Part shown: positions 1 to 34,986 of the stretch, one piece after another | Numbering within the stretch: the stretch's first letter is position 1 | How the letters are laid out: the number at the start of each line of letters is the position of its first letter | Origin: a virus | DNA length: 34,986 bases | IMG/VR virus record: IMGVR_UViG_3300001765_000193 | Strand: one strand, 5' to 3' | Notes under the pieces: generated by a model | Databases searched by the model: none | The model's input: only the letters and a program-made list of their open reading frames with translations | Told to the model about the DNA's origin: nothing | Position numbers and translations under genes: made by a program

Positions 1-93
1 TGTTGTAATAAATTTATTATGGTTGCTATCATTACGCTTCTTGAATTATGTTTATGTATTTTGTTGCTGTTGGTTTTGCATTATTAAAATATG
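1..93. repeat. Terminal direct repeat, copy 1 (identical to 34894-34986)
   Basis: Base-by-base identity of the first and last 93 nt of the window. It contains the stop of the 743-aa gene and the start of the 41-aa gene. Confidence 0.95.
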
Positions 94-2263
94 TTATTTC
101 TATTTGAGAAAGTAAAATATCGCCTGTTGTGTTTTCCGCTACATTAAATATAACGTTTGTATCTGTTGTAAATGGACCATCATTTATTCCTTCGTAATCA
201 GTTATGAAACTATCATTACTACCTATAAAAATAGTCGCTTCTATATCCTGTGCCTCAGATGTTAAATTGTAATTAGTTCTTAATGCAAATGGCTGTTCAA
301 TAGATCTGAAATCTGTTATCAATTCCATTGATACTTCGCCATTTGTTAAGTTGGAAGTGAAATTATTAAATATATATTTTTTGTCCTTATAAATTATTCT
401 GTCATTCAATTTCAAACCCGATAACATTGTGGTTGGTATCTTTGTTTTTAAATTAATCAACCTGCATCTTATGTCATACAAACCACTTATATAATTCTTA
501 TACCATAACTCAAATAAGCTATTTGAGGCTAAAGAAGTTGGTACGTTTACACTTTGCTCTTCGCCCCAATTAAGTGATGCAATTGTAGTACCTACTGCCA
601 ATTCATTTGTAAACTTTCTGTAATTTGAAACATTGTTATAACTCGCTCCGTTAAAGAATTTTATAGGCGTTGGAAGTGTAACATGATTATTCATATACAT
701 TAAAATCGGTTTCGGTTTATATGAATTTCGGTCTTTATCTATTAAAGTTGCTGTTAAAAAATCTTGGTTTGTTGTTTTTTCCCACATCACATCTTCAAAA
801 GGACTTTTAATTTCATAACTCGAACTCTCGTTACTCATTAAATCCTGATAATCTAGGTCGCCATACTCCCTGTTAAACGTATTTCTAAAAGCATTATTTA
901 AAATATTCTCGCTTTTTTCGTGTGCAAAAGATAGCTTTTTGAATAATTTAGGGCGTAAAATATCAATGTTATCTGTAATTACATAGGGTGTTATGTCTTT
1001 AAACTCTCCAAAACCATAAAAAAGCTCCAATGGTTGCAACTCAAAATTGTTTTCGCCTTTTGGTACTATCGTTAAATTGAATAGTTTTATAATTCCTGTA
1101 AAGAAATCAATTACTTTTATTTTTGGAATGTAAGATTGAATGTTTAAAAAGCTACCCGTTGATTGTGTGGTTGAGTAGCCTCTGCGTACTCGAGTTGAAA
1201 AATAGAATTGTTTTTTATTATATAATTCACTCGTAAAACTAAAAGGTGCAGTACTTTCAACTTCAAAATAATAAGACATTGCAGTACCGTTTGGTTGGTT
1301 TATAAATGAAATTTCTTGATAACCAAAGTTATTTTCAAAAGTATTTAAAACACTTCCGTTACTATTATTTCTTATCGTTACTTTATATTGAATAGCTGGA
1401 TTTGTAGGGAATATTTTAATAGAAGTTCGTTGATAAATTATACTACTTACACTCCAATCAGAAGTATAAACATCAGTAGTTAAATCCAAGTCGGGGAAGT
1501 TTACATCTTTAGAAGTAAAATTAATTCTAACGGGTGCTGTATAAACAACCAACTCTTCACTACTTTTACAATACAAATATAAATCTGTAAAGTAACCTGT
1601 ATTTAAAAAGAAACCCTCAAACGTTATTCCGTATCTATTGCTAATAAAATCAAATATTTTAGATATAGGAATAGCCGGGAATAAATCTGAATACACTATT
1701 GAACTCGCTGTAGTGCCTCCTATTGTAACATCATTCGCACTCCCTGTTAAATATTCATACCTTGCTTTTGCTCCTACAATTGGATAGCGTACATCTGATA
1801 ATATAGAACCATCAACTCTACCTACTATATTTGCATAATCGTATGTATGGTTTAAACTCGAATAATCTAAAACTGATAACTCTTCTTCTTTGAATAAGTC
1901 TTTTAACTGCTTTGTATTGCCATAAAAAGTAATCGTAAAACTTTCCATTTCATTCATTTTCTCATTCGCTTTCTCGATTTGAATTTTACCATCACGAAAA
2001 GGAATAGTATCTAATTCAATCTTTGCATCGAATCTTATTCGATGGTCGAACGCATCGTTAACAATTCCATTCTCATTCCAATAGTTGAAAATAATATTAT
2101 TGTTTGCACTTGCAGGAATAGTAAAAGATTGACTAAAATCTGTAAATACTTTTGATAGGTCATTAATGTTTTGAATAGAAGAGTTAACCGAAATTGTTTC
2201 GTCTTTGAATAAATCAATTCTTTTAAATTCATTGTTAATCTTAATGTATATTTCTACACTCAT
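32..2263 (-). CDS. Large tail/baseplate (probable host-recognition) structural protein, 743 aa
   Basis: Long ORF in the late block. Its start overlaps the upstream gene stop (2260-2263) and its stop overlaps the next start (TAATG). Function is inferred from size and position only. Confidence 0.4.
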   Translation of the reverse strand: MSVEIYIKINNEFKRIDLFKDETISVNSSIQNINDLSKVFTDFSQSFTIPASANNNIIFNYWNENGIVNDAFDHRIRFDAKIELDTIPFRDGKIQIEKANEKMNEMESFTITFYGNTKQLKDLFKEEELSVLDYSSLNHTYDYANIVGRVDGSILSDVRYPIVGAKARYEYLTGSANDVTIGGTTASSIVYSDLFPAIPISKIFDFISNRYGITFEGFFLNTGYFTDLYLYCKSSEELVVYTAPVRINFTSKDVNFPDLDLTTDVYTSDWSVSSIIYQRTSIKIFPTNPAIQYKVTIRNNSNGSVLNTFENNFGYQEISFINQPNGTAMSYYFEVESTAPFSFTSELYNKKQFYFSTRVRRGYSTTQSTGSFLNIQSYIPKIKVIDFFTGIIKLFNLTIVPKGENNFELQPLELFYGFGEFKDITPYVITDNIDILRPKLFKKLSFAHEKSENILNNAFRNTFNREYGDLDYQDLMSNESSSYEIKSPFEDVMWEKTTNQDFLTATLIDKDRNSYKPKPILMYMNNHVTLPTPIKFFNGASYNNVSNYRKFTNELAVGTTIASLNWGEEQSVNVPTSLASNSLFELWYKNYISGLYDIRCRLINLKTKIPTTMLSGLKLNDRIIYKDKKYIFNNFTSNLTNGEVSMELITDFRSIEQPFALRTNYNLTSEAQDIEATIFIGSNDSFITDYEGINDGPFTTDTNVIFNVAENTTGDILLSQIEITYFNNAKPTATKYINIIQEA

Positions 2264-3285
2264 ACGTAATTCTGTATTAACGGAGTTGCAATTTCAAACT
2301 CTATTTCGTAATTAATTACTTTATCGTTTAACTTTGTTTTTTCAGTAAATGATGAGGTTTTAATTGTAGCATAAAAAGCCTCTGAACCATCAGCATTAAA
2401 TATCAATATATCTTCGCTTAACATCATTTCTTTTAATGCTTTAACCGAATTTTCTGTTATCCACCCTGTATTTAATTTTACACTTCGACTTCCATTTACA
2501 TTAAATGATTTTTTAAAACCAAGCAAATTATAATCACTTCCTTTGTATTCATTAGAAAGTAATGATTTTTTAAAAAATGTTATTTGAGAATTACCACCTA
2601 AAGAATTTGTATATGTTACAATGTATGGTAAAAATTTATTTTCACATTCTGCTACTACATTTTGAGAATAAATAACAGTCCAATCACCACCTACTAATAT
2701 TTGTAATTCAAAAGTATTTCCGTATCTAAAAAATTCATTAATTGTTGTTTTAGGAATGGTTAATAATTTGAAACCTGTATCAGTATAATCCACTATTTCA
2801 CTTCCTAAATCACTTGTGTAAACTGCTCTTAATGTAGTATAAGTATCAAAATTAAATGTTAAGTCTAAAGTTAATTTTGTGTAGTCAAAAGTATAATCAT
2901 TTTTATATAAAAATCTATTGTCTACATTGCCCTCTAAAAAAACATAAACATCAGCTCCAATACCAACAGTATAACCATAACCATAACTACTAACGTAACT
3001 ACTTTCATTTGAAAATATCCAAGAAGTTGTTAATTTATAATAAGTCTTTACTTTGCAATTTACTACTCTATTAGTTGGTGTTATTGCATCAGCAACAAAC
3101 GGACTTATATTATATTTACCAATAGTTTGCGTTGGACTGAAAATAGGTTTTTCAATTGTATGCGTTGGTGTAGTTGGTTCGGTTGCTCCTAAATTCCAAA
3201 TAAACAATTCTACTTTAGTTGCTATTTGCAAAGGGTTTGCATTAACCTCTATAATAAATGGTGTTCTACAAAAAAATATAGTCAT
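2260..3285 (-). CDS. Virion structural protein (tail-associated), 341 aa
   Basis: ORF coupled by 4-nt overlaps to both neighbours in the morphogenesis block. No recognisable motif. Confidence 0.35.
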   Translation of the reverse strand: MTIFFCRTPFIIEVNANPLQIATKVELFIWNLGATEPTTPTHTIEKPIFSPTQTIGKYNISPFVADAITPTNRVVNCKVKTYYKLTTSWIFSNESSYVSSYGYGYTVGIGADVYVFLEGNVDNRFLYKNDYTFDYTKLTLDLTFNFDTYTTLRAVYTSDLGSEIVDYTDTGFKLLTIPKTTINEFFRYGNTFELQILVGGDWTVIYSQNVVAECENKFLPYIVTYTNSLGGNSQITFFKKSLLSNEYKGSDYNLLGFKKSFNVNGSRSVKLNTGWITENSVKALKEMMLSEDILIFNADGSEAFYATIKTSSFTEKTKLNDKVINYEIEFEIATPLIQNYV

Positions 3286-3815
3286 AATTTCTCTAATAAT
3301 TTTTCTAAATCCAATCCGTAAGCATCAATAACTTCGTCTGGTAACTTCTTAAATCCCTGTTCAAATGGTTTGCTAAAAAAGAAACTTGATTTTATTCCTT
3401 TTTGATATATACTTCGAGTTATTAAAAAAGCGGTGTTTTCATAACTCATAAATTTTCCACTTTCTCTGTCCCGAAATTGAAAACGCCTTGCCTTAACCCA
3501 TTCTAATATTCCACTTGTTAAACCGCCTTTTTTACCCGTGCCACTTCCAAACCTAAACGGACTATTCGGTGCTTTAGCCGAGCTACTTTTACCCTTAACA
3601 CCTTTGTCTTGAAACTCGCCGTACTCTTCCATTTCAAAGTAAATCCCTATCGAGTTTTTACCTACAAAACTCTCGCCTTTTATGGAATCATAAAGTTTCT
3701 TTTTTACATTTTTGTCTTTTTTAGTCAAGTTGCTTTTAGCCTGTTGAACGACAAACTTCGTAAACTTTGAAAGTACTTTGTTTAAATTATCTTTAGCATC
3801 CATTACAACAAACAT
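3282..3815 (-). CDS. Putative head-tail joining/neck protein (HK97 gp10-like), 177 aa
   Basis: The YFEMEEYGEFQDKGVKG segment resembles the gp10-family core. Lies in the structural block. Confidence 0.35.
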   Translation of the reverse strand: MFVVMDAKDNLNKVLSKFTKFVVQQAKSNLTKKDKNVKKKLYDSIKGESFVGKNSIGIYFEMEEYGEFQDKGVKGKSSSAKAPNSPFRFGSGTGKKGGLTSGILEWVKARRFQFRDRESGKFMSYENTAFLITRSIYQKGIKSSFFFSKPFEQGFKKLPDEVIDAYGLDLEKLLEKL

Positions 3816-4260
3816 CTGTTTCGTTATCCGGATATTGTAATACTACTTCAATCGTCATTCCGTCCATTCCATTTGTATAGGCTTTGAAAAATATCTGTGG
3901 CTCTGTTGAACTAACATATTGAATGTTAAACTCATTATTTAAAAGCCTTAACTTCTTAACTAAATTATTCATTACAGAATGTGCCGTTTGAATATTGTCT
4001 ACTCTGTTATCGTTCCCGTTTAACTTATTTGTTATCGTTGTTTTAACGTCGTCTCTTTGAGTTATGAATAACACTTCAAACCCTATTGTTTTATTCTCAA
4101 AGTTTGATGATACAATTCCAATATTTACTAAATTATAAATATTCTTTTTATTAAAATCAATATCATCATCGGTATGAAAAATAGTAATGGTATTTACATC
4201 GATATCGCTTTGTAAATATCCAACTAATAACTCCAAACAATTACTTATAGCGTTTCTCAT
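3793..4260 (-). CDS. Hypothetical virion/neck protein, 155 aa
   Basis: ORF in the late operon that overlaps both neighbours. Confidence 0.3.
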   Translation of the reverse strand: MRNAISNCLELLVGYLQSDIDVNTITIFHTDDDIDFNKKNIYNLVNIGIVSSNFENKTIGFEVLFITQRDDVKTTITNKLNGNDNRVDNIQTAHSVMNNLVKKLRLLNNEFNIQYVSSTEPQIFFKAYTNGMDGMTIEVVLQYPDNETDVCCNGC

Positions 4261-4505
4261 TTTCTTTAATTTGTCTAACCTCTTCCTGGTTTTTATCTTT
4301 TAAAAATTCTAAATGCGTAAAAAATTGATATATCGTTAACCTATAGGCAAGGTCATGTTTAAATCTATCTCCTCCAGCAACTGCGTCAACTGAGATATAC
4401 CAACTCCATTTTTGACTAAAATTGCTTTGTCCTGTTCCGTCGTTACTTTGTTCAAATAGTGAGGGATATAATTCTTTAACTCCATTCCTAAATTCCAAAA
4501 AAAAA
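4241..4505 (-). CDS. -1 frame extension of the tail assembly chaperone (GT-like fusion part)
   Basis: The 85-codon open frame has no ATG. It is open only from just upstream of the U9 run, and its nominal start is a UUG inside the run. Confidence 0.45.
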
Positions 4506-4968
4506 CCTTTGCACCAATTAAAGCGGACATCGGAGCATCGTTCATAATTTCAAAGCCATCTGTTCCGTTGTACTCTTTAATGTTATACAATTTGCCTTGC
4601 TTTCTTTCGATAGGGCGATACATAACCATCATAGCTTTGAGTGCATCTGTTTCAATGTAATTATCCAAGTCGATATATTCTGCGGTTGTAATTTCGTCAA
4701 TGTTTGGAATGAAACCATATTCAACTCCGTTCATTGTAAACCTTTGAACGAGTTTAGGTTGCTCTTCTAATACTTTAGAAATTGTATCGATAATTTCGTG
4801 AAATTGTTTAAGTGGTATTTTCAACACTTCGTCTAATTGAATGTTACAAAATATTGATACCAATTGAAATGGCAAAAAGTCTTCCGAGCTTTTTTCAACT
4901 GCATTTTTCCACTTGCCAAGCTGTCCAAGTGTTATATGCTCTAATGATGTAGGTACTTCTATTCTCAT
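4336..4968 (-). CDS. Tail assembly chaperone, 0-frame product (G-like), 210 aa
   Basis: The pattern MNGVEYGFIPNIDEITTAEYIDLD...AMMVMYRP is typical of siphovirus chaperones. It contains a U9 slippery run and an overlapping -1 frame ORF. Confidence 0.5.
   Translation of the reverse strand: MRIEVPTSLEHITLGQLGKWKNAVEKSSEDFLPFQLVSIFCNIQLDEVLKIPLKQFHEIIDTISKVLEEQPKLVQRFTMNGVEYGFIPNIDEITTAEYIDLDNYIETDALKAMMVMYRPIERKQGKLYNIKEYNGTDGFEIMNDAPMSALIGAKVFFWNLGMELKNYIPHYLNKVTTEQDKAILVKNGVGISQLTQLLEEIDLNMTLPIG
4497..4505 (-). other. Slippery homopolymer (U9 on the mRNA), putative -1 frameshift site
   Basis: The minus strand reads G GUU UUU UUU UGG. A shift by -1 gives UUG GAA UUU AGG, which continues for 84 codons. 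Confidence 0.5.
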
Positions 4969-4970
4969 AC

Positions 4971-5002
4971 CTATATAACGAAAAAAAAGAATAATTTTGC
5001 AA
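4971..5002 (-). promoter_or_regulatory. Late-gene motif copy 1: TTGCAA-N16-CGTTATATAG-N2-ATG
   Basis: Fills the whole gap between the TerL stop (5003) and the chaperone ATG (4968). Copy 2 at 30327-30358 has the same architecture. Confidence 0.45.
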
Positions 5003-6208
5003 CTATCCAGTGTAATATTTTCCTTTATTGGGTTTGCCTATATAATTCCAAACTGCATAACCTAACGCATCGAGTAAATGGTTGTAGTCATCAATTGGTG
5101 TTTCCGACTTCCTATCGTGCCAAACATAATTGTTTAACTCCTTAATTAAGTTTATACTATCGGGGTCGATTATCAATTCATAATCCTGCATTAAAGCAAT
5201 ACGTTCGATTATCTTTGGTTTTTCAACTCCTTTGATATTTAAACCTCTCGATTTTAATTCCGATATAAGTCTTGGCTCGGCACTATCTGCTATAATTAAT
5301 CCTTTTGAGGTGCAATATCTATTGTTTTCAATAAATATATCACTTGTTGTTAAACCGCTTTTATAAAGCAATTCCTTTGCGTAAATTATCTTTTTAGTTT
5401 TGTCAATTGAAACTTGCACCAATGTTGTAGGATCAATCGAAAATCCAAAATCTTGTCCGTAAATACTTCCGTTGACTTCTTGAAATTTGTCAATTCTCCA
5501 ATTAGAGAAAATAACTCCTTCGGCTTTTGATAGCCAACCCCCCAATATTTGATGTTGGTACTTTTGTGGATTTGTAGTTTTAATGCGATCGATTTCATTA
5601 ATAAAAGATATATCTAAATTATCAATATTATCTAAGTAAGTAGTATGAATGTAGGTTACATCGTCTTTAATTCCATTAAAACCCTCTTGAACGCCCCTAT
5701 CTTCAAAGAAACGTTTATATAACCAGTGTTCCTTTGTTGCTGGGTTAAGTATTAAAATAACTCTATTCTGTTTTCCTTTTTGTCTTATTGATAGGTTAAT
5801 TTTATCAAAGGTACTTTCGTCCGTCAACTCTTCTGCTTCGTCAAGTACCCAAGTTGTAACGCCCTGCAAAGATTTTAGATTTGCGGTCTGGTCACCGCTA
5901 CTTGTTTTAATTCCCCTAAATATTATTTCGCTATTGGATTGCTTATTCTTTATTTCTGACTTATTAACCTCAAAGAAATGGTTTAAATTCATTAAGTCAA
6001 TCTTTTCTTGAAACTCAGGAATAATTGACAAATGAGCTGAGGTCATTGTTTGACGAGTGAATAGTATTTTATGTCCGACCTCAAACGACAAAAGGTTGAC
6101 AAAAGTGCCAACCCCGAATGATTTTGAACTCCCACGACCGCCTGTAATTATAAAGTATCGAGTATCATTCTTAAATAAACATTCATATTTTTTATTTAAA
6201 GTTATCAC
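5003..6208 (-). CDS. terL: Terminase large subunit (PBSX-type), 401 aa
   Basis: Walker A ITGGRGSSKS, Walker B VLDEAEE and a C-terminal nuclease-like half. The apparent start is GTG, overlapping the TerS stop. Confidence 0.9.
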   Translation of the reverse strand: MITLNKKYECLFKNDTRYFIITGGRGSSKSFGVGTFVNLLSFEVGHKILFTRQTMTSAHLSIIPEFQEKIDLMNLNHFFEVNKSEIKNKQSNSEIIFRGIKTSSGDQTANLKSLQGVTTWVLDEAEELTDESTFDKINLSIRQKGKQNRVILILNPATKEHWLYKRFFEDRGVQEGFNGIKDDVTYIHTTYLDNIDNLDISFINEIDRIKTTNPQKYQHQILGGWLSKAEGVIFSNWRIDKFQEVNGSIYGQDFGFSIDPTTLVQVSIDKTKKIIYAKELLYKSGLTTSDIFIENNRYCTSKGLIIADSAEPRLISELKSRGLNIKGVEKPKIIERIALMQDYELIIDPDSINLIKELNNYVWHDRKSETPIDDYNHLLDALGYAVWNYIGKPNKGKYYTG

Positions 6209-6465
6209 TCTTTAAATTTTATAATATCTTTTATATCGAAATTACTTAAATTAACATTGCTATTTTGGTCAATAGTTTGTTTTGGCATACCAAACATATA
6301 ATTAAAATATAATTTAACTGCCCAATCTTTGCCATCATTTAAAGCCTCTGTAAGTGCATTAAATGCAATAGGCTCTAATGGGGTTAACTTCTCGATTAAA
6401 CTTTGCTCTTCTGCCTTGCTTTTGCGTCCTGCCCCCTCTCTTGCTCCGCCTCGTTCCTTTTCCAT
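6205..6465 (-). CDS. terS: Putative terminase small subunit, 86 aa
   Basis: Basic N-terminus GGAREGAGRKSK. Lies immediately upstream of terL and overlaps it. Confidence 0.5.
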   Translation of the reverse strand: MEKERGGAREGAGRKSKAEEQSLIEKLTPLEPIAFNALTEALNDGKDWAVKLYFNYMFGMPKQTIDQNSNVNLSNFDIKDIIKFKE

Positions 6466-6487
6466 TTGAAAAAAATTGATTATTCAA

Positions 6488-6742
6488 TTAGTTGCATTCT
6501 ATTTTAAAATAATACGATCCCGTAATAGGCTGGTAAGTTGCTGTTTCGCTTTCACAATTAAAATCCGTTGGTGTTCTTTTAATTTCTTTATAACCCCAAA
6601 TAGGCTCGATATTTGAAGTCCAACCAATAACATCGTATTTATACTCAACTCGTTCGCAATTGCAGTCGCCTGTTGGAGTATCTTCTGAACATTGCACCGC
6701 CATTAATGGAATGGTCAAAAGTGCTAAAAATAGTTTTTTCAT
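6488..6742 (-). CDS. Small secreted Cys-rich lipoprotein, 84 aa
   Basis: Signal peptide MKKLFLALLTIPLMAVQC with a lipobox Cys, plus four further Cys residues. Confidence 0.6.
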   Translation of the reverse strand: MKKLFLALLTIPLMAVQCSEDTPTGDCNCERVEYKYDVIGWTSNIEPIWGYKEIKRTPTDFNCESETATYQPITGSYYFKIECN

Positions 6743-6745
6743 AAT

Positions 6746-7084
6746 TTAATTATTTGATTCATATAATTTTCGTAAATCTTTTAAAAATGCTGTTTGATAT
6801 TGTGAACCGCAGGTTTTGCAACTTTCAGTTTTAATATTAAAAACTCTTAACCATATTTTCTCGGCTTTCTCAATATCTTTAACTTTATCAATTGGTATTG
6901 GTAAACCATTATACCATTCAAATAAATCTTTTAAAAACTTAATTTCTGACTTTGTAAGCTCCGATGGTTTGCTAAAAGGGAATAATCTATTTAAAGTATC
7001 TTTTCGTTTATTACAACTCTCGCAAGGTTCAATTCCAATTGCTTTAGTTACATTTGCTATTACGTCTCCTAATCCTTTAGCCAT
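6746..7084 (-). CDS. Hypothetical protein with two CxxC pairs, 112 aa
   Basis: GLGDVIANVTKAIGIEPCESCNKR and CKTCG motifs, suggesting a zinc-ribbon-like fold. Confidence 0.5.
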   Translation of the reverse strand: MAKGLGDVIANVTKAIGIEPCESCNKRKDTLNRLFPFSKPSELTKSEIKFLKDLFEWYNGLPIPIDKVKDIEKAEKIWLRVFNIKTESCKTCGSQYQTAFLKDLRKLYESNN

Positions 7085-7545
7085 ATCTTATGTTTTATTT
7101 TTTTTAAACCTCTATATAAAATAGAATATTCTATTCCTGTTTTCTTTGACAAATTTGATATACTCGTTCCTTTTATAACTTTTACAATTTCGTTATTTTC
7201 ATTAGTAATTACTTTACCAAAAATAGCATCGATTAAAAGTTGCTCCCACTTGGTTAAATTTTTAATTTCAAATTCAATAGGTTTATCATTTTCTTGAATT
7301 ATATCTGCAAAGTCATCAACTAATACTATTCTATTTTTAGTAAGGCTTTTTTTCTTTGTGTCGATCCAAACCGATTTTATTGTAAAATATATATAAGCAT
7401 CGTTTACATCTTCATACTTTTTCCCGCTTTCGTGAATTTTAATGTACGCATCTTGCAATATATCATTTGCACTATCTAAATCGCCTGTAAAATTATAAGC
7501 GACTTGTAATAATTTCGCTTGATGTTTTACAAGTTTTTCGAGCAT
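7069..7545 (-). CDS. Divergent sigma-70 family (ECF-like, regions 2+4) factor, 158 aa
   Basis: Region-2-like LDSANDILQDAYIKIHE...YIYFTIKSVWIDTKKK. Region-4-like HTH ISNLSKKTGIEYSILYRGLKKIKHKI. Sits at the early/late boundary. Confidence 0.55.
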   Translation of the reverse strand: MLEKLVKHQAKLLQVAYNFTGDLDSANDILQDAYIKIHESGKKYEDVNDAYIYFTIKSVWIDTKKKSLTKNRIVLVDDFADIIQENDKPIEFEIKNLTKWEQLLIDAIFGKVITNENNEIVKVIKGTSISNLSKKTGIEYSILYRGLKKIKHKIWLKD

Positions 7546-7718
7546 TATTTTTTTCGATTACGTGTTTGTTTTTCAACTACAATAGCTTCTAAAGATATTA
7601 CAAACCCTCTTGCTATTAGTTTATTTGCTCTTTCAATTGATACTTCAAACTCTGTGCCAACTATCATATTTTTATTAAATTCCGTATCGGTATATGATTG
7701 AATTACTTTTACTTTCAT
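7545..7718 (-). CDS. Hypothetical small protein, 57 aa (below ORF-track cutoff)
   Basis: Translated by hand as MKVKVIQSYTDTEF...QTRNRKK. Its stop overlaps the sigma ATG (TAATG). Confidence 0.55.
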   Translation of the reverse strand: MKVKVIQSYTDTEFNKNMIVGTEFEVSIERANKLIARGFVISLEAIVVEKQTRNRKK

Positions 7719-7745
7719 TGTTTAATTTTTATCAAAATTACAAAT

Positions 7746-7982
7746 TTAATTTATAATACCAACAAATTTATTAAAATAATCAAATTCAAACTTTACATAT
7801 TTTTCAGTGCCTATGTAGTTAAATTCATAATACCAATGACTTTTATATATTTTATCAATATACATCTGTGGTTTGGTTGTTACTTTACCAACTCCGCACC
7901 ACCGTATTAAACTACCATTCTTTGAGGGCTGTGGCTCGAAATTAAGGTTTAAATAAAACCCGTTTATGTTAATCTTTTCCAT
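7746..7982 (-). CDS. Hypothetical protein, 78 aa
   Basis: Minus-strand ORF collinear with the operon. Confidence 0.5.
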   Translation of the reverse strand: MEKININGFYLNLNFEPQPSKNGSLIRWCGVGKVTTKPQMYIDKIYKSHWYYEFNYIGTEKYVKFEFDYFNKFVGIIN

Positions 7983-8008
7983 TGATTCAATTTATTGATG
8001 TGATATTA

Positions 8009-8359
8009 TTACGAAAATTCATCGCCACAAACTCCGCATCTCAAAAGATTAGAGCCTATGAAAGTTCTTTGTTCTTTCGGGTGTTTACAATCATTTTCTG
8101 AATAATCGTAATAATTTGTAAAAAAATCACTGCTTGAAACTTGCTTTAAAATATCTTCATCTTTTTCAGGAAAAAACAACCAACTTGCACACAAATCCGA
8201 TGAATATCTTTGCCATATATTAGCACATTCGGAAATACTAGCAATTAAATTTTCGTTTATTAAAAGTTGTTTTTGAAGTCTGTATAAATTTAAAATATCT
8301 TCTTTCGTATAATAATCGTCTTGTAAAAAAAAACCATTATTTTCATTTAATGTTATCAT
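8009..8359 (-). CDS. Hypothetical protein with C-terminal CxxC, 116 aa
   Basis: Minus-strand ORF with the C-terminal sequence LLRCGVCGDEFS. Confidence 0.5.
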   Translation of the reverse strand: MITLNENNGFFLQDDYYTKEDILNLYRLQKQLLINENLIASISECANIWQRYSSDLCASWLFFPEKDEDILKQVSSSDFFTNYYDYSENDCKHPKEQRTFIGSNLLRCGVCGDEFS

Positions 8360-8392
8360 AAAATTTAGTTTTTAAAAACTGCCCATTAGTAT

Positions 8393-8560
8393 CTATTTAA
8401 ACATCGTTTTATGTATCACGATATCATTTACCATAATTGGGAATTTTAAACGTGCTAAAGTATGATATTTAAGTTTTTCAAACTCACAGCACTTTTTTAG
8501 GTTTCCGTATGTTTCTATTCTATTGCCTTGAATGAAAACTATTATTGATTGTCTTTGCAT
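8393..8560 (-). CDS. Hypothetical small protein, 55 aa (below cutoff)
   Basis: Hand translation MQRQSIIVFIQGNRIETYGNLKKCCEF...KTMFK. It fills an otherwise empty gap. Confidence 0.4.
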   Translation of the reverse strand: MQRQSIIVFIQGNRIETYGNLKKCCEFEKLKYHTLARLKFPIMVNDIVIHKTMFK

Positions 8561-8766
8561 AATTCTAATTTTTGTATTAGTTCCATTTTTTCAATTGCTA
8601 AAAAATCCCATTTTCTCGATTTTTTAGCGTGCCTTTGAGTTTGCCAACCGTCCTGAATAACAGACGTTCTATTTTTATCTAATTGTTTTTCTATTTGAAT
8701 AAGTCTTTTTTGTAGTTTTAAAATTTCTAAATCTACTTTTTCAAATAATTGACTTGATTTTTTCAT
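8542..8766 (-). CDS. Hypothetical coiled-coil protein, 74 aa
   Basis: Minus-strand ORF. Confidence 0.45.
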   Translation of the reverse strand: MKKSSQLFEKVDLEILKLQKRLIQIEKQLDKNRTSVIQDGWQTQRHAKKSRKWDFLAIEKMELIQKLELCKDNQ

Positions 8767-8775
8767 GGTCTGAAT

Positions 8776-8973
8776 TTATAATTTTAAATAATTTTTAATT
8801 GTATTATACAATAATTTAAAATTAATTCCAAATTGGAAACATATAAAAGAAAATTCAAAATAAAATGAACTATGCCAATCTTTATTTATAATATTCAATG
8901 CAATATTAATTTTAAATTGATAATCTTTAAACGGATTCCAAAAATTGAAATCAATAATACTAGGTTTTTTCAT
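8776..8973 (-). CDS. Hypothetical protein, 65 aa
   Basis: Minus-strand ORF of low-complexity aromatic-rich composition. Confidence 0.35.
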   Translation of the reverse strand: MKKPSIIDFNFWNPFKDYQFKINIALNIINKDWHSSFYFEFSFICFQFGINFKLLYNTIKNYLKL

Positions 8974-8990
8974 TTTCTGTATATTTTTTA

Positions 8991-9170
8991 TTATAAAATT
9001 CTATAAGTGTTGTCAAATCTTCTTTTACCTTGTTTTAAACCACCTCTTTTGCCTTTTAAAGTAACTAAACTATAACAATCATTTGATTTATTATTTACAA
9101 TTTTTTCGCTTACTACTGTCATTATTGTATTTGCTCCAAAAGTGATTAATCTGTTTAATGATGATTCCAT
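8991..9170 (-). CDS. Hypothetical small basic protein, 59 aa (below cutoff)
   Basis: Hand translation MESSLNRLITFGANT...GKRRFDNTYRIL. Preceded by a TAnnTTTG box. Confidence 0.45.
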   Translation of the reverse strand: MESSLNRLITFGANTIMTVVSEKIVNNKSNDCYSLVTLKGKRGGLKQGKRRFDNTYRIL

Positions 9171-9196
9171 ATTTTCTATTTGTTTTATTTCTTTTA

Positions 9197-9204
9197 CAAA
9201 AATA
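9197..9204 (-). promoter_or_regulatory. Bacteroidota-type -7 box TATTTTTG
   Basis: Plus strand reads caaaaata, with a TTG about 20 nt upstream on the minus strand. Lies about 27 nt upstream of the ATG at 9170. Confidence 0.45.
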
Positions 9205-9254
9205 CGCCCTTATTTTGTAACTACCAAATAAAAATACAAATATTTTTAAAATAT

Positions 9255-9527
9255 TTACTTTCCATAATTTTTAGCAAGTTCGTGTGAATCTAATCCTGTG
9301 TATTTTTTTATTAGTTCTCGCAAATCTTTTCCGCATTGCTCAGCTGTTTTGCATTTTGCTTTTAGTTTTAAATCGGTATTATTATCAAATAGTTTATCCA
9401 TTAAAACCGTGTTAAATATTAACATTCCATCAACAAAGGCATCGTTACTGAAATTTGGTTTTGTTTCTGAATTTTCTAAAAATTGTCTCGCAAATGCTTT
9501 TAGCATCGGTTCGTGTTGGTTTTTCAT
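9255..9527 (-). CDS. Hypothetical protein, 90 aa
   Basis: Minus-strand ORF with a 4-nt overlap to the upstream gene. Confidence 0.5.
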   Translation of the reverse strand: MKNQHEPMLKAFARQFLENSETKPNFSNDAFVDGMLIFNTVLMDKLFDNNTDLKLKAKCKTAEQCGKDLRELIKKYTGLDSHELAKNYGK

Positions 9528-9865
9528 TTTATGTTTGTTTTAATTAATTCTTGAAATTGCTCTAAACTTCTTATGATGTGATAATTATATCCTAATATTT
9601 CAATTCTATTTTGAAAGTCTTTTTGATTTTCTGACTGAACTCCTTTCTCGGTTTTAATTTCTACAAATAATATCTTATTGGGCAAAATTACAATTAAATC
9701 ACTTGCACCTTTTAAAAGTCCTGTATTTAATTTTCGTTTGGTTTCAATTGCATTTATAGAATCATTTGGTACTGAAAATATCATACATCGATTTTTCTGC
9801 ATTTTTAAGCAGTAATTATTTGAAAACCAAATAAAAATTTGTTGTTGAATTATGTTTTCATTCAT
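9524..9865 (-). CDS. VRR-NUC domain nuclease, 113 aa
   Basis: PD-(D/E)xK-like GASDLIVILPNKILFVEIKTEKGVQSENQKDF, the D...E.K...Q signature of VRR-NUC. Confidence 0.65.
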   Translation of the reverse strand: MNENIIQQQIFIWFSNNYCLKMQKNRCMIFSVPNDSINAIETKRKLNTGLLKGASDLIVILPNKILFVEIKTEKGVQSENQKDFQNRIEILGYNYHIIRSLEQFQELIKTNIK

Positions 9866-9909
9866 AATGTAATTTTTAATTTATTGTTTTTTAGTTAGTT
9901 AACCCAAAA

Positions 9910-10104
9910 ATGACAAATGACAAAATATTTTTTACAGAGTTTAAATATAAATCATATATTTCATTTTATGTATAAATAATAAATAATGTAATACTATATA
10001 TAGTTTAAACCATATATTTTATGTCATTTTGTAATTTATAGGTTTATATATTTAAAAATCAAATAATTAACCAATGACAAAATCAATGACAAAGAATGAC
10101 AAAA
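9910..10104. repeat. Iteron cluster (ATGACAAA) flanking an extremely AT-rich core; putative replication origin
   Basis: Direct copies at 9910, 9917, 10074, 10086 and 10096, and an inverted copy at 10021-10030. Lies in the 250-bp ORF-free gap just after the primase-helicase gene. No TAnnTTTG box is present. Confidence 0.45.
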
Positions 10105-10116
10105 ATTACATTTTTA

Positions 10117-12279
10117 TTAATCTATTTTTTGAGTATATAAGCAATAACCTCTCATACTTTTACCAAATTTAGTATAACTTTTATTTTCAAGTTTATTTTT
10201 AACAATAATATCTTTAACATCATATTTTGTGACCACAAAATTTGCAACACCATTTAAAAAATTTAAAATTTGTCCTTGACTTAAAATAACCTCAACTTCA
10301 AAAAATTCATTTCTTTCAATAGAAAAATTTTCAAAAAACAGGTCTTCAACTGGCATATTTTCTATATTCTTTGTGGTTTCTTTTTCTAAAAATTCAACGT
10401 CATCATTAGAAAATATTTTCCAATCAAACCCATCTTTATACATTTGATACGCTTCTAACCATAAGTTAGTAGTATTTAATGAAATTAAGCGGTTATAATC
10501 AATCTTCTCTACATTGATAGGCAATATACGTCTATTTCCTGTTACGTCTTTTAAAACGTCTCTTTCGTTACTTGTTCCGCATAAACTTGCACGTCTTTTT
10601 AATTTAGCATAATAACTTGAATAAGGTAAACGAATGTCCACCATATTTGTATCAGCTACTTTTTTAAAGTCTTTTACGTCCTTTGTTGCAAGTCCTCCAA
10701 ACTCGTCATCTAAAACTAATAAACCTTTTACTAAATTATAAATTGAATCTTTATCTTTTACGTCTATTTTGTGTTCTATTAAATATTTTTGTAAACCTGG
10801 AGGCAATAAGTTTCTAAAAAAAGACGTTTTACCAGTTCCTTGTTTTTGACCGCAAAGAACTAAAGTTAACGGGCTTACTTTAGGCTCGTTTATAGGTGCT
10901 AACCAATTATGAATGCACCCAACAATCCACTTTTTAAAAACCCAATTATTATAATTTGATCGTGGTTCTATACAATTAATATAGTCATCTATAACGCTTT
11001 CTGAATTTTCGTGTAACTTTTGTTTAAAAAATTCAGTTAACGGATTAAAAAAAATAGTATGTTCACTATTAATCATATCTCTAACATCTGACTTAGTAGG
11101 AATGAAATCTAAATAATTTTTACAAGCAAAGTAAATAGTGTTCAATTTAACGTCGTCTAAAAGTTTACCATTTATAAAAATTTCATTAGTAATTGTATCT
11201 TTTACTGGATTATAATTTTCAAAAATAAAGTTTTGCAATTTTTTAGAATCGGTTAAATTTTCGTCTAATTGTTTATAATCTTTTTTACTTTCTATTAAAA
11301 ACTTTATAAGTTCGTCATCAGCATCAGTAATGTTATTAATTTTTTCAAGTGATTTTTTTATGCTTTCAATAGTTGGTTCGCCTTGACTTTTAGCAACAGA
11401 AACCCTATTAATAATTGTTTCTGTTTTTTCAGAATACAATTTTAAACCAGCTTCTTTTGCATAATAGTAAATAGTAGATATTGAAACTGCTCCACTTCCT
11501 TTACAGAAGTTTTTATAATGTTTTTCTATTTTTGAACTATCATATTTTGAGCCATATTTACAAATAGCATCAAAGTAAGTAAAACCACTTTCACCAAATT
11601 TAGAAGCTATACCAAACCCTATTCTAACATATCGGTCGTAATCATCTTGACAAAGGTCAATCTGTTTTTCTTGAATTTGTGATAAAATAGTTTGAAAGTC
11701 ATCATTTACGAAAACGAAATTATGAACTTTCTCTTTTTTAATTACTTGTTTTGCTATAAACTTTTTAGAGTTTTCATTTAAAAATAAATAAGGGTCGTAT
11801 GATATAAATCTAAGTCTATTTTTATTTTTGCAACTCGGGTCAATTGCTACATTAAAATTGTCCCAATAATATTGAGCAAGTTCATTAAAACTTTCTAAAA
11901 ACTTATTCGGGTTTATTTTAACGAAAACACAAAGTCCATCGCCACCAAAAGACCGATGCGACATCATTGTATATTTGTCTAAATTAATTTGATTAAGCAA
12001 TTGTAAATCCACATCATCATCAATATCAATTACAATTAATCCGTTTAACTCTTCTATATTATCAGCGGTTTTACTTCCATTTTTCATAACTGCCGAACCT
12101 GTTATGCAGGGTGCTTTTATTTTGCATTGATTATAAGCGTCTTTATCGTTTTTTAGCGAACGTGCTTTTAGTACCAAATCTTGGTAAGTTCCTTTTTGCA
12201 CCATATCGATATAATCTTGAATATCAATATCAATTTTATCAATACTTTTTGCGGTTGGGTATTTACTGAATTTTATCAT
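10117..12279 (-). CDS. Primase/helicase-type replication protein (VirE_N/BT4734-like N-domain, PriCT-like middle, VirE/D5-like P-loop NTPase), 720 aa
   Basis: LNGLIVIDIDD; DDYDRYVRIGFGIASKFGESG (PriCT-like); Walker A CGQKQGTGKTSF; Walker B LLVLDDE. Confidence 0.7.
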   Translation of the reverse strand: MIKFSKYPTAKSIDKIDIDIQDYIDMVQKGTYQDLVLKARSLKNDKDAYNQCKIKAPCITGSAVMKNGSKTADNIEELNGLIVIDIDDDVDLQLLNQINLDKYTMMSHRSFGGDGLCVFVKINPNKFLESFNELAQYYWDNFNVAIDPSCKNKNRLRFISYDPYLFLNENSKKFIAKQVIKKEKVHNFVFVNDDFQTILSQIQEKQIDLCQDDYDRYVRIGFGIASKFGESGFTYFDAICKYGSKYDSSKIEKHYKNFCKGSGAVSISTIYYYAKEAGLKLYSEKTETIINRVSVAKSQGEPTIESIKKSLEKINNITDADDELIKFLIESKKDYKQLDENLTDSKKLQNFIFENYNPVKDTITNEIFINGKLLDDVKLNTIYFACKNYLDFIPTKSDVRDMINSEHTIFFNPLTEFFKQKLHENSESVIDDYINCIEPRSNYNNWVFKKWIVGCIHNWLAPINEPKVSPLTLVLCGQKQGTGKTSFFRNLLPPGLQKYLIEHKIDVKDKDSIYNLVKGLLVLDDEFGGLATKDVKDFKKVADTNMVDIRLPYSSYYAKLKRRASLCGTSNERDVLKDVTGNRRILPINVEKIDYNRLISLNTTNLWLEAYQMYKDGFDWKIFSNDDVEFLEKETTKNIENMPVEDLFFENFSIERNEFFEVEVILSQGQILNFLNGVANFVVTKYDVKDIIVKNKLENKSYTKFGKSMRGYCLYTQKID

Positions 12280-13921
12280 AATATTGTTTTAATTTTTCTT
12301 TAAGTTTTGATTTTAAATAAACTAAAGTTCTATTGCTTTTACTTGGCAAACCATTGAAAATTTTAATAAATGGTTCTCCTAAGATACGATTAATTTTTTT
12401 GTCAAATTGTCCGTTTAAAATGGATTTTTGATAGCTTCCAAAAGTAACTTTATTTTTTACAAATAAATCAAAAGTTTGATTAATTAATATTTTAAAAGCA
12501 AAATTAATATCCTCGTTTATTGATTGAACATACTTTATAATCTTTTCGCCACTTGGGTATATTTGTTTAACTTTAACTGCTGTTATTTTATTTGTAACTA
12601 TTTCAACTTCCTTTTCTTCAACTTCAATTATAGGTTCTTCATAATTACAACTTGGACAATTTTTTTCAGATTTCATTTTTAAAAAACCACAATTTTTGCA
12701 CTCATTAATATCGTCCAAACTTTCTTTTAATTGTTTTGGAGGTTTTAATCCGTTAAAAAATATCTTTTCCCAATTCCTTGTTTTGTCAGACCACATTCCT
12801 AAGCGGTCTGAATTTCCGCCACCATCTATAAAAATAAATTTATCTTTAAATATCTTTTTAGTAGATCTTGCACCTCGTCCAGCAATTTGTATAAATAATG
12901 ATAATGATGCGGTGGGTCGTGCCATAATAATAGCTTCTACATCGTCAACGTCAAACCCTTTAGTGAAACAAGAAACGTTTAATAGTATTGCATCACGTTC
13001 ATTTTCAAACCAACGTATCAAAGGTTTTCTTTCGTTTTTTTGGTTGTTAACAGAATCATACATTTTTACGTTGTAGCCTTTCTCTTTAAACATTTCATAA
13101 ATCAAAAGATTAACTTTAGTTGATGCTGTGAAAATCATTGTTTTTTTACCTAAACAAAGCTGTTCGTAATTATGTAAAATATCAATTTGCACTTCTTCTT
13201 TTTCGTATGTTTGAGCAATTGATTCGGCTGTAAATTCTCCACTACTATCGGTTTTTAAATTTTCGGTATTTACTGAAATTGAATATAATTCTTCATCAAC
13301 TAAAAAATCATTCTCGATTAAATAATCAATTCCAACTCCTACTACAATATCATCATATACATCGGACATCGTTTCTTCTTTAGTCCAAACTTTCAATTCA
13401 TAACCGCAGTGTTCAACTTTTTCAAGTTCTGGAACGAATGGTAACTCGGTATTACATTCATTGCATTTATAAAATTTAGTTCTTTTTAGTCTAACTGGGG
13501 TTGCTGTGAAACCTATTATTTTGCAATCAATAACGTAATCAAAAATTTTGTTAAAAATCCAAACGTGTGCCTCATCGATTATAAGATAATTAAAGCGTTC
13601 GATTAAATTAGTTTTTTTTTGCAACCTATTGAATAAAGTTTGAGCCATCGAAACCACTACTTTATTATTCGGGAATATTTTATTTTTGCTTTCAAAAGTA
13701 GCTACATCAACTCCTTGTTTTAAAAAAGTTTTATAAGTTTGAGTAACCAAGTCTTCACTATCCACTAAAATTAAAACATCGGTATTTAGTTGTTTTGTTA
13801 ATTCGGTAAAAATAACGGTTTTTCCTCCGCCTGTTGATAATTGAACGCATAATTTATTTACGCTTGGTAGCTTAAATAATATTTGTTCAAGTTGATTTTG
13901 TTGATATGTCCTTAATTGCAT
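12263..13921 (-). CDS. SF2 DEAD/DEAH-box DNA helicase with Zn-ribbon inserts, 552 aa
   Basis: Motif I LSTGGGKT, motif II IIDEAH, motif III FTATP and motif VI QIAGRGAR. CxxC pairs at CNECN...HCG and CKNCG...CPSCN. Confidence 0.85.
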   Translation of the reverse strand: MQLRTYQQNQLEQILFKLPSVNKLCVQLSTGGGKTVIFTELTKQLNTDVLILVDSEDLVTQTYKTFLKQGVDVATFESKNKIFPNNKVVVSMAQTLFNRLQKKTNLIERFNYLIIDEAHVWIFNKIFDYVIDCKIIGFTATPVRLKRTKFYKCNECNTELPFVPELEKVEHCGYELKVWTKEETMSDVYDDIVVGVGIDYLIENDFLVDEELYSISVNTENLKTDSSGEFTAESIAQTYEKEEVQIDILHNYEQLCLGKKTMIFTASTKVNLLIYEMFKEKGYNVKMYDSVNNQKNERKPLIRWFENERDAILLNVSCFTKGFDVDDVEAIIMARPTASLSLFIQIAGRGARSTKKIFKDKFIFIDGGGNSDRLGMWSDKTRNWEKIFFNGLKPPKQLKESLDDINECKNCGFLKMKSEKNCPSCNYEEPIIEVEEKEVEIVTNKITAVKVKQIYPSGEKIIKYVQSINEDINFAFKILINQTFDLFVKNKVTFGSYQKSILNGQFDKKINRILGEPFIKIFNGLPSKSNRTLVYLKSKLKEKLKQYYDKIQ

Positions 13922-13933
13922 AATTAAATAAAA

Positions 13934-14031
13934 GAGAAAACCCTCGAACTCGATGCACTACTATCGGTTGAGGGTTTCTCATTTACATTGCTATTGCAAC
14001 GTTATAATTTAAGTCGGTAGTGCTTCGACTT
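13934..14031 (-). ncRNA. Structured 5' leader A: short hairpin plus long bipartite hairpin with complementary loops
   Basis: Long hairpin 13934-13980 has about 18 bp with 3 bulges and the 8-nt loop gcactact. Short hairpin 14011-14031 has a 6-bp stem and a 9-nt loop. Loops pair 13955-13961 (gcactac) with 14017-14023 (gtagtgc). Confidence 0.55.
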
Positions 14032-14033
14032 CA

Positions 14034-14041
14034 CAAAACTA
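14034..14041 (-). promoter_or_regulatory. Bacteroidota-type -7 box TAGTTTTG
   Basis: Plus strand reads caaaacta, with a TTTG 18 nt upstream on the minus strand. The leader hairpin starts 3 nt downstream. Confidence 0.5.
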
Positions 14042-14042
14042 C

Positions 14043-14075
14043 AAAAAAAATCCGAACTACAAAGCAATTCGGATT
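14043..14075 (-). terminator. Rho-independent terminator after the recombination operon
   Basis: Stem AUCCGAA/UUCGGAU followed by U8 on the minus strand. Confidence 0.7.
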
Positions 14076-14083
14076 AATTTTTT

Positions 14084-14359
14084 TTAATTAATTTTCTCTA
14101 TTTTCCAGCCTTTTATTGAGTTAAAATATTTTGTTTCGCCCTGTGGATTAACCCACTCTCGACCTCCTACATTAATTGAAACTTTAACATCATCACCAAT
14201 ATTATAAAAATCTAATAAAGCGGTTTTATCTTGAGCAAATTCAATTATTATTGTTTGTATATATTGTTCATTAGTTGCTATAACTAATTCTCTCTTTTTG
14301 TATGATGCACTTACTTCTTGAACATCACTAATTACTTTAATTTTACCGATTAATTCCAT
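14084..14359 (-). CDS. DUF3127-family OB-fold (SSB-like) protein, 91 aa
   Basis: MELIGKIKVISDVQEV...ELVIATNEQY...FAQDK...GDDVKVSINVGGREW...NSIKGWKIEK matches the DUF3127 pattern common in Bacteroidota. Confidence 0.7.
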   Translation of the reverse strand: MELIGKIKVISDVQEVSASYKKRELVIATNEQYIQTIIIEFAQDKTALLDFYNIGDDVKVSINVGGREWVNPQGETKYFNSIKGWKIEKIN

Positions 14360-14967
14360 TGTTTATTTTTGTTTATTAAGTTAATATATTCTAATTTAAT
14401 TTCTATTACTTCTTTTAAACGTTCTTTAATTTTTTCAATCATTTCTTCATCACGTTCAACTATAATTTCGTGATAATATTCTGTGCCATTGTGAACTAAA
14501 TAATTAAAAAAATAGGCTTTATCTCTATTTGTGCATAACATTTGCATTTGCATTTGTGCATAATATTTAGTGTCGATTTCATTTGTAGCAACCAATTTAA
14601 AAAAAGTAGTTGACTTCGGACATTTAATTTCTAAAATTGCATTATCAGAAACCAATCCGTCAGGACTTGCTCCAGCGTGTTCTTGGAATGTAAAAAAACC
14701 ACATTTTTCAACTTCTAAAAATTCCAATCCTTTTAATTCTTTAAACTTTGCAAAAGCTAAGGGTTCTGTATCAATTCCGGTTTGCATATCATAAGAAATA
14801 TAACTCTCTTCAAATTCTCCGTATAATTGTTCAATAGCTTTTTCAATAGCATAAGTTTTGCCAGTTTCACCAAGTCCACGAACTCCAAGTATTTTAATAA
14901 TTTCACTTGCAGTAAATTTACCGCACCTATCTTTTAACCAACTTTCTGTTCGTTGTAATTGTTCCAT
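14350..14967 (-). CDS. YqaJ-like (lambda Exo-type) recombination exonuclease, 205 aa
   Basis: QRTESWLKDRCGKFTASEI N-terminal signature plus the SPDG...LEIKCP PD-(D/E)xK core. Confidence 0.8.
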   Translation of the reverse strand: MEQLQRTESWLKDRCGKFTASEIIKILGVRGLGETGKTYAIEKAIEQLYGEFEESYISYDMQTGIDTEPLAFAKFKELKGLEFLEVEKCGFFTFQEHAGASPDGLVSDNAILEIKCPKSTTFFKLVATNEIDTKYYAQMQMQMLCTNRDKAYFFNYLVHNGTEYYHEIIVERDEEMIEKIKERLKEVIEIKLEYINLINKNKQWN

Positions 14968-15464
14968 AGTTTTTCAATTTCAGGTGTTAATGTATATTTC
15001 ATTTTAATTTGTTCAATTGTTGCATTGGCTTTTTTTGCACTCTCAAAATTAGCTTCTGTAAAGTTTGGTTTTACTTTATTTAAAATTGGTTGTATTGGTT
15101 TGATACGAACTCCGTCTGTAATTGCTCCCATCATTTTTACATTTCTATCAACATACAATTCAATATTCATGCCCTTCCAATTTTCTATAATATGACATTC
15201 TTTACCTATTAATCCGTCTTTTTTTGCAAACCCAGCCAATATTTTATTATTAGTTGAATTTAGTTTTAATGGTTTAATAGGTTCTACAAAATAGCAAAAA
15301 ATGCCGTCTTGTTTAGTTCCTGAAACATCAACTCCTTGTTCATACTTTACTTCTTTAATAGTAAAAATTAAAGGCACTCCGTCTGTTTCCATAGCATCTA
15401 AATCAGCACTCGCAAGGTGTGTAGATTTTCGATACTTTCTCCAATCTGTTTTTTTATTTTCCAT
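14934..15464 (-). CDS. Hypothetical protein, 176 aa; first gene of the recombination operon
   Basis: Minus-strand ORF that overlaps the exonuclease gene. No motif I can name. An annealing or SSB role is a guess from position only. Confidence 0.3.
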   Translation of the reverse strand: MENKKTDWRKYRKSTHLASADLDAMETDGVPLIFTIKEVKYEQGVDVSGTKQDGIFCYFVEPIKPLKLNSTNNKILAGFAKKDGLIGKECHIIENWKGMNIELYVDRNVKMMGAITDGVRIKPIQPILNKVKPNFTEANFESAKKANATIEQIKMKYTLTPEIEKLWNNYNEQKVG

Positions 15465-15478
15465 ATTTTAAAAAATAA

Positions 15479-15560
15479 ACCTCTTTTAAGAAACTTAATC
15501 GGCTAGAATTAAGCGTTAAAAGAGGTGTTATAAATTTGTGAAAGTCCCTAGCCGAACTTT
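15479..15560 (-). ncRNA. Structured 5' leader B (same architecture as A)
   Basis: Long hairpin 15479-15526 has an 11-bp outer stem, a 6-bp inner stem and the 8-nt loop cggctaga. Short hairpin 15541-15560 has a 5-bp stem and a 10-nt loop. Loops pair 15500-15506 (cggctag) with 15548-15554 (ctagccg). Confidence 0.55.
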
Positions 15561-15568
15561 TTGATATG

Positions 15569-15576
15569 CAAATATA
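15569..15576 (-). promoter_or_regulatory. Bacteroidota-type -7 box TATATTTG
   Basis: Plus strand reads caaatata. The leader hairpin begins 7-8 nt downstream. Confidence 0.45.
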
Positions 15577-15587
15577 ACTAAATTAAA

Positions 15588-15752
15588 TTAATAAAATACA
15601 TTTTTTTTAATTATTTCTGTATTATATTTTTCAAAGCATTGTTTAGGTTTCAGTCTTGCCCAAAACATTTCAAATATAAATATTTGTTTTCCTGTTCTTT
15701 TGCAGTGGAATGTATATCCACTTACTTCTCTTTTAAATTCTCTGTATTTCAT
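15588..15752 (-). CDS. Hypothetical small protein, 54 aa (below cutoff)
   Basis: Hand translation MKYREFKREVSGYTFHCKRTGKQ...KKNVFY. The ATG lies 1 nt after the methyltransferase stop. Confidence 0.45.
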   Translation of the reverse strand: MKYREFKREVSGYTFHCKRTGKQIFIFEMFWARLKPKQCFEKYNTEIIKKNVFY

Positions 15753-15753
15753 T

Positions 15754-16404
15754 TTAAAAAAGTTTTGTTTGTGAAATATGATTTTTTACTCTTTGTATTC
15801 CTTTGTCGTAGTATTCCTTGTCAAGTTCACAGCCAACCAATTCAAATCCATAATCGTGGCACGCTATTGCAATACTCATCGACCCTAAATGCGTATCGAG
15901 TATTTTATCGCCTTGCTTGGCGTATTTATTTAGAATAAACTTATATAAGTCAATTGGTTTTTCAGTTGGATGTATTCTATCACTTCCGTTATTTGCATTA
16001 GCACCAACCCAAGATTTAAAAAATTTTCTTATAGAACCATTAAAAGAAGTCCACGCTAATTCTCCATCAGCATAAGAATTATCTCCAGTACCTTTATCCC
16101 AAAATAACCAACATTGAGAATTTTCTAATAAATTAGAAAAATAATTTCCACCCCAAATAATTTGATTTTTTGATATTCTTTGTAATTCTTTAAAATAATC
16201 TTTAGATGGAATTGATTTATCCCAATCATTTTCTCTAAAATCTATAGTTTTAATTTTGGAAGTTCCGTTTTTAAAGTTTTTACTTCCAGCACCAATCCCA
16301 TAAGGCGGGTCAACAATAGCCAACTCGAAATAATTATCAGGATAACGTGCCATTAGTTGCATATTGCATTCGTTTGTCAATTCTATTTTATCTGTTAGTT
16401 TCAT
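15754..16404 (-). CDS. N6/N4 DNA methyltransferase (N6_N4_Mtase family), 216 aa
   Basis: Motif IV IVDPPYGIG, then HPTEKPIDLY, then motif I-like DTHLGSMS. Paralog of 20698-21417. Confidence 0.8.
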   Translation of the reverse strand: MKLTDKIELTNECNMQLMARYPDNYFELAIVDPPYGIGAGSKNFKNGTSKIKTIDFRENDWDKSIPSKDYFKELQRISKNQIIWGGNYFSNLLENSQCWLFWDKGTGDNSYADGELAWTSFNGSIRKFFKSWVGANANNGSDRIHPTEKPIDLYKFILNKYAKQGDKILDTHLGSMSIAIACHDYGFELVGCELDKEYYDKGIQRVKNHISQTKLF

Positions 16405-16406
16405 AA

Positions 16407-17249
16407 TTAGAATAGTGTTTCTTGACTTTTATTAATTAATGTTTTAGCAAATCCAAATTCTTCTATATCTTTTAATTTTTGATACTCTTCATTTATCCAA
16501 TTTTCGGCATTTTTATGAAATGGTTTTTTAATTTCAAACCCAAAACATTTTCTTTTTAATTCTTGCCCGGCTATTAAAGTTGAGCCACTACCCGCGCAAG
16601 GGTCTATAATTACGTCTCCTTCATCCGTAAAAATTTCAATTAGTTTTTTCAAAACTTTTAATGGTTTTTGAGTAGGGTGCAATTTTTCAATATTTGCATC
16701 ATCACGTTCCCAATCCAAGCAATTAAAAATCATTTTACCTTTGTTATTAAATTTTGGCAAACGATCACGATAAAATATTAAAGCATATTCGCAGTTACCT
16801 ACTACTTTCATATTTGCTTTTAAAACTTGTGCCGAAAAGTTTTTACGAAATACTAAATTTATATAATTTTTCAATCCGTATCTTTTAGCTAATTCAATTA
16901 AATACATTTGTTGGTCGAATGCACAAAAAACAATCATACAAGGTGCATCGCCTTTTTGTCTTGGTTCTCCATCTTCTGACTTTTTTGGTTTAGTTTCTGC
17001 TTTTAGCATTGTGCTACAAAAGTGCATAAATTCTGCTGGTCTAAAATCTTCATCGGTATCAAAGAAACTTTTACCAGCTAATTCACTTTCTCCATTTGCA
17101 TTGTCTCCGTCTTTATACCACGCTGGGTTTGATGCGTATGCGTTGTTTCCTAAATTATAAGGAATATCCGCAATTATTAATTGTGCTTTCGGAATCGCAT
17201 ATGTTTTGAAATTCTGAAAATGGTTATTAAATATTTGTGCTTTTTTCAT
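16407..17249 (-). CDS. N6/N4 DNA methyltransferase (beta-class order), 280 aa
   Basis: Motif IV variant IADIPYNLG, HPTQKPLKVLKKLIE, motif I DPCAGSGST. Confidence 0.8.
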   Translation of the reverse strand: MKKAQIFNNHFQNFKTYAIPKAQLIIADIPYNLGNNAYASNPAWYKDGDNANGESELAGKSFFDTDEDFRPAEFMHFCSTMLKAETKPKKSEDGEPRQKGDAPCMIVFCAFDQQMYLIELAKRYGLKNYINLVFRKNFSAQVLKANMKVVGNCEYALIFYRDRLPKFNNKGKMIFNCLDWERDDANIEKLHPTQKPLKVLKKLIEIFTDEGDVIIDPCAGSGSTLIAGQELKRKCFGFEIKKPFHKNAENWINEEYQKLKDIEEFGFAKTLINKSQETLF

Positions 17250-17270
17250 AAATATTTTTAAAATTTAAAA

Positions 17271-17344
17271 CCCGATTAAAGCAAAGTAAGGCATTTGCTA
17301 AAATCGGGGATTATTAATGTTTTATTAGACCGCCTTACTTGTCT
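17271..17344 (-). ncRNA. Structured 5' leader C (same architecture as A and B)
   Basis: Long hairpin 17271-17308 has a 7-bp outer stem, a 6-bp inner stem and the 8-nt loop gtaaggca. Short hairpin 17327-17344 has a 4-bp stem and a 10-nt loop. Loops pair 17286-17292 (gtaaggc) with 17332-17338 (gccttac). Confidence 0.55.
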
Positions 17345-17348
17345 GTTG

Positions 17349-17375
17349 CAAAGATATAAAAATTATTTTAATTAA
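17349..17375 (-). promoter_or_regulatory. -7 box TATCTTTG plus one upstream TTAATTAAAATAAtT unit
   Basis: Plus strand reads caaagata at 17349-17356. A 15-nt unit at 17361-17375, 4 nt from the box, matches 14/15 nt of the tandem units at 19981-20014 and 24377-24410. Confidence 0.5.
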
Positions 17376-17387
17376 AACAATTTTTTT

Positions 17388-17621
17388 TTAAAATATTATT
17401 TTAACTAAAAACAAACCTACAATTGCACCGCAACCAGCTCCGAGAGCATAGGTTAATTTTTGATTAGTAGTTGAAACGCTGATTTTTGATACATTAAACG
17501 CCCACAGCAACGAAATTGTAAACGATGCTATAAATATACCAATCCAATTTAATTGAGTGATAAAATACGTGTTTATAGCAACCATTCCGATTTGTATAAA
17601 CGATGTTAGAAATGTTTTCAT
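17388..17621 (-). CDS. Small integral membrane protein (3 predicted TM), 77 aa
   Basis: Almost entirely hydrophobic: IQIGMVAINTYFI, IGIFIASFTISLLWAF, ALGAGCGAIVGLFLVKIIF. Confidence 0.55.
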   Translation of the reverse strand: MKTFLTSFIQIGMVAINTYFITQLNWIGIFIASFTISLLWAFNVSKISVSTTNQKLTYALGAGCGAIVGLFLVKIIF

Positions 17622-17743
17622 AGTTTCTCTAATTCTTTTTTAAGTTCATTAAGATAATTAGTAACATCTTTGTAACCTCCATTTTCTTTGTAGGTTTCAA
17701 TTTCTTTAATTTCATTTTCGAGTAATCTTTTTGCGTGTTTCAT
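17618..17743 (-). CDS. Hypothetical small protein, 41 aa
   Basis: Hand translation MKHAKRLLENEIKEIETYKENGG...ELEKL. ATGA overlaps at both ends. Confidence 0.4.
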   Translation of the reverse strand: MKHAKRLLENEIKEIETYKENGGYKDVTNYLNELKKELEKL

Positions 17744-17919
17744 AAAATAGTTTTTTCAATGTTTTTTAACTCAAATTTACAAACGGCTTTTAAAACAAAA
17801 GTTTTTCTTTTTTCTTTTTCGCAAAGTCTTTCAGCTTCTGTTTCCGCTTCGTCAATATTATCATATACTCTTGATGGTGTATTTCGTCCATCAACAAAAA
17901 CCATATAAAATTTATCCAT
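17740..17919 (-). CDS. Hypothetical small protein, 59 aa
   Basis: Hand translation MDKFYMVFVDGRNTPSRVYDNIDEAETEAERL...KTIL. ATGA overlap downstream. Confidence 0.5.
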   Translation of the reverse strand: MDKFYMVFVDGRNTPSRVYDNIDEAETEAERLCEKEKRKTFVLKAVCKFELKNIEKTIL

Positions 17920-17925
17920 TTTTTT

Positions 17926-18072
17926 TCATTTTTTAATTGTTATGTTTTTATGTTTAATCAATTCTTTGTCGATAATGCTAATTATATCTTTTATTAAATT
18001 ATCACAATCTAAATTACTCCAGCCGTGTTTTTTAATCAATTCACGTTTTACTTTTGTTACTGTTATTTTCAT
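17926..18072 (-). CDS. Hypothetical small protein, 48 aa
   Basis: Hand translation MKITVTKVKRELIKKHGWSNLDCDN...TIKK. ATGA overlap upstream. Confidence 0.4.
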   Translation of the reverse strand: MKITVTKVKRELIKKHGWSNLDCDNLIKDIISIIDKELIKHKNITIKK

Positions 18073-18245
18073 AGTATTTCAATGTCTTTTAAAGATACCC
18101 AACCATCAAATTTTTCAATCCAAATACTAATTGAGTTGTCTTTTCTTTTTATAAAACCTTTTGCAATATCAATTCGTGAACCAGCTTTGACTTTTACTCC
18201 ATCTTCTAAAAGTGGTAGTAATTTTTTAAAATCTTCTGTTTTCAT
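18069..18245 (-). CDS. Hypothetical small protein, 58 aa
   Basis: Hand translation MKTEDFKKLLPLLEDGVKVKAGSRIDIAKG...DIEIL. ATGA overlaps at both ends. Confidence 0.45.
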   Translation of the reverse strand: MKTEDFKKLLPLLEDGVKVKAGSRIDIAKGFIKRKDNSISIWIEKFDGWVSLKDIEIL

Positions 18246-18427
18246 TTTATTCCGAATAAATTTTTTAAAAAATCAATGTTATCAATATCTTTAATTTCGT
18301 GAAAAATGATTTTATCTTTTATTTTTTTCTTAGCGTGTTCTCTGTCTTCCGCTTGTACTTTAGTTTTTAGCTTTTTGCCAAAAATCTCAAATTTAACTTC
18401 AAATGTTTTCATAATTTTTGACCGCAA
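18242..18427 (-). CDS. Hypothetical protein, 61 aa
   Basis: Minus-strand ORF in the coupled chain. Confidence 0.45.
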   Translation of the reverse strand: MRSKIMKTFEVKFEIFGKKLKTKVQAEDREHAKKKIKDKIIFHEIKDIDNIDFLKNLFGIK

Positions 18428-18600
18428 GTTTTACAATGTTCAATTTCAAATTTTAATCTAAAATGCTCAATCTTTAATTTATAATATTTTTCAATATCGT
18501 GAAAATATCTTGAAACTAATTCAATATCAAAATCTAAATTTTTTTCATAAATCCTTTGCATCTTTTTTTCAATGCTTTTTAGTTGTTGTTTCGGTGTCAT
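18409..18600 (-). CDS. Hypothetical protein, 63 aa
   Basis: Minus-strand ORF with C-terminal HCKTCGQKL. Confidence 0.45.
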   Translation of the reverse strand: MTPKQQLKSIEKKMQRIYEKNLDFDIELVSRYFHDIEKYYKLKIEHFRLKFEIEHCKTCGQKL

Positions 18601-18757
18601 AATTCATAATGCTTTCTCTAATGATATAAGGTTCTACTTTGTACTCTTCAATTGTGTCAATAACAAATTCAATTTTAGTATTAAAATGGTCTGCTATTTC
18701 ACTATATTTCAACATTGGATTCATTTTCCAATAAAGAATGATTTTACTTTTTAGCAT
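18569..18757 (-). CDS. Hypothetical protein, 62 aa
   Basis: Minus-strand ORF. Confidence 0.4.
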   Translation of the reverse strand: MLKSKIILYWKMNPMLKYSEIADHFNTKIEFVIDTIEEYKVEPYIIRESIMNYDTETTTKKH

Positions 18758-19094
18758 TTTTAATGATTTTATTTGTTATTCCATTCATACTTTTTTGGTC
18801 TTTATTATAGGCATCAATCATATAGCAAATATTTTCCATATCATAAATAGGGATCTTTGAAATTTGCTTTATAAACGTTTCAAAAACTTGGTAAACTTGG
18901 TCTGTACTATCACTCAAAGCGTTATAAAACTTGTCGTAATGTTCCTGTTCCGCTTTAATAAGCAAAGGAATAACTAAATTAATCTTTTGCTTTAGTTCTT
19001 TATTGTAATAAGGTGTATGTTTTATAGCTTCTAATTGGTTTAAAGCTATCTGACAACTCATTACGCTTGTTGTTATTTTGTCAACTACTTCCAT
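18744..19094 (-). CDS. Hypothetical protein, 116 aa
   Basis: Minus-strand ORF, helical-looking. Confidence 0.5.
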   Translation of the reverse strand: MEVVDKITTSVMSCQIALNQLEAIKHTPYYNKELKQKINLVIPLLIKAEQEHYDKFYNALSDSTDQVYQVFETFIKQISKIPIYDMENICYMIDAYNKDQKSMNGITNKIIKNAKK

Positions 19095-19096
19095 AA

Positions 19097-19234
19097 TTAA
19101 TAATTTGATGCAATATTTCTAACTAAACAACCTAGCTCCATATCATTTGGTGTTTCTAAAATGTATCTAATCGGAATTTGAATGTAGGGTTCTTTTTTAG
19201 TAGTTTCTTTTACTTTTTTTTTCTTATTTTTCAT
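19097..19234 (-). CDS. Hypothetical small protein, 45 aa
   Basis: Hand translation MKNKKKKVKETTKKEPYIQIPIRYILETPNDMELGCLVRNIASNY. ATGA overlap with the upstream stop. Confidence 0.45.
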   Translation of the reverse strand: MKNKKKKVKETTKKEPYIQIPIRYILETPNDMELGCLVRNIASNY

Positions 19235-19440
19235 AATACTTCAAAATTAGTTACTTCGATTTCTTTTGCTCTGTACTCTTCTAAAATTCGGTAAAGATTG
19301 TTATCTGAAACCTCTTTTGCTTCAATCCGTCTAAATGCTTCATTCATTTGTGATTGATTAGAAATGTTACCGCCTAAGGCTTTAAACCAATTTTCGAATT
19401 CGGTGCATTCCGTTTTCCAATTTTCAATTTTTGTTTTCAT
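19231..19440 (-). CDS. Hypothetical protein, 69 aa
   Basis: Minus-strand ORF. Confidence 0.5.
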   Translation of the reverse strand: MKTKIENWKTECTEFENWFKALGGNISNQSQMNEAFRRIEAKEVSDNNLYRILEEYRAKEIEVTNFEVL

Positions 19441-19450
19441 ATTTAATTAT

Positions 19451-19762
19451 TTAAAGTATTCCATAAACTCCGTAATAAGGGTCTGTTTGATAATCTAAAT
19501 TTTCCCCTATCTCTTCAATTTCTTCCTCTCGATAAGGTGTATCATTCAATTTTTTAAACATTGCCTTAATTTGCTCATCTGTTGGCATAATTTCAATCCA
19601 TAAACCATTTACTTTTTTAAGGAATTGCTCGATATGATTTTTCCCTGTCTCATCTTTGTAGAAGTCAACTAATATAAATTGATTTTCAAATCTGTAGTTC
19701 CATACTGTATCTGAAATGTACTCTAACTCTGCGTTTTGTATTGCTATATTAAAATCTATCAT
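19451..19762 (-). CDS. Hypothetical protein, 103 aa
   Basis: Minus-strand ORF. Confidence 0.5.
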   Translation of the reverse strand: MIDFNIAIQNAELEYISDTVWNYRFENQFILVDFYKDETGKNHIEQFLKKVNGLWIEIMPTDEQIKAMFKKLNDTPYREEEIEEIGENLDYQTDPYYGVYGIL

Positions 19763-19781
19763 AATTAGTTTATTAATTTGT

Positions 19782-19940
19782 TTAATTATTTTTTACATCA
19801 TCTATTAAAACTAATAAAGAAGCTGTGCTATAATTGTATTTTCTTATATCGTCAAGCCATATAATCTCGTTTGTTTTTTTATCAATATTATTTTTAATAA
19901 TTTCAATAATTTCATTTTTGATTTCTAAATTTGTTTTCAT
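19782..19940 (-). CDS. Hypothetical small protein, 52 aa; first gene after promoter
   Basis: Hand translation MKTNLEIKNEIIEIIKNNIDKKTNEIIWLDD...VKNN. Confidence 0.4.
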   Translation of the reverse strand: MKTNLEIKNEIIEIIKNNIDKKTNEIIWLDDIRKYNYSTASLLVLIDDVKNN

Positions 19941-19968
19941 ATTTTCTATTTATTAAATTATTATGGTG

Positions 19969-20014
19969 CAAATCTATAAAACTTATTTTAATTAAAAAAA
20001 CTTATTTTAATTAA
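19969..20014 (-). promoter_or_regulatory. Early promoter: -7 box TAGATTTG preceded by two tandem TTAATTAAAATAAGT units
   Basis: Plus strand reads caaatcta at 19969-19976. Units lie at 19981-19995 and 20000-20014. The 34-nt block is identical to 24377-24410 with the same 4-nt offset to the box. Confidence 0.55.
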
Positions 20015-20032
20015 AAACGTTATTTATAATGA

Positions 20033-20518
20033 TTATAAATTAAGTTTGTCTTTTTCGTTTACAATTCTTTTGCTCCAAATGATAAAATAAATAACTCCAG
20101 CAACAGCTAAAAATAATAATATCCAATTCCAAAAATTGCCTTTTGAACTTTCAGTATTTTTTTGCTTAACTTCTATTTTAGCTTTAAACTTTGTTTTGAC
20201 GTTGTTTTGTTGCTTTTTAGCTACTTTCTCGGTTTTGTCTATTACTATATTGTTTTTTTGTTTTTTAATCTTTAAACGAACGTTTTTGTACAATTTACCA
20301 TTTACTATAATTTCTTTAGTGTTATCTATTGGTTCTATTTCAAGTTCGTCTTTTTCTGTGAAATCAATAACTTTAGTTTCGATTAAAGATTTTGTTTCTG
20401 TTACCGATTTGTCAATAGTAACATCTTTAGTTTTAACATCGGTTTTGGTGTTTTCTACCTTTCGGGTGCCACAACTAACTAATAAGATAGTTGCTAAAAT
20501 AATGGTTTTTGTTTTCAT
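20033..20518 (-). CDS. Lipoprotein with C-terminal TM anchor, 161 aa (internal start used)
   Basis: MKTKTIILATILLVSCGTRK has a lipobox LVSC, followed by a K/E/T-rich body and C-terminal FWNWILLFLAVAGVIYFIIW. Confidence 0.6.
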   Translation of the reverse strand: MKTKTIILATILLVSCGTRKVENTKTDVKTKDVTIDKSVTETKSLIETKVIDFTEKDELEIEPIDNTKEIIVNGKLYKNVRLKIKKQKNNIVIDKTEKVAKKQQNNVKTKFKAKIEVKQKNTESSKGNFWNWILLFLAVAGVIYFIIWSKRIVNEKDKLNL

Positions 20519-20539
20519 TGGTTTTTTTTTTAAATTAGT

Positions 20540-20617
20540 TTGTTTATAAACTTTAATAGTATTTATTGAGTAATTTTTATATCTCAATTTATTTTTAAAA
20601 ATTTCAAGAATCTTCAT
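20540..20617 (-). pseudogene. Possible relic of the N-terminus of a tyrosine integrase (SAM-like domain)
   Basis: MKILEIFKNKLRYKNYSINTIKVYKQ fits the F..xL+x+NYSxNTIKxY N-terminal pattern of Bacteroidota XerC/D-type integrases. It then runs straight into the lipoprotein signal peptide. Confidence 0.3.
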
Positions 20618-20697
20618 GGCTTATATGTTTATTTTATTAGGGTTAAGGTATCGTGTTGGATATATAATAGTTACCAGCAATGCCAAAACCGACACCG

Positions 20698-21417
20698 CTA
20701 AAACAACCGCAGTTGTGATTTAAAGTCATTAAAACGTTTTTCTTGTTTGTCATAATATTCTTTGTCTATTTCAAACCCTACAAAGTTGAACCCGCCTTTA
20801 TACGCTGCAATCCTACTGCTTCCACTTCCTAAATGTGTATCTAAAATCAAATCATTTGGCTTTGCATAGTTTGATAAAAGCCAGTCGTATAGTTTGGTTG
20901 GCTTTTGCGTTGGGTGTATTTTTATATCTCCGCAGTTAATATAAGCATCGGCTCTGCTATATCCAAATACTTTAAAAGTATTGATGCTTGTTTTTGCAAA
21001 TTCACCTTCCTTAAAATTTCCGCTTCCTTTTTTATACCAAACTATTACTCCTTCTAAATGTAAATTGTGAAAATAATTTCCACCCCATACAATTTGATTT
21101 TTAGATACTCTTTTTAGTTCGGAAAAATATTCATCTGTTGGCACTTCATTATCCCAATTTGTTTGATGATACTTTTTATAAGTTCCAGCATTTTTAGTAA
21201 ATCCTTTTTTGCCCCCTAAATCGTTTTGAGTTAAATCGGCATTTATCCCATAAGGCGGGTCAACTATTGCCAAATCAAAATGATTATCGTTAAATCGTTT
21301 TAATGCCTTTACACAATCTTCCAAATAAACCTCCGAAGTAGGCACTGCTGGTAACAGCGGTTTTGTGCTATTGCCTGTTTCTGGCTTAACTGAAAGTTCG
21401 TTTATATCTTCAAACAT
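20698..21417 (-). CDS. N6/N4 DNA methyltransferase, 239 aa (start moved to MFEDINEL)
   Basis: IVDPPYGIN, NQIVWGGNYF, HPTQKPTKLYDWLL, DTHLGSGSS. The start choice is supported by a repeated leader also found in front of the ASCH-like gene. Confidence 0.8.
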   Translation of the reverse strand: MFEDINELSVKPETGNSTKPLLPAVPTSEVYLEDCVKALKRFNDNHFDLAIVDPPYGINADLTQNDLGGKKGFTKNAGTYKKYHQTNWDNEVPTDEYFSELKRVSKNQIVWGGNYFHNLHLEGVIVWYKKGSGNFKEGEFAKTSINTFKVFGYSRADAYINCGDIKIHPTQKPTKLYDWLLSNYAKPNDLILDTHLGSGSSRIAAYKGGFNFVGFEIDKEYYDKQEKRFNDFKSQLRLF

Positions 21418-21488
21418 CTGTCTTAAATTTAAAGTTAGTGTGTGTTTTATCGGCAACAGCACAAAGCCACAAAACGTTAGCATCAAGA

Positions 21489-21857
21489 CTAGCGTAAAGC
21501 ATTATCCCAAATAACTTTTCCTAAAGACAATACATAACAATCTTTAGTTTCTCCAGACCATTCATAAATTGAAACTCCAAAATTTATATCTAAAAGTTCA
21601 ACTTTCATTTCAGGAGAATTTGAATTATAACCATTTTTAAAAATGATATAATCGAAAGGCTTTTCAACTAAAAAATCTTTTAATCTTTTAGTCCAATAAG
21701 GTTTTATTTCTCGATATTCTTCTGTCTTTTCTCCTGACGAAATCATATCATACCATTTGCGTTTTAAAGTCAAGTGCAAAACACGTCCAGATGCTAACAT
21801 ATTATTGTCGCAAGTGGCGTTTTGGTCTTTAACTGAATTGTCATTTTGTGTTTTCAT
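21489..21857 (-). CDS. ASCH-like (PUA-fold) domain protein, 122 aa
   Basis: LHLTLKRKWYDMISSGEKTEEYREIKPYWTKRL resembles the ASCH N-terminal core. Lies directly upstream of a methyltransferase. Confidence 0.5.
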   Translation of the reverse strand: MKTQNDNSVKDQNATCDNNMLASGRVLHLTLKRKWYDMISSGEKTEEYREIKPYWTKRLKDFLVEKPFDYIIFKNGYNSNSPEMKVELLDINFGVSIYEWSGETKDCYVLSLGKVIWDNALR

Positions 21858-21927
21858 AATCTGTCTTAAATTTAAAAATTAGTCTTTATTTTGTCGCCAC
21901 CTGACGACAATAATCCGCCGTTATAAC

Positions 21928-22158
21928 TCATTTCCACGAACCATCGTTTAAATCTATAATTCCGTGCCAATGAAGTAAGTTTTTTAATTTATTTGATGAA
22001 TAATTATACGCTTCTTTTTTACCTCGATAAAGCAATTTTGTTGTTTGAGGTTTATTTTCTTCATCTGATTTGTCCTCATTATCTTTATATTGAATAGCTA
22101 AATCTTTTAATTCAAATAATAATTTTTTTAATTCATCCTCTAAAGTTGGTGCAGCCAT
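21928..22158 (-). CDS. Hypothetical protein, 76 aa (ATG start; the track start is a TTG)
   Basis: Minus-strand ORF beginning MAAPTLEDELKK. Confidence 0.45.
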   Translation of the reverse strand: MAAPTLEDELKKLLFELKDLAIQYKDNEDKSDEENKPQTTKLLYRGKKEAYNYSSNKLKNLLHWHGIIDLNDGSWK

Positions 22159-22330
22159 AATAAACGAGTTATAACAATGGTTTGGCAATATTGCCGTTTT
22201 CTTTTTTGCAGAAAATCTGCGGTTTAATCAAGTTTATTTTTTCAATTCTAAAAGACTGCCAAGATTTATCAAATCGGATTTTATTCCCTCTAATGCTGGA
22301 TTAATAAGCATTAATTGTAAAGGAGTGAAA

Positions 22331-22483
22331 TTACTTTTCATTTTTCTTAATTTTAGTTACGTTATCAATCACTTCCAAACATTCGTTTTTCAATTCTTTA
22401 GGAATTTTAATGTGGATTGTAATTGTTTCAATTCCTTTTTGGTACTTTGGTTTACGCCCTGCGTTTCTTTCGTTTTTTTTCAT
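22331..22483 (-). CDS. Small basic protein, possibly ribbon-helix-helix, 50 aa (internal start)
   Basis: MKKNERNAGRKPKYQKGIETITIHIKIPKELKNE. The start is supported by the 20-nt junction repeat. Confidence 0.35.
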   Translation of the reverse strand: MKKNERNAGRKPKYQKGIETITIHIKIPKELKNECLEVIDNVTKIKKNEK

Positions 22484-22484
22484 T

Positions 22485-22679
22485 TTATTGTTTTTTAAAA
22501 GTTTCGTTGTAATACATTTCTGCTTTAAATCCACTGGCTCTATATTTTAATCCCCAATTTACTGCATCAATTATTTGTTGCTTTTCCATTTCTTTGGCAT
22601 CTCTAATTAACAAAATCACTGGTTTACTTAAACCATATCTTATTTCTATTTCATTTGCTAACCATTCTACTGCTGTCAT
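22485..22679 (-). CDS. Hypothetical protein, 64 aa
   Basis: Minus-strand ORF ending in FKKQ, as does the upstream gene. Confidence 0.5.
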   Translation of the reverse strand: MTAVEWLANEIEIRYGLSKPVILLIRDAKEMEKQQIIDAVNWGLKYRASGFKAEMYYNETFKKQ

Positions 22680-22680
22680 T

Positions 22681-23436
22681 TTATTGTTTTTTAAATTGTT
22701 TAATAAATTCTAATCTCTTTTTATCATATATTTGATGCAAATCTGAATCTTCTTTATATATAGTTGTAAGCCTTTCTAATAAATCAACTAATTCACTATA
22801 CATTCTTTCTTTTTGCCATTTACCACCCACAATAAATAAAGTTTCATCTTTAAATAACCCACTTTTAACTGCTCTTTTAGCAGCTTCTTCAAGTGTTTCT
22901 TTATTTTGTAACTTATAGCCAGTATCTACATTAATTCCTCTAATTTTATTTTCAATAACTTGTTTAATAGCTTCTGACATTGTTCCTTGTTTATGTTCTT
23001 CTTTTGGAATGATTATTTTGTAGCTTACTTTACCAGCATTTTCATAAAACCCTCTCTCAGGTTCAACAAACTCGCAATTTGGGTTTTTTACAAACCATTC
23101 CAAAAATTGATCATCGATAGCTTGTACTCCGTCTTTGATTAAGTCTTTGTCTGTTGTTAGAATTATTTTAAACTCTTTATCAACAGTATTATAACCTGAT
23201 TTTGCAATTGCTTGAAAAATTTTATTTAATCTTTCATTGTAATAATAATCTCCCTCTTTAATTTCCCCATCAGAAGTGATGTAGATGTTTTGATTAACAG
23301 CATATTCCGAAACCATTGGTTTTTTAAATAATCTTAACTTTTTGTCATATTTATCAATAAATAATATACTCTCTTTATCCGTTGGTATTAACCATAAATT
23401 CTTTTTACTTTCCATAAACATCGTTTTTAAAATCAA
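22681..23436 (-). CDS. Hypothetical protein, 251 aa (start may be 23415)
   Basis: Minus-strand ORF with the pattern WLIPTDKESILF...QNIYITSDGEIKEGDYY. Confidence 0.55.
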   Translation of the reverse strand: MILKTMFMESKKNLWLIPTDKESILFIDKYDKKLRLFKKPMVSEYAVNQNIYITSDGEIKEGDYYYNERLNKIFQAIAKSGYNTVDKEFKIILTTDKDLIKDGVQAIDDQFLEWFVKNPNCEFVEPERGFYENAGKVSYKIIIPKEEHKQGTMSEAIKQVIENKIRGINVDTGYKLQNKETLEEAAKRAVKSGLFKDETLFIVGGKWQKERMYSELVDLLERLTTIYKEDSDLHQIYDKKRLEFIKQFKKQ

Positions 23437-23623
23437 TTAGTAATTCGGGTAAAGTTTTTTCTTTAAATGCTAAAGTGTGATTCAATTCTCTGTATTGAAT
23501 GTTTAACCACTCGGTAAAAGCAATAGTAAAATCATCTGTGATTTTCTCCCATTCGTCAAAATGTCTATTTAACGAATACGGTAATAATGCTTGTATAACA
23601 AGCTTCTCTCTTAATTTATTCAT
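23405..23623 (-). CDS. Hypothetical protein, 72 aa
   Basis: Minus-strand ORF. Confidence 0.45.
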   Translation of the reverse strand: MNKLREKLVIQALLPYSLNRHFDEWEKITDDFTIAFTEWLNIQYRELNHTLAFKEKTLPELLIDFKNDVYGK

Positions 23624-23915
23624 ATTTTAAATCTTTGTTATATTTGAAATAAACATTTTTTCCACAATAACTACCATTTCTGTATATAGGCTCTTCTTTT
23701 TTACAGATTAAATTCATTTCATAAAGTTTTACGCAAATATCGTATGTATCAGTAAACATCTTGTTATCAGCTTTAAACCATTCATTCTCGGGTTTGTCAA
23801 AAAGATTTGTAAAATGCCATCTTAAATCAATGCAATATACATCATTGATTTTATAAGCTCTTTTTTCTAAAGCTGTTAATTTTTCTAAAAACTGAGGTTC
23901 GTTAATTATTGCCAT
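23616..23915 (-). CDS. Hypothetical protein, 99 aa
   Basis: Minus-strand ORF. Confidence 0.5.
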   Translation of the reverse strand: MAIINEPQFLEKLTALEKRAYKINDVYCIDLRWHFTNLFDKPENEWFKADNKMFTDTYDICVKLYEMNLICKKEEPIYRNGSYCGKNVYFKYNKDLKYE

Positions 23916-24091
23916 TGTTTTATGTTTTTAATTTTCCAAGTTCCTATTAAATGAGTTGTATCGTGTTCATAAATGTCAGAAATTGCAATAACAAATACTT
24001 CATTATTTTTGTGGTAATTCTTTACCATTATTACATTATTTTTAGCAGATAAAACACTATGTTTACTATCTACTTTATAATTTGCTGTCAT
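23906..24091 (-). CDS. Hypothetical protein, 61 aa
   Basis: Minus-strand ORF. Confidence 0.45.
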   Translation of the reverse strand: MTANYKVDSKHSVLSAKNNVIMVKNYHKNNEVFVIAISDIYEHDTTHLIGTWKIKNIKQWQ

Positions 24092-24130
24092 AATAATTAT
24101 GCGTTACAGTCGCACCCCTGATTTTTTAGT

Positions 24131-24334
24131 TTAAGAATAATTTAAAATAATTGATTTTTTCATTTGAGGAATTCTGCAATCAGCTCTCAATTCTTTAACT
24201 TTTTTTGAACCTTCAATATTGTCAAAATATTGAATTTGCAATCCGTCTCTTTCAATAACTTCTCTTGTTTTAAAAAATCCAGAAGTCAATAATACTTCTT
24301 GTTTACCTGTTGATGTTGTTCTTGTAATTGTCAT
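24131..24334 (-). CDS. Hypothetical protein, 67 aa; first early gene
   Basis: Minus-strand ORF about 30 nt downstream of a -7 box. Confidence 0.5.
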   Translation of the reverse strand: MTITRTTSTGKQEVLLTSGFFKTREVIERDGLQIQYFDNIEGSKKVKELRADCRIPQMKKSIILNYS

Positions 24335-24364
24335 AATTTCTATTTTTTAAGTGTTATCTGAGTA

Positions 24365-24410
24365 CAAAAATAATAAACTTATTTTAATTAAAAAAACTTA
24401 TTTTAATTAA
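24365..24410 (-). promoter_or_regulatory. Early promoter: -7 box TATTTTTG preceded by two tandem TTAATTAAAATAAGT units
   Basis: Plus strand reads caaaaata at 24365-24372. Units lie at 24377-24391 and 24396-24410 and are identical to 19981-20014. Confidence 0.55.
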
Positions 24411-24440
24411 TTTTTACTATTTATATTGATTATAAATAAA

Positions 24441-24466
24441 AAACCTATCAAATTAATGATAGGTTT
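24441..24466 (-). terminator. Rho-independent terminator of the tmRNA-like unit
   Basis: 10-bp stem AAACCUAUCA/UGAUAGGUUU, 6-nt loop, then UUUAUUU. Confidence 0.7.
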
Positions 24467-24780
24467 AAATAACTTTACAGAATTTACACTGCATCTCGAC
24501 TTTAGAAGGGTCGTATTTTAAACTTAAACTAAAAGTTATAAGATTTCGTTCTTTTAAACGGAATTACACAGCCATTCTTAATGTTGCATTATTCAAATTA
24601 ATAACGTTGTCGGTTATTTTTTTTTAGCTCTCGATATTACTTACTTATCTATTGTCAAAGCCAAGCACCCCCAAAATATTCCGAATGTTCGGACACTTAT
24701 CAAACATAAACGTTTTGCGTTGTGGAGGTGGTGGGAGTCGAACCCACGTCCAAATAGATTTCATTAATACGTCAACGAAC
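24441..24780 (-). ncRNA. ssrA: Circularly permuted (two-piece) tmRNA-like RNA: acceptor piece then coding piece
   Basis: 24759->24723 reads AUCUAUU-UGGAC-GUGGG-UUCGACU-CCCAC-CACCUCC-A. 24672->24647 reads GGGGGUG-CUUGGCUUUGAC-AAUAGAU. The acceptor stem pairs fully with G3:U70, the P2 strands are exact complements, and there is no ORF in the unit. Confidence 0.6.
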
Positions 24781-24785
24781 TTTTA

Positions 24786-24801
24786 CAAAGATACAAAAAT
24801 A
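24786..24801 (-). promoter_or_regulatory. Two adjacent -7 boxes TATTTTTG-TATCTTTG driving the tmRNA-like unit
   Basis: Plus strand reads caaagata at 24786-24793 and caaaaata at 24794-24801, just downstream of the lysis-operon terminator. Confidence 0.45.
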
Positions 24802-24810
24802 TTTTTTAAA

Positions 24811-24838
24811 TAAAAAACCACCCTTTTGAGAGTGGTTT
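24811..24838 (-). terminator. Rho-independent terminator after the lysis cassette
   Basis: Stem AAACCAC/GUGGUUU (24815-24838) followed by a U run on the minus strand. Confidence 0.55.
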
Positions 24839-24937
24839 AATTTTCGAGTATTCCCAGACTTTACGCTATACTTCTCACGATAGTATTATACTCTAATAAC
24901 AAATAATTAAAATATGAAAAAACAAATATATGAATTA

Positions 24938-25330
24938 TTATTCAATAGTTATAAATACTTTGCCTTTTTTTAATCCGTTTTTTAATTTAGGAATAAAATT
25001 TGCCATTGCTTTTTTTGAACTTCCAACAAAATCAATACTTCTCGTTTGTCCCAATAATAAGCAACCCTCTGTATCTTTTGCAGTGTTACCAGCGTGTATT
25101 CTTATACCCTCAAAATTAGGTACTTTTAAAAGTAATGGTAACTCAATTTTAAACCTATTTGACATTGTGATTATAATTTCATAAGTTCCTTTAGGTATAG
25201 CTGTTTTACTATATATCTTTTGATCTCTTTCCACGTCTTCCAAAACAAAACATTCAAATTTGCCATCGATTGAAAGTTCTCCAATAGTTGAATTTTGTGT
25301 TTTATGCAGTCTTTTTAGTAGTAATTTCAT
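24938..25330 (-). CDS. Putative cell-wall hydrolase (DUF5675-like, L,D-peptidase-like HxGN...DTxGC motif), 130 aa
   Basis: STIGELSIDGKFECFVLED...IPKGTYEI...VPNFEGIRIHAGNTAKDTEGCLLLG. Last gene of the late operon, after two membrane proteins. Confidence 0.5.
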   Translation of the reverse strand: MKLLLKRLHKTQNSTIGELSIDGKFECFVLEDVERDQKIYSKTAIPKGTYEIIITMSNRFKIELPLLLKVPNFEGIRIHAGNTAKDTEGCLLLGQTRSIDFVGSSKKAMANFIPKLKNGLKKGKVFITIE

Positions 25331-25671
25331 TTTCCTATCATTTTTATAATTGTTTGTCTAACCGCCTCAATCAAAGAAGTTAAAAATAAATCTATATTCC
25401 ATTTATAGATTAGAAATTCCATTATCTTTTCGCCCGATATTGAAACGACCCCAATAATCAAAGGCAAATATTTGTTTTCACTTAAAAATGGATATATAAA
25501 ATAGGCACACCCGATGCCCGTTGTAAAACTTATAACTACTCTTATAAACGTCATCTTTTCCTTTTTAATTTGAGTTGCTAATTTTATACTAATTCCAACT
25601 ATTGCTGGTATTGCAATTTTAACAAAAAAAGAATTTAATTCATACCAAAAATTCGGCTCTTTTTCAATCAT
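25327..25671 (-). CDS. Holin-like membrane protein (3 TM), 114 aa
   Basis: Hydrophobic segments FFVKIAIPAIVGISIKL, VVISFTTGIGCAYFIYPF and LPLIIGVVSISG. Adjacent to the lysin. Confidence 0.45.
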   Translation of the reverse strand: MIEKEPNFWYELNSFFVKIAIPAIVGISIKLATQIKKEKMTFIRVVISFTTGIGCAYFIYPFLSENKYLPLIIGVVSISGEKIMEFLIYKWNIDLFLTSLIEAVRQTIIKMIGK

Positions 25672-25957
25672 TTTTTCTAAATTTAAAAAACCATATTATT
25701 GGTAAAATTAGTATTAATAAAATTTCATTATAACCTAAAATCGTGTTATCAAAATACAATTCGTCAAGTAGATTGTTTAACGACAGTCCAAAGATAAAAA
25801 AAATTATAAAACTTTTTCTTTCGTGATAAAATAAATATAACGAAATTAGAAAAATAAATAAAGCGTTACCAATATAAAAGCTACCTTTTGGGAGGTGTTC
25901 CCAAAACATATAAGTTAATATTCCGATTAATAACGCTAAATATAAAACCGCTTTCAT
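25664..25957 (-). CDS. Holin/antiholin-like membrane protein (4 TM), 97 aa
   Basis: Almost entirely hydrophobic. Lies in the lysis cassette. Confidence 0.45.
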   Translation of the reverse strand: MKAVLYLALLIGILTYMFWEHLPKGSFYIGNALFIFLISLYLFYHERKSFIIFFIFGLSLNNLLDELYFDNTILGYNEILLILILPIIWFFKFRKND

Positions 25958-26136
25958 TATCTATCTTTTGGTCTTGTCCCTACTATTTCATTTTGATTTT
26001 CGTCAATCAATGTGTAGATAGTTAACCCCTCGTTTTCAAGCGTTTTATTGGCTTGGTTAATTTTCGCTTGTTGGTCTTGCGTTGCTACCTTTTTAGCTTT
26101 TCTCTCTGTTCTAATTCTAAATAAAATAAATTCCAT
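25957..26136 (-). CDS. Hypothetical small protein, 59 aa (below cutoff)
   Basis: Hand translation MEFILFRIRTERKAKKVATQDQQAKINQ...TRPKDR. TAATG overlap with the next gene. Confidence 0.45.
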   Translation of the reverse strand: MEFILFRIRTERKAKKVATQDQQAKINQANKTLENEGLTIYTLIDENQNEIVGTRPKDR

Positions 26137-26140
26137 TGTG

Positions 26141-26485
26141 TTATCGTATTAATTGTTTATACTCGTTTATTAATCTTTGTTGCTCTTCTAAAATTTCTTT
26201 TGGTATTGGTATTTGTCTTGTTGCTAATTTTTGAACGTGCTTATCAACTAAATCAGAAATTAATTTAGTGTACTTAATATCTAATTCGTTGTTGAATTTA
26301 GCATTGAACTCGTTTATCTCTTCTTTTGTGGCACTTTCATAAAATTCATTAGTATTAGGATTGAATTTTGTTAAAATAAAATTATCAACACACAACAATT
26401 CAGTTGTTCCAAAAAATTTATTTTCTATAAAATCATCTTCAACACTAATTACTAAATTAGTTTTTTTATCAAAAATTGTTTTCAT
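26141..26485 (-). CDS. Hypothetical protein (possible fibre assembly factor), 114 aa
   Basis: ORF directly after the fibre gene with a 1-nt overlap. Confidence 0.3.
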   Translation of the reverse strand: MKTIFDKKTNLVISVEDDFIENKFFGTTELLCVDNFILTKFNPNTNEFYESATKEEINEFNAKFNNELDIKYTKLISDLVDKHVQKLATRQIPIPKEILEEQQRLINEYKQLIR

Positions 26486-27462
26486 TAATTTTTTATTAAA
26501 TTAGCCATTGTGATTTGAAATATATGATTTGCTGTTGATTGTACGCTAATAATTAAATATTGATTAACTGCTCGGTTAAATGCAATTAAAGAAGGATTTG
26601 TATTAATAACACCTAAATCATTTGTTGTATTTACCGCTGTATTTAAAACTATTAAATTAGAGCCTTTAATCATTATTGTTCTTTGAAGTGGTATCTCTTG
26701 TATTGATGGGATATTTTGACTATAAAAACCTATTAAAGTTGCTCCTACAAGTGTATCGCTTGTGTTTACATAAGCTCTTAAAGTATAAGCACCCCCTCCT
26801 CCTGATATTTTTACAAATCTTACATTAAGAAGTAAATTACTTTCATCTGCTATTCGATTAGCTGGAATAAGATAAGACTTTAATTTTTGTTCAGTTGTAA
26901 CCGCAGCCCCTGTTGCAGTTACTCCATCTGTAAATATAATATCAACTTTCAAAGCCAACGCATCGAAAACCGCGTTTTGTGATGGTGCAACCGTTGTAAC
27001 TCCGTCAACTATTGCATCTGTTACTTTTGCATCTGCATAAGAGTTTGAGGTTGTATTTGTTGCGTTATCGCCTGTGTTTGTACCGCTTGTATTACTTAAT
27101 ATTGTTATTTCAGAGTTTGTTATAAGTCTTGAACCCGTTAACAATAAAGCATCGATGTTACTTTTTGCCATATCGTAGGTACTTTTTAAAGCCGTTGTAA
27201 AAGCTTCTGTAATTGCATCTAAAATAGTTCTATTGGTATGTGTTATTGCGGTTTTCTCGGCACTTGTTACAAATTTATTAGTAGTTCCACTATCTGAAAT
27301 ATCATCAGCATCTAAAACTACTATGCCAGTTTGTCCGTTTACACTATCGACTGCACCGCCACCGCTTTGAGTATTTACATTAATAGTAGTTAGAAATTGC
27401 GTTGTATTTATAGTAACCTCTTCAATAGTTGGCGTTACATTAATATCTATTATATCACTCAT
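26485..27462 (-). CDS. Tail fibre protein, 325 aa
   Basis: VDSVNGQTGIVVLDADDISD and VAPSQNAVFDALALK motifs typical of phage fibres. T/N/S-rich. Confidence 0.65.
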   Translation of the reverse strand: MSDIIDINVTPTIEEVTINTTQFLTTINVNTQSGGGAVDSVNGQTGIVVLDADDISDSGTTNKFVTSAEKTAITHTNRTILDAITEAFTTALKSTYDMAKSNIDALLLTGSRLITNSEITILSNTSGTNTGDNATNTTSNSYADAKVTDAIVDGVTTVAPSQNAVFDALALKVDIIFTDGVTATGAAVTTEQKLKSYLIPANRIADESNLLLNVRFVKISGGGGAYTLRAYVNTSDTLVGATLIGFYSQNIPSIQEIPLQRTIMIKGSNLIVLNTAVNTTNDLGVINTNPSLIAFNRAVNQYLIISVQSTANHIFQITMANLIKN

Positions 27463-27800
27463 ATTGTTATAGTATTAATAATTTGAAAATAGCCACCTAC
27501 CCAAGTTTTAACTCTACCATCTGACAAAGTAATTTGAATATCATAAACATAATTACAAGCAGGAATATTAAAAATTTGCTCATTAATTACAAACCTACCA
27601 TTAATAGCATCTGTAATAGTAATACCATTATTTGCCACACTTGTCAAAGTTAACAAAGGACTTGAACACGCATCTTTTTTTAAATCTATTTTAACCTCAG
27701 CATCGGTTAAATCCAAAGCTACTGAATTAATCAATATTTGAAAAGGGTACTCACTAAACGTGTCTCCCCTTAATGTTTGTATGTTCAGTTTTCCTATCAT
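27459..27800 (-). CDS. Beta-sandwich virion protein (BppU-N-like/fibre adaptor?), 113 aa
   Basis: The pattern LRGDTFSEYPF...LDLTDAEVKIDLKK...ITITDAINGRFVI...YVYDIQITLSDGRVKTWVGGYFQI. Confidence 0.35.
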   Translation of the reverse strand: MIGKLNIQTLRGDTFSEYPFQILINSVALDLTDAEVKIDLKKDACSSPLLTLTSVANNGITITDAINGRFVINEQIFNIPACNYVYDIQITLSDGRVKTWVGGYFQIINTITI

Positions 27801-27854
27801 TTTCCTCTTGTTTTTTTAAAAATATTTCTATTTTCTTAATATTGATTTCTTGTT

Positions 27855-28400
27855 TTACGTTCGATTTTTTAGCTGTCTCCATAATACGTATTCGTCTTCT
27901 GTTATTGTTTGTTTAGGGAAGTGCCACCCGCTATTTGATGACCTTTGAGGGTTTACAATAGCATCTGAACTACTTATATACTCTGGCAATTGCTTTTTAC
28001 AAAGCCACTTTTTCATTCTTTCGGCATACATATCAGCTACTAATCGTCTTTCGTTTACAATTCTTGACAAAGTTTGCTCTGTTACTGCTGTTGTATTTGC
28101 AGGTGTAGGTATTGTTATTCCATTATTAGCAATACTAAAAGCCCCGATTTTTAAGTATTCCGTTGCACTCTGTTGAATTAAAAATGGTTTGATATAATCA
28201 CGATACAAAATTAAATAATCACCGCTTAAAACGTTGTTATCGAAATCGGTTTCTATTTTATCATACAAAATTTCCCCAAGTAACTCTTCTAATCGTGTAG
28301 CCTGTGCATCTAAAATACATTGACGTAATTTATCCACGTCGATATTACCCCCCAAAGGCGTGTTTTTTGTAATATCGTTGTCTTCTAATAATATTATCAT
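27855..28400 (-). CDS. Putative head-tail adaptor/connector, 181 aa
   Basis: Lies immediately after the portal. Pattern NIDVDKLRQCILDAQATRLEELLGEILYDKI...YIKPFL. Confidence 0.35.
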   Translation of the reverse strand: MIILLEDNDITKNTPLGGNIDVDKLRQCILDAQATRLEELLGEILYDKIETDFDNNVLSGDYLILYRDYIKPFLIQQSATEYLKIGAFSIANNGITIPTPANTTAVTEQTLSRIVNERRLVADMYAERMKKWLCKKQLPEYISSSDAIVNPQRSSNSGWHFPKQTITEDEYVLWRQLKNRT

Positions 28401-28402
28401 TA

Positions 28403-30043
28403 TTATTTTAATTTAAAATAATTATTACTTTCTTGAGCTGGCTGTGCCACCAAAGGGTCGTTTACTTCAAGCCTTGCATTTTCTCTATCTTTAGGATCTA
28501 ACGCTAAAATCATTTTAATAGCTTGGTTTACAGAAATTTGTTTGTTACCTTTTTTAAGATATATTTTACGCATCCAAAAATGCTTACAATTAACTCCGCC
28601 TTTGTAAAGCCATATATTATAAGTATCTGCCCCATTTGCTCCAAGTCCAGCATTAACAACTTTTGTACTTGCAAGTTCTATATCTTCTTTACGATATGTT
28701 TTGTTTGCCTTAATCATTTTGTTGCAAAAATCACGCTCCCCTGTTTGCTCCCCTGCATATTGATAACGAATTTTAAAAAGTTCATTATCCTGTTCGCTTG
28801 GTGCAAGTGGAATACTATCTACAACGCTTGCTAATTTCAAAGAAGTTTCTGTCAATTGTGGCTCGCCTGTCATTGCTCTTTCGTCAATCAATTCCCACTC
28901 ATTCTCGTTTATATCTTCACCAAGTTCAATCAAAGGCTCGGCTGTTGGATTGACTTCCTCTTTTGCCATTGCTACTTCAGTTCCACTTTGTGCCTCGTCT
29001 TTTTTAGCTTGTCTTAATGGAATAAACTCTAAATTTTCAGCACCTCCAATTAAAGTATAAATTTCTTGAAACGCATCTAAAATTATTTCTTGTTTCGGTT
29101 GTATAACATTCAGCATCGTTTCGTTAAATGCGGTTTCAATTTCTTCTGCGTTGCTTGAAAAACCTGTTGAATTTGAAATCCCTAAAATAGAACTTGAAAC
29201 CACTTTGTGAGCAACTAATAATTTCTGTTGAGCTTCTTTACTTAAAAAGTCATATTGTTGGTACGCATCAACAACCTGCACCTGTTCAATTGTAGTTGCT
29301 GTATCTTTGTTCTCGTTAAAAGATACAACTACAACCCCTGCGTTGTTTGTGCCTGTCGTTCCATTTTTATATTGTCTTGTTATTTTGTTTCGTTCTTCTT
29401 CACTTTCAGGAATACCATTGTTTAAATTTATGATAGTTGAAACCATAAATTTATTTTGAATATGATTAATAAAGAAGTTTGAAATTTCTTCTTCTACTTT
29501 TGCATATTGCAACGCACTTACATAACTTGGATTTGAAAAATAAAACTGACCTACTTGATAATCTTTAATTACAAAAATTTCACTCCTATTTGAACCCTTA
29601 CCATATCCGTAAGCGTCAATTCTTTTAGGTGTGTACTTTTGTTGTTTGCTCCAATCATAGCAATAGTAATAAGCTGTTATTTTACCTTCGTCATTTGCTT
29701 TCTCGGGTGCTAATTTCTCTTTCGGGGTGTGAACTATTTTAAGCGGTTTGCCACCTTTGTATATAATTTCAAAAGACGCCTCTTCAAACATCTCGAAATC
29801 TTTTACAATTTTGCGTACTTCTTTTTTATTAAATAGTGGAATGTTAACATTTAAACCTAAGCCATAAATCATTCTACTATATGAATCTATAATAGCCGAG
29901 TTAGTTGGACTTCCGTTGTATCTGTCGATAATGTATTGGTAAAACTCGTTATTTTCGCCATTCAAAACCCAATTTTTATAGTTATTTTCAACTATTGTAG
30001 GGCGTACATAACTTGATAATTGTATAATTTCTGTCTTAATCAT
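28403..30043 (-). CDS. Portal protein with C-terminal Mu F/SPP1 gp7-like extension, 546 aa
   Basis: Portal-like size and N-terminal pattern. The C-terminus ERDFCNKMIKANKTYRKEDI...YKGGVNCKHFW resembles the head-morphogenesis domain. Confidence 0.6.
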   Translation of the reverse strand: MIKTEIIQLSSYVRPTIVENNYKNWVLNGENNEFYQYIIDRYNGSPTNSAIIDSYSRMIYGLGLNVNIPLFNKKEVRKIVKDFEMFEEASFEIIYKGGKPLKIVHTPKEKLAPEKANDEGKITAYYYCYDWSKQQKYTPKRIDAYGYGKGSNRSEIFVIKDYQVGQFYFSNPSYVSALQYAKVEEEISNFFINHIQNKFMVSTIINLNNGIPESEEERNKITRQYKNGTTGTNNAGVVVVSFNENKDTATTIEQVQVVDAYQQYDFLSKEAQQKLLVAHKVVSSSILGISNSTGFSSNAEEIETAFNETMLNVIQPKQEIILDAFQEIYTLIGGAENLEFIPLRQAKKDEAQSGTEVAMAKEEVNPTAEPLIELGEDINENEWELIDERAMTGEPQLTETSLKLASVVDSIPLAPSEQDNELFKIRYQYAGEQTGERDFCNKMIKANKTYRKEDIELASTKVVNAGLGANGADTYNIWLYKGGVNCKHFWMRKIYLKKGNKQISVNQAIKMILALDPKDRENARLEVNDPLVAQPAQESNNYFKLK

Positions 30044-30324
30044 AGTAATTTGTAATTTTCTAATTCATTATCAGTCGCATAAGCCTTTCCACGCCATACT
30101 AACTCCGTTTCTGTATAACAATTTATCTCATAACTTGCTCCCTCTTTAAAATCAAAATCAAAAGATATGTTCAAATAACCATTATCATTGAATGAAATTA
30201 AATCTGTTATAATTGTAGTTGTATCTGTTAATTCGTGACGTATTGATAAAGTAACATTTTCAACGTATAAACGTGGAACTATTTTTAAAATATGCGTTAT
30301 ATCTGTCGGTTTAAATACTTTCAT
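30040..30324 (-). CDS. Hypothetical virion protein, 94 aa
   Basis: ORF preceded by late motif copy 2. 4-nt overlap with the portal gene. Confidence 0.4.
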   Translation of the reverse strand: MKVFKPTDITHILKIVPRLYVENVTLSIRHELTDTTTIITDLISFNDNGYLNISFDFDFKEGASYEINCYTETELVWRGKAYATDNELENYKLL

Positions 30325-30326
30325 AT

Positions 30327-30358
30327 CTATATAACGAAAAACTTTGTTTTTTTTGCAA
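30327..30358 (-). promoter_or_regulatory. Late-gene motif copy 2: TTGCAA-N16-CGTTATATAG-N2-ATG
   Basis: Hexamer, 16-nt spacing and 10-mer are all identical to copy 1. Follows a strong terminator. Confidence 0.45.
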
Positions 30359-30391
30359 AAAAAAAGCTATGAAATTAATTTCATAGCTTTT
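30357..30391 (-). terminator. Rho-independent terminator
   Basis: 13-14-bp perfect stem AAAAGCUAUGAAA(U)/(A)UUUCAUAGCUUUU followed by a U9 run. Confidence 0.8.
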
Positions 30392-30409
30392 AAAAATCAA
30401 TTATCAATA

Positions 30410-30943
30410 TTAAACCACCGCAATTATATCAGTAGAAACTAAAGCTGTTAAAGCTGTTTTCATTGAACTATTTAAAAAAGGGGCTCCCAATTTTTCAGTT
30501 CCTGTTAACTCAACTGTGTATCCTGTTAAGTCACCACCTGCACCACCTGTTACAATAGTCCCGGCGGTCATATCCATTCCATTTTCAACGCCACATAAAA
30601 AAATATTTCCGTTATAATCTTCAACAAAAACCTGCGGTCTGCCGTACATCATAAGTTTCAATTCTTGTTGCGTTTCAGGATCTAATTTTGGGAATGTTGC
30701 CGCAATTACTTGCGTAAAAAAAGTAGTTCCATTATCCCTTGACGGATTACCTGTTTGCGTTAAAGTATTTGTACTTCCTTTTAACTCCCATTTAAAAACC
30801 TCCGCTAAAGTACCTAAAGCGGTTACTATTTCATTTGCTATTGTATAGCCATATTCGTTGAAATTAGCGAAGTACAACGCTTTAATTCCGCCCATCTGGT
30901 CTTTACAAACAATTTTTTTTCCTTTGCCTAAATCACAAGCCAT
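30410..30943 (-). CDS. Putative major tail (tube) protein, 177 aa
   Basis: GGIKALYFANF...NGTTFFTQVIAATFPKLD...GRPQVFVEDYNGNIFLCGVENGMDMT...GDLTGYTVELTG resembles tail-tube families. Flanked by terminators, which would fit high expression. Confidence 0.35.
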   Translation of the reverse strand: MACDLGKGKKIVCKDQMGGIKALYFANFNEYGYTIANEIVTALGTLAEVFKWELKGSTNTLTQTGNPSRDNGTTFFTQVIAATFPKLDPETQQELKLMMYGRPQVFVEDYNGNIFLCGVENGMDMTAGTIVTGGAGGDLTGYTVELTGTEKLGAPFLNSSMKTALTALVSTDIIAVV

Positions 30944-30958
30944 ATCTTTTTATTTTTT

Positions 30959-30985
30959 AAAAACCGCCTTAATTAAAAGGCGGTT
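30959..30985 (-). terminator. Hairpin/partial terminator after the major capsid gene
   Basis: Stem AACCGCC/GGCGGUU followed by UUU and an A run. Confidence 0.5.
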
Positions 30986-30994
30986 ATGTTAATA

Positions 30995-31909
30995 TTATGC
31001 TATTGGTCTAGCCCAAACAATCTCTGCTCCGTATGCGTACTGCACACCTGCATTGTAAACCATTGTGCCTCTAACTTTACCAGTTAGTAAACCTATTGAA
31101 TCTTCATCTACTACTTCAATTCTATTGTGGTCGTCCATTGCACCTGTTCCAAAACCTAAATTTTTAGGGTCTGCAATTACAATAGTGCTTGTTGGTAAAC
31201 CATTATCTACCACTAAAGTGTAGTTACCAAACACTAAAGAAGTATTAGCGTTTCCACCAAGTCCATTTGCAATTCCTTTTGACGCTAAAAAGAAATTATA
31301 AAATTGTGCAATATCAGATGATACAGAAACTTTTAAAGTATTTAAACCTCTTAATTGTACTGGCACTGCTGATAATGCTTTTTTAATTTCAGCCTCAACA
31401 TTAGCCTCTGTAATTGTATCCAAATCTACATCAACAACAGTTGCATCAGCTAAAAACAATTTCAAAAATCCGTTAAATTCATCCAAGTTTGTTGCATCGC
31501 CATTCCAAATCATTGAACCAAAATCCTGTGCCTCGTCTGCTAATTTATTAACAATTATAGCATCAAGTGTTTCTTTATTCATAGTATCATTCCAAGCACT
31601 GGCTCCCATTGTTTCCTCGCCCCAAGTTGCTCTAAAATCCTCTTTACAAAGGTCAAAGTCATCTTTAAATTTCTTAGGCTCTAATACCGCTTCACTCAAA
31701 GTTACTGAACCTGCTGGAGCGTGACCGCAAGAATAAGCTCTACGTCCGTTTGTAGTTGCTAATTTTCTTAATACCAATTTGTTGTTAACGTTTGGATATA
31801 TCGTTACAGAACCATTTTTCAAAGCGTCCGCTTCTTTAAATGTTTTTAAAAATAAGCCACCTGCAGTTTTCCCTGCATAGCTTGAAGTAATTGTTGTTGT
31901 TGTTGCCAT
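30995..31909 (-). CDS. Major capsid protein (HK97-fold type), 304 aa
   Basis: Size, position after the protease/scaffold gene, and the pattern LEPKKFKDDFDLCKEDF...IVNKLADEAQDFGSMIWNGD. Confidence 0.7.
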   Translation of the reverse strand: MATTTTITSSYAGKTAGGLFLKTFKEADALKNGSVTIYPNVNNKLVLRKLATTNGRRAYSCGHAPAGSVTLSEAVLEPKKFKDDFDLCKEDFRATWGEETMGASAWNDTMNKETLDAIIVNKLADEAQDFGSMIWNGDATNLDEFNGFLKLFLADATVVDVDLDTITEANVEAEIKKALSAVPVQLRGLNTLKVSVSSDIAQFYNFFLASKGIANGLGGNANTSLVFGNYTLVVDNGLPTSTIVIADPKNLGFGTGAMDDHNRIEVVDEDSIGLLTGKVRGTMVYNAGVQYAYGAEIVWARPIA

Positions 31910-31912
31910 TTC

Positions 31913-32878
31913 TTATTTATTAATTTCGTTAAATAATGCCTCTTTCAAATTTTTAGGCTCTCTAAATTCTTTTGTTTCGGGTCTTGAAGTTGTTTGTGCT
32001 GTCAATGAAATTTCAGTTTCTTTTAGAAATTCCGCTTTTAGATTAACATTATTAGTTTCAATCATTTTACCAATTGATACTAGAATATCATTTTTAAACG
32101 CACTCAATTCCGTTTTCATATCAGTTTCAACTTCCACCTCTTTCGGTGCTTCCGTTTCTGCTTTTACTACTTCGGTTACTTCGCCACCAACTACAACAAT
32201 TGTAGTTCCGTCCTCTCCAACGTATTTGCCATCTGGAGCGTCAATTGCTAACTTAACAACCTCAACAGGTGTTTCAGTTTGCGTTTCTTCTGTGCTTAAA
32301 GCTACTTCGGTATTCATACCAAGTATATCTTTTAAAGCTGTTACAAAATTGTTTTCTTTACTCATTTTATAGTTATTTAATTTAAACTCGCCCTCTATTG
32401 AAATTCCTTTAATTTCACCGCTTTTGATTTTATCTTTAACATCTTCATTCTCTACTTTCATTATTGCAAACCACGTACCTATTGGTAAATCAAATCCGTA
32501 CTCATTTGACTTGTCTTGTTCAAACTCTTTAATCCAACTTTCAACTATTGTAACTCCGTTTAACTTTAAATCTGTATGCTCTGAATTACTATTACTTTGG
32601 TGTCCGTTTATATGAAAATGTCTTTGTGCAAGTTCTATTGTTTCTTTTGGGAACATTATATTATAAGGCTCGCCACTTTTTGTTAATCGTAATATCTTTT
32701 GATTTGGAATTAACACTGGTGTAACCAACAAACCTTTTTCAATTTCTTTTAGCATTACAACCTCATCTTCTTTAGATAGGTATATTCCAACTTCTTCTAT
32801 TGCTGGGTCTTTTACTAAAGCGAAACCAAAAACTCCTTTTTTTTCTTTAGGATTAAATTCTACTAAATACGTTTCCAT
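31913..32878 (-). CDS. XkdF-like prohead protease fused to an acidic scaffold-like C-terminal half, 321 aa
   Basis: HFHINGHQSNSNSEH...TIVESWI...GTWFAIMKVENEDVKDKIKSGEIKGISIEG matches the XkdF/S78-like pattern. The C-terminus is E/T/V/K-rich. Confidence 0.65.
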   Translation of the reverse strand: METYLVEFNPKEKKGVFGFALVKDPAIEEVGIYLSKEDEVVMLKEIEKGLLVTPVLIPNQKILRLTKSGEPYNIMFPKETIELAQRHFHINGHQSNSNSEHTDLKLNGVTIVESWIKEFEQDKSNEYGFDLPIGTWFAIMKVENEDVKDKIKSGEIKGISIEGEFKLNNYKMSKENNFVTALKDILGMNTEVALSTEETQTETPVEVVKLAIDAPDGKYVGEDGTTIVVVGGEVTEVVKAETEAPKEVEVETDMKTELSAFKNDILVSIGKMIETNNVNLKAEFLKETEISLTAQTTSRPETKEFREPKNLKEALFNEINK

Positions 32879-32880
32879 AA

Positions 32881-32892
32881 CTCTATAACGAA
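32881..32892 (-). promoter_or_regulatory. Late-gene motif copy 3 (partial): TTCGTTATAGAG-N2-ATG
   Basis: Shares the CGTTATA core and the 2-nt distance to the ATG. No TTGCAA hexamer at -35. Confidence 0.3.
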
Positions 32893-32931
32893 ATTAAATT
32901 AAAATTTAGGCTTTTTATTTTAAACTTTTTT

Positions 32932-34794
32932 TTACAAACTCGCATTATTAACTATATTTCTATTCATTGCTTGTTGCGTTGTTACTTGCCCTGCTACTAC
33001 ATAAGCCTGAATTGGTGGTTGTTCTTTACCTAAAGTTGTAGCAATTTGATTAACCCCTGCGTTACCTACTACATTAAAAGTTGGTGCTTGACTTGGTGTT
33101 CCGCCACCACCACCTGCACCCCCTGACGAACCACCACTTGGTGCTCCACCGCCCCCTAAGGCACTTAATGCTTTTGATGTTGCAGCTATATTGGCTGTTA
33201 TTCCTATACCTGCATTAAGATAGTTTAATGTTTTTTTAGTTGCTAAATATCCTATACCAGCTGGCCCCATTAAGGCAGATGCTGCTGCATCTGCTGCATT
33301 TGCTGCTTGAGTTGAAACCACTATTTTTGCTATACCTATCGCACTTTCAGCTAATATTAATCCTTTTTGAATAGCTTTATTTTTCTCAAACACCCCTTTC
33401 AATACACTAATACCGCCCTCGATTACTTGCATTGTACTTTCTTGAATTGCTTTTTTACCCTCTGCAATTGCTTTTTCTCTTTCTAATTCTTTTTGTTTAT
33501 ATTCAGCATCTATTTTATCGGACGCCTCAGCTAATTCTGTTTTCCATTGTAAATCTATTTCGGCTTGTTTAAATCTTTCGTCAATAACTCTTAACCGCTC
33601 TTCTTTTTGTGCTTCAAATATTTTATTTTCAAAATCTTTAAAATCTTGAATATCCTGTTCACGTTGTTTTTTTAATTCTTCCCTACGTTTTTCCTGTGCC
33701 TTTTTTTCATTTTCAATAGCTTTTTCGTTTGCATCTTTCTGTGCTTTTATTTTTTCATTTCTAGCGTCTGTTTCCTCTTGTTTTTCGGCTACTCTATTAT
33801 CAATTACTAATTTACGTCTATTAAGTATTGACGCTTTTAGTGAATCATTAGCATCGTTAAACTCTTTTAGTGCTTTTTTTGCTGTTTCCTTTTGAGCATC
33901 TGTCGCATCTTCCAAACCTGCAACCCTTAATGCTTCAATAGCAATTGCTCTTAACGTTTGTGCATTAGCGTACTTTTGAGCTACTTCTTGGTTTGCTAAT
34001 TCAACAGATAATTTCCTAATCTCTTCCGCACTTTTACCACTAGCCTTTGCCATTTTTAGCTGTGCATCTCTACTCAAATCTGCCTCTTGCGTTGCTAATT
34101 TCTGTGCTTTTACTTGTTTGTCTAACTCGTTATTAAGTGCCCTGTTTGCCTGTTCCGCTTTCTCGACTGCTTCCGAGCTATCAATAAACATTTTGACTAA
34201 AGCATAACCTGCTGATACTACTGCTAATATAGCTACTCCAATCGCAACAAGTGGATTTGCACTCATTGCGGCGTTCCATAACCACTGCCCTGCTGTTATT
34301 GCTTTTTGAACTATTGCATAAGATTTTACAACCGCTCCCAATTGTTTAAATGCATCGACGCTTTCGCCCACCGCCTGAGCCCCACTTGCAATTGCCATTG
34401 CAGATTGAACTTTCAATAAAGCATCTTGAGTACTTTCACTTTCAACTCCAAGCGTTCCCATCAAACCTGTTACAACTGAAAAACCACCAGCAACCCCTGT
34501 TAATGAATTACTTAATGCTTTGAATTTTGCATCGGGATTAAAAGCATCGGTTAAGGTTTTCGCATCTCCAATTCTGTCTTTTAGTTCCGCCGCTTTTTTT
34601 GCAGCGTTAACAGCCTCTTTAGAAGTCGCTCCAAATTTCTCTGACAATTCAGCAACCTCCTGCTGTGCTTTACGCATTTGAGTACGTAAACTTTCAGTCT
34701 CTTTTGTTGCTTCTTGAAATGAGGTTTTTAAACCCTCGATACCGCCTTGAGCATTTAGTACGTCAACATCAATTTCGATTACCTTTTTAACCAT
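32932..34794 (-). CDS. Tape measure-like protein, 620 aa
   Basis: Long A/K/E-rich coiled coils, hydrophobic glycine-zipper-like segments (SLTGVAGGFSVVTGLMG, LVAIGVAILAVVSAGYAL) and a Gly-rich C-terminus. Confidence 0.55.
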   Translation of the reverse strand: MVKKVIEIDVDVLNAQGGIEGLKTSFQEATKETESLRTQMRKAQQEVAELSEKFGATSKEAVNAAKKAAELKDRIGDAKTLTDAFNPDAKFKALSNSLTGVAGGFSVVTGLMGTLGVESESTQDALLKVQSAMAIASGAQAVGESVDAFKQLGAVVKSYAIVQKAITAGQWLWNAAMSANPLVAIGVAILAVVSAGYALVKMFIDSSEAVEKAEQANRALNNELDKQVKAQKLATQEADLSRDAQLKMAKASGKSAEEIRKLSVELANQEVAQKYANAQTLRAIAIEALRVAGLEDATDAQKETAKKALKEFNDANDSLKASILNRRKLVIDNRVAEKQEETDARNEKIKAQKDANEKAIENEKKAQEKRREELKKQREQDIQDFKDFENKIFEAQKEERLRVIDERFKQAEIDLQWKTELAEASDKIDAEYKQKELEREKAIAEGKKAIQESTMQVIEGGISVLKGVFEKNKAIQKGLILAESAIGIAKIVVSTQAANAADAAASALMGPAGIGYLATKKTLNYLNAGIGITANIAATSKALSALGGGGAPSGGSSGGAGGGGGTPSQAPTFNVVGNAGVNQIATTLGKEQPPIQAYVVAGQVTTQQAMNRNIVNNASL

Positions 34795-34799
34795 TGTCT

Positions 34800-34925
34800 T
34801 CTAATTTTTTTTCTTAAACCTTTGAAAGTTTTAGGAAGTTCATATTTGCCCTTTGCTATTTCTACATTCTCGCTAACTCCTATAAAGTCATCTTGTTGTA
34901 ATAAATTTATTATGGTTGCTATCAT
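34800..34925 (-). CDS. Hypothetical small protein, 41 aa; spans into the terminal repeat
   Basis: Hand translation MIATIINLLQQDDFIGVSENVEIAKGKYELPKTFKGLRKKN. On the circular map its ATG overlaps the stop of the 743-aa gene (TAATG). Confidence 0.45.
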
Positions 34926-34986
34926 TACGCTTCTTGAATTATGTTTATGTATTTTGTTGCTGTTGGTTTTGCATTATTAAAATATG
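34894..34986. repeat. Terminal direct repeat, copy 2 (identical to 1-93)
   Basis: Exact 93-nt identity with the window start. Confidence 0.95.

Follow-up and report, generated by a model that had tools for sequence, protein, structure and literature searches.

Three virus operons start with a two-hairpin leader RNA that may be a new kind of transcription gate for DNA-replication genes

Three operons in a stretch of DNA from a Flavobacterium-type phage (IMG/VR record IMGVR_UViG_3300001765_000193) start with a leader RNA that carries two hairpins with complementary loops. The function we consider most likely, although it has no more than an even chance of being right, is that of a new kind of transcription gate for DNA-replication genes. 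The anatomy of the leaders, the covariation of all their helices including the loop-loop contact (the kiss), their placement between promoter and start codon and their terminator-like features were established by computation. In the following, the window is the whole stretch of DNA that was analyzed, 34,986 nucleotides. All leader features lie on its minus strand, and the leaders as wholes, read from the sequence, span positions 13922-14041 (leader A), 15465-15576 (leader B) and 17250-17356 (leader C). Each element sits 5-25 nt 5' of the first open reading frame (ORF) of an operon, and the genes downstream are always genes of DNA metabolism: helicase/primase for leader A, phrog_21613, a YqaJ exonuclease and a DUF3127 SSB for leader B, and two DNA methyltransferases for leader C. 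Homing-endonuclease genes are often inserted beside leaders, and an iteron-rich putative origin, separate from the leaders, is found at 9866-10116.

The two-hairpin layout that a sequence-only reading had claimed for three minus-strand regions is present in all three leaders. In leader A, a -7 box of the sigma-A type (TAGTTTTG, 14034-14041; predicted +1 at about 14029) is followed by the 5'-terminal hairpin HP1 (14011-14031), with the stem AAGTCG/CGACTT and the loop AAGCACTAC. The spacer holds a small middle hairpin (CGTTGCAATAGCAATG, 13985-14002), which covaries in L011 and L027, and leads to the bipartite, terminator-like hairpin HP2 (13934-13980), with the inner stem CGAT/ATCG, the loop AGTAGTGC and a predicted energy of -19.9 kcal/mol. 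The U/A-rich tail UUUUAUUUAAUU (13922-13933) lies between HP2 and the helicase ATG (13919-13921). Leader B has its -7 box (TATATTTG) at 15569-15576, a predicted +1 at about 15564, HP1 at 15541-15560 (stem AAAGT/ACTTT, loop TCGGCTAGGG) and HP2 at 15480-15525 (outer stem CCTCTTTTAA/TTAAAAGAGG, inner stem CTTAAT/ATTAAG, loop TCTAGCCG, -15.9 kcal/mol); the U-run UUUAUUUUUUAAAAU (15465-15479) precedes its ATG (15462-15464). In leader C, the -7 box (TATCTTTG, 17349-17356) gives a predicted +1 at 17344, the first base of HP1 (17327-17344; stem AGAC/GTCT, loop AAGTAAGGCG), and HP2 (17271-17308; outer stem CCCGATT/AATCGGG, inner stem AGCAAA/TTTGCT, loop TGCCTTAC, -16.5 kcal/mol) is followed by a U-run starting with UUUUAAAUUUU (17250-17270) and the ATG (17247-17249). 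The region of leader C was also recovered by covariance model R1 (E = 0.014). RNAfold recovers HP2 in all three leaders and HP1 in A and B, with folding Z-scores of -5.0, -4.2 and -2.2 for A, B and C.

In each leader, 7 nt of the HP1 loop are exactly complementary to 7 nt of the HP2 loop, and both stretches fall within their loops, just as the sequence-only reading had it: GCACTAC (14017-14023) and GTAGTGC (13955-13961) in A, CGGCTAG (15548-15554) and CTAGCCG (15500-15506) in B, and GTAAGGC (17332-17338) and GCCTTAC (17286-17292) in C. No CopA/CopT-like pairing past the loops was found in leader A, where the complementarity ends at the loop borders. Two descriptions in that reading need qualification. 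The leaders had been called unrelated in sequence, which does not hold entirely, since each of them belongs to a larger homologous leader type, and their designation as GC-rich islands is true only in a modest sense, with 35-41% GC in the leaders vs 29.5% in the window.

A chance origin of the loop pattern is excluded by a scan of the window, by loop permutations and by two non-circular tests. The stringent scan of the whole window on both strands returned exactly three elements, leaders A, B and C, against a mean of 0.15 elements in 20 dinucleotide shuffles of the window, and permutation of the loop letters with the composition of each loop kept gave P = 0.001-0.003 per leader; the claim that chance does not explain the pattern is borne out by both figures. 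Applied to 80 related viral loci, the same scan found 41 sense-strand matches vs 6 in shuffled copies (both strands). A looser scan for hairpin pairs, which allowed 4-bp stems with G-U and any 7-mer, was swamped by chance matches in this genome of 70% A+T and was replaced by the stringent scan and the non-circular tests. In the first of these tests, candidates with a promoter and two hairpins were picked blind to loop sequence, and a complement of at least 7 nt was found in 14% of cognate but only 0.54% of non-cognate loop pairs. In the second, 68% of the regions 5' of helicase homologs (n = 77) contained such a complementary loop pair, compared with 2.3% of shuffles and 1.7% of intra-ORF windows. 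The non-circular enrichment of loop complementarity is about 26-fold for the hairpin candidates and 30-fold for the helicase-upstream regions.

The loop-loop pairing also covaries. A covariance model built without this pairing collected 24 leaders, 20 of them distinct, in which all 140 cells of the loop-loop helix are Watson-Crick and six of the seven loop-loop pairs vary on both sides, in line with the proposal that covariation maintains a kissing loop or pseudoknot at the level of RNA. In the same set, the whole structure is 94% paired vs 66% in shuffles (none of 500 reached as high a value), and slid controls are 36-50% paired. The figure of 100% for the loops is partly ascertained, because part of the set had first been found by a scan that required perfect complementarity; the fair tests are therefore the two non-circular ones, on loop-blind candidates and on helicase-upstream regions. 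Individual changes can be followed in related phages, where leaders of the A type carry the loop pairs GCACTAC/GTAGTGC, GCATCAC/GTGATGC and CCATCAC/GTGATGG, with three compensatory positions among leader A orthologs, and where leaders of type 2 carry the loops GTGAGAAG, GTGAGACG and GTGGAACG, each with a matching partner. Loss of the complementarity in homologous leaders had been named beforehand as an outcome that would refute the idea; instead, the loops of these leaders change yet stay complementary. As far as can be judged from sequence comparison, dozens of related phages retain the loop pairing via compensatory mutations.

The contiguous Watson-Crick stretch between the loops, 7 nt in the window leaders and 7-10 nt in relatives, exceeds the 6 nt that we had set as a minimum. 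Loop L1 comprises 1-2 unpaired nucleotides on its 5' side, 7-8 paired ones and then 0-1, and loop L2 follows a pattern of 1 + 7 + 0 or 0 + 8 + 5, a geometry from which we infer, on the basis of general pseudoknot and kissing stereochemistry, that a stacked loop-loop helix could be accommodated. The structure including the loop-loop pairing is thus well supported by comparative evidence, and the physical formation of the kiss is inferred.

The stems contain 21 G-U vs 7 A-C combinations. An excess of G-U over A-C by 3:1 points to the sense-strand RNA rather than to DNA or the opposite strand, and the orientation of the leader matches that of the gene in every case. A DNA-level signal, for instance a cruciform or single-stranded structure with a role in replication, recombination or homing, could explain why the elements are found within the replication and recombination module and often adjoin homing-endonuclease genes, but it would leave the G-U excess without meaning. 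Nor would it account for the constant position and orientation of the elements with respect to promoter and start codon, and the putative origin at 9866-10116 is a separate, iteron-rich locus. We regard this explanation, even taken together with chance, as barely credible.

The architecture recurs in relatives. About 80 uncultured ones display >20 distinct loop codes between them, and 46 records of Muminvirus, cultured Baltic Flavobacterium siphophages whose hosts Flavobacterium sp. LMO6 and LMO9 are in culture as well, contain one leader type at 83-89% identity, without an annotation in any of these records. A megablast of a 6-kb region against phage records gave no match, and relatives were reached via the helicase protein instead of by nucleotide search. 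A scan of bacterial genomes returned only six close relatives, all of them Flavobacterium or Bacteroidota MAG contigs, with the leader present in 5/5 for which the upstream region was read. No such architecture was seen upstream of helicase homologs of other phyla, and the element is absent from a more distant relative, Cellulophaga phage phi46:1. A few copies are without a clean -7 box (L012 3316, L006 7 and L021). The earlier statement that no described family has this layout holds for Rfam 15 and for the literature, including the Muminvirus paper, in which we found nothing like these leaders. With Rfam 15, the window matched no family at gathering score, the leaders of five related loci gave nothing at E up to 1, and the region 13700-17600 gave no sense-strand overlap with the leaders at E up to 10. 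The sole overlap was a Thr_leader match on the opposite strand, covering leader A together with the terminator upstream of it, which reached 21 bits vs a cut-off of 55 and mainly reflects that terminator.

The loop codes of these relatives are many and distinct, the leaders inside one genome almost always differ, and leader cassettes have been exchanged between phages. All of this could be expected if the loops paired in trans. Leaders might join hand in hand into multimers like those of phi29 pRNA, or terminated leaders, which would persist as stable small RNAs, might target leaders still being transcribed from their own genome or from that of a co-infecting phage; in either case, specificity or incompatibility would be determined by the variable 7-nt code, as in ColE1 RNA I/II, P1/P7 c4 and P4 CI. 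The two partners are, however, only 40-65 nt apart on one transcript and joined by a flexible linker, so that pairing in cis should win. Furthermore, the L012 genome uses the same code twice, and each loop 7-mer is essentially confined to its own leader, with no trans targets of the codes found elsewhere in the window. A conserved antisense promoter was likewise not seen: a plus-strand TAnnTTTG is present in leader B only (15531-15538) and is, by eye, not conserved in A, C or the relatives. Taken together, we find pairing in trans very improbable as the main function.

The position of the hairpins bears on what the leader does in cis. In Flavobacterium psychrophilum, the -7 box occupies -12 to -5 (PMC9723704). 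In the leaders, HP1 mostly starts 4-7 nt past the TTTG, at about +1 to +4 and hence 0-3 nt from the predicted 5' end. At the other end, HP2 resembles a terminator. Its energy has a family mean of -13.5 kcal/mol and ranges from -15.9 to -19.9 kcal/mol in the window leaders, vs -11 to -13.5 kcal/mol for the window's own operon-end terminators, so that it is at least as stable as these and satisfies the criterion of a stable stem-loop with a GC-rich base. A U-run lies directly 3' of HP2 in nearly all members, with TTTTT in 12 of the 20 distinct members and 3-4 T in the first 5 nt of most others; in the window leaders, the tails right after HP2 are UUUUCUCUUUU, UUUAUUUUUU and UUUUAAAUUUU. Where genes of the same phage lack a leader, their 5' UTRs are rich in A, not in U. 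The U-rich sequence that the sequence-only reading had noticed after each long hairpin is thus a conserved U-run behind a hairpin of terminator-like energy. Its suggestion of an attenuator fits these observations, with termination itself inferred in the absence of transcript data. A simple terminator scan passes over HP2 only because it accepts nothing but continuous stems, and is therefore uninformative for this hairpin.

HP2 could alternatively serve as the terminator of the upstream operon, an idea weakened by the many leaders that have a separate one. Promoter A is directly abutted by the canonical terminator of the upstream (SSB) operon (14049-14075), so that transcription from upstream can be stopped without HP2 of leader A. 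Such a separate terminator abuts the promoter in 23/56 helicase leaders, which suggests that HP2 acts on transcripts of its own promoter.

At 37 C, the temperature for which folding energies were computed, HP1 contributes -1.5, the inner stem of HP2 -0.8 and the kiss duplex -9.3 kcal/mol, which makes the kiss the strongest apical interaction. The small stems are more stable at 15 C (-4.1 and -2.9 kcal/mol). The outer stem of HP2 is still stable on its own (mean -8.1 kcal/mol), and the kiss is therefore not thermodynamically required for HP2. Since the kiss and the full HP2 hairpin can coexist, and since no conserved alternative (antiterminator) pairing was seen, by inspection only, no classical switch is evident. 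A leader-peptide attenuator was also rejected, as leader B has no ATG before the gene start and the mini-ORFs of A and C are unrelated and not conserved.

We consider it about as likely as its opposite that the leader is a cis-acting, promoter-proximal attenuator, in which a terminator is locked by the kissing contact, and that it also caps the 5' end of the mRNA. The host would make a leader RNA of about 85-105 nt from a sigma-A-type promoter; transcription start at these promoters is itself inferred. HP1, as the first 16-20 nt, would form within ~0-3 nt of the 5' end and display its GC-rich loop, connected by an A/U-rich linker of ~15-30 nt to HP2, which together with its immediate U-run would be an intrinsic terminator by shape and energy, with the start codon 5-25 nt further on. 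On emergence, the 8-nt apical loop of HP2 would be captured in cis by the HP1 loop, giving a kissing helix of 7-10 Watson-Crick base pairs stacked between two weak 4-6-bp stems. This tertiary lock would organize the top of the terminator and thereby set the efficiency with which RNA polymerase stops at the U-run, so that the helicase/primase, recombination/SSB or DNA methylase operon would be expressed only through read-through. Read-through may rise if the kiss is late or absent, or if an early phage factor renders the polymerase resistant to termination. The sign of the effect, that is, whether the kiss raises or lowers termination, is inferred, and the effect could be small or opposite. In the read-through mRNA, the same fold would provide a base-paired 5' end and may slow 5'-end-dependent decay.

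This last point leads to an explanation without termination, namely that the leader is only a 5' stabilizer and folding insulator, whose compact base-paired 5' end keeps the leader off the A/U-rich translation start in a host without Shine-Dalgarno sequences, while the U-run is not a working terminator. Protection by 5'-terminal stem-loops, as in ompA-type stabilizers, requires a hairpin at the 5' end, and HP1 does start within ~0-3 nt of the predicted one; moreover, HP1 is so weak that the kiss would be what keeps the end shut, and the element always lies directly 5' of the start codon. On the other hand, one strong 5' hairpin would be simpler, and stabilization explains neither the U-run after the GC-rich base of HP2, in a phage whose other 5' UTRs are A-rich, nor the match in energy between HP2 and genuine terminators. 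We hold this explanation to be unlikely, but do not dismiss it.

Alternatively, the leader may be a platform for a factor that acts on the polymerase, in that the RNA itself binds and modifies the polymerase in the manner of HK022 put, or that a phage or host protein reads the shape of the kiss in a Rop-like manner, with read-through of HP2 and of downstream terminators as the result. The presence of several copies per genome, each right after an early or middle operon promoter, would be in keeping with this, and so would a structure that is conserved while its sequence is free. In addition, a non-canonical internal loop (UGAU/UGAU, tandem G-A) is conserved in many members and could serve as a binding site for a protein. 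Yet there is almost no universal nucleotide across leader types, which is hard to square with specific polymerase binding, and put has no built-in terminator. A candidate trans-factor was not recognized either: ~30 early or small ORFs were only ORFans or unknown PHROGs, and no antiterminator, NusG-like, Q-like or RNA-binding protein could be discerned among the early ORFs. Such a platform strikes us as rather improbable, and the assignment to an attenuator, a put-like element or a stabilizer is in any case an inference.

A further idea, which we offer tentatively and hold to be unlikely, goes beyond this. The leaders might constitute a new, sequence-programmable class of RNA switch, 'kiss-locked terminators', in which a freely evolvable address of 7-10 nt in the 5' hairpin decides whether the terminator fires. 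These units would be swapped as promoter-leader cassettes, the address would keep the switches of one genome orthogonal, and co-infecting relatives might even recognize it in trans, as an RNA signal of incompatibility or superinfection.

Bacteroidota rank among the dominant organisms of aquatic and gut ecosystems, and next to nothing is known about gene regulation in their phages. Throughout a whole group of Flavobacterium siphophages, the operons for replication, recombination and methylases begin with this element, which offers a testable handle on their temporal control; as the pairing code can be changed at will, experiments with mutant and compensatory loops should be easy. If the attenuator reading is true, the leaders would be one of the rare natural examples of an intrinsic terminator coupled to a tertiary contact between loops instead of to alternative secondary structures. 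They would also be an attractive, compact and orthogonal regulatory part for Bacteroidota, for which many standard genetic tools are lacking.

Several known RNAs share individual features with the leaders. Guanidine-II (mini-ykkC) riboswitches likewise consist of two small hairpins with kissing loops and a variable linker, but their loops have to bind the ligand and are therefore invariant (ACGR), whereas those of the leaders are free to vary as long as they stay complementary. Accordingly, with freely varying loop positions, >20 codes and no Rfam match, we rejected a kissing-hairpin riboswitch of this type. HK022 put is also a cis-acting, multi-copy RNA of two hairpins just 3' of early promoters, with structure prevailing over sequence; it has, however, no loop-loop pairing and no embedded terminator, and needs specific conserved bases for polymerase binding. 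The leaders do not satisfy the criteria for a put-type element: the two promoter-proximal hairpins are present, but no bases are conserved across leader types and a terminator-like hairpin is included.

The loop-loop helices themselves resemble those of plasmid antisense systems such as ColE1 RNA I/II, R1 CopA/CopT, pT181 and pIP501, which also feature GC-rich pairing over 6-8 nt, bulged or interrupted upper stems and covarying codes; in pT181 and pIP501, the outcome is a leader terminator, as proposed here. In these systems, the partner is a countertranscript from the opposite strand and the folds are mutually exclusive, whereas in the leaders both loops are on one transcript. In the repA/repZ pseudoknot of IncB and IncI-alpha plasmids, a hairpin close to the 5' end uses its loop to pair with a remote complementary stretch beside the translation start of a replication gene. 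There, 4-8 nt pair with a linear stretch, the pairing activates translation and is blocked by an antisense RNA, whereas here the partner is a terminator-like apical loop. Among phage RNAs, phi29 pRNA, P1/P7 c4 and P4 CI also have complementary pairs that covary between related phages, and the outcome of the P4 and P1 immunity RNAs is premature termination in the leader; yet their pairings are intermolecular or made via a processed small RNA and do not involve a 5'-terminal hairpin that docks on a terminator loop in cis.

In the arrangement of their parts, the leaders also resemble the late operon of lambdoid phages. In the unit PR' - 6S RNA - tR', transcription from a constitutive promoter runs through a short leader into an intrinsic terminator directly ahead of a gene block and is released by Q. 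Expression therefore depends on read-through, and the order of promoter, short leader and intrinsic terminator is the one proposed for the leaders here. In lambda, the switch is the DNA-loaded protein Q and the 6S leader has no kissing fold, whereas here it would be an RNA tertiary contact on the terminator loop.

A sequence-only reading had claimed that three minus-strand intergenic regions share one architecture, in which a -7 box is followed by a short hairpin (HP1), a long bipartite hairpin (HP2) and the start codon of an operon, and direct reading of the sequence agrees with it exactly. In leader A, which precedes the helicase/primase operon, the -7 box TAGTTTTG (14034-14041; all leader coordinates refer to the minus strand) is followed by HP1 with the loop AAGCACTAC (14011-14031), HP2 with the 8-nt apical loop AGTAGTGC (13934-13980) and the start codon at 13921; this leader has an additional small hairpin between HP1 and HP2, and its U/A-rich tail before the helicase ATG is 12 nt long. 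The corresponding elements are TATATTTG (15569-15576), HP1 with TCGGCTAGGG (15541-15560), HP2 with the 8-nt TCTAGCCG (15480-15525) and a start codon at 15464 in leader B, and TATCTTTG (17349-17356), HP1 with AAGTAAGGCG (17327-17344), HP2 with the 8-nt TGCCTTAC (17271-17308) and a start codon at 17249 in leader C. The 7-mers proposed to pair between the HP1 loop (L1) and the HP2 loop (L2), GCACTAC/GTAGTGC in A, CGGCTAG/CTAGCCG in B and GTAAGGC/GCCTTAC in C, are indeed exact complements, one per loop. RNAfold predicts all three long hairpins and the short hairpins of A and B, and the z-scores of A, B and C are -5.0, -4.2 and -2.2. The spacer of leader B also contains an opposite-strand -7-like box, TAAATTTG (15531-15538, plus strand), which could drive an antisense RNA with a copy of the L2 code; it is probably a chance occurrence and, judged by eye, is not kept in leaders A and C or in relatives.

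A scan for pairs of Watson-Crick hairpins, the second enclosed by an outer stem, whose loops are perfectly complementary over 7 nt or more with at least 3 G/C, found three elements in the 35-kb window, exactly leaders A, B and C, compared with an average of 0.15 in dinucleotide shuffles (n = 20). When the letters of one loop were permuted at constant composition, 0.1-0.3% of the trials for each leader yielded a 7-nt match. At the remaining promoters of the window (9197-9204, 19969-19976 and 24365-24372), the 5' UTRs are short (25-30 nt), rich in A and unstructured. In a rival reading, the loops pair in trans, between separate molecules; in the window searched, each loop 7-mer is essentially confined to its own leader.

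The window represents a nearly complete siphophage-like genome, whose genes for terminase, portal, replication and recombination share a single strand. Its helicase is 85-93% identical to relatives in seven IMG/VR contigs, and the closest cultured relatives are found in Muminvirus, a genus of Baltic Flavobacterium phages (43.5% identity). The helicase-operon leader of relatives is often wholly different in sequence, yet it is built in the same way, with complementary loops of its own. In 80 loci (728 kb in total), collected with a helicase alignment, the scan yielded 41 sense-strand elements with more than 20 loop codes, most of them directly preceded by TAnnTTTG, against 6 matches, both strands summed, in a shuffle control (one per locus). 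Inspection of the 230 nt ahead of every helicase gene revealed a leader before nearly every helicase operon that is preceded by an intergenic gap, including types absent from the matches of the strict scan.

Two tests of the loop pairing are unbiased, one based on shape and one on gene homology. For the former, 272 sites at which two hairpins follow a -7 box were picked blind to their loops: cognate loops are complementary over at least 7 nt in 14% of these sites, loops from different sites in 0.54%, and the distribution is bimodal. For the latter, 77 distinct regions ahead of helicase homologs were taken, and such a loop pair is present in 68% of them, compared with 2.3% of shuffles and 1.7% of intra-ORF windows. 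A covariance model built without the loop-loop pairs from 14 leaders, all belonging to one subtype, matched 24 leaders at E < 1e-4, including ten new ones, as well as leader C (E = 0.014); it was searched only against the sequences collected here, and this search does not delimit the host range. In the resulting alignment, all 140 cells of the loop-loop (kissing) helix are paired, with both-sided changes at six of its seven pairs (for example GC 10, CG 9 and AU 1 at one pair), but the figure of 100% is partly ascertained, because the seed sequences came from a scan demanding perfect pairing. The whole structure is 94% paired versus 66% in shuffles, none of which (0/500) equals it, and slid controls reach 36-50%. 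Compensatory changes are likewise seen among orthologs of the leader A type (GCACTAC/GTAGTGC, GCATCAC/GTGATGC, CCATCAC/GTGATGG), of type 2 (GTGAGAAG, GTGAGACG and GTGGAACG, each with a matching partner) and of the CGGGCAGG type.

In Flavobacterium psychrophilum, the sigma-A -7 box spans -12 to -5 (PMC9723704). HP1 mostly starts 4-7 nt past the TTTG, that is at a predicted +1 to +4, which would make it the 5'-terminal hairpin of the transcript. L1 opens at its 5' side with one or two unpaired nucleotides, mostly A, and continues with 7-8 pairing nucleotides that reach the closing pair, while L2 has one unpaired and then seven pairing nucleotides or, in one type, eight pairing and then five unpaired. 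According to nearest-neighbour estimates, which ignore tertiary structure, HP1 and the inner stem of HP2 are weak at 37 °C (-1.5 and -0.8 kcal/mol; -4.1 and -2.9 kcal/mol at 15 °C), and the 7-bp loop-loop duplex contributes about -9.3 kcal/mol. In many members, a conserved symmetric internal loop (UGAU/UGAU, tandem G-A) separates the inner stem from the outer one, and a linker of about 20 nt is composed of A and U only. The elements might in principle be a DNA-level signal; the stems, however, contain 21 G-U versus 7 A-C combinations, and this excess indicates that the structure is read as RNA on the sense strand.

HP2 resembles a terminator: it follows an A-rich stretch, its base is GC-rich, and a U-run comes immediately after it (TTTTT in 12 of 20 distinct members, three to four T in five for most others). 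Its predicted energy averages -13.5 kcal/mol and lies between -16 and -20 kcal/mol in the window copies, compared with -11.4 to -13.5 kcal/mol for the operon-end terminators of the window; without its top, the outer stem is still stable (-8.1 kcal/mol on average). The U-run is specific to the kissing-loop leaders, the 5' UTRs of other phage genes being A-rich. The start codon comes 5-25 nt further on, so that a terminated RNA would exclude it. In leader A, the upstream operon has its own canonical terminator, which adjoins the promoter; such a terminator is present at 23 of 56 helicase leaders, compared with 5 of 350 random windows. This arrangement suggests that HP2 would act on transcripts of its own promoter. 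In leader A, the hairpin of this upstream terminator (14049-14075, minus strand) carries the -33 TTTG of the promoter in its loop; terminator and promoter overlap almost completely, a compact arrangement that recurs in many relatives.

Judged from sequence, the data are best fitted by a cis-acting promoter-proximal attenuator. HP1 would form first, and L1 would capture the apical loop of the terminator hairpin as it emerges; the stacked kissing helix would organize the top of HP2 and thereby set the frequency at which the polymerase stops at the U-run, with the operon being expressed by read-through. Whether kissing promotes or reduces termination is not established; no alternative leader fold was seen on inspection. 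The same fold would leave a paired 5' end on the read-through mRNA, as would also be expected of a pure 5' stabilizer, a rival that has to be weighed against the terminator-like U-run. The leaders could instead be a platform for a polymerase-modifying factor, but no partner protein can be named among the early or small ORFs of the phage.

The related loci L001 and L010-L013, compared with L008 and L116, are mosaic: helicases that are about 90% identical have unrelated leader types, so that promoter and leader together behave as a cassette that can be exchanged. Conversely, one leader type occurs at 83-89% nucleotide identity in 46 cultured Muminvirus records, none of which has an annotation under it, although their helicase is only 43% identical or, as in one phage, a different replication module follows. 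Locus L012 carries the same leader twice (545-611 and 3316-3382), with the 10-nt code AAGTAGTGAG and different genes downstream; a clean TAnnTTTG is missing from its second copy and from the copy in L006 (7-74). The element is absent from a more distant Cellulophaga phage, and no such architecture was found at helicase homologs of other phyla. The first genes after the leaders encode helicase/primase, phrog_21613 / YqaJ exonuclease / DUF3127 SSB, DNA methyltransferases, RecT-like proteins or homing endonucleases inserted ahead of such genes; among the leaders examined, structural genes were never found directly behind one. The inserted GIY-YIG or HNH genes, located between leader and usual replication gene (L011 4390-4989, L027 459-1100, L068 3316-4023, L070 2441-3016, L008 13748-14227), appear to borrow the leader's expression signals. 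L027 additionally has a near-threshold Rfam DUF805b match (1679-1711, plus strand; 31.3 bits, cut-off 35.6, E = 4.8e-5), which is unrelated to the leaders.

Other elements of the window, all on the minus strand, deserve mention. The 17-mer TTAATTAAAATAAGTTT (8 matches, 1.3 expected) is arranged as tandem pairs immediately ahead of the -7 box at two leaderless promoters (19979-20014 and 24375-24410) and as a variant inverted pair upstream of promoter C (17359-17384); it resembles an operator or a UP-like element of early promoters. Between the primase and VRR-NUC genes lies a putative replication origin, a gap of 251 nt (9866-10116) in which five TTTGTCATT iterons flank a very A+T-rich core. 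A permuted, two-piece tmRNA gene (24473-24813; Rfam tmRNA_permuted, 61.6 bits, cut-off 47), unusual for a Flavobacterium-type phage, encodes the tag peptide DNVINLNNATLRMAV* according to ARAGORN, and Rfam also calls a tRNA-like piece at 24469-24538.

No Rfam model matches the leaders, and nothing of the kind was found in the literature searched or in the paper describing the cultured Muminvirus phages. Their defining feature, a kissing contact between a putative 5'-terminal hairpin and the apical loop of a terminator, appears to be undescribed, and we would rate them among the cis-regulatory leader or attenuator RNAs. In their logic, they are similar to the lambdoid PR'-6S-tR' units and to the put RNAs, in both of which a leader close to the promoter controls read-through; in their chemistry, with GC-rich covarying loop codes, they are similar to plasmid kissing-loop systems, which in pT181 and pIP501 include leader terminators. 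With no invariant bases and no countertranscript evident, they are a member of none of these systems.

Follow-up and report, generated by a model that had tools for sequence, protein, structure and literature searches.

The sequence analysed is a 34,986-nucleotide viral DNA (IMG/VR record IMGVR_UViG_3300001765_000193), hereafter called the window, in which all genes lie on the minus strand; the leader RNA is the reverse complement of the listed coordinates. Among these genes is a recombination operon consisting of a gene for a 176-aa protein, which had no match in a sequence search of the PDB, a YqaJ-type exonuclease gene, and a gene for a DUF3127 protein annotated in PHROGs as a single-strand DNA-binding protein. 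The initial annotation had placed in front of this operon a structured leader, termed leader B, with a perfect 11-bp outer stem, an inner stem (cttaat/attaag) and an apical loop, preceded on the RNA by a short hairpin (aaagt-ccctagccga-acttt as written on the plus strand) whose loop can pair with that of the larger hairpin, and all of it bounded by a -7 box and the ATG of the 176-aa gene. We found each of these elements, as well as the identity of the operon, to be correct on the sequence (Table 1). Leader B is about 82 nt long and would occupy the extreme 5' end of the operon transcript; this start is inferred from the -7 box, as transcripts from Bacteroidota promoters are expected to begin about 4 nt downstream of that box, and no start was measured here. 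On the RNA strand the inner stem gains one more pair of the G-C/G-U type, such that the upper part of hairpin 2 reads GCUUAA uucuagccga UUAAGU. The run UUAUUUUUU that follows hairpin 2, and with it the terminator signature of hairpin 2 plus a U-tract, had been missed by the initial annotation; only aaaau separates this run from the AUG.

Table 1. Positions and parts of leader B, its operon and the two further leaders of the window.
Feature	Position	Strand	Sequence or description	Basis
Leader-B operon	14084-15464	minus	176-aa protein (first gene), YqaJ exonuclease, DUF3127/SSB-like protein	
Leader B, -7 promoter box, Bacteroidota-type	15569..15576 (15576->15569)	minus	TATATTTG	sequence check
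Leader B, segment between -7 box and hairpin 1		minus	cauaucaa	sequence check
Leader B, hairpin 1 (5'-terminal)	15541..15560	minus	AAAGU-ucggcuaggg-ACUUU	sequence and fold
Leader B, hairpin 1 stem and loop	stem 15556-15560 with 15541-15545; loop 15546-15555	minus	10-nt loop	
Leader B, 5' kissing strand	15555->15548	minus	UCGGCUAG, in hairpin 1 loop	
Leader B, spacer	15527..15540	minus	cacaaauuuauaac; A-rich, single-stranded, 14 nt	
Leader B, hairpin 2	15479..15526	minus	bipartite, 11+6 bp	sequence and fold
Leader B, hairpin 2 outer stem	15479-15489 with 15516-15526		ACCTCTTTTAA with TTAAAAGAGGT (coordinates as given); 11 bp, perfect	
Leader B, outer stem arms on RNA			ACCUCUUUUAA (5') and UUAAAAGAGGU (3')	
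Leader B, hairpin 2 internal loop			c / uuc; small	
Leader B, hairpin 2 inner stem	15494-15499 with 15508-15513		CTTAAT with ATTAAG; 6-7 bp	
Leader B, hairpin 2 apical loop	15500-15507	minus		
Leader B, 3' kissing strand	15506->15499	minus	CUAGCCG(A), in apical loop	
Leader B, U-tract	15470..15478 (15478->15470)	minus	UUAUUUUUU; directly 3' of hairpin 2	
ATG of 176-aa gene	15462..15464 (start 15464)	minus	14 nt after hairpin 2	
Operon-end terminator of leader-B operon	14049..14075	minus	ordinary; in-genome plain reference without kissing partner	
Second leader, before two DNA-methylase genes	17260..17356	minus	kissing pair AGUAAGGC/GCCUUACU	
Second leader, -7 box	17356->17349	minus	TATCTTTG	
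Second leader, hairpin 1	17344->17327	minus	AGAC-aaguaaggcg-GUCU	
Second leader, hairpin 2	17308->17271	minus	followed by UUUUAAAUUUU; ATG 17249	
Third leader, before helicase-primase operon	13922..14041	minus	kissing pair GCACUAC/GUAGUGC	
Third leader, -7 box	14041->14034	minus	TAGTTTTG	
Third leader, hairpin 1	14031->14011	minus	AAGUCG-aagcacuac-CGACUU	
Third leader, spacer			32 nt, with a mini-hairpin within	
Third leader, hairpin 2	13978->13937	minus	followed by U-rich tail; ATG 13921	

Folding of the minus strand gave leader B a minimum free energy (MFE) of -24.6 kcal/mol (z = -4.6), and none of 200 shuffled sequences was equally stable. Hairpin 1 is weak on its own (-5.4 kcal/mol), hairpin 2 contributes -17.6 kcal/mol, and the isolated loop-loop duplex was calculated at -14.4 kcal/mol. 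The pairing between the loops, proposed in the initial annotation as 7 nt extendable to 8 nt, is present as described (UCGGCUAG/CUAGCCGA): CGGCTAG at 15500-15506 on the plus strand and its reverse complement at 15548-15554 are the sole two copies of this 7-mer in the window. The elements follow one another along the RNA in the order 5' kissing strand, 5' arm of the outer stem, 3' kissing strand, 3' arm of the outer stem, which is the topology of an H-type pseudoknot. Leader B contains no AUG, and thus no leader peptide.

As the initial annotation had supposed, leader B belongs to a repeated family: the window holds three such leaders, with the same layout and unrelated loop words, and related phages hold dozens more. 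We assembled relatives from 40 IMG/VR contigs identified through homologues of the 176-aa protein, plus further contigs, most of them metagenomic fragments. A naive scan for kissing loops, without promoter or tail criteria, returned thousands of AT-rich chance matches and was abandoned in favour of stricter descriptors; these allowed G-U pairs on the scanned strand only and required a -7 box, so that leaders behind other promoter types will have been missed. The related phage contigs yielded some 60 different leaders, which use about 30 genuine loop words and have a loop complementarity of 6-10 nt; a single 9.4-kb contig carried up to five leaders, and leaders inside one contig almost always differed in their loop word. 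Two carriers are cultured phages, Flavobacterium phage vB_FspS_sniff9-1 (Lillamyvirus; leaders at 12945 and 13982 of MN812229) and Cellulophaga phage phi10:1 (Assiduviridae; leader at 10258 of KC821618). The carriers thus include freshwater Flavobacterium phages and a marine Cellulophaga phage that have almost no other genes in common. Protein-based scans of bacterial genomes revealed no prophage, and only two contigs from metagenome bins, one binned as Flavobacterium sp.

The geometry of the family is regular. Hairpin 1 begins at a median distance of 4 nt downstream of the -7 box, that is, at about the first base of the transcript, and has a stem of 4-8 bp and a loop with a median of 10 nt. 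It is followed by an A-rich spacer (median 18 nt) that often ends in an AAAAYAUUAWWA-like sequence, and then by hairpin 2, with an outer stem of median 10 bp, an internal loop of 2-3 nt, an inner stem of median 4 bp and an apical loop (loop 2) of median 10 nt. The ATG follows hairpin 2 at a median of 15 nt, within an A-rich stretch, and the whole leader measures 68-95 nt. Spacer length showed no positive correlation with stem length across the family. In a few leaders, leader B not among them, the spacer can pair with the start-codon region, which we judged to be a coincidence of low complexity.

We asked whether the family was already known. Searching the window with Rfam 15 (4227 models, riboswitches and leaders included) at gathering thresholds yielded no family for the leaders, and at E <= 10 the region 13850-17450 produced just three matches, all at chance level and on other sequences or strands. 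The window's matches at gathering thresholds were to permuted tmRNA and tRNA-like models only. A full-text literature search likewise turned up no description of such a leader. This family of RNA leaders of about 80 nt, from phages of Flavobacterium-type bacteria, is apparently undescribed; that the leader structure and the family are real we hold with high confidence.

To assess selection on the predicted contact, we relied on folds obtained without reference to it. Among 34 promoter-proximal folds with two hairpins and a T-tail, picked by MFE with no loop criterion, 11 showed loop-loop complementarity of at least 6 nt, a length reached by only about 1.2-1.6% of swapped-loop and shuffled-loop controls; the enrichment is about 20-fold. 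Covariance models served as a second, kissing-blind detector: the two models (R1 and R2) contained no pseudoknot information and recovered many leaders across sub-types. Their sense-strand matches had 6-9 nt of loop complementarity, compared with 5 nt or fewer in antisense or spurious matches, and at least 6 nt in 1.4% of the swapped control. R2 was contaminated by antisense matches and reached the methylase leader of the window only at E = 0.28, and neither model reached leader B at E <= 1. Assignment of leader B to the family is thus made from its architecture and its close orthologues, not from a profile score.

Those orthologues were obtained by scanning the collection with the stems of leader B, leaving the loop unconstrained, which returned nine near-identical sequences. 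In all nine, GGUCAG of loop 1 is matched by CUGACC of loop 2, and the window alone carries GGCUAG and CUAGCC: a swap at three positions that is compensated in the partner loop. The loop word deviates in one of these ten sequences (the window and the nine), and the hairpin-1 stem in two of the nine. A separate set of six orthologous helicase-type leaders retained all eight kissing pairs in every member, with four of the eight changed on both sides, and the full structure was 97% paired in this set versus 32-40% when the partners were slid. An alignment of diverse leaders made with MAFFT was out of structural register and was excluded from the pair counts. Together, these data indicate that the loop-loop pairing is under selection, being preserved through compensatory changes; the contact itself remains a prediction, without probing data.

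The same data bear on whether the element acts as DNA. The loop words form an inverted repeat about 45 bp apart beside a promoter, as would operator half-sites or the arms of a cruciform, or indeed a chance repeat. We found, however, that in 32 of 34 leaders the sense strand forms the more stable fold (by a mean of -4.1 kcal/mol relative to antisense), which points to G-U pairs on the transcribed strand. This asymmetry and the enrichment over controls, together with the variation of the words within one genome, such that no single protein could read them all, leave a DNA-level or chance origin scarcely credible.

We also considered that the words form a code read in trans, with each terminated leader RNA pairing through its loops with nascent leaders that bear its code, made by its own or a co-infecting phage, for feedback or exclusion in the manner of P4 CI with seqA-seqB-seqC, P1/P7 c4 or plasmid copy-control RNAs. 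The diversity of some 30 words on similar scaffolds, the near-constant difference between words of one contig and the expected stability of a terminated RNA are all what such a code would produce. The loop helix, however, does not evolve faster than the stems: in the six helicase-type leaders, four of eight pairs in the kissing helix are invariant, compared with one of six in the hairpin-1 stem. Nor is cross-pairing between the words of one contig rarer than random expectation, and pairing within the molecule would out-compete pairing in trans. Targets are lacking as well. Each word of the window occurs once per polarity, bar an extra copy of GCCTTACT at 7346 that fits chance, and we found no convincing further genomic target of the loop words in the window. 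A P4 CI-type or antisense immunity RNA was rejected in the absence of a repeated target word in the window. We regard a trans-acting role as very unlikely.

We next turn to hairpin 2. Its stem base is G/C-rich, with outer stems closing in CC..GG-type pairs, and is followed by 8-11 nt of T. With positions counted from the last G/C pair of hairpin 2, the T fraction over +1 to +11 was 0.47-0.98 (mean about 0.72) across the family, and beyond +11 it fell to about 0.3 as A rose. Of 61 leaders, 58 had at least five T residues in the 9 nt that follow hairpin 2, a criterion that had not been imposed on them. The energies of hairpin 2 (-16.5 to -17.6 kcal/mol) compare with -11.4 to -13.0 kcal/mol for the phage's operon-end terminators. 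One of these ends the leader-B operon (Table 1), and its T-run overlaps the -7 box of the next promoter; a preprint on promoter-terminator coupling describes T-tracts that double as promoter elements, which fits this site and not the kissing leader. Because this separate, ordinary terminator ends the operon upstream of the helicase leader, hairpin 2 of that leader would act on transcripts from its own promoter. The stretch from hairpin 2 to the ATG contains no promoter box, and expression of the downstream genes therefore needs read-through. On this evidence we judge, somewhat on the positive side and without transcript data, that hairpin 2 terminates transcription.

These features do not by themselves exclude that the leader is merely a stabiliser of the 5' end or a translation platform: the hairpin at the 5' terminus and the U/A-rich sequence ahead of the ATG are also compatible with a role in stability or translation alone. 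In that case the domain would shield the 5' end from RNases that depend on it and leave the ribosome landing site open, with termination negligible or incidental. The start of hairpin 1 at about +1, the compactness and high stability of the domain, the A-rich stretch in which the ATG lies a median of 15 nt past hairpin 2, and the lack of an antiterminator alternative are all consistent with this explanation. It fails, however, to account for the position of the T-run, which is tied to the base of the stem rather than to the ATG and remains next to it even in leaders whose ATG lies 40-80 nt further on. Moreover, a G/C-rich base with 8-11 U behind it makes a terminator in physical terms, irrespective of any other role, and a single 5' hairpin would suffice for protection. 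We therefore hold a purely stabilising role to be doubtful, if still possible.

The stacked helices (outer stem, inner stem, kissing helix and hairpin 1) have a combined length of about 30 bp, and this coaxial stack, with its bipartite hairpin and internal loop, could, by analogy with the inter-gene hairpins of T7, be cleaved by RNase III or another enzyme to trim the leader. The sequences of the internal loop are not conserved in the family, however, and direct evidence for processing is absent. A processing site thus seems highly improbable.

If hairpin 2 terminates, then a conventional attenuator should offer a competing fold. Folds of the nascent RNA revealed no conserved alternative partner for the 5' arm of the outer stem: this arm is mostly free, and the loop-loop helix alone offers strong competition. 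The leader thus lacks the switch logic typical of attenuators. A classical attenuator or riboswitch platform was rejected for leader B, as mutually exclusive folds were not found and there is no leader peptide. By the time the lower stem is able to close, loop 2 has already emerged, and the kissing contact could thus shift closing either way; a spacer of 16-21 nt lets both helices coexist, which speaks for a stable pseudoknot as the final state rather than for a switch between mutually exclusive folds. Pairing of a terminator's apical loop is not expected to prevent its stem from forming, and the contact may therefore not bear on termination efficiency at all.

Two possibilities concern this contact. 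One is that the kissing contact is a new means of controlling an intrinsic terminator, without an alternative fold or a dedicated protein: hairpin 1 would capture the emerging apical loop, making a pseudoknot with the lower stem, and would so determine by kinetics or topology if that stem manages to close in time. We consider this unlikely, though worth retaining. If true, each promoter would come with a built-in pass/stop signal, movable and tunable by temperature, Mg2+ or host factors. The other is self-antitermination like that of the HK022 put sites, or a promoter-selective insulator, in which the early loop-loop helix lets transcripts from the adjacent promoter pass the terminator through steric or torsional hindrance, or by docking on polymerase, before the lower stem closes. 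Like put sites, the leaders do lie directly after promoters; we found no phage factor common to the carriers, and the pseudoknot order brings loop 2 out before the 3' arm of the outer stem. Yet the median spacer of 18 nt is ample for both helices and does not shrink with stem length, transcripts reading through from upstream would bear the same hairpin 1, and there is no Rfam match. We find put-like passage improbable.

Behind the leaders lie genes for SF2/SNF2 helicases, primases, DNA methylases and the recombination set (176-aa protein, YqaJ and DUF3127), as well as small unknown proteins and free-standing GIY-YIG and HNH homing endonucleases. The early promoters of the window at 24372 and 19976 are leader-less and have a different upstream repeat. 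Among relatives, the same gene may follow a kissing leader or a plain one of 25 nt, or may lack a promoter altogether, and the leader-B type of the nine orthologues precedes a different gene than in the window. Promoter and leader thus behave as an optional, exchangeable cassette, and this cassette modulates expression rather than enabling it.

The initial annotation had raised the possibility that a phage protein binds the leader RNA, for which we found no support. The window phage, sniff9-1 and phi10:1 have only methylases and DUF3127/SSB-like proteins in common, with YqaJ and the 176-aa protein additionally present in both phi10:1 and the window phage; with almost no proteins shared among these three lineages, a dedicated shared phage factor is unlikely. 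Searches of small and medium ORFs with Pfam and PHROGs, in which most early proteins were unmatched, detected no Q-, N-, NusG- or LoaP-like antiterminator domain. The sole regulator recognised was a sigma-70-family protein at 7069-7545, which presumably serves the late genes. A dedicated phage antiterminator is therefore a less likely partner than host machinery (polymerase, NusA or RNases) or the RNA itself.

The DUF3127/SSB-like protein is among the very few common to the three carriers and is encoded both in the leader B operon and behind one sniff9-1 leader. By analogy, this would fit an operator of the T4 gene 32 type, in which an SSB or other regulator would nucleate on the pseudoknot, spread over the A/U-rich RNA and repress translation, and the leaders do present an unstructured A/U-rich run between a 5' pseudoknot and the ATG. 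Most leaders, however, precede operons without a DUF3127 gene, and the U-tract tied to the stem would go unexplained. An operator of this kind is in our estimate distinctly improbable.

Our preferred reading is that leader B is a promoter-proximal attenuator, a cis-acting and self-contained RNA domain. We place it evenly between acceptance and doubt, and its central step, termination, is inferred from sequence alone. We propose that host RNA polymerase initiates at the consensus -7-box promoter, and that the first nucleotides form a weak hairpin that presents an 8-10-nt loop. The loop of the terminator's upper stem would then pair with that of the 5' hairpin over 7-8 bp and, with the lower stem, make a compact pseudoknot. 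A fraction of polymerases would stop about 90 nt downstream, releasing a leader RNA that is closed at both ends, and the remainder would read into the operon. Locked by the kissing helix, the terminated RNA should be stable, and the contact may set the efficiency or timing of the terminator or stabilise the RNA. In this way, DNA-metabolism and homing-endonuclease genes could be held low or delayed despite a strong promoter, by a promoter-plus-leader cassette that would be portable and exchanged between phages.

In its predicted working, the module is most like the lambda-type promoter-proximal terminator (PR'-tR', 6S RNA), a type also represented by StxS in Stx phages (PMC7547250). The two would share a constitutive phage promoter, an intrinsic terminator within about 100-200 nt and before the operon, and a short terminated RNA as by-product; at 68-95 nt, the leaders satisfy the criterion that such a terminator lie within about 200 nt of the start. 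The lambda terminator, however, is a single site that governs late genes and is opened by the DNA-loaded Q protein, whereas the phage leaders occur at several sites per genome on DNA-metabolism genes, with no Q-like protein recognised and the terminator loop predicted to be locked to a 5' hairpin.

Other systems resemble the leaders in part. Like the put sites of HK022, they comprise two hairpins just after early promoters, would act in cis without a phage protein, and conserve structure over sequence. The hairpins of put, however, are not known to act as terminators or to pair through their loops; the second hairpin of the leaders carries a U-tract, so the definition of a put-type element as a non-terminator is not met. 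The T4 gene 32 element is similarly a 5' pseudoknot on a phage DNA-metabolism mRNA with an unstructured A/U-rich stretch up to the start codon, but it is a small H-type pseudoknot that does not terminate, belongs to one gene only and is read by gp32, in contrast to a kissing-hairpin pseudoknot that contains a putative terminator and is found on many operons. The pT181 and pIP501 countertranscripts, and P4 CI RNA with seqA/B/C, also tie loop pairing in a leader to premature termination, with words that co-vary; these systems act between two RNAs or three repeated sites and switch alternative folds, whereas the phage leaders have both partners in one leader, single-copy words and no alternative fold that we could find. 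Finally, the purine and lysine riboswitches have a loop-loop tertiary contact in a 5' leader that ends in a terminator, but there the kissing loops lie in the aptamer, not in the terminator, and their sequences are conserved; the phage leaders match no Rfam riboswitch and have no evident junction or pocket. As far as can be read from its sequence, the leader would be a variant of the 5' leader attenuator that lacks a defining feature of each system compared.

To our knowledge, the ways in which phages of Bacteroidota regulate their genes have hardly been explored, and the bacteria that they infect have no Hfq and rely little on Shine-Dalgarno pairing. Here, a recurrent and strongly co-varying RNA module ties the first nucleotides of a transcript to the loop of an inferred terminator. 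Two carrier phages and their hosts are in culture (sniff9-1 with Flavobacterium sp. LMO9, phi10:1 with Cellulophaga baltica), making the system directly testable. The module is small and modular and has many loop words that do not cross-pair, and could therefore supply regulatory parts for use in Bacteroidota. Should it prove to be an attenuator, it would add a terminator design without an antiterminator fold, and these phages would throttle or time their replication, recombination, methylation and homing-endonuclease genes by host machinery alone.

At each of the two leaderless early promoters of the window, we found two direct copies of TTAATTAAAATAAGTTT, 19 nt apart and immediately 5' of the -7 box, and a single copy at the promoter of the methylase leader, one of the kissing leaders (5' RNAs of about 80 nt with two loop-pairing hairpins). 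The repeat is likely bound by an early-transcription regulator. The operon behind this leader (17356) holds two of the three N6/N4 DNA-methyltransferase genes carried by this one 35-kb phage. The leader's loop-2 word, the 8-mer GCCTTACT, has one further occurrence, at 7346, which fits chance; it lies within the gene for a sigma-70-family protein of 158 aa (Sigma70_r2, E = 2e-8). Replication genes stand on one side of that gene and packaging and structural genes on the other, and its product is presumably a late sigma factor.

At the end of the leader-B operon, the T-run of the terminator (AATCCGAAT...ATTCGGATT TTTTTT) merges directly with the following promoter's -7 box, GTAGTTTTG. This overlap, of the same kind as that in bioRxiv 10.64898/2026.08.19.745784, is kept in relatives (also contigs L050-L056, at about 1330-1400).

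The phage also carries a permuted tmRNA gene of the two-piece type, matched by Rfam tmRNA_permuted with 61.6 bits and called by ARAGORN with the tag peptide DNVINLNNATLRMAV. A separate Rfam tRNA match is probably the tRNA-like part of the same molecule. The gene has -7 boxes of its own and is bounded by terminators on both sides.

Downstream of the primase gene, a non-coding stretch of 250 bp contains many copies of TTTGTCATT, both direct and inverted. These repeats are iteron-like, and the stretch is probably a replication origin.

Positions of features in the window and in related phage loci
Feature	Position	Strand
N6/N4 DNA-methyltransferase genes	15754-16404, 16407-17249, 20698-21486	-
TTAATTAAAATAAGTTT pairs, leaderless early promoters	24391-24426, 19995-20030	-
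TTAATTAAAATAAGTTT single copy, methylase-leader promoter	~17375	
Sigma-70-family gene	7069-7545	-
Terminator-promoter overlap	14034-14075	-
Permuted tmRNA gene (ARAGORN)	24473-24813	-
Rfam tmRNA_permuted match	24564-24780	
Rfam tRNA match	24469-24538	
-7 boxes of tmRNA gene	24801, 24793	
Terminators flanking tmRNA gene	24838-24815, 24466-24441	
Non-coding stretch with TTTGTCATT repeats	9866-10116	
Third hairpin, Flavobacterium phage sniff9-1 (L057)	14085-14115	
Third hairpin, Cellulophaga phage phi10:1 (L058)	10355-10380	
Third hairpin, L048 and L043	after GTGAGA-type leader of each	
Homing-endonuclease genes with own leader (examples)	L020 576, L053 785, L019 5151, L043 3380, L057 12945	

Some kissing leaders are followed on their 3' side by a third small hairpin, immediately preceding the ATG of a conserved gene that encodes about 70 aa. 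The hairpin has a co-varying stem of 4 bp (AGGU/ACCU, CGGU/ACCG, CGAU/AUCG) and a conserved, AAUCUUUAA-like loop, and it is common to one Flavobacterium phage and one Cellulophaga phage. This hairpin may be a separate translational element.

Contig L005 carries two near-identical leaders, at 1123 and 3894, which lie 2.8 kb apart ahead of different genes and share the 10-nt loop word AAGUAGUGAG; the -7 box of the second, TAATATTG, is only near-consensus. The pair suggests that the cassette has recently been duplicated here. In related loci, free-standing homing-endonuclease genes of the GIY-YIG/NUMOD3 and HNH/NUMOD4 types often have their own promoter and kissing leader, which suggests that this cassette either moves with mobile genes or holds homing-endonuclease expression low.

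Follow-up and report, generated by a model that had tools for sequence, protein, structure and literature searches.

A putative kissing-loop RNA leader family at the promoters of Flavobacterium phage operons

A leader lying between the promoter and the first start codon of a tandem methyltransferase operon in a viral genome fragment (IMG/VR record IMGVR_UViG_3300001765_000193, of which the whole 34,986-nt stretch analysed is referred to here as the window) belongs, as judged by sequence comparison, to a real and conserved kissing-loop RNA family of Flavobacterium phages that is apparently undescribed. Every gene of the window is encoded on the minus strand, as is this leader (leader C), and all features below are given in that orientation. 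The −7 box TATCTTTG of a Bacteroidetes-type promoter (17349–17356) fits the TAHHTTTG consensus, with its G at −5, and is separated by 4 nt (caac) from the first hairpin of leader C. Because F. johnsoniae promoters have this G at −5 (PMC6847099), +1 is placed at 17344, the first base of this hairpin, and the leader C transcript very probably starts with it, as the original prediction had proposed.

The 5′-terminal hairpin, hp1 (17327–17344), has an agac/gtct stem and a 10-nt loop, aagtaaggcg (AAGUAAGGCG), and reads agac-AAGTAAGGCG-gtct from 17344 to 17327. An A-rich single-stranded spacer, aauaaaacauuaauaauc (17309–17326; aataaaacattaataatc as read on the minus strand between the two hairpins), leads to a two-tier hairpin (17271–17308), in which a 7-bp outer stem (cccgatt/aatcggg, 17308–17302 with 17277–17271), a 2 × 2 internal loop and a 6-bp inner stem (agcaaa/tttgct, 17299–17294 with 17285–17280) carry an 8-nt apical loop (UGCCUUAC; tgccttac, 17293–17286); read through, it is cccgatt-tt-agcaaa-TGCCTTAC-tttgct-tt-aatcggg from 17308 to 17271. 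The two loop sites, ~45 nt apart on the same strand, are complementary over 7 contiguous Watson–Crick nucleotides, GUAAGGC in hp1 (17338–17332) and GCCUUAC in the apical loop (17292–17286), extendable to 9 nt as AAGUAAGGC (17340–17332) and GCCUUACUU (17292–17284). All of the stems, loops and positions originally predicted are present on the minus strand; missing from that description was the U-rich tract uuuuaaauuuu (17260–17270), which lies directly 3′ of the outer stem, has 5 T in its first 8 nt and gives the long hairpin its terminator-like character. The ATG at 17249 lies 21 nt past the outer stem, and the leader RNA is roughly 95 nt long.

The minimum free energy structure of leader C predicted by RNAfold consists of both hairpins (−20.7 kcal/mol, z = −2.6, with 2 of 200 shuffled sequences folding as well), and the predicted energies are −1.7 kcal/mol for hp1 alone, −16.5 kcal/mol for the two-tier hairpin, −6.9 kcal/mol for its outer stem alone and −13.1 kcal/mol for the loop–loop duplex. 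Dinucleotide shuffling reproduced the full architecture in 20 of 4000 sequences for leader C, compared with 23/4000 for leader B and 6/4000 for leader A, the two sister leaders described below. One copy is only moderately improbable, because the architecture arises in ~0.5% of leader C shuffles; chance is excluded by far because there are three copies in the window and because of the comparative evidence.

The ATG at 17249 opens the 280-aa product of the first operon gene (16407–17249), an N6_N4 DNA methyltransferase with a PF01555 (N6_N4_Mtase) domain (E = 6e-23), behind which lies a second methyltransferase of 216 aa (15754–16404), so the operon is tandem, as originally described. A 54-aa ORF (15588–15752) follows and runs into leader B (15479–15576), which has the same architecture with loops CGGCUAGG/UCUAGCCG (also written CGGCTAGG/TCTAGCCG) and precedes genes for a 176-aa protein, a YqaJ exonuclease and a DUF3127 protein. 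Leader A (13937–14041), again of the same architecture with loops AAGCACUAC/AGUAGUGC (also written AAGCACTAC/AGTAGTGC), has helicase and primase genes downstream. The loop sequences of the three leaders are unrelated to one another. A relaxed scan of the whole window produced no further convincing leader copy beyond A, B and C. A loose two-hairpin definition gave as many matches in shuffled sequence (~22) as in the AT-rich window, and was replaced by a stricter architecture and by a test blind to loop complementarity. A canonical intrinsic terminator (14049–14075, AATCCGAA...TTCGGATT followed by T8) stands immediately upstream of leader A, its U-tract overlapping the leader A −7 box; leaders B and C have no separate upstream terminator. 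Downstream of the primase gene, a 250-nt AT-rich intergenic gap holds iteron-like repeats (9866–10116, minus strand), with three TTGTCAT(T) copies at ~10101–10067, an inverted AATGACA at ~10027–10019 and two more direct copies at ~9922–9906, and this region is a candidate replication origin.

The promoter of leader C shares an upstream motif with other promoters of the window. This motif, TTAATTAAAATAA (17363–17375), ends 6 nt ahead of the leader C −7 box and occurs in five exact copies in the window (17363–17375, 19983–20014 and 24379–24410, minus strand), each ending 6 nt before a TAnnTTTG box at 17356, 19976 or 24372, with one copy at the leader C promoter and two each at the leaderless promoters 19976 and 24372. 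With up to one mismatch allowed there are 14 matches in the window against 3.0 expected, and the motif may mark a shared promoter class or an operator. A third DNA methyltransferase gene (262 aa, phrog_67; 20698–21486, minus strand), additional to the tandem pair, lies in the early region. The window also encodes a permuted (two-piece) tmRNA (24473–24813, minus strand), for which the Rfam tmRNA_permuted match covers 24564–24780 (61.6 bits), the tRNA-like part 24469–24538 and the tag peptide given by ARAGORN is DNVINLNNATLRMAV*; it is served by a TAnnTTTG box of its own (24793) and by a terminator at 24466–24441.

In a DNA-level comparison with GenBank phages, the methyltransferase and other genes matched at ~70% identity and no record had intergenic DNA in common with the window; relatives were therefore gathered as viral contigs via the helicase, methyltransferase and 176-aa proteins. 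Members of the family were defined by a TAnnTTTG −7 box 0–13 nt upstream of the first hairpin; a 5′ hairpin with a 4–8-bp stem and an 8–12-nt loop; a second hairpin with an outer stem of at least 6 bp, an internal loop, an inner stem of 3–7 bp and an apical loop of 8–13 nt; at least 7 contiguous Watson–Crick bases between the two apical loops; and a U-rich tract after the outer stem, with a start codon roughly 14–24 nt downstream. Leader C has every one of these features, from the −7 box, hp1 and the two-tier hairpin to the loop complement and the spacing of U-tract and ATG. A scanner for the full architecture identified 36 distinct leaders on the related viral contigs, and 57 with no tail criterion, which bears out the original proposal that leaders A, B and C form one family. 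The A-rich spacer is found in all members, at 10–32 nt, and the catalogued leaders carry >25 different loop 'addresses' in total. Upstream of helicase orthologues (85–93% amino-acid identity) the leader is present with loop pairs that are entirely different yet always complementary (GCACTAC, CGTCCAC, GTGAGAAG and GTGAGACG). The operons behind the leaders encode methyltransferases, recombination proteins, helicase–primase and endonuclease–SSB.

Cultured virulent Flavobacterium phages also carry leaders, with two copies in sniff9-1, three in snusmum6-1 and two in mumin9-1. Between GUGAGACG/CGUCUCAC of sniff9-1 and GUGGAACG/CGUUCCAC of mumin9-1 there are two adjacent compensatory swaps in a leader that is otherwise nearly identical. 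No such leaders were present in the replication regions of Nonlabens phage P12024L and Cellulophaga phage phi46:1. When viral contigs were scanned for the pattern of the leader C loop pair, ~20 true copies emerged; 185,579 bacterial and archaeal genomes gave 90 matches, all of which are attributed to chance because none has flanking stems, leaving no prophage copies. Two leaders of a single contig (L004, 1545–1624 and 4316–4382) have the same 10-nt loop address, AAGTAGTGAG, so a genome does not invariably give each leader an address of its own. In two other contigs (L003, 3195–3275, and L005, 1374–1455) AAGTAAGGC, the same 9-mer as in the leader C hp1 loop, lies in the 3′ arm of the outer stem, which could be a coincidence or a trace of how new addresses originate.

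Comparative evidence argues that the loop–loop pairing is real and evolutionarily maintained. To avoid circularity, promoter-proximal hairpin pairs were picked without regard to loop complementarity and then scored for a loop–loop complement of at least 6 nt, which was present in 44 of 144 candidates on the gene strand (32 of 41 where the outer stem was at least 10 bp), in 0 of 149 on the antisense strand and in 1.1% of non-cognate loop pairs. In a sequence-based alignment of seven homologous leaders (A3), the 8-bp kissing helix was 100% paired, with four two-sided and no one-sided changes, and none of the shuffled or slid controls of this alignment approached that result. Isolated mismatches within helices were G·U in 24 cases, A·C in 1 and other combinations in 5. 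Together with the G·U:A·C ratio of 24:1 and the strand asymmetry, the constant location of the leaders between promoter and ATG points to an RNA structure of the sense strand rather than a DNA site. The loop–loop pairing first proposed for leader C is supported, and the kissing helix covaries within the family.

The stems of the leaders closest to leader C have also diverged in a compensatory manner. These relatives were found by loop-pair search, and their loops are therefore identical by design; their hp1 stems are agac/gtct, cgac/gtcg, tgac/gtca and cgtg/cacg, in which three of the four pairs change on both sides, and their outer stems include CCCGATT, CCCGAA, CCTCGCC, CCCTGCC, CCGTTG, CGCTCCC and TGCGATCA, with all 10 counted pairs of the two-tier hairpin changing on both sides. 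MAFFT alignments of leaders C and B did not align the second hairpin in a structurally consistent manner, and the A3 subgroup and a block-extracted alignment (A4) were used instead. In A4, two-sided changes affect 13 of the 14 stem pairs and every cell is paired (100%), a percentage that is inflated because the blocks were chosen by structure.

The position of leader C ahead of a methyltransferase had led to the suggestion that gating by it bears on when the genome is protected, and this part of the original prediction was not supported by comparison with the relatives. In other viral contigs, at least 8 different genes lie behind the identical loop pair (AAGTAAGGCG/TGCCTTAC), a methyltransferase orthologue in contig L089 follows a leader with a different loop pair, and a specific link to the methyltransferase gene was rejected after most of 80 fetched methyltransferase loci proved to have no upstream leader. 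In one contig (L022, IMGVR_UViG_3300025896_002243) the methyltransferase gene, starting at 3001, abuts its upstream neighbour with no promoter or leader in between, and this neighbour is a homologue of the 77-aa ORF that lies upstream of leader C in the window (17388–17621). A promoter-plus-leader cassette of ~140 bp is therefore present or absent between otherwise collinear genes. The snusmum6-1 homologue of the 77-aa ORF (gp32) is again located immediately upstream of a leader. By these distributions the cassette is a generic, modular promoter-plus-leader unit that is not methyltransferase-specific; gating of the operon by leader C is plausible, and nothing specific about methyltransferase biology is learned from its presence.

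The region between the outer stem and the start codon resembles that of an intrinsic terminator. Leader C carries the corresponding sequence signature, a GC-containing stem followed by a 7–9-nt U-tract, and is missed by a simple terminator scan because of its internal loop. Across the 57 leaders selected with no tail criterion, T accounts for 0.61–0.79 of positions +1 to +9 after the outer stem, compared with a background of 0.30, and then falls as A rises; the first 8 nt contain 5 or more T in 50 of the 57, the other 7 having weak U-tracts (<5). The outer stem ends 14–20 nt ahead of the ATG in these leaders and the 5′ flank is A-rich; in these flanks and in their GC-rich outer stems the leaders are similar to canonical terminators from the same genomes. 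We infer that the two-tier hairpin and U-tract constitute an intrinsic terminator. In relatives, a further, canonical terminator sits directly ahead of the promoter in approximately 40% of leaders, and the leader terminator is therefore not needed there to end the previous operon. Median predicted energies for the family are −2.5 kcal/mol for hp1, −2.2 for the inner hairpin, −10.9 for the outer stem alone, −11.4 for the loop–loop duplex and −17.6 for the whole long hairpin. By these predictions the loop–loop duplex is the strongest local interaction, hp1 and the inner hairpin being marginal, and kissing is not thermodynamically required since the long hairpin is predicted to be stable alone.

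The hypothesis that best fits these features is that the leader is a promoter-proximal transcription attenuator in which the kissing helix clamps a weak upper hairpin, a proposal on which our confidence is evenly divided. Leader C is one copy of a modular cassette placed ahead of DNA-metabolism operons in a group of Flavobacterium phages. Host RNA polymerase would start at the Bacteroidetes-type promoter and the RNA would open with the weak hp1, to be followed by the A-rich spacer and by the two-tier hairpin, which with its ~9-nt U-tract would act as an intrinsic terminator ending ~20 nt short of the start codon. Between the apical loop of this hairpin and the hp1 loop runs the kissing helix of 7–9 Watson–Crick base pairs, tying the 5′ end and the top of the terminator into one compact fold, and by clamping the marginal upper hairpin this helix would set the speed and completeness of terminator folding. 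Expression of the operon would depend on read-through that may be constitutively partial or relieved by a factor acting on the kissing complex, which would recognise or disrupt it by shape and not by sequence. In our preferred reading, kissing would promote termination rather than oppose it. If attenuation is true, the family would explain how early and replication operons are partitioned in virulent Flavobacterium phages without known antiterminators, and it would offer naturally orthogonal kissing-loop terminator parts for Bacteroidetes, a phylum lacking Shine–Dalgarno-based control.

Confidence in attenuation goes no higher because of three results. No alternative antiterminator pairing was found in the leaders; no nucleotide outside the promoter is conserved among the 36 catalogued leaders, in which loops, stems and internal loops all vary, so that nothing able to bind a ligand or protein, the core of a riboswitch, is common to them; and no window protein is both common to all leader-bearing phages and absent from leaderless ones in a comparison of partly fetched genomes. 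By-eye checks for pairing of the spacer with the start-codon region, for pairing of the promoter RNA with the spacer and for a YUNR U-turn in the loops were inconsistent, and these candidates were set aside. An unlikely extension of the attenuator is a shape-coded regulon, in which a sequence-independent factor for the bent kissing complex, or a physical signal (temperature, Mg2+ and polymerase speed being candidates), would switch all leader terminators of a genome together. The hypervariable addresses would then prevent mis-pairing among the leaders of one genome and those of co-infecting relatives. Sequence-independent recognition has a precedent in Rop/Rom, which recognises ColE1 kissing complexes irrespective of their sequence. 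If true, this would amount to a new RNA switch class lacking an aptamer and based on kissing in cis between the 5′ end and the terminator tip.

Several other explanations of the leaders were considered. A role as mRNA stabiliser or insulator, which we regard as somewhat unlikely, fits the observations about as well as attenuation in one respect, because the terminator follows its own promoter with no identified relief mechanism. Here hp1, locked to the downstream hairpin, would guard against 5′-end-dependent decay and keep the A-rich initiation region unstructured, and termination would be incidental or would only halt read-through from the upstream operon. 5′-terminal hairpins such as that of the ompA 5′ UTR are known mRNA stabilisers, and hp1 begins at +1, is too weak to persist alone (median −2.5 kcal/mol) and would be stabilised by a kissing helix of −11 kcal/mol; the hairpin end fixed 14–20 nt from the ATG corresponds to the edge of the ribosome footprint, and at leaders B and C, with no separate upstream terminator, the leader hairpins would also end the preceding operon. 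However, a U-tract of 61–79% over just ~9 nt beside a GC-rich stem is superfluous for stabilisation, for which a plain GC-rich 5′ hairpin would serve more cheaply, and a canonical terminator is already in place immediately upstream of ~40% of leaders. The model stays alive because kissing is predicted to be dispensable for the stability of the long hairpin, a point that also lends something, though less, to the two improbable alternatives that follow. One is a put-like RNA, a two-hairpin kissing fold that would bind RNA polymerase in cis and make it resist pausing and termination in the manner of HK022 put RNA, so that transcripts would read through both their own terminators and those further downstream; two stem-loops directly after the promoters of delayed operons, an architecture conserved where sequence is not and a factor-independent design all agree with this, but the operons have no internal terminators that would need processive antitermination, the terminator signature sits in the leader itself and there is no similarity to an Rfam family.

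The other improbable alternative is that the leaders are stand-alone sRNA genes, with transcription stopping at the U-tract, a self-kissing RNA of 75–95 nt as the product (a shape decoy or trans-acting regulator) and the downstream genes expressed by other means. An sRNA gene would likewise have a promoter and a terminator ~90 nt apart, the compact fold is expected to be highly stable, and short PR′–tR′ transcripts of lambdoid phages are reported to be able to act as regulatory RNAs (PMC7547250). Against this, the leader always lies 14–20 nt before a start codon, the operon has no other promoter and no seed is free because each loop is occupied by the other. Nor does the window contain trans targets of the leader loops beyond chance: leader C is the only place in it where the 9-mer and the reverse complement are found, and the loop 7-mers of A, B and C each recur once at most (7340, 1710), within the ~2.1 expected per strand. 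A DNA-level element (protein site, cruciform or recombination site) or chance complementarity in AT-rich DNA is scarcely credible. A single copy does arise in ~0.5% of shuffles and chance matches to the loose definition are common in AT-rich sequence, but the strand asymmetry (44/144 against 0/149), the G·U excess over A·C and the compensatory changes in all helices effectively refute this view, to which the fixed position between promoter and ATG and the >25 different loop sequences, which leave no common protein site, are also contrary.

Searches of known families and of the literature returned no counterpart of the leader. Rfam 15 at gathering score gave no match in the window except the tmRNA and a tRNA elsewhere, and at E up to 10 the region 13800–17500 gave only a weak opposite-strand Thr_leader match and two unrelated ones, nothing relevant; the Thr_leader match, over the leader A region (13985–14085), reached 21 bits against a cutoff of 55 bits (E = 1). 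Literature searches found no published description of this kissing-loop leader design, and the paper on sniff9-1, snusmum6-1 and mumin9-1 mentions neither promoters nor terminators. On analogy of mechanism, the closest experimentally dissected analogue is the corrinoid riboswitch, in which kissing between L5 and L13 strengthens a weak hairpin of the expression platform and, depending on architecture, favours or blocks formation of a terminator (PMC10327014). As in the leaders, an upstream loop kisses the loop of a marginal hairpin in cis, and the stability of that hairpin decides the terminator (PMC10327014). A large ligand-binding aptamer is conserved in the riboswitch, whose kissing loop has 3–5 bp and a near-constant sequence, whereas the leaders have no aptamer, no conserved nucleotides and a hypervariable kissing helix of 7–10 bp, and what is kissed in them is the upper part of the putative terminator itself.

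In pT181 RNAI/repC, pIP501 RNAIII and RnaG/icsA, loop–loop kissing with a hairpin of the nascent leader reportedly controls an intrinsic terminator (PMC3753616, PMC5394118). These antisense attenuators are similar to the leaders in having a terminator just upstream of the gene and loops that serve as changeable specificity codes (PMC3753616, PMC5394118); they differ in that the partner is a separate RNA from the opposite strand and their leader switches between pre-emptor and terminator folds. In the leaders both partners lie on one transcript and no alternative fold was found, the partner in leader C being part of the leader and not a separate antisense transcript. The lambda PR′–tR′/Q, N–nut/boxB and HK022 put systems likewise place a terminator or hairpin directly downstream of the phage promoter of a temporally delayed operon. 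Within a genome boxB and qut are conserved in sequence, unlike leaders A, B and C, whose hp1 loops are unrelated (AAGCACUAC, CGGCUAGG and AAGUAAGGCG, respectively), and no Q or N homologue was identified. HK022 put is not known to carry a terminator signature, and the leaders resemble it only in having two promoter-proximal stem-loops, their operons being without internal terminators.

In the immI operon of phages P1 and P7, the c4 RNA from the 5′ end of the transcript pairs with short downstream sites, and the pairing sequences vary in a compensatory manner between phages; c4 is cut out of the transcript by RNase P and targets a ribosome-binding site in trans, with polarity that depends on Rho. 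The leaders share with it a 5′-end element that pairs further down the same transcript and diverges compensatorily, but c4 is not known to kiss the loop of a terminator. T4-type promoter/stem-loop cassettes (PeSL) are modular and shuffled between genes in phage genomes, and these and the ompA 5′ UTR are similar to the leaders in their 5′ hairpin and second hairpin before the initiation region and in their modular cassettes; neither is known to have a covarying loop–loop helix. Structured leaders that carry terminators are a classic means of timing gene expression, and, to our knowledge, those described so far rely for sensing on an aptamer of conserved sequence, a leader peptide, a site for a protein or an antisense RNA made separately. 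The leader family shows none of these features and, as judged by comparison of its members, keeps only a geometry, a 5′-terminal hairpin that kisses the tip of a putative terminator, with pairing sequences that diverge while staying complementary, and there is a modest chance that it represents a genuinely new, aptamer-free class of switch.

Follow-up and report, generated by a model that had tools for sequence, protein, structure and literature searches.

The window analysed here is a 34,986-nt stretch of viral DNA (IMG/VR record IMGVR_UViG_3300001765_000193), and the unit under study lies on its minus strand, where a predicted cassette precursor of ~340 nt is made up, in this order, of an acceptor piece, an intervening sequence, a coding piece, a tRNA-like element, and a terminator. 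An initial annotation had read this unit as a permuted, two-piece tmRNA gene. Both of the searches that it had suggested support that reading: ARAGORN called a permuted tmRNA at 24473-24813 (-), and the Rfam family tmRNA_permuted (RF04321; gathering score 47) was matched over model positions 1-213 of 213 with 61.6 bits, which corresponds to E = 9.3e-10 at the size of the whole window. These matches go well beyond chance. The homologues and covariation discussed below support it as well. The features of the locus are the following.

24815..24838, minus strand: intrinsic terminator (terminator scan; 10-bp stem and T-run) closing the upstream lysis-side operon, directly before the cassette
24786..24801, minus strand: two adjoining TAnnTTTG boxes, TATTTTTG (24801-24794) and TATCTTTG (24793-24786), from the motif listing
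24723..24781, minus strand: acceptor piece, delimited by the Rfam alignment, ARAGORN, covariation of the T stem and acceptor stem, and the P2 tests
24781-24753, minus strand: 5' tail of the acceptor piece with the P2c, P2b, and P2a strands (P2a strand AUCUAUU at 24759-24753)
24751-24748, minus strand: GGAC of the acceptor piece
24747-24731, minus strand: T arm with loop UUCGACU and stem GUGGG/CCCAC (24747-24743 and 24735-24731)
24730-24723, minus strand: 3' acceptor strand CACCUCC (24730-24724) and discriminator A (24723)
24673..24722, minus strand: 50-nt intervening sequence whose removal is predicted, as its length and sequence vary across the family
24654..24672, minus strand: 5' end of the coding piece, with GGGGGUG (24672-24666), the 2-nt linker CU, and the D-loop analogue UGGCUUUGAC (24663-24654)
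24626..24653, minus strand: 3' strands of the three-segment helix P2, namely P2a AAUAGAU (24653-24647), P2b UAAUA (24639-24635), and P2c UCGA+GAGCU (24634-24626)
24564..24611, minus strand: tag reading frame with the most likely resume codon GAC (24611-24609), the tag DNVINLNNATLRMAV, and the stop UAA (24566-24564)
24540..24563, minus strand: post-tag segment with the hairpin CGUU-UAAAAG-AACG (24560-24547) and without pseudoknots
24468..24539, minus strand: weak tRNA-Arg(UCU)-like gene (Rfam tRNA match), co-transcribed with the tmRNA
24441..24466, minus strand: intrinsic terminator of the cassette (terminator scan)

All of the sequence elements named in the initial annotation were found at their minus-strand coordinates when the sequence was re-read, and its claim that the unit has promoter boxes (24801-24786) and a terminator (24466-24441, by scan) of its own holds as well. 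The boxes lie 5-7 nt upstream of the RNA start (~24781/24780), and the TAnnTTTG motif, which we take to be the -7 element of the Bacteroidota sigma-A promoter, is found at the same position in seven other loci. The terminator scan of 24300-24960 gave four sites against 0.1 expected; because the second terminator, at 24838-24815, closes the upstream operon, the cassette is fully self-contained. The sequence TTTATTTATAATCA downstream of the cassette terminator is also the post-terminator sequence of a cassette-free relative (L164), which has an equivalent terminator after its homologous 130-aa ORF. The cassette is intact in a near-identical strain (L158), and no tmRNA was found in any of the 20 loci that are closest by the flanking 130-aa protein. 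Since these closest syntenic relatives do without a tmRNA, the unit is an insertion and accessory. Judged from these sequence comparisons, it is a mobile promoter-to-terminator cassette at the junction of the lysis and early regions.

The portal protein of the phage shares 43% identity with its counterpart in Nonlabens phage P12024S. Relatives of the tmRNA occur in a prophage-like region of the chromosome of cultured Flavobacterium caseinilyticum and in a Bacteroidales MAG. A carrier from the Alphaproteobacteria, Betaproteobacteria, or Cyanobacteria is not what the Nonlabens-phage-like portal, the TAnnTTTG box, and the Bacteroidota-borne family members indicate; by these markers, the carrier is a marine flavobacterial-type phage, and the tmRNA lineage is one that circulates among Bacteroidota phages. 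TAnnTTTG occurs 88 times genome-wide versus 71 +/- 7.6, an enrichment too weak for the host to be assigned from this count, and the -33/-7 promoter composite was not enriched genome-wide.

The acceptor stem is formed by CACCUCC (24730-24724) and GGGGGUG (24672-24666), which pair at 7/7 positions and include G3:U70, as the initial annotation had described. A search with the coding-piece pattern alone retrieved 52 viral contigs, among which more than 40 homologues are distinct. Wherever a contig extends far enough upstream, it has a T arm and a 3' acceptor strand pairing at 7/7 positions with the 5' strand of that contig. In all family sequences having both pieces, G3:U70 and A73 do not vary; positions 5-7 of the acceptor stem covary, and the T stem covaries through GC, AU, CG, and UA pair types. 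The T-arm region reads GGAC-GUGGG-UUCGACU-CCCAC, with a loop of the GGUUCGANUCC type, and UGGCUUUGAC fits the D-loop pattern GGNUUYGAC. In an alignment of 27 sequences, 89% of cells were paired versus 42-55% in slid controls, and compensatory changes, for which the initial annotation had recommended looking in related phages, were seen at 21/36 pairs. Nine close homologues scored 53-65 bits with RF04321, and many family members are overlooked by ARAGORN and Rfam at default thresholds. Three of six genome matches turned out to be ordinary one-piece Bacteroidales tmRNAs that had matched the pattern by chance, and these were reused as comparators. By blastn against INPHARED phages, the unit gave no match at E <= 1e-5 and only T-arm-length matches at E <= 10; the window's own tmRNA family has no member in that collection, and the sequence similarity of the unit to Bacteroidota-phage tmRNAs is confined to the TLD.

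The presence of both halves bears on the question of whether the unit is a decaying relic, that is, an attP-type 3' fragment of a host ssrA or a captured gene fallen into disuse. Several facts would suit a relic: integration at tmRNA genes is common, 3' fragments of ssrA can occur in phages (PMC9004378, PMC4383910), and none of the 20 closest syntenic relatives has the element. We nevertheless regard this origin as very improbable: the two halves covary across more than 40 diverged contigs with a conserved tag frame, a promoter and a terminator belong to the unit itself, the large ORFs scanned included no integrase, and an attP fragment cannot yield the permuted order. The plain attP relic against which the initial annotation had set its own proposal is thus contradicted by a 5' half and a tag that are present and covary with the 3' half.

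Helix P2, including the UAAUA extension that had been proposed for it, consists, in the window, of three segments with 21 canonical pairs in all. Cognate P2 duplexes across the family had a mean energy of -10.3 kcal/mol versus -7.85 for non-cognate ones (p = 4e-6), and P2a in fixed register gave 123/168 pairs versus 100.5 +/- 4.8 after shuffling, with 0/1000 shuffles reaching the observed value. Co-folding of the two pieces, another check suggested earlier, was successful in part: the unconstrained MFE recovered the acceptor stem and the T arm but not P2, and its z-score against shuffles was only -1.5. The intervening sequence between the pieces contains a hairpin (24693-24680) and an TATGTTTG box (24708-24701); its length ranges from 39 to 164 nt across the family, and its sequence is unconserved.

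Two tag frames had been put forward in the initial annotation, AKKK and ATLRMAV. The AKKK frame overlaps the P2c strand and is not conserved, because the length of its A-run varies among relatives, and it was rejected. ATLRMAV keeps the correct frame but covers only part of the tag, with the resume codon lying upstream. Because ARAGORN, the Rfam alignment, the UAAC/UAAA motif, and upstream amino-acid conservation agree, the resume codon was set at GAC 24611-24609, where the tag most likely resumes to give DNVINLNNATLRMAV. This frame has a resume codon, a stop, and a hydrophobic C-terminus; it is directly preceded by an A-rich linker and UAACC (24625-24612), and the UAAC/UAAA motif is conserved at -5 to -2 relative to the resume codon, which itself varies in the family (GAC, GGC, AUC, UUC, GUA, GCA). 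A small hairpin, CAUU-AAG-AAUG, lies over the Leu-Arg codons of the tag (24583-24573) and covaries in the family. The hairpin AAUAAC-N7-GUUAUU round the resume codon, to which the earlier reading had drawn attention, is found only in members with xKVI tags and not in those of the GKTI type, and we regard it as arising incidentally from the upstream motif together with the codons.

The frame and its amino acids are conserved in relatives with synonymous changes, and the aligned tag region has a single indel, of 3 nt. All of the 40 family members have Ala/Val-rich tag ends, e.g., LRAVA, LRMAV, and LRAAA. In the last three codons, third-position entropy is 1.7-1.9 bits, and second positions that are otherwise unconstrained give only Ala or Val in 40/40. 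The C-terminus (...ADNVINLNNATLRMAV) is hydrophobic and degron-like, and the product is probably marked for proteolysis; the earlier suggestion that the tag might spare the products from proteolysis is not favoured by such tails.

Ribosome rescue by tmRNA is nearly universal in bacteria, and the need for the tmRNA pseudoknots, PK1 especially, has long been debated. tmRNAs typically have four pseudoknots, with PK1 between P2 and the resume codon. The window RNA lacks this arrangement, which is typical of tmRNAs and not strictly defining. The G1-to-resume distance, 60 nt in the window and 58-64 nt across the family, contrasts with 82-108 nt in proteobacterial-type permuted phage forms and with 89 nt or more in standard forms; at such a short distance there is no room for PK1, and only ~15 A-rich nt separate the last P2 strand from the resume codon. 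Downstream of the tag, no PK2-PK4 were found, only the 4-bp hairpin after the stop codon; in most relatives the terminator comes directly at this point. The phage encodes no SmpB. The absence of PK1 and PK2-PK4, the lack of an SmpB gene, the failure of P2 to appear in the MFE, the variable resume codon, and the absence from syntenic relatives were counted against a functional reading of the unit.

An alternative is that the RNA acts as a competitor or re-programmer. It would bind host SmpB and stalled ribosomes, and would either titrate the host system or put in place of the host tag a phage-specific one that leads to no degradation or to a different protease, so that trans-translation turns out to the advantage of the phage. 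In favour of this, the tag differs from the Bacteroidota-type host tags GENNYALAA and GENNLRLAA and exceeds them in length, no pseudoknot is left in the architecture, and, with no phage SmpB, host SmpB must be shared. A phage molecule of this kind has been described: the TLD-only mini-tmRNA of mycobacteriophage DS6A, which is strongly reduced and phage-borne like the window RNA, was reported to inhibit tmRNA (PMC4131195, PMC11915505). The DS6A molecule has no tag frame and is unpermuted, whereas the window RNA retains a conserved tag ORF. The coding constraint on that tag, with its degron-like C-terminus throughout the 40 members, and the retention of the alanine identity elements and the frame-setting motif exceed the needs of a decoy, and we consider a competitor unlikely.

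The initial annotation had extended the coding piece to ~24470; the segment 24539-24468 is instead a separate tRNA-like element, with an Rfam tRNA score of 39.3 bits (gathering score 29). ARAGORN reported nothing there at its default threshold and a tRNA-Arg(tct) with the relaxed -ps option. The element has no GG in the D loop, a T loop of GUAAAUU, a C31-A39 mismatch, and an MFE z-score of -0.53, and a homologue search returned only the near-identical strain, plus five 18-mer matches that look like chance. We take the element to be either a genuine tRNA or a processing handle. Were the tRNA-Arg(UCU) the functional product, serving AGA-rich codon usage, the tmRNA would be incidental to a tRNA operon. 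AGA is indeed the commonest Arg codon of the phage (78/149 in 12 long ORFs), and tRNAs flank family tmRNAs in two contigs (L078 and L232) and in cr7_1 and cr10_1. We give this explanation almost no credence, since in most of the family no tRNA follows the tag, conservation lies in the tmRNA part, and the tRNA-like element is itself weak by the measures given above.

Two-piece tmRNAs are known from Alphaproteobacteria, some Betaproteobacteria, and Cyanobacteria (Keiler 2000; Sharkady & Williams 2004, both as cited in PMC9004378 and PMC11915505). The window RNA shares with them the gene order, the acceptor stem formed in trans, G3:U70, the T arm, the D-loop analogue, the long P2, and the tag ORF; it differs in having neither PK1 nor post-tag pseudoknots, and its host phylum uses one-piece tmRNA, with 24,380 standard versus 48 permuted among Bacteroidota tmRNAs. 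Compared with the RF04321 consensus, the window has a linker of 2 nt and not 3 (a 1-nt deletion), a D-loop analogue that ends in UUUGAC and not UUCGAC (U for C), and CAA for CCA, and thereby departs from the known-lineage TLD consensus of a 3-nt linker, UGGUUUCGAC, and an encoded CCA. Proteobacterial-type phage permuted tmRNAs carry this consensus signature, whereas the window family does not. Of the lineage-specific models RF01849, RF01850, and RF01851, none appeared in the Rfam output for the window even at E <= 10, an output that hid five weaker matches of the same clan.

The initial annotation knew of no permuted tmRNA in a phage or in Bacteroidota, but such genes are already documented in phages. 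Two-piece tmRNAs of phages have been published with 53 unique ARAGORN calls (PMC9004378). Those of marine phages (OM43 phage Melnitz, pelagimyophages, and cyanophages; PMC9004378) are, like the window unit, permuted phage ssrA genes that are marine and accessory, being common in a phage group without defining it. They resemble the tmRNAs of their alphaproteobacterial and cyanobacterial hosts (PMC9004378), whereas the window RNA has a Bacteroidota-type TLD and is far more compact; Melnitz also carries a glutamine riboswitch (PMC9004378), and the Rfam search of the window gave no riboswitch match. Among Bacteroidota phages, the genes of Chryseobacterium phage MA9V-3 (PV245944) and of the crAss-like Suoliviridae cr7_1 and cr10_1, which GenBank annotates as plain 'tmRNA', were confirmed as permuted by ARAGORN and by RF04321 scores above the gathering score; cr124_1 and cr60_1 bear the same annotation under matching hits and are known here from the annotation alone. 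Permuted tmRNAs in phages are therefore already known, and what is new here is an unusually small, pseudoknot-free lineage among Bacteroidota phages.

The relatives from Bacteroidota phages share much of this compact form. As in the window, the G1-to-resume distance of MA9V-3, cr10_1, and crAss-like IMG/VR contigs is ~60 nt, and cr10_1 and the crAss-like contigs also have the 2-nt linker and UUUGAC, at which position MA9V-3 has CGGTTTCGAC. Their tags start like that of the window, (G/D)N(V/N)(I/F)..., and fall into the families GNxFVTDYTxLxxA and GNVIDINKYVAKLEVAA, as compared with ...LR(A/M)(A/V)(A/V) in the window family. A tRNA-like element often follows the coding piece, again as in the window. 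A similar TLD is found in one-piece tmRNAs of the Bacteroidota type: in a metagenomic set with the GENNYALAA tag, the linker was 2 nt in 77/93 and TTTGAC was present in 82/93; CCA was rarely encoded, with CAA the commonest trailer, as in the window. The one-piece tmRNA of Cellulophaga phage Calle (MT732433) has the 5' end GGGGGCG-AC-TGGTTTTGAC, and the one-piece Bacteroidales tag GENNLRLAA has an 'LR..AA'-type end like that of the window tag. These one-piece forms (including Calle and three Bacteroidales MAGs) differ in their standard order, their length of 370-400 nt, their pseudoknots, and a G1-to-resume distance of 92-111 nt.

The likeness of the TLD to that of one-piece Bacteroidota tmRNAs is a hint of independent permutation. 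We tentatively propose that the window RNA, together with the crAss-like and Chryseobacterium phage tmRNAs, may represent a fourth, independently permuted lineage, a possibility to which we would give somewhat less than even odds. Such a lineage would have arisen from a one-piece Bacteroidota-type gene (2-nt linker, UUUGAC, no encoded CCA), lost all pseudoknots to become a two-piece 'mini-tmRNA' of ~200 nt, and moved between Bacteroidota phages as a promoter-to-terminator cassette, which often ends 3' in a tRNA-shaped element that would be an RNase P handle and not a decoder.

The unit has the sequence anatomy, homology, covariation, and coding signature of a permuted tmRNA. That it is a functional, circularly permuted, phage-borne ssrA we put at a probability of roughly 85%, and from this we infer its processing, charging, use of SmpB, the fate of the tagged protein, and the benefit to the phage. 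A precursor of ~340 nt would be transcribed from the Bacteroidota-type promoter and, by analogy with the known tmRNA pathway, cut by RNase P 5' of G24672 and probably also 5' of the tRNA-like element. Trimming at the 3' side would stop after A24723; because the gene encodes no CCA in the acceptor piece and has CAA as the trailer, a CCA-adding enzyme would be needed to complete ...CACCUCCA-CCA. The resulting acceptor piece of ~61 nt and coding piece of ~135 nt would be held together by the 7-bp acceptor stem and the ~21-bp P2, and host AlaRS could charge the RNA via G3:U70 and A73. Host SmpB and EF-Tu would then deliver it to ribosomes stalled on broken mRNAs, where translation may resume at GAC 24611 and append (A)DNVINLNNATLRMAV, an Ala/Val-terminated peptide that is a probable mark for proteolysis. 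Rescue capacity would most likely be raised in this way during infection, when mRNA breakage is high.

Because default ARAGORN and Rfam thresholds miss many members, the annotation of phages and MAGs undercounts this family, and a gene of this type in a Bacteroidota MAG may point to a prophage or to a phage contig binned in error. If an independent origin is true, the lineage would be a further case of convergent gene permutation, and phages, not cells alone, would generate such forms. The cassette also offers a handle on ribosome rescue in lytic phages, for which mRNA breakage during takeover and host RNase-based defences are candidate reasons. A pseudoknot-free, two-piece tmRNA of ~200 nt that selection maintains across dozens of diverged phages would offer a natural minimal scaffold on which to study what trans-translation needs.

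We regard the window locus as a real permuted ssrA gene of the phage that is very probably functional, with a probability of about 0.85. The initial annotation, made from the sequence alone, had proposed a two-piece tmRNA gene in which the acceptor piece precedes the coding piece, and this structural reading proved right on the combined evidence of ARAGORN, the Rfam model RF04321 and covarying homologues. The elements it had listed were all located at their minus-strand positions.

Elements of the cassette (from the sequence, except where a terminator scan is named)
24838-24815, minus: second terminator, closing the upstream operon (terminator scan)
24801-24786, minus: two TAnnTTTG boxes
24759-24753, minus: AUCUAUU, then U and GGAC
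after GGAC, minus: T arm, with stem GUGGG/CCCAC and loop UUCGACU
24730-24724, minus: 3' acceptor strand CACCUCC
24723, minus: discriminator A
24722-24673, minus: spacer of 50 nt
24672-24666, minus: GGGGGUG, then CU and UGGCUUUGAC
24653-24647, minus: AAUAGAU
24466-24441, minus: intrinsic terminator of the cassette (sequence and terminator scan)

The scan of the cassette region found four terminator sites, with 0.1 expected. Two detectors recognized the gene: ARAGORN called a permuted tmRNA at 24473-24813 (-) with tag DNVINLNNATLRMAV*, and RF04321 (Rfam 15 tmRNA_permuted) matched end to end at 61.6 bits (E = 9.3e-10 for the window; gathering score, 47). The intervening sequence carries another TAnnTTTG box, TATGTTTG, at 24701-24708 (-), about 29 nt upstream of G1 (the first nucleotide of the coding piece), and a GC-containing hairpin at 24680-24693 (-) followed by AUAUUUU; the two pieces might also be transcribed or terminated separately.

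A layout-pattern search of IMG/VR identified at least 120 permuted tmRNA-like loci, nine of them with 70-80% identity to the window over 200-280 nt, and these close homologues all passed RF04321 (9/9). A second pattern, confined to the coding piece (5' strand, D-loop analogue and tag end), returned 52 contigs with 42 distinct sequences, and almost every match with enough upstream sequence had a T arm and a 3' strand pairing 7/7 with the contig's own 5' strand. Acceptor positions 5-7 covaried (GUG/CAC, UAG/CUA, UCG/CGA, CUG/CAG, ACG/CGU, AUA/UAU and AUG/CAU, with GCG/CGC in a Flavobacterium prophage member), and G3:U70 and A73 were invariant across the family sequences compared. RNAalifold, applied to 27 sequences that had been aligned by MAFFT after removal of the intervening sequence, gave a consensus that was 89% paired, versus 42-55% in slid-partner controls, and recovered the acceptor stem, the T stem, the outer P2 helix and a small hairpin over the Leu-Arg codons. 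The compensatory changes that were to be sought in related phages were present in 21/36 consensus pairs, and 41/41 comparative pairs were canonical in the window.

Co-folding of the two pieces, also suggested initially, was successful in part: the unconstrained MFE reproduced the acceptor stem and T arm only, and P2, the helix joining the acceptor-piece tail with the coding piece, therefore rests on comparative evidence. Two tests independent of the alignment were applied to it. Duplexes of each acceptor-piece tail with its own coding piece averaged -10.3 kcal/mol, versus -7.85 kcal/mol with other partners (Mann-Whitney p = 4e-6), and the inner helix, counted in a fixed register anchored on GGAC/GAC, had 123/168 canonical cells versus 100.5 +/- 4.8 with shuffled partners (0/1000 shuffles reached the observed value). 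Default ARAGORN missed the gene or misread its tag in L048 (a spurious 31-aa tag), L086, L052, L034, L062, L023, L013, L015 and L232, the last of which, the Flavobacterium prophage member, also fails to reach the Rfam gathering score on account of a CGGAG/CUCCG T stem. Counts of this lineage from routine annotation will be too low.

By ARAGORN and by the Rfam alignment alike, the resume codon is GAC 24611-24609; it is preceded by AAUAACC, whose U and A at -5/-4 would correspond to U85/A86, which set the frame in E. coli tmRNA. Relatives use the same tag frame, with synonymous changes.

Tags of relatives
L048: IKVINLFREPLRMAV
L062: FKVVSLFREPLRIAV
L034: VKVIQMNTTPLRMAV
L078 and L232: GKLISLNNAPLRAVA
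L234: GKTIQMFPQQLRAVA

Among 40 distinct sequences, the last three tag codons had third-position entropies of 1.7-1.9 bits, and their second position, which the search pattern left free, was only C or U, so that Ala or Val is encoded there in every sequence. Across the tag, the alignment contains a single indel, of 3 nt. Two frames had been put forward initially. AKKK was rejected, as it overlaps a P2 strand and is not conserved; ATLRMAV was in the right frame but leaves out the N-terminal half of the tag. The Ala/Val-rich end of the tag, and GENNLRLAA as the tag of one-piece Bacteroidales tmRNAs, argue against an escape of tagged products from proteolysis.

The long ORFs of the window lie on the minus strand throughout, with a G+C content of 24-34%. 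The portal protein (28403-30043) shows 43% identity to its counterpart in Nonlabens (Persicivirga) phage P12024S, a 35.7-kb marine flavobacterial siphovirus that also has in common with the window a terminase, VapE-type primase, helicase, YqaJ exonuclease, sigma-70-region-2 protein and methyltransferases. P12024S has no tRNA or tmRNA, and neither integrase nor SmpB was found among the window ORFs scanned. The proposed placement between the lysis cassette and early genes is consistent with the neighbours, namely a DUF5675 protein and a weakly holin-like ORF upstream and small ORFs, for which no match was found, downstream. Three DNA methyltransferase-like genes (15754-16404, 16407-17249 and 20698-21486 (-); two adjacent) in a 35-kb phage genome suggest heavy anti-restriction investment.

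When loci were ranked by their flanking 130-aa protein, the closest 20 all lacked a tmRNA, including L164 (85% identity), where the 130-aa gene has a single terminator behind it and then TTTATTTATAATCA and the early genes (L164 3443-3490). The window has this 14-mer after the terminator that belongs to the cassette (region 24437-24466), and TTTATTTA after the first terminator (region 24810-24838); this arrangement is consistent with a cassette that would have inserted at the tail of the terminator, leaving a short duplication. L078 shares structural genes with the window, but its tmRNA is located elsewhere, flanked by tRNAs. Taken together, these loci indicate that the unit behaves as an inserted, accessory promoter-to-terminator cassette. 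In the near-identical strain L158 (IMGVR_UViG_3300033515_000009; 99.8-99.97% identity, compared with window 23007-30526), a different sequence occupies the place of window ~24957-26941 (the holin-like gene and the small genes around it), a clean module swap adjoining the cassette.

Most relatives have a terminator directly after the tag, and the window has a tRNA-like element there instead. This segment had been assigned to the coding piece, which we correct because Rfam scores it as a tRNA and most relatives have the terminator.

tRNA-like elements after the coding piece
24468-24539, minus: weak tRNA-Arg(UCU)-like gene (Rfam tRNA, 39.3 bits; ARAGORN tRNA-Arg(tct) only with -ps, a relaxed threshold)
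L031 9058-9130, L037 772-843, L040 4318-4390, L051 1231-1302, L054 11543-11615: well-formed elements of five crAss-like IMG/VR contigs
L163 1769-1834: cr10_1 element, 6-nt loop of different sequence
L162 1746-1812: cr7_1 element, ARAGORN tRNA-Cys(aca)

The window element starts 25 nt past the tag stop in the same transcription unit, and among the Arg codons of the phage AGA is the most frequent. The element departs from the canonical form in both its D loop and its T loop, folds no more stably than shuffled sequences, and has its only other copy in L158; it is missing from all diverged family members. Permuted tmRNAs of crAss-like phages carry a tRNA-shaped element directly after the coding piece, and the five IMG/VR examples share a conserved 6-nt anticodon loop, AUUUUA, a covarying stem and the ARAGORN call 'tRNA-??? 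(tt)'. These may be RNase P/Z processing handles rather than decoders. Rfam tRNA matches of 111-113 nt flank family tmRNAs in L232 (2474-2584) and L078 (57-169); being too long for ordinary tRNAs, they may carry a ~40-nt insertion or intron. Other RNAs seen were a RAGATH-9 match (97 bits, L163 129-307, MT774382) about 1.2 kb upstream of the cr10_1 permuted tmRNA, and two skipping-rope matches (RF02924; L227 6339-6419 and 6551-6636) in a viral contig reached by a chance 18-mer match.

Three bacterial lineages and mitochondria are established carriers of permuted tmRNA genes (PMC11915505). The initial claim of novelty for a phage was overstated, since 53 unique two-piece tmRNAs, mostly marine, have already been counted in phage genomes (PMC9004378). 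In our literature search, no paper discussed which form of the tmRNA gene Bacteroidota phages carry. Genes annotated only as 'tmRNA SsrA' in GenBank, in Chryseobacterium phage MA9V-3 and in the crAss-like Suoliviridae cr7_1 and cr10_1, are permuted by ARAGORN and RF04321; cr124_1 and cr60_1 have the same annotation under matching sequence hits. Cellulophaga phage Calle has a one-piece tmRNA, as examined here and reported (PMC8776804). A genome scan located family members both in Flavobacterium caseinilyticum AT-3-2, within a prophage-like region, and in a Bacteroidales MAG, on a contig of 97 kb, which links the window family to Bacteroidota hosts. For Bacteroidota genomes the tmRNA database holds 24,380 standard versus 48 permuted tmRNAs, and such members may account for the 48.

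Two permuted signature groups separate cleanly: one with proteobacterial-type tags (ANDxx[FY]ALAA), and one comprising the window family and the crAss-like group. The former has a 3-4-nt linker after the 5' strand, the D-loop analogue UGGUUUCGAC, a usually encoded CCA and 82-108 nt from G1 to the resume codon, whereas the latter has a 2-nt linker, UGGNUUUGAC, usually no encoded CCA and 58-64 nt. This short spacing leaves no room for PK1, the pseudoknot between P2 and the resume codon, and only a small hairpin or terminator follows the stop codon. MA9V-3 resembles the window family in its ~61-nt spacing, but its D-loop analogue ends in UUCGAC. For comparison we used 93 one-piece tmRNAs picked solely by the tag GENNYALAA, which is presumably a Bacteroidota tag. 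They resemble the window family in the 2-nt linker (77/93), TTTGAC (82/93) and CAA as the commonest trailer, but differ in having 92-99 nt from G1 to the resume codon. These likenesses indicate that the window family combines a host-type tRNA-like domain with a permuted, pseudoknot-free body. Such a combination could have arisen when a Bacteroidota-type gene was permuted independently or, alternatively, by convergence on the SmpB, AlaRS and RNase P of the host. The window locus represents a compact Bacteroidota-phage tmRNA lineage on a mobile cassette, and an independent origin, or function without pseudoknots, would raise its significance if true.
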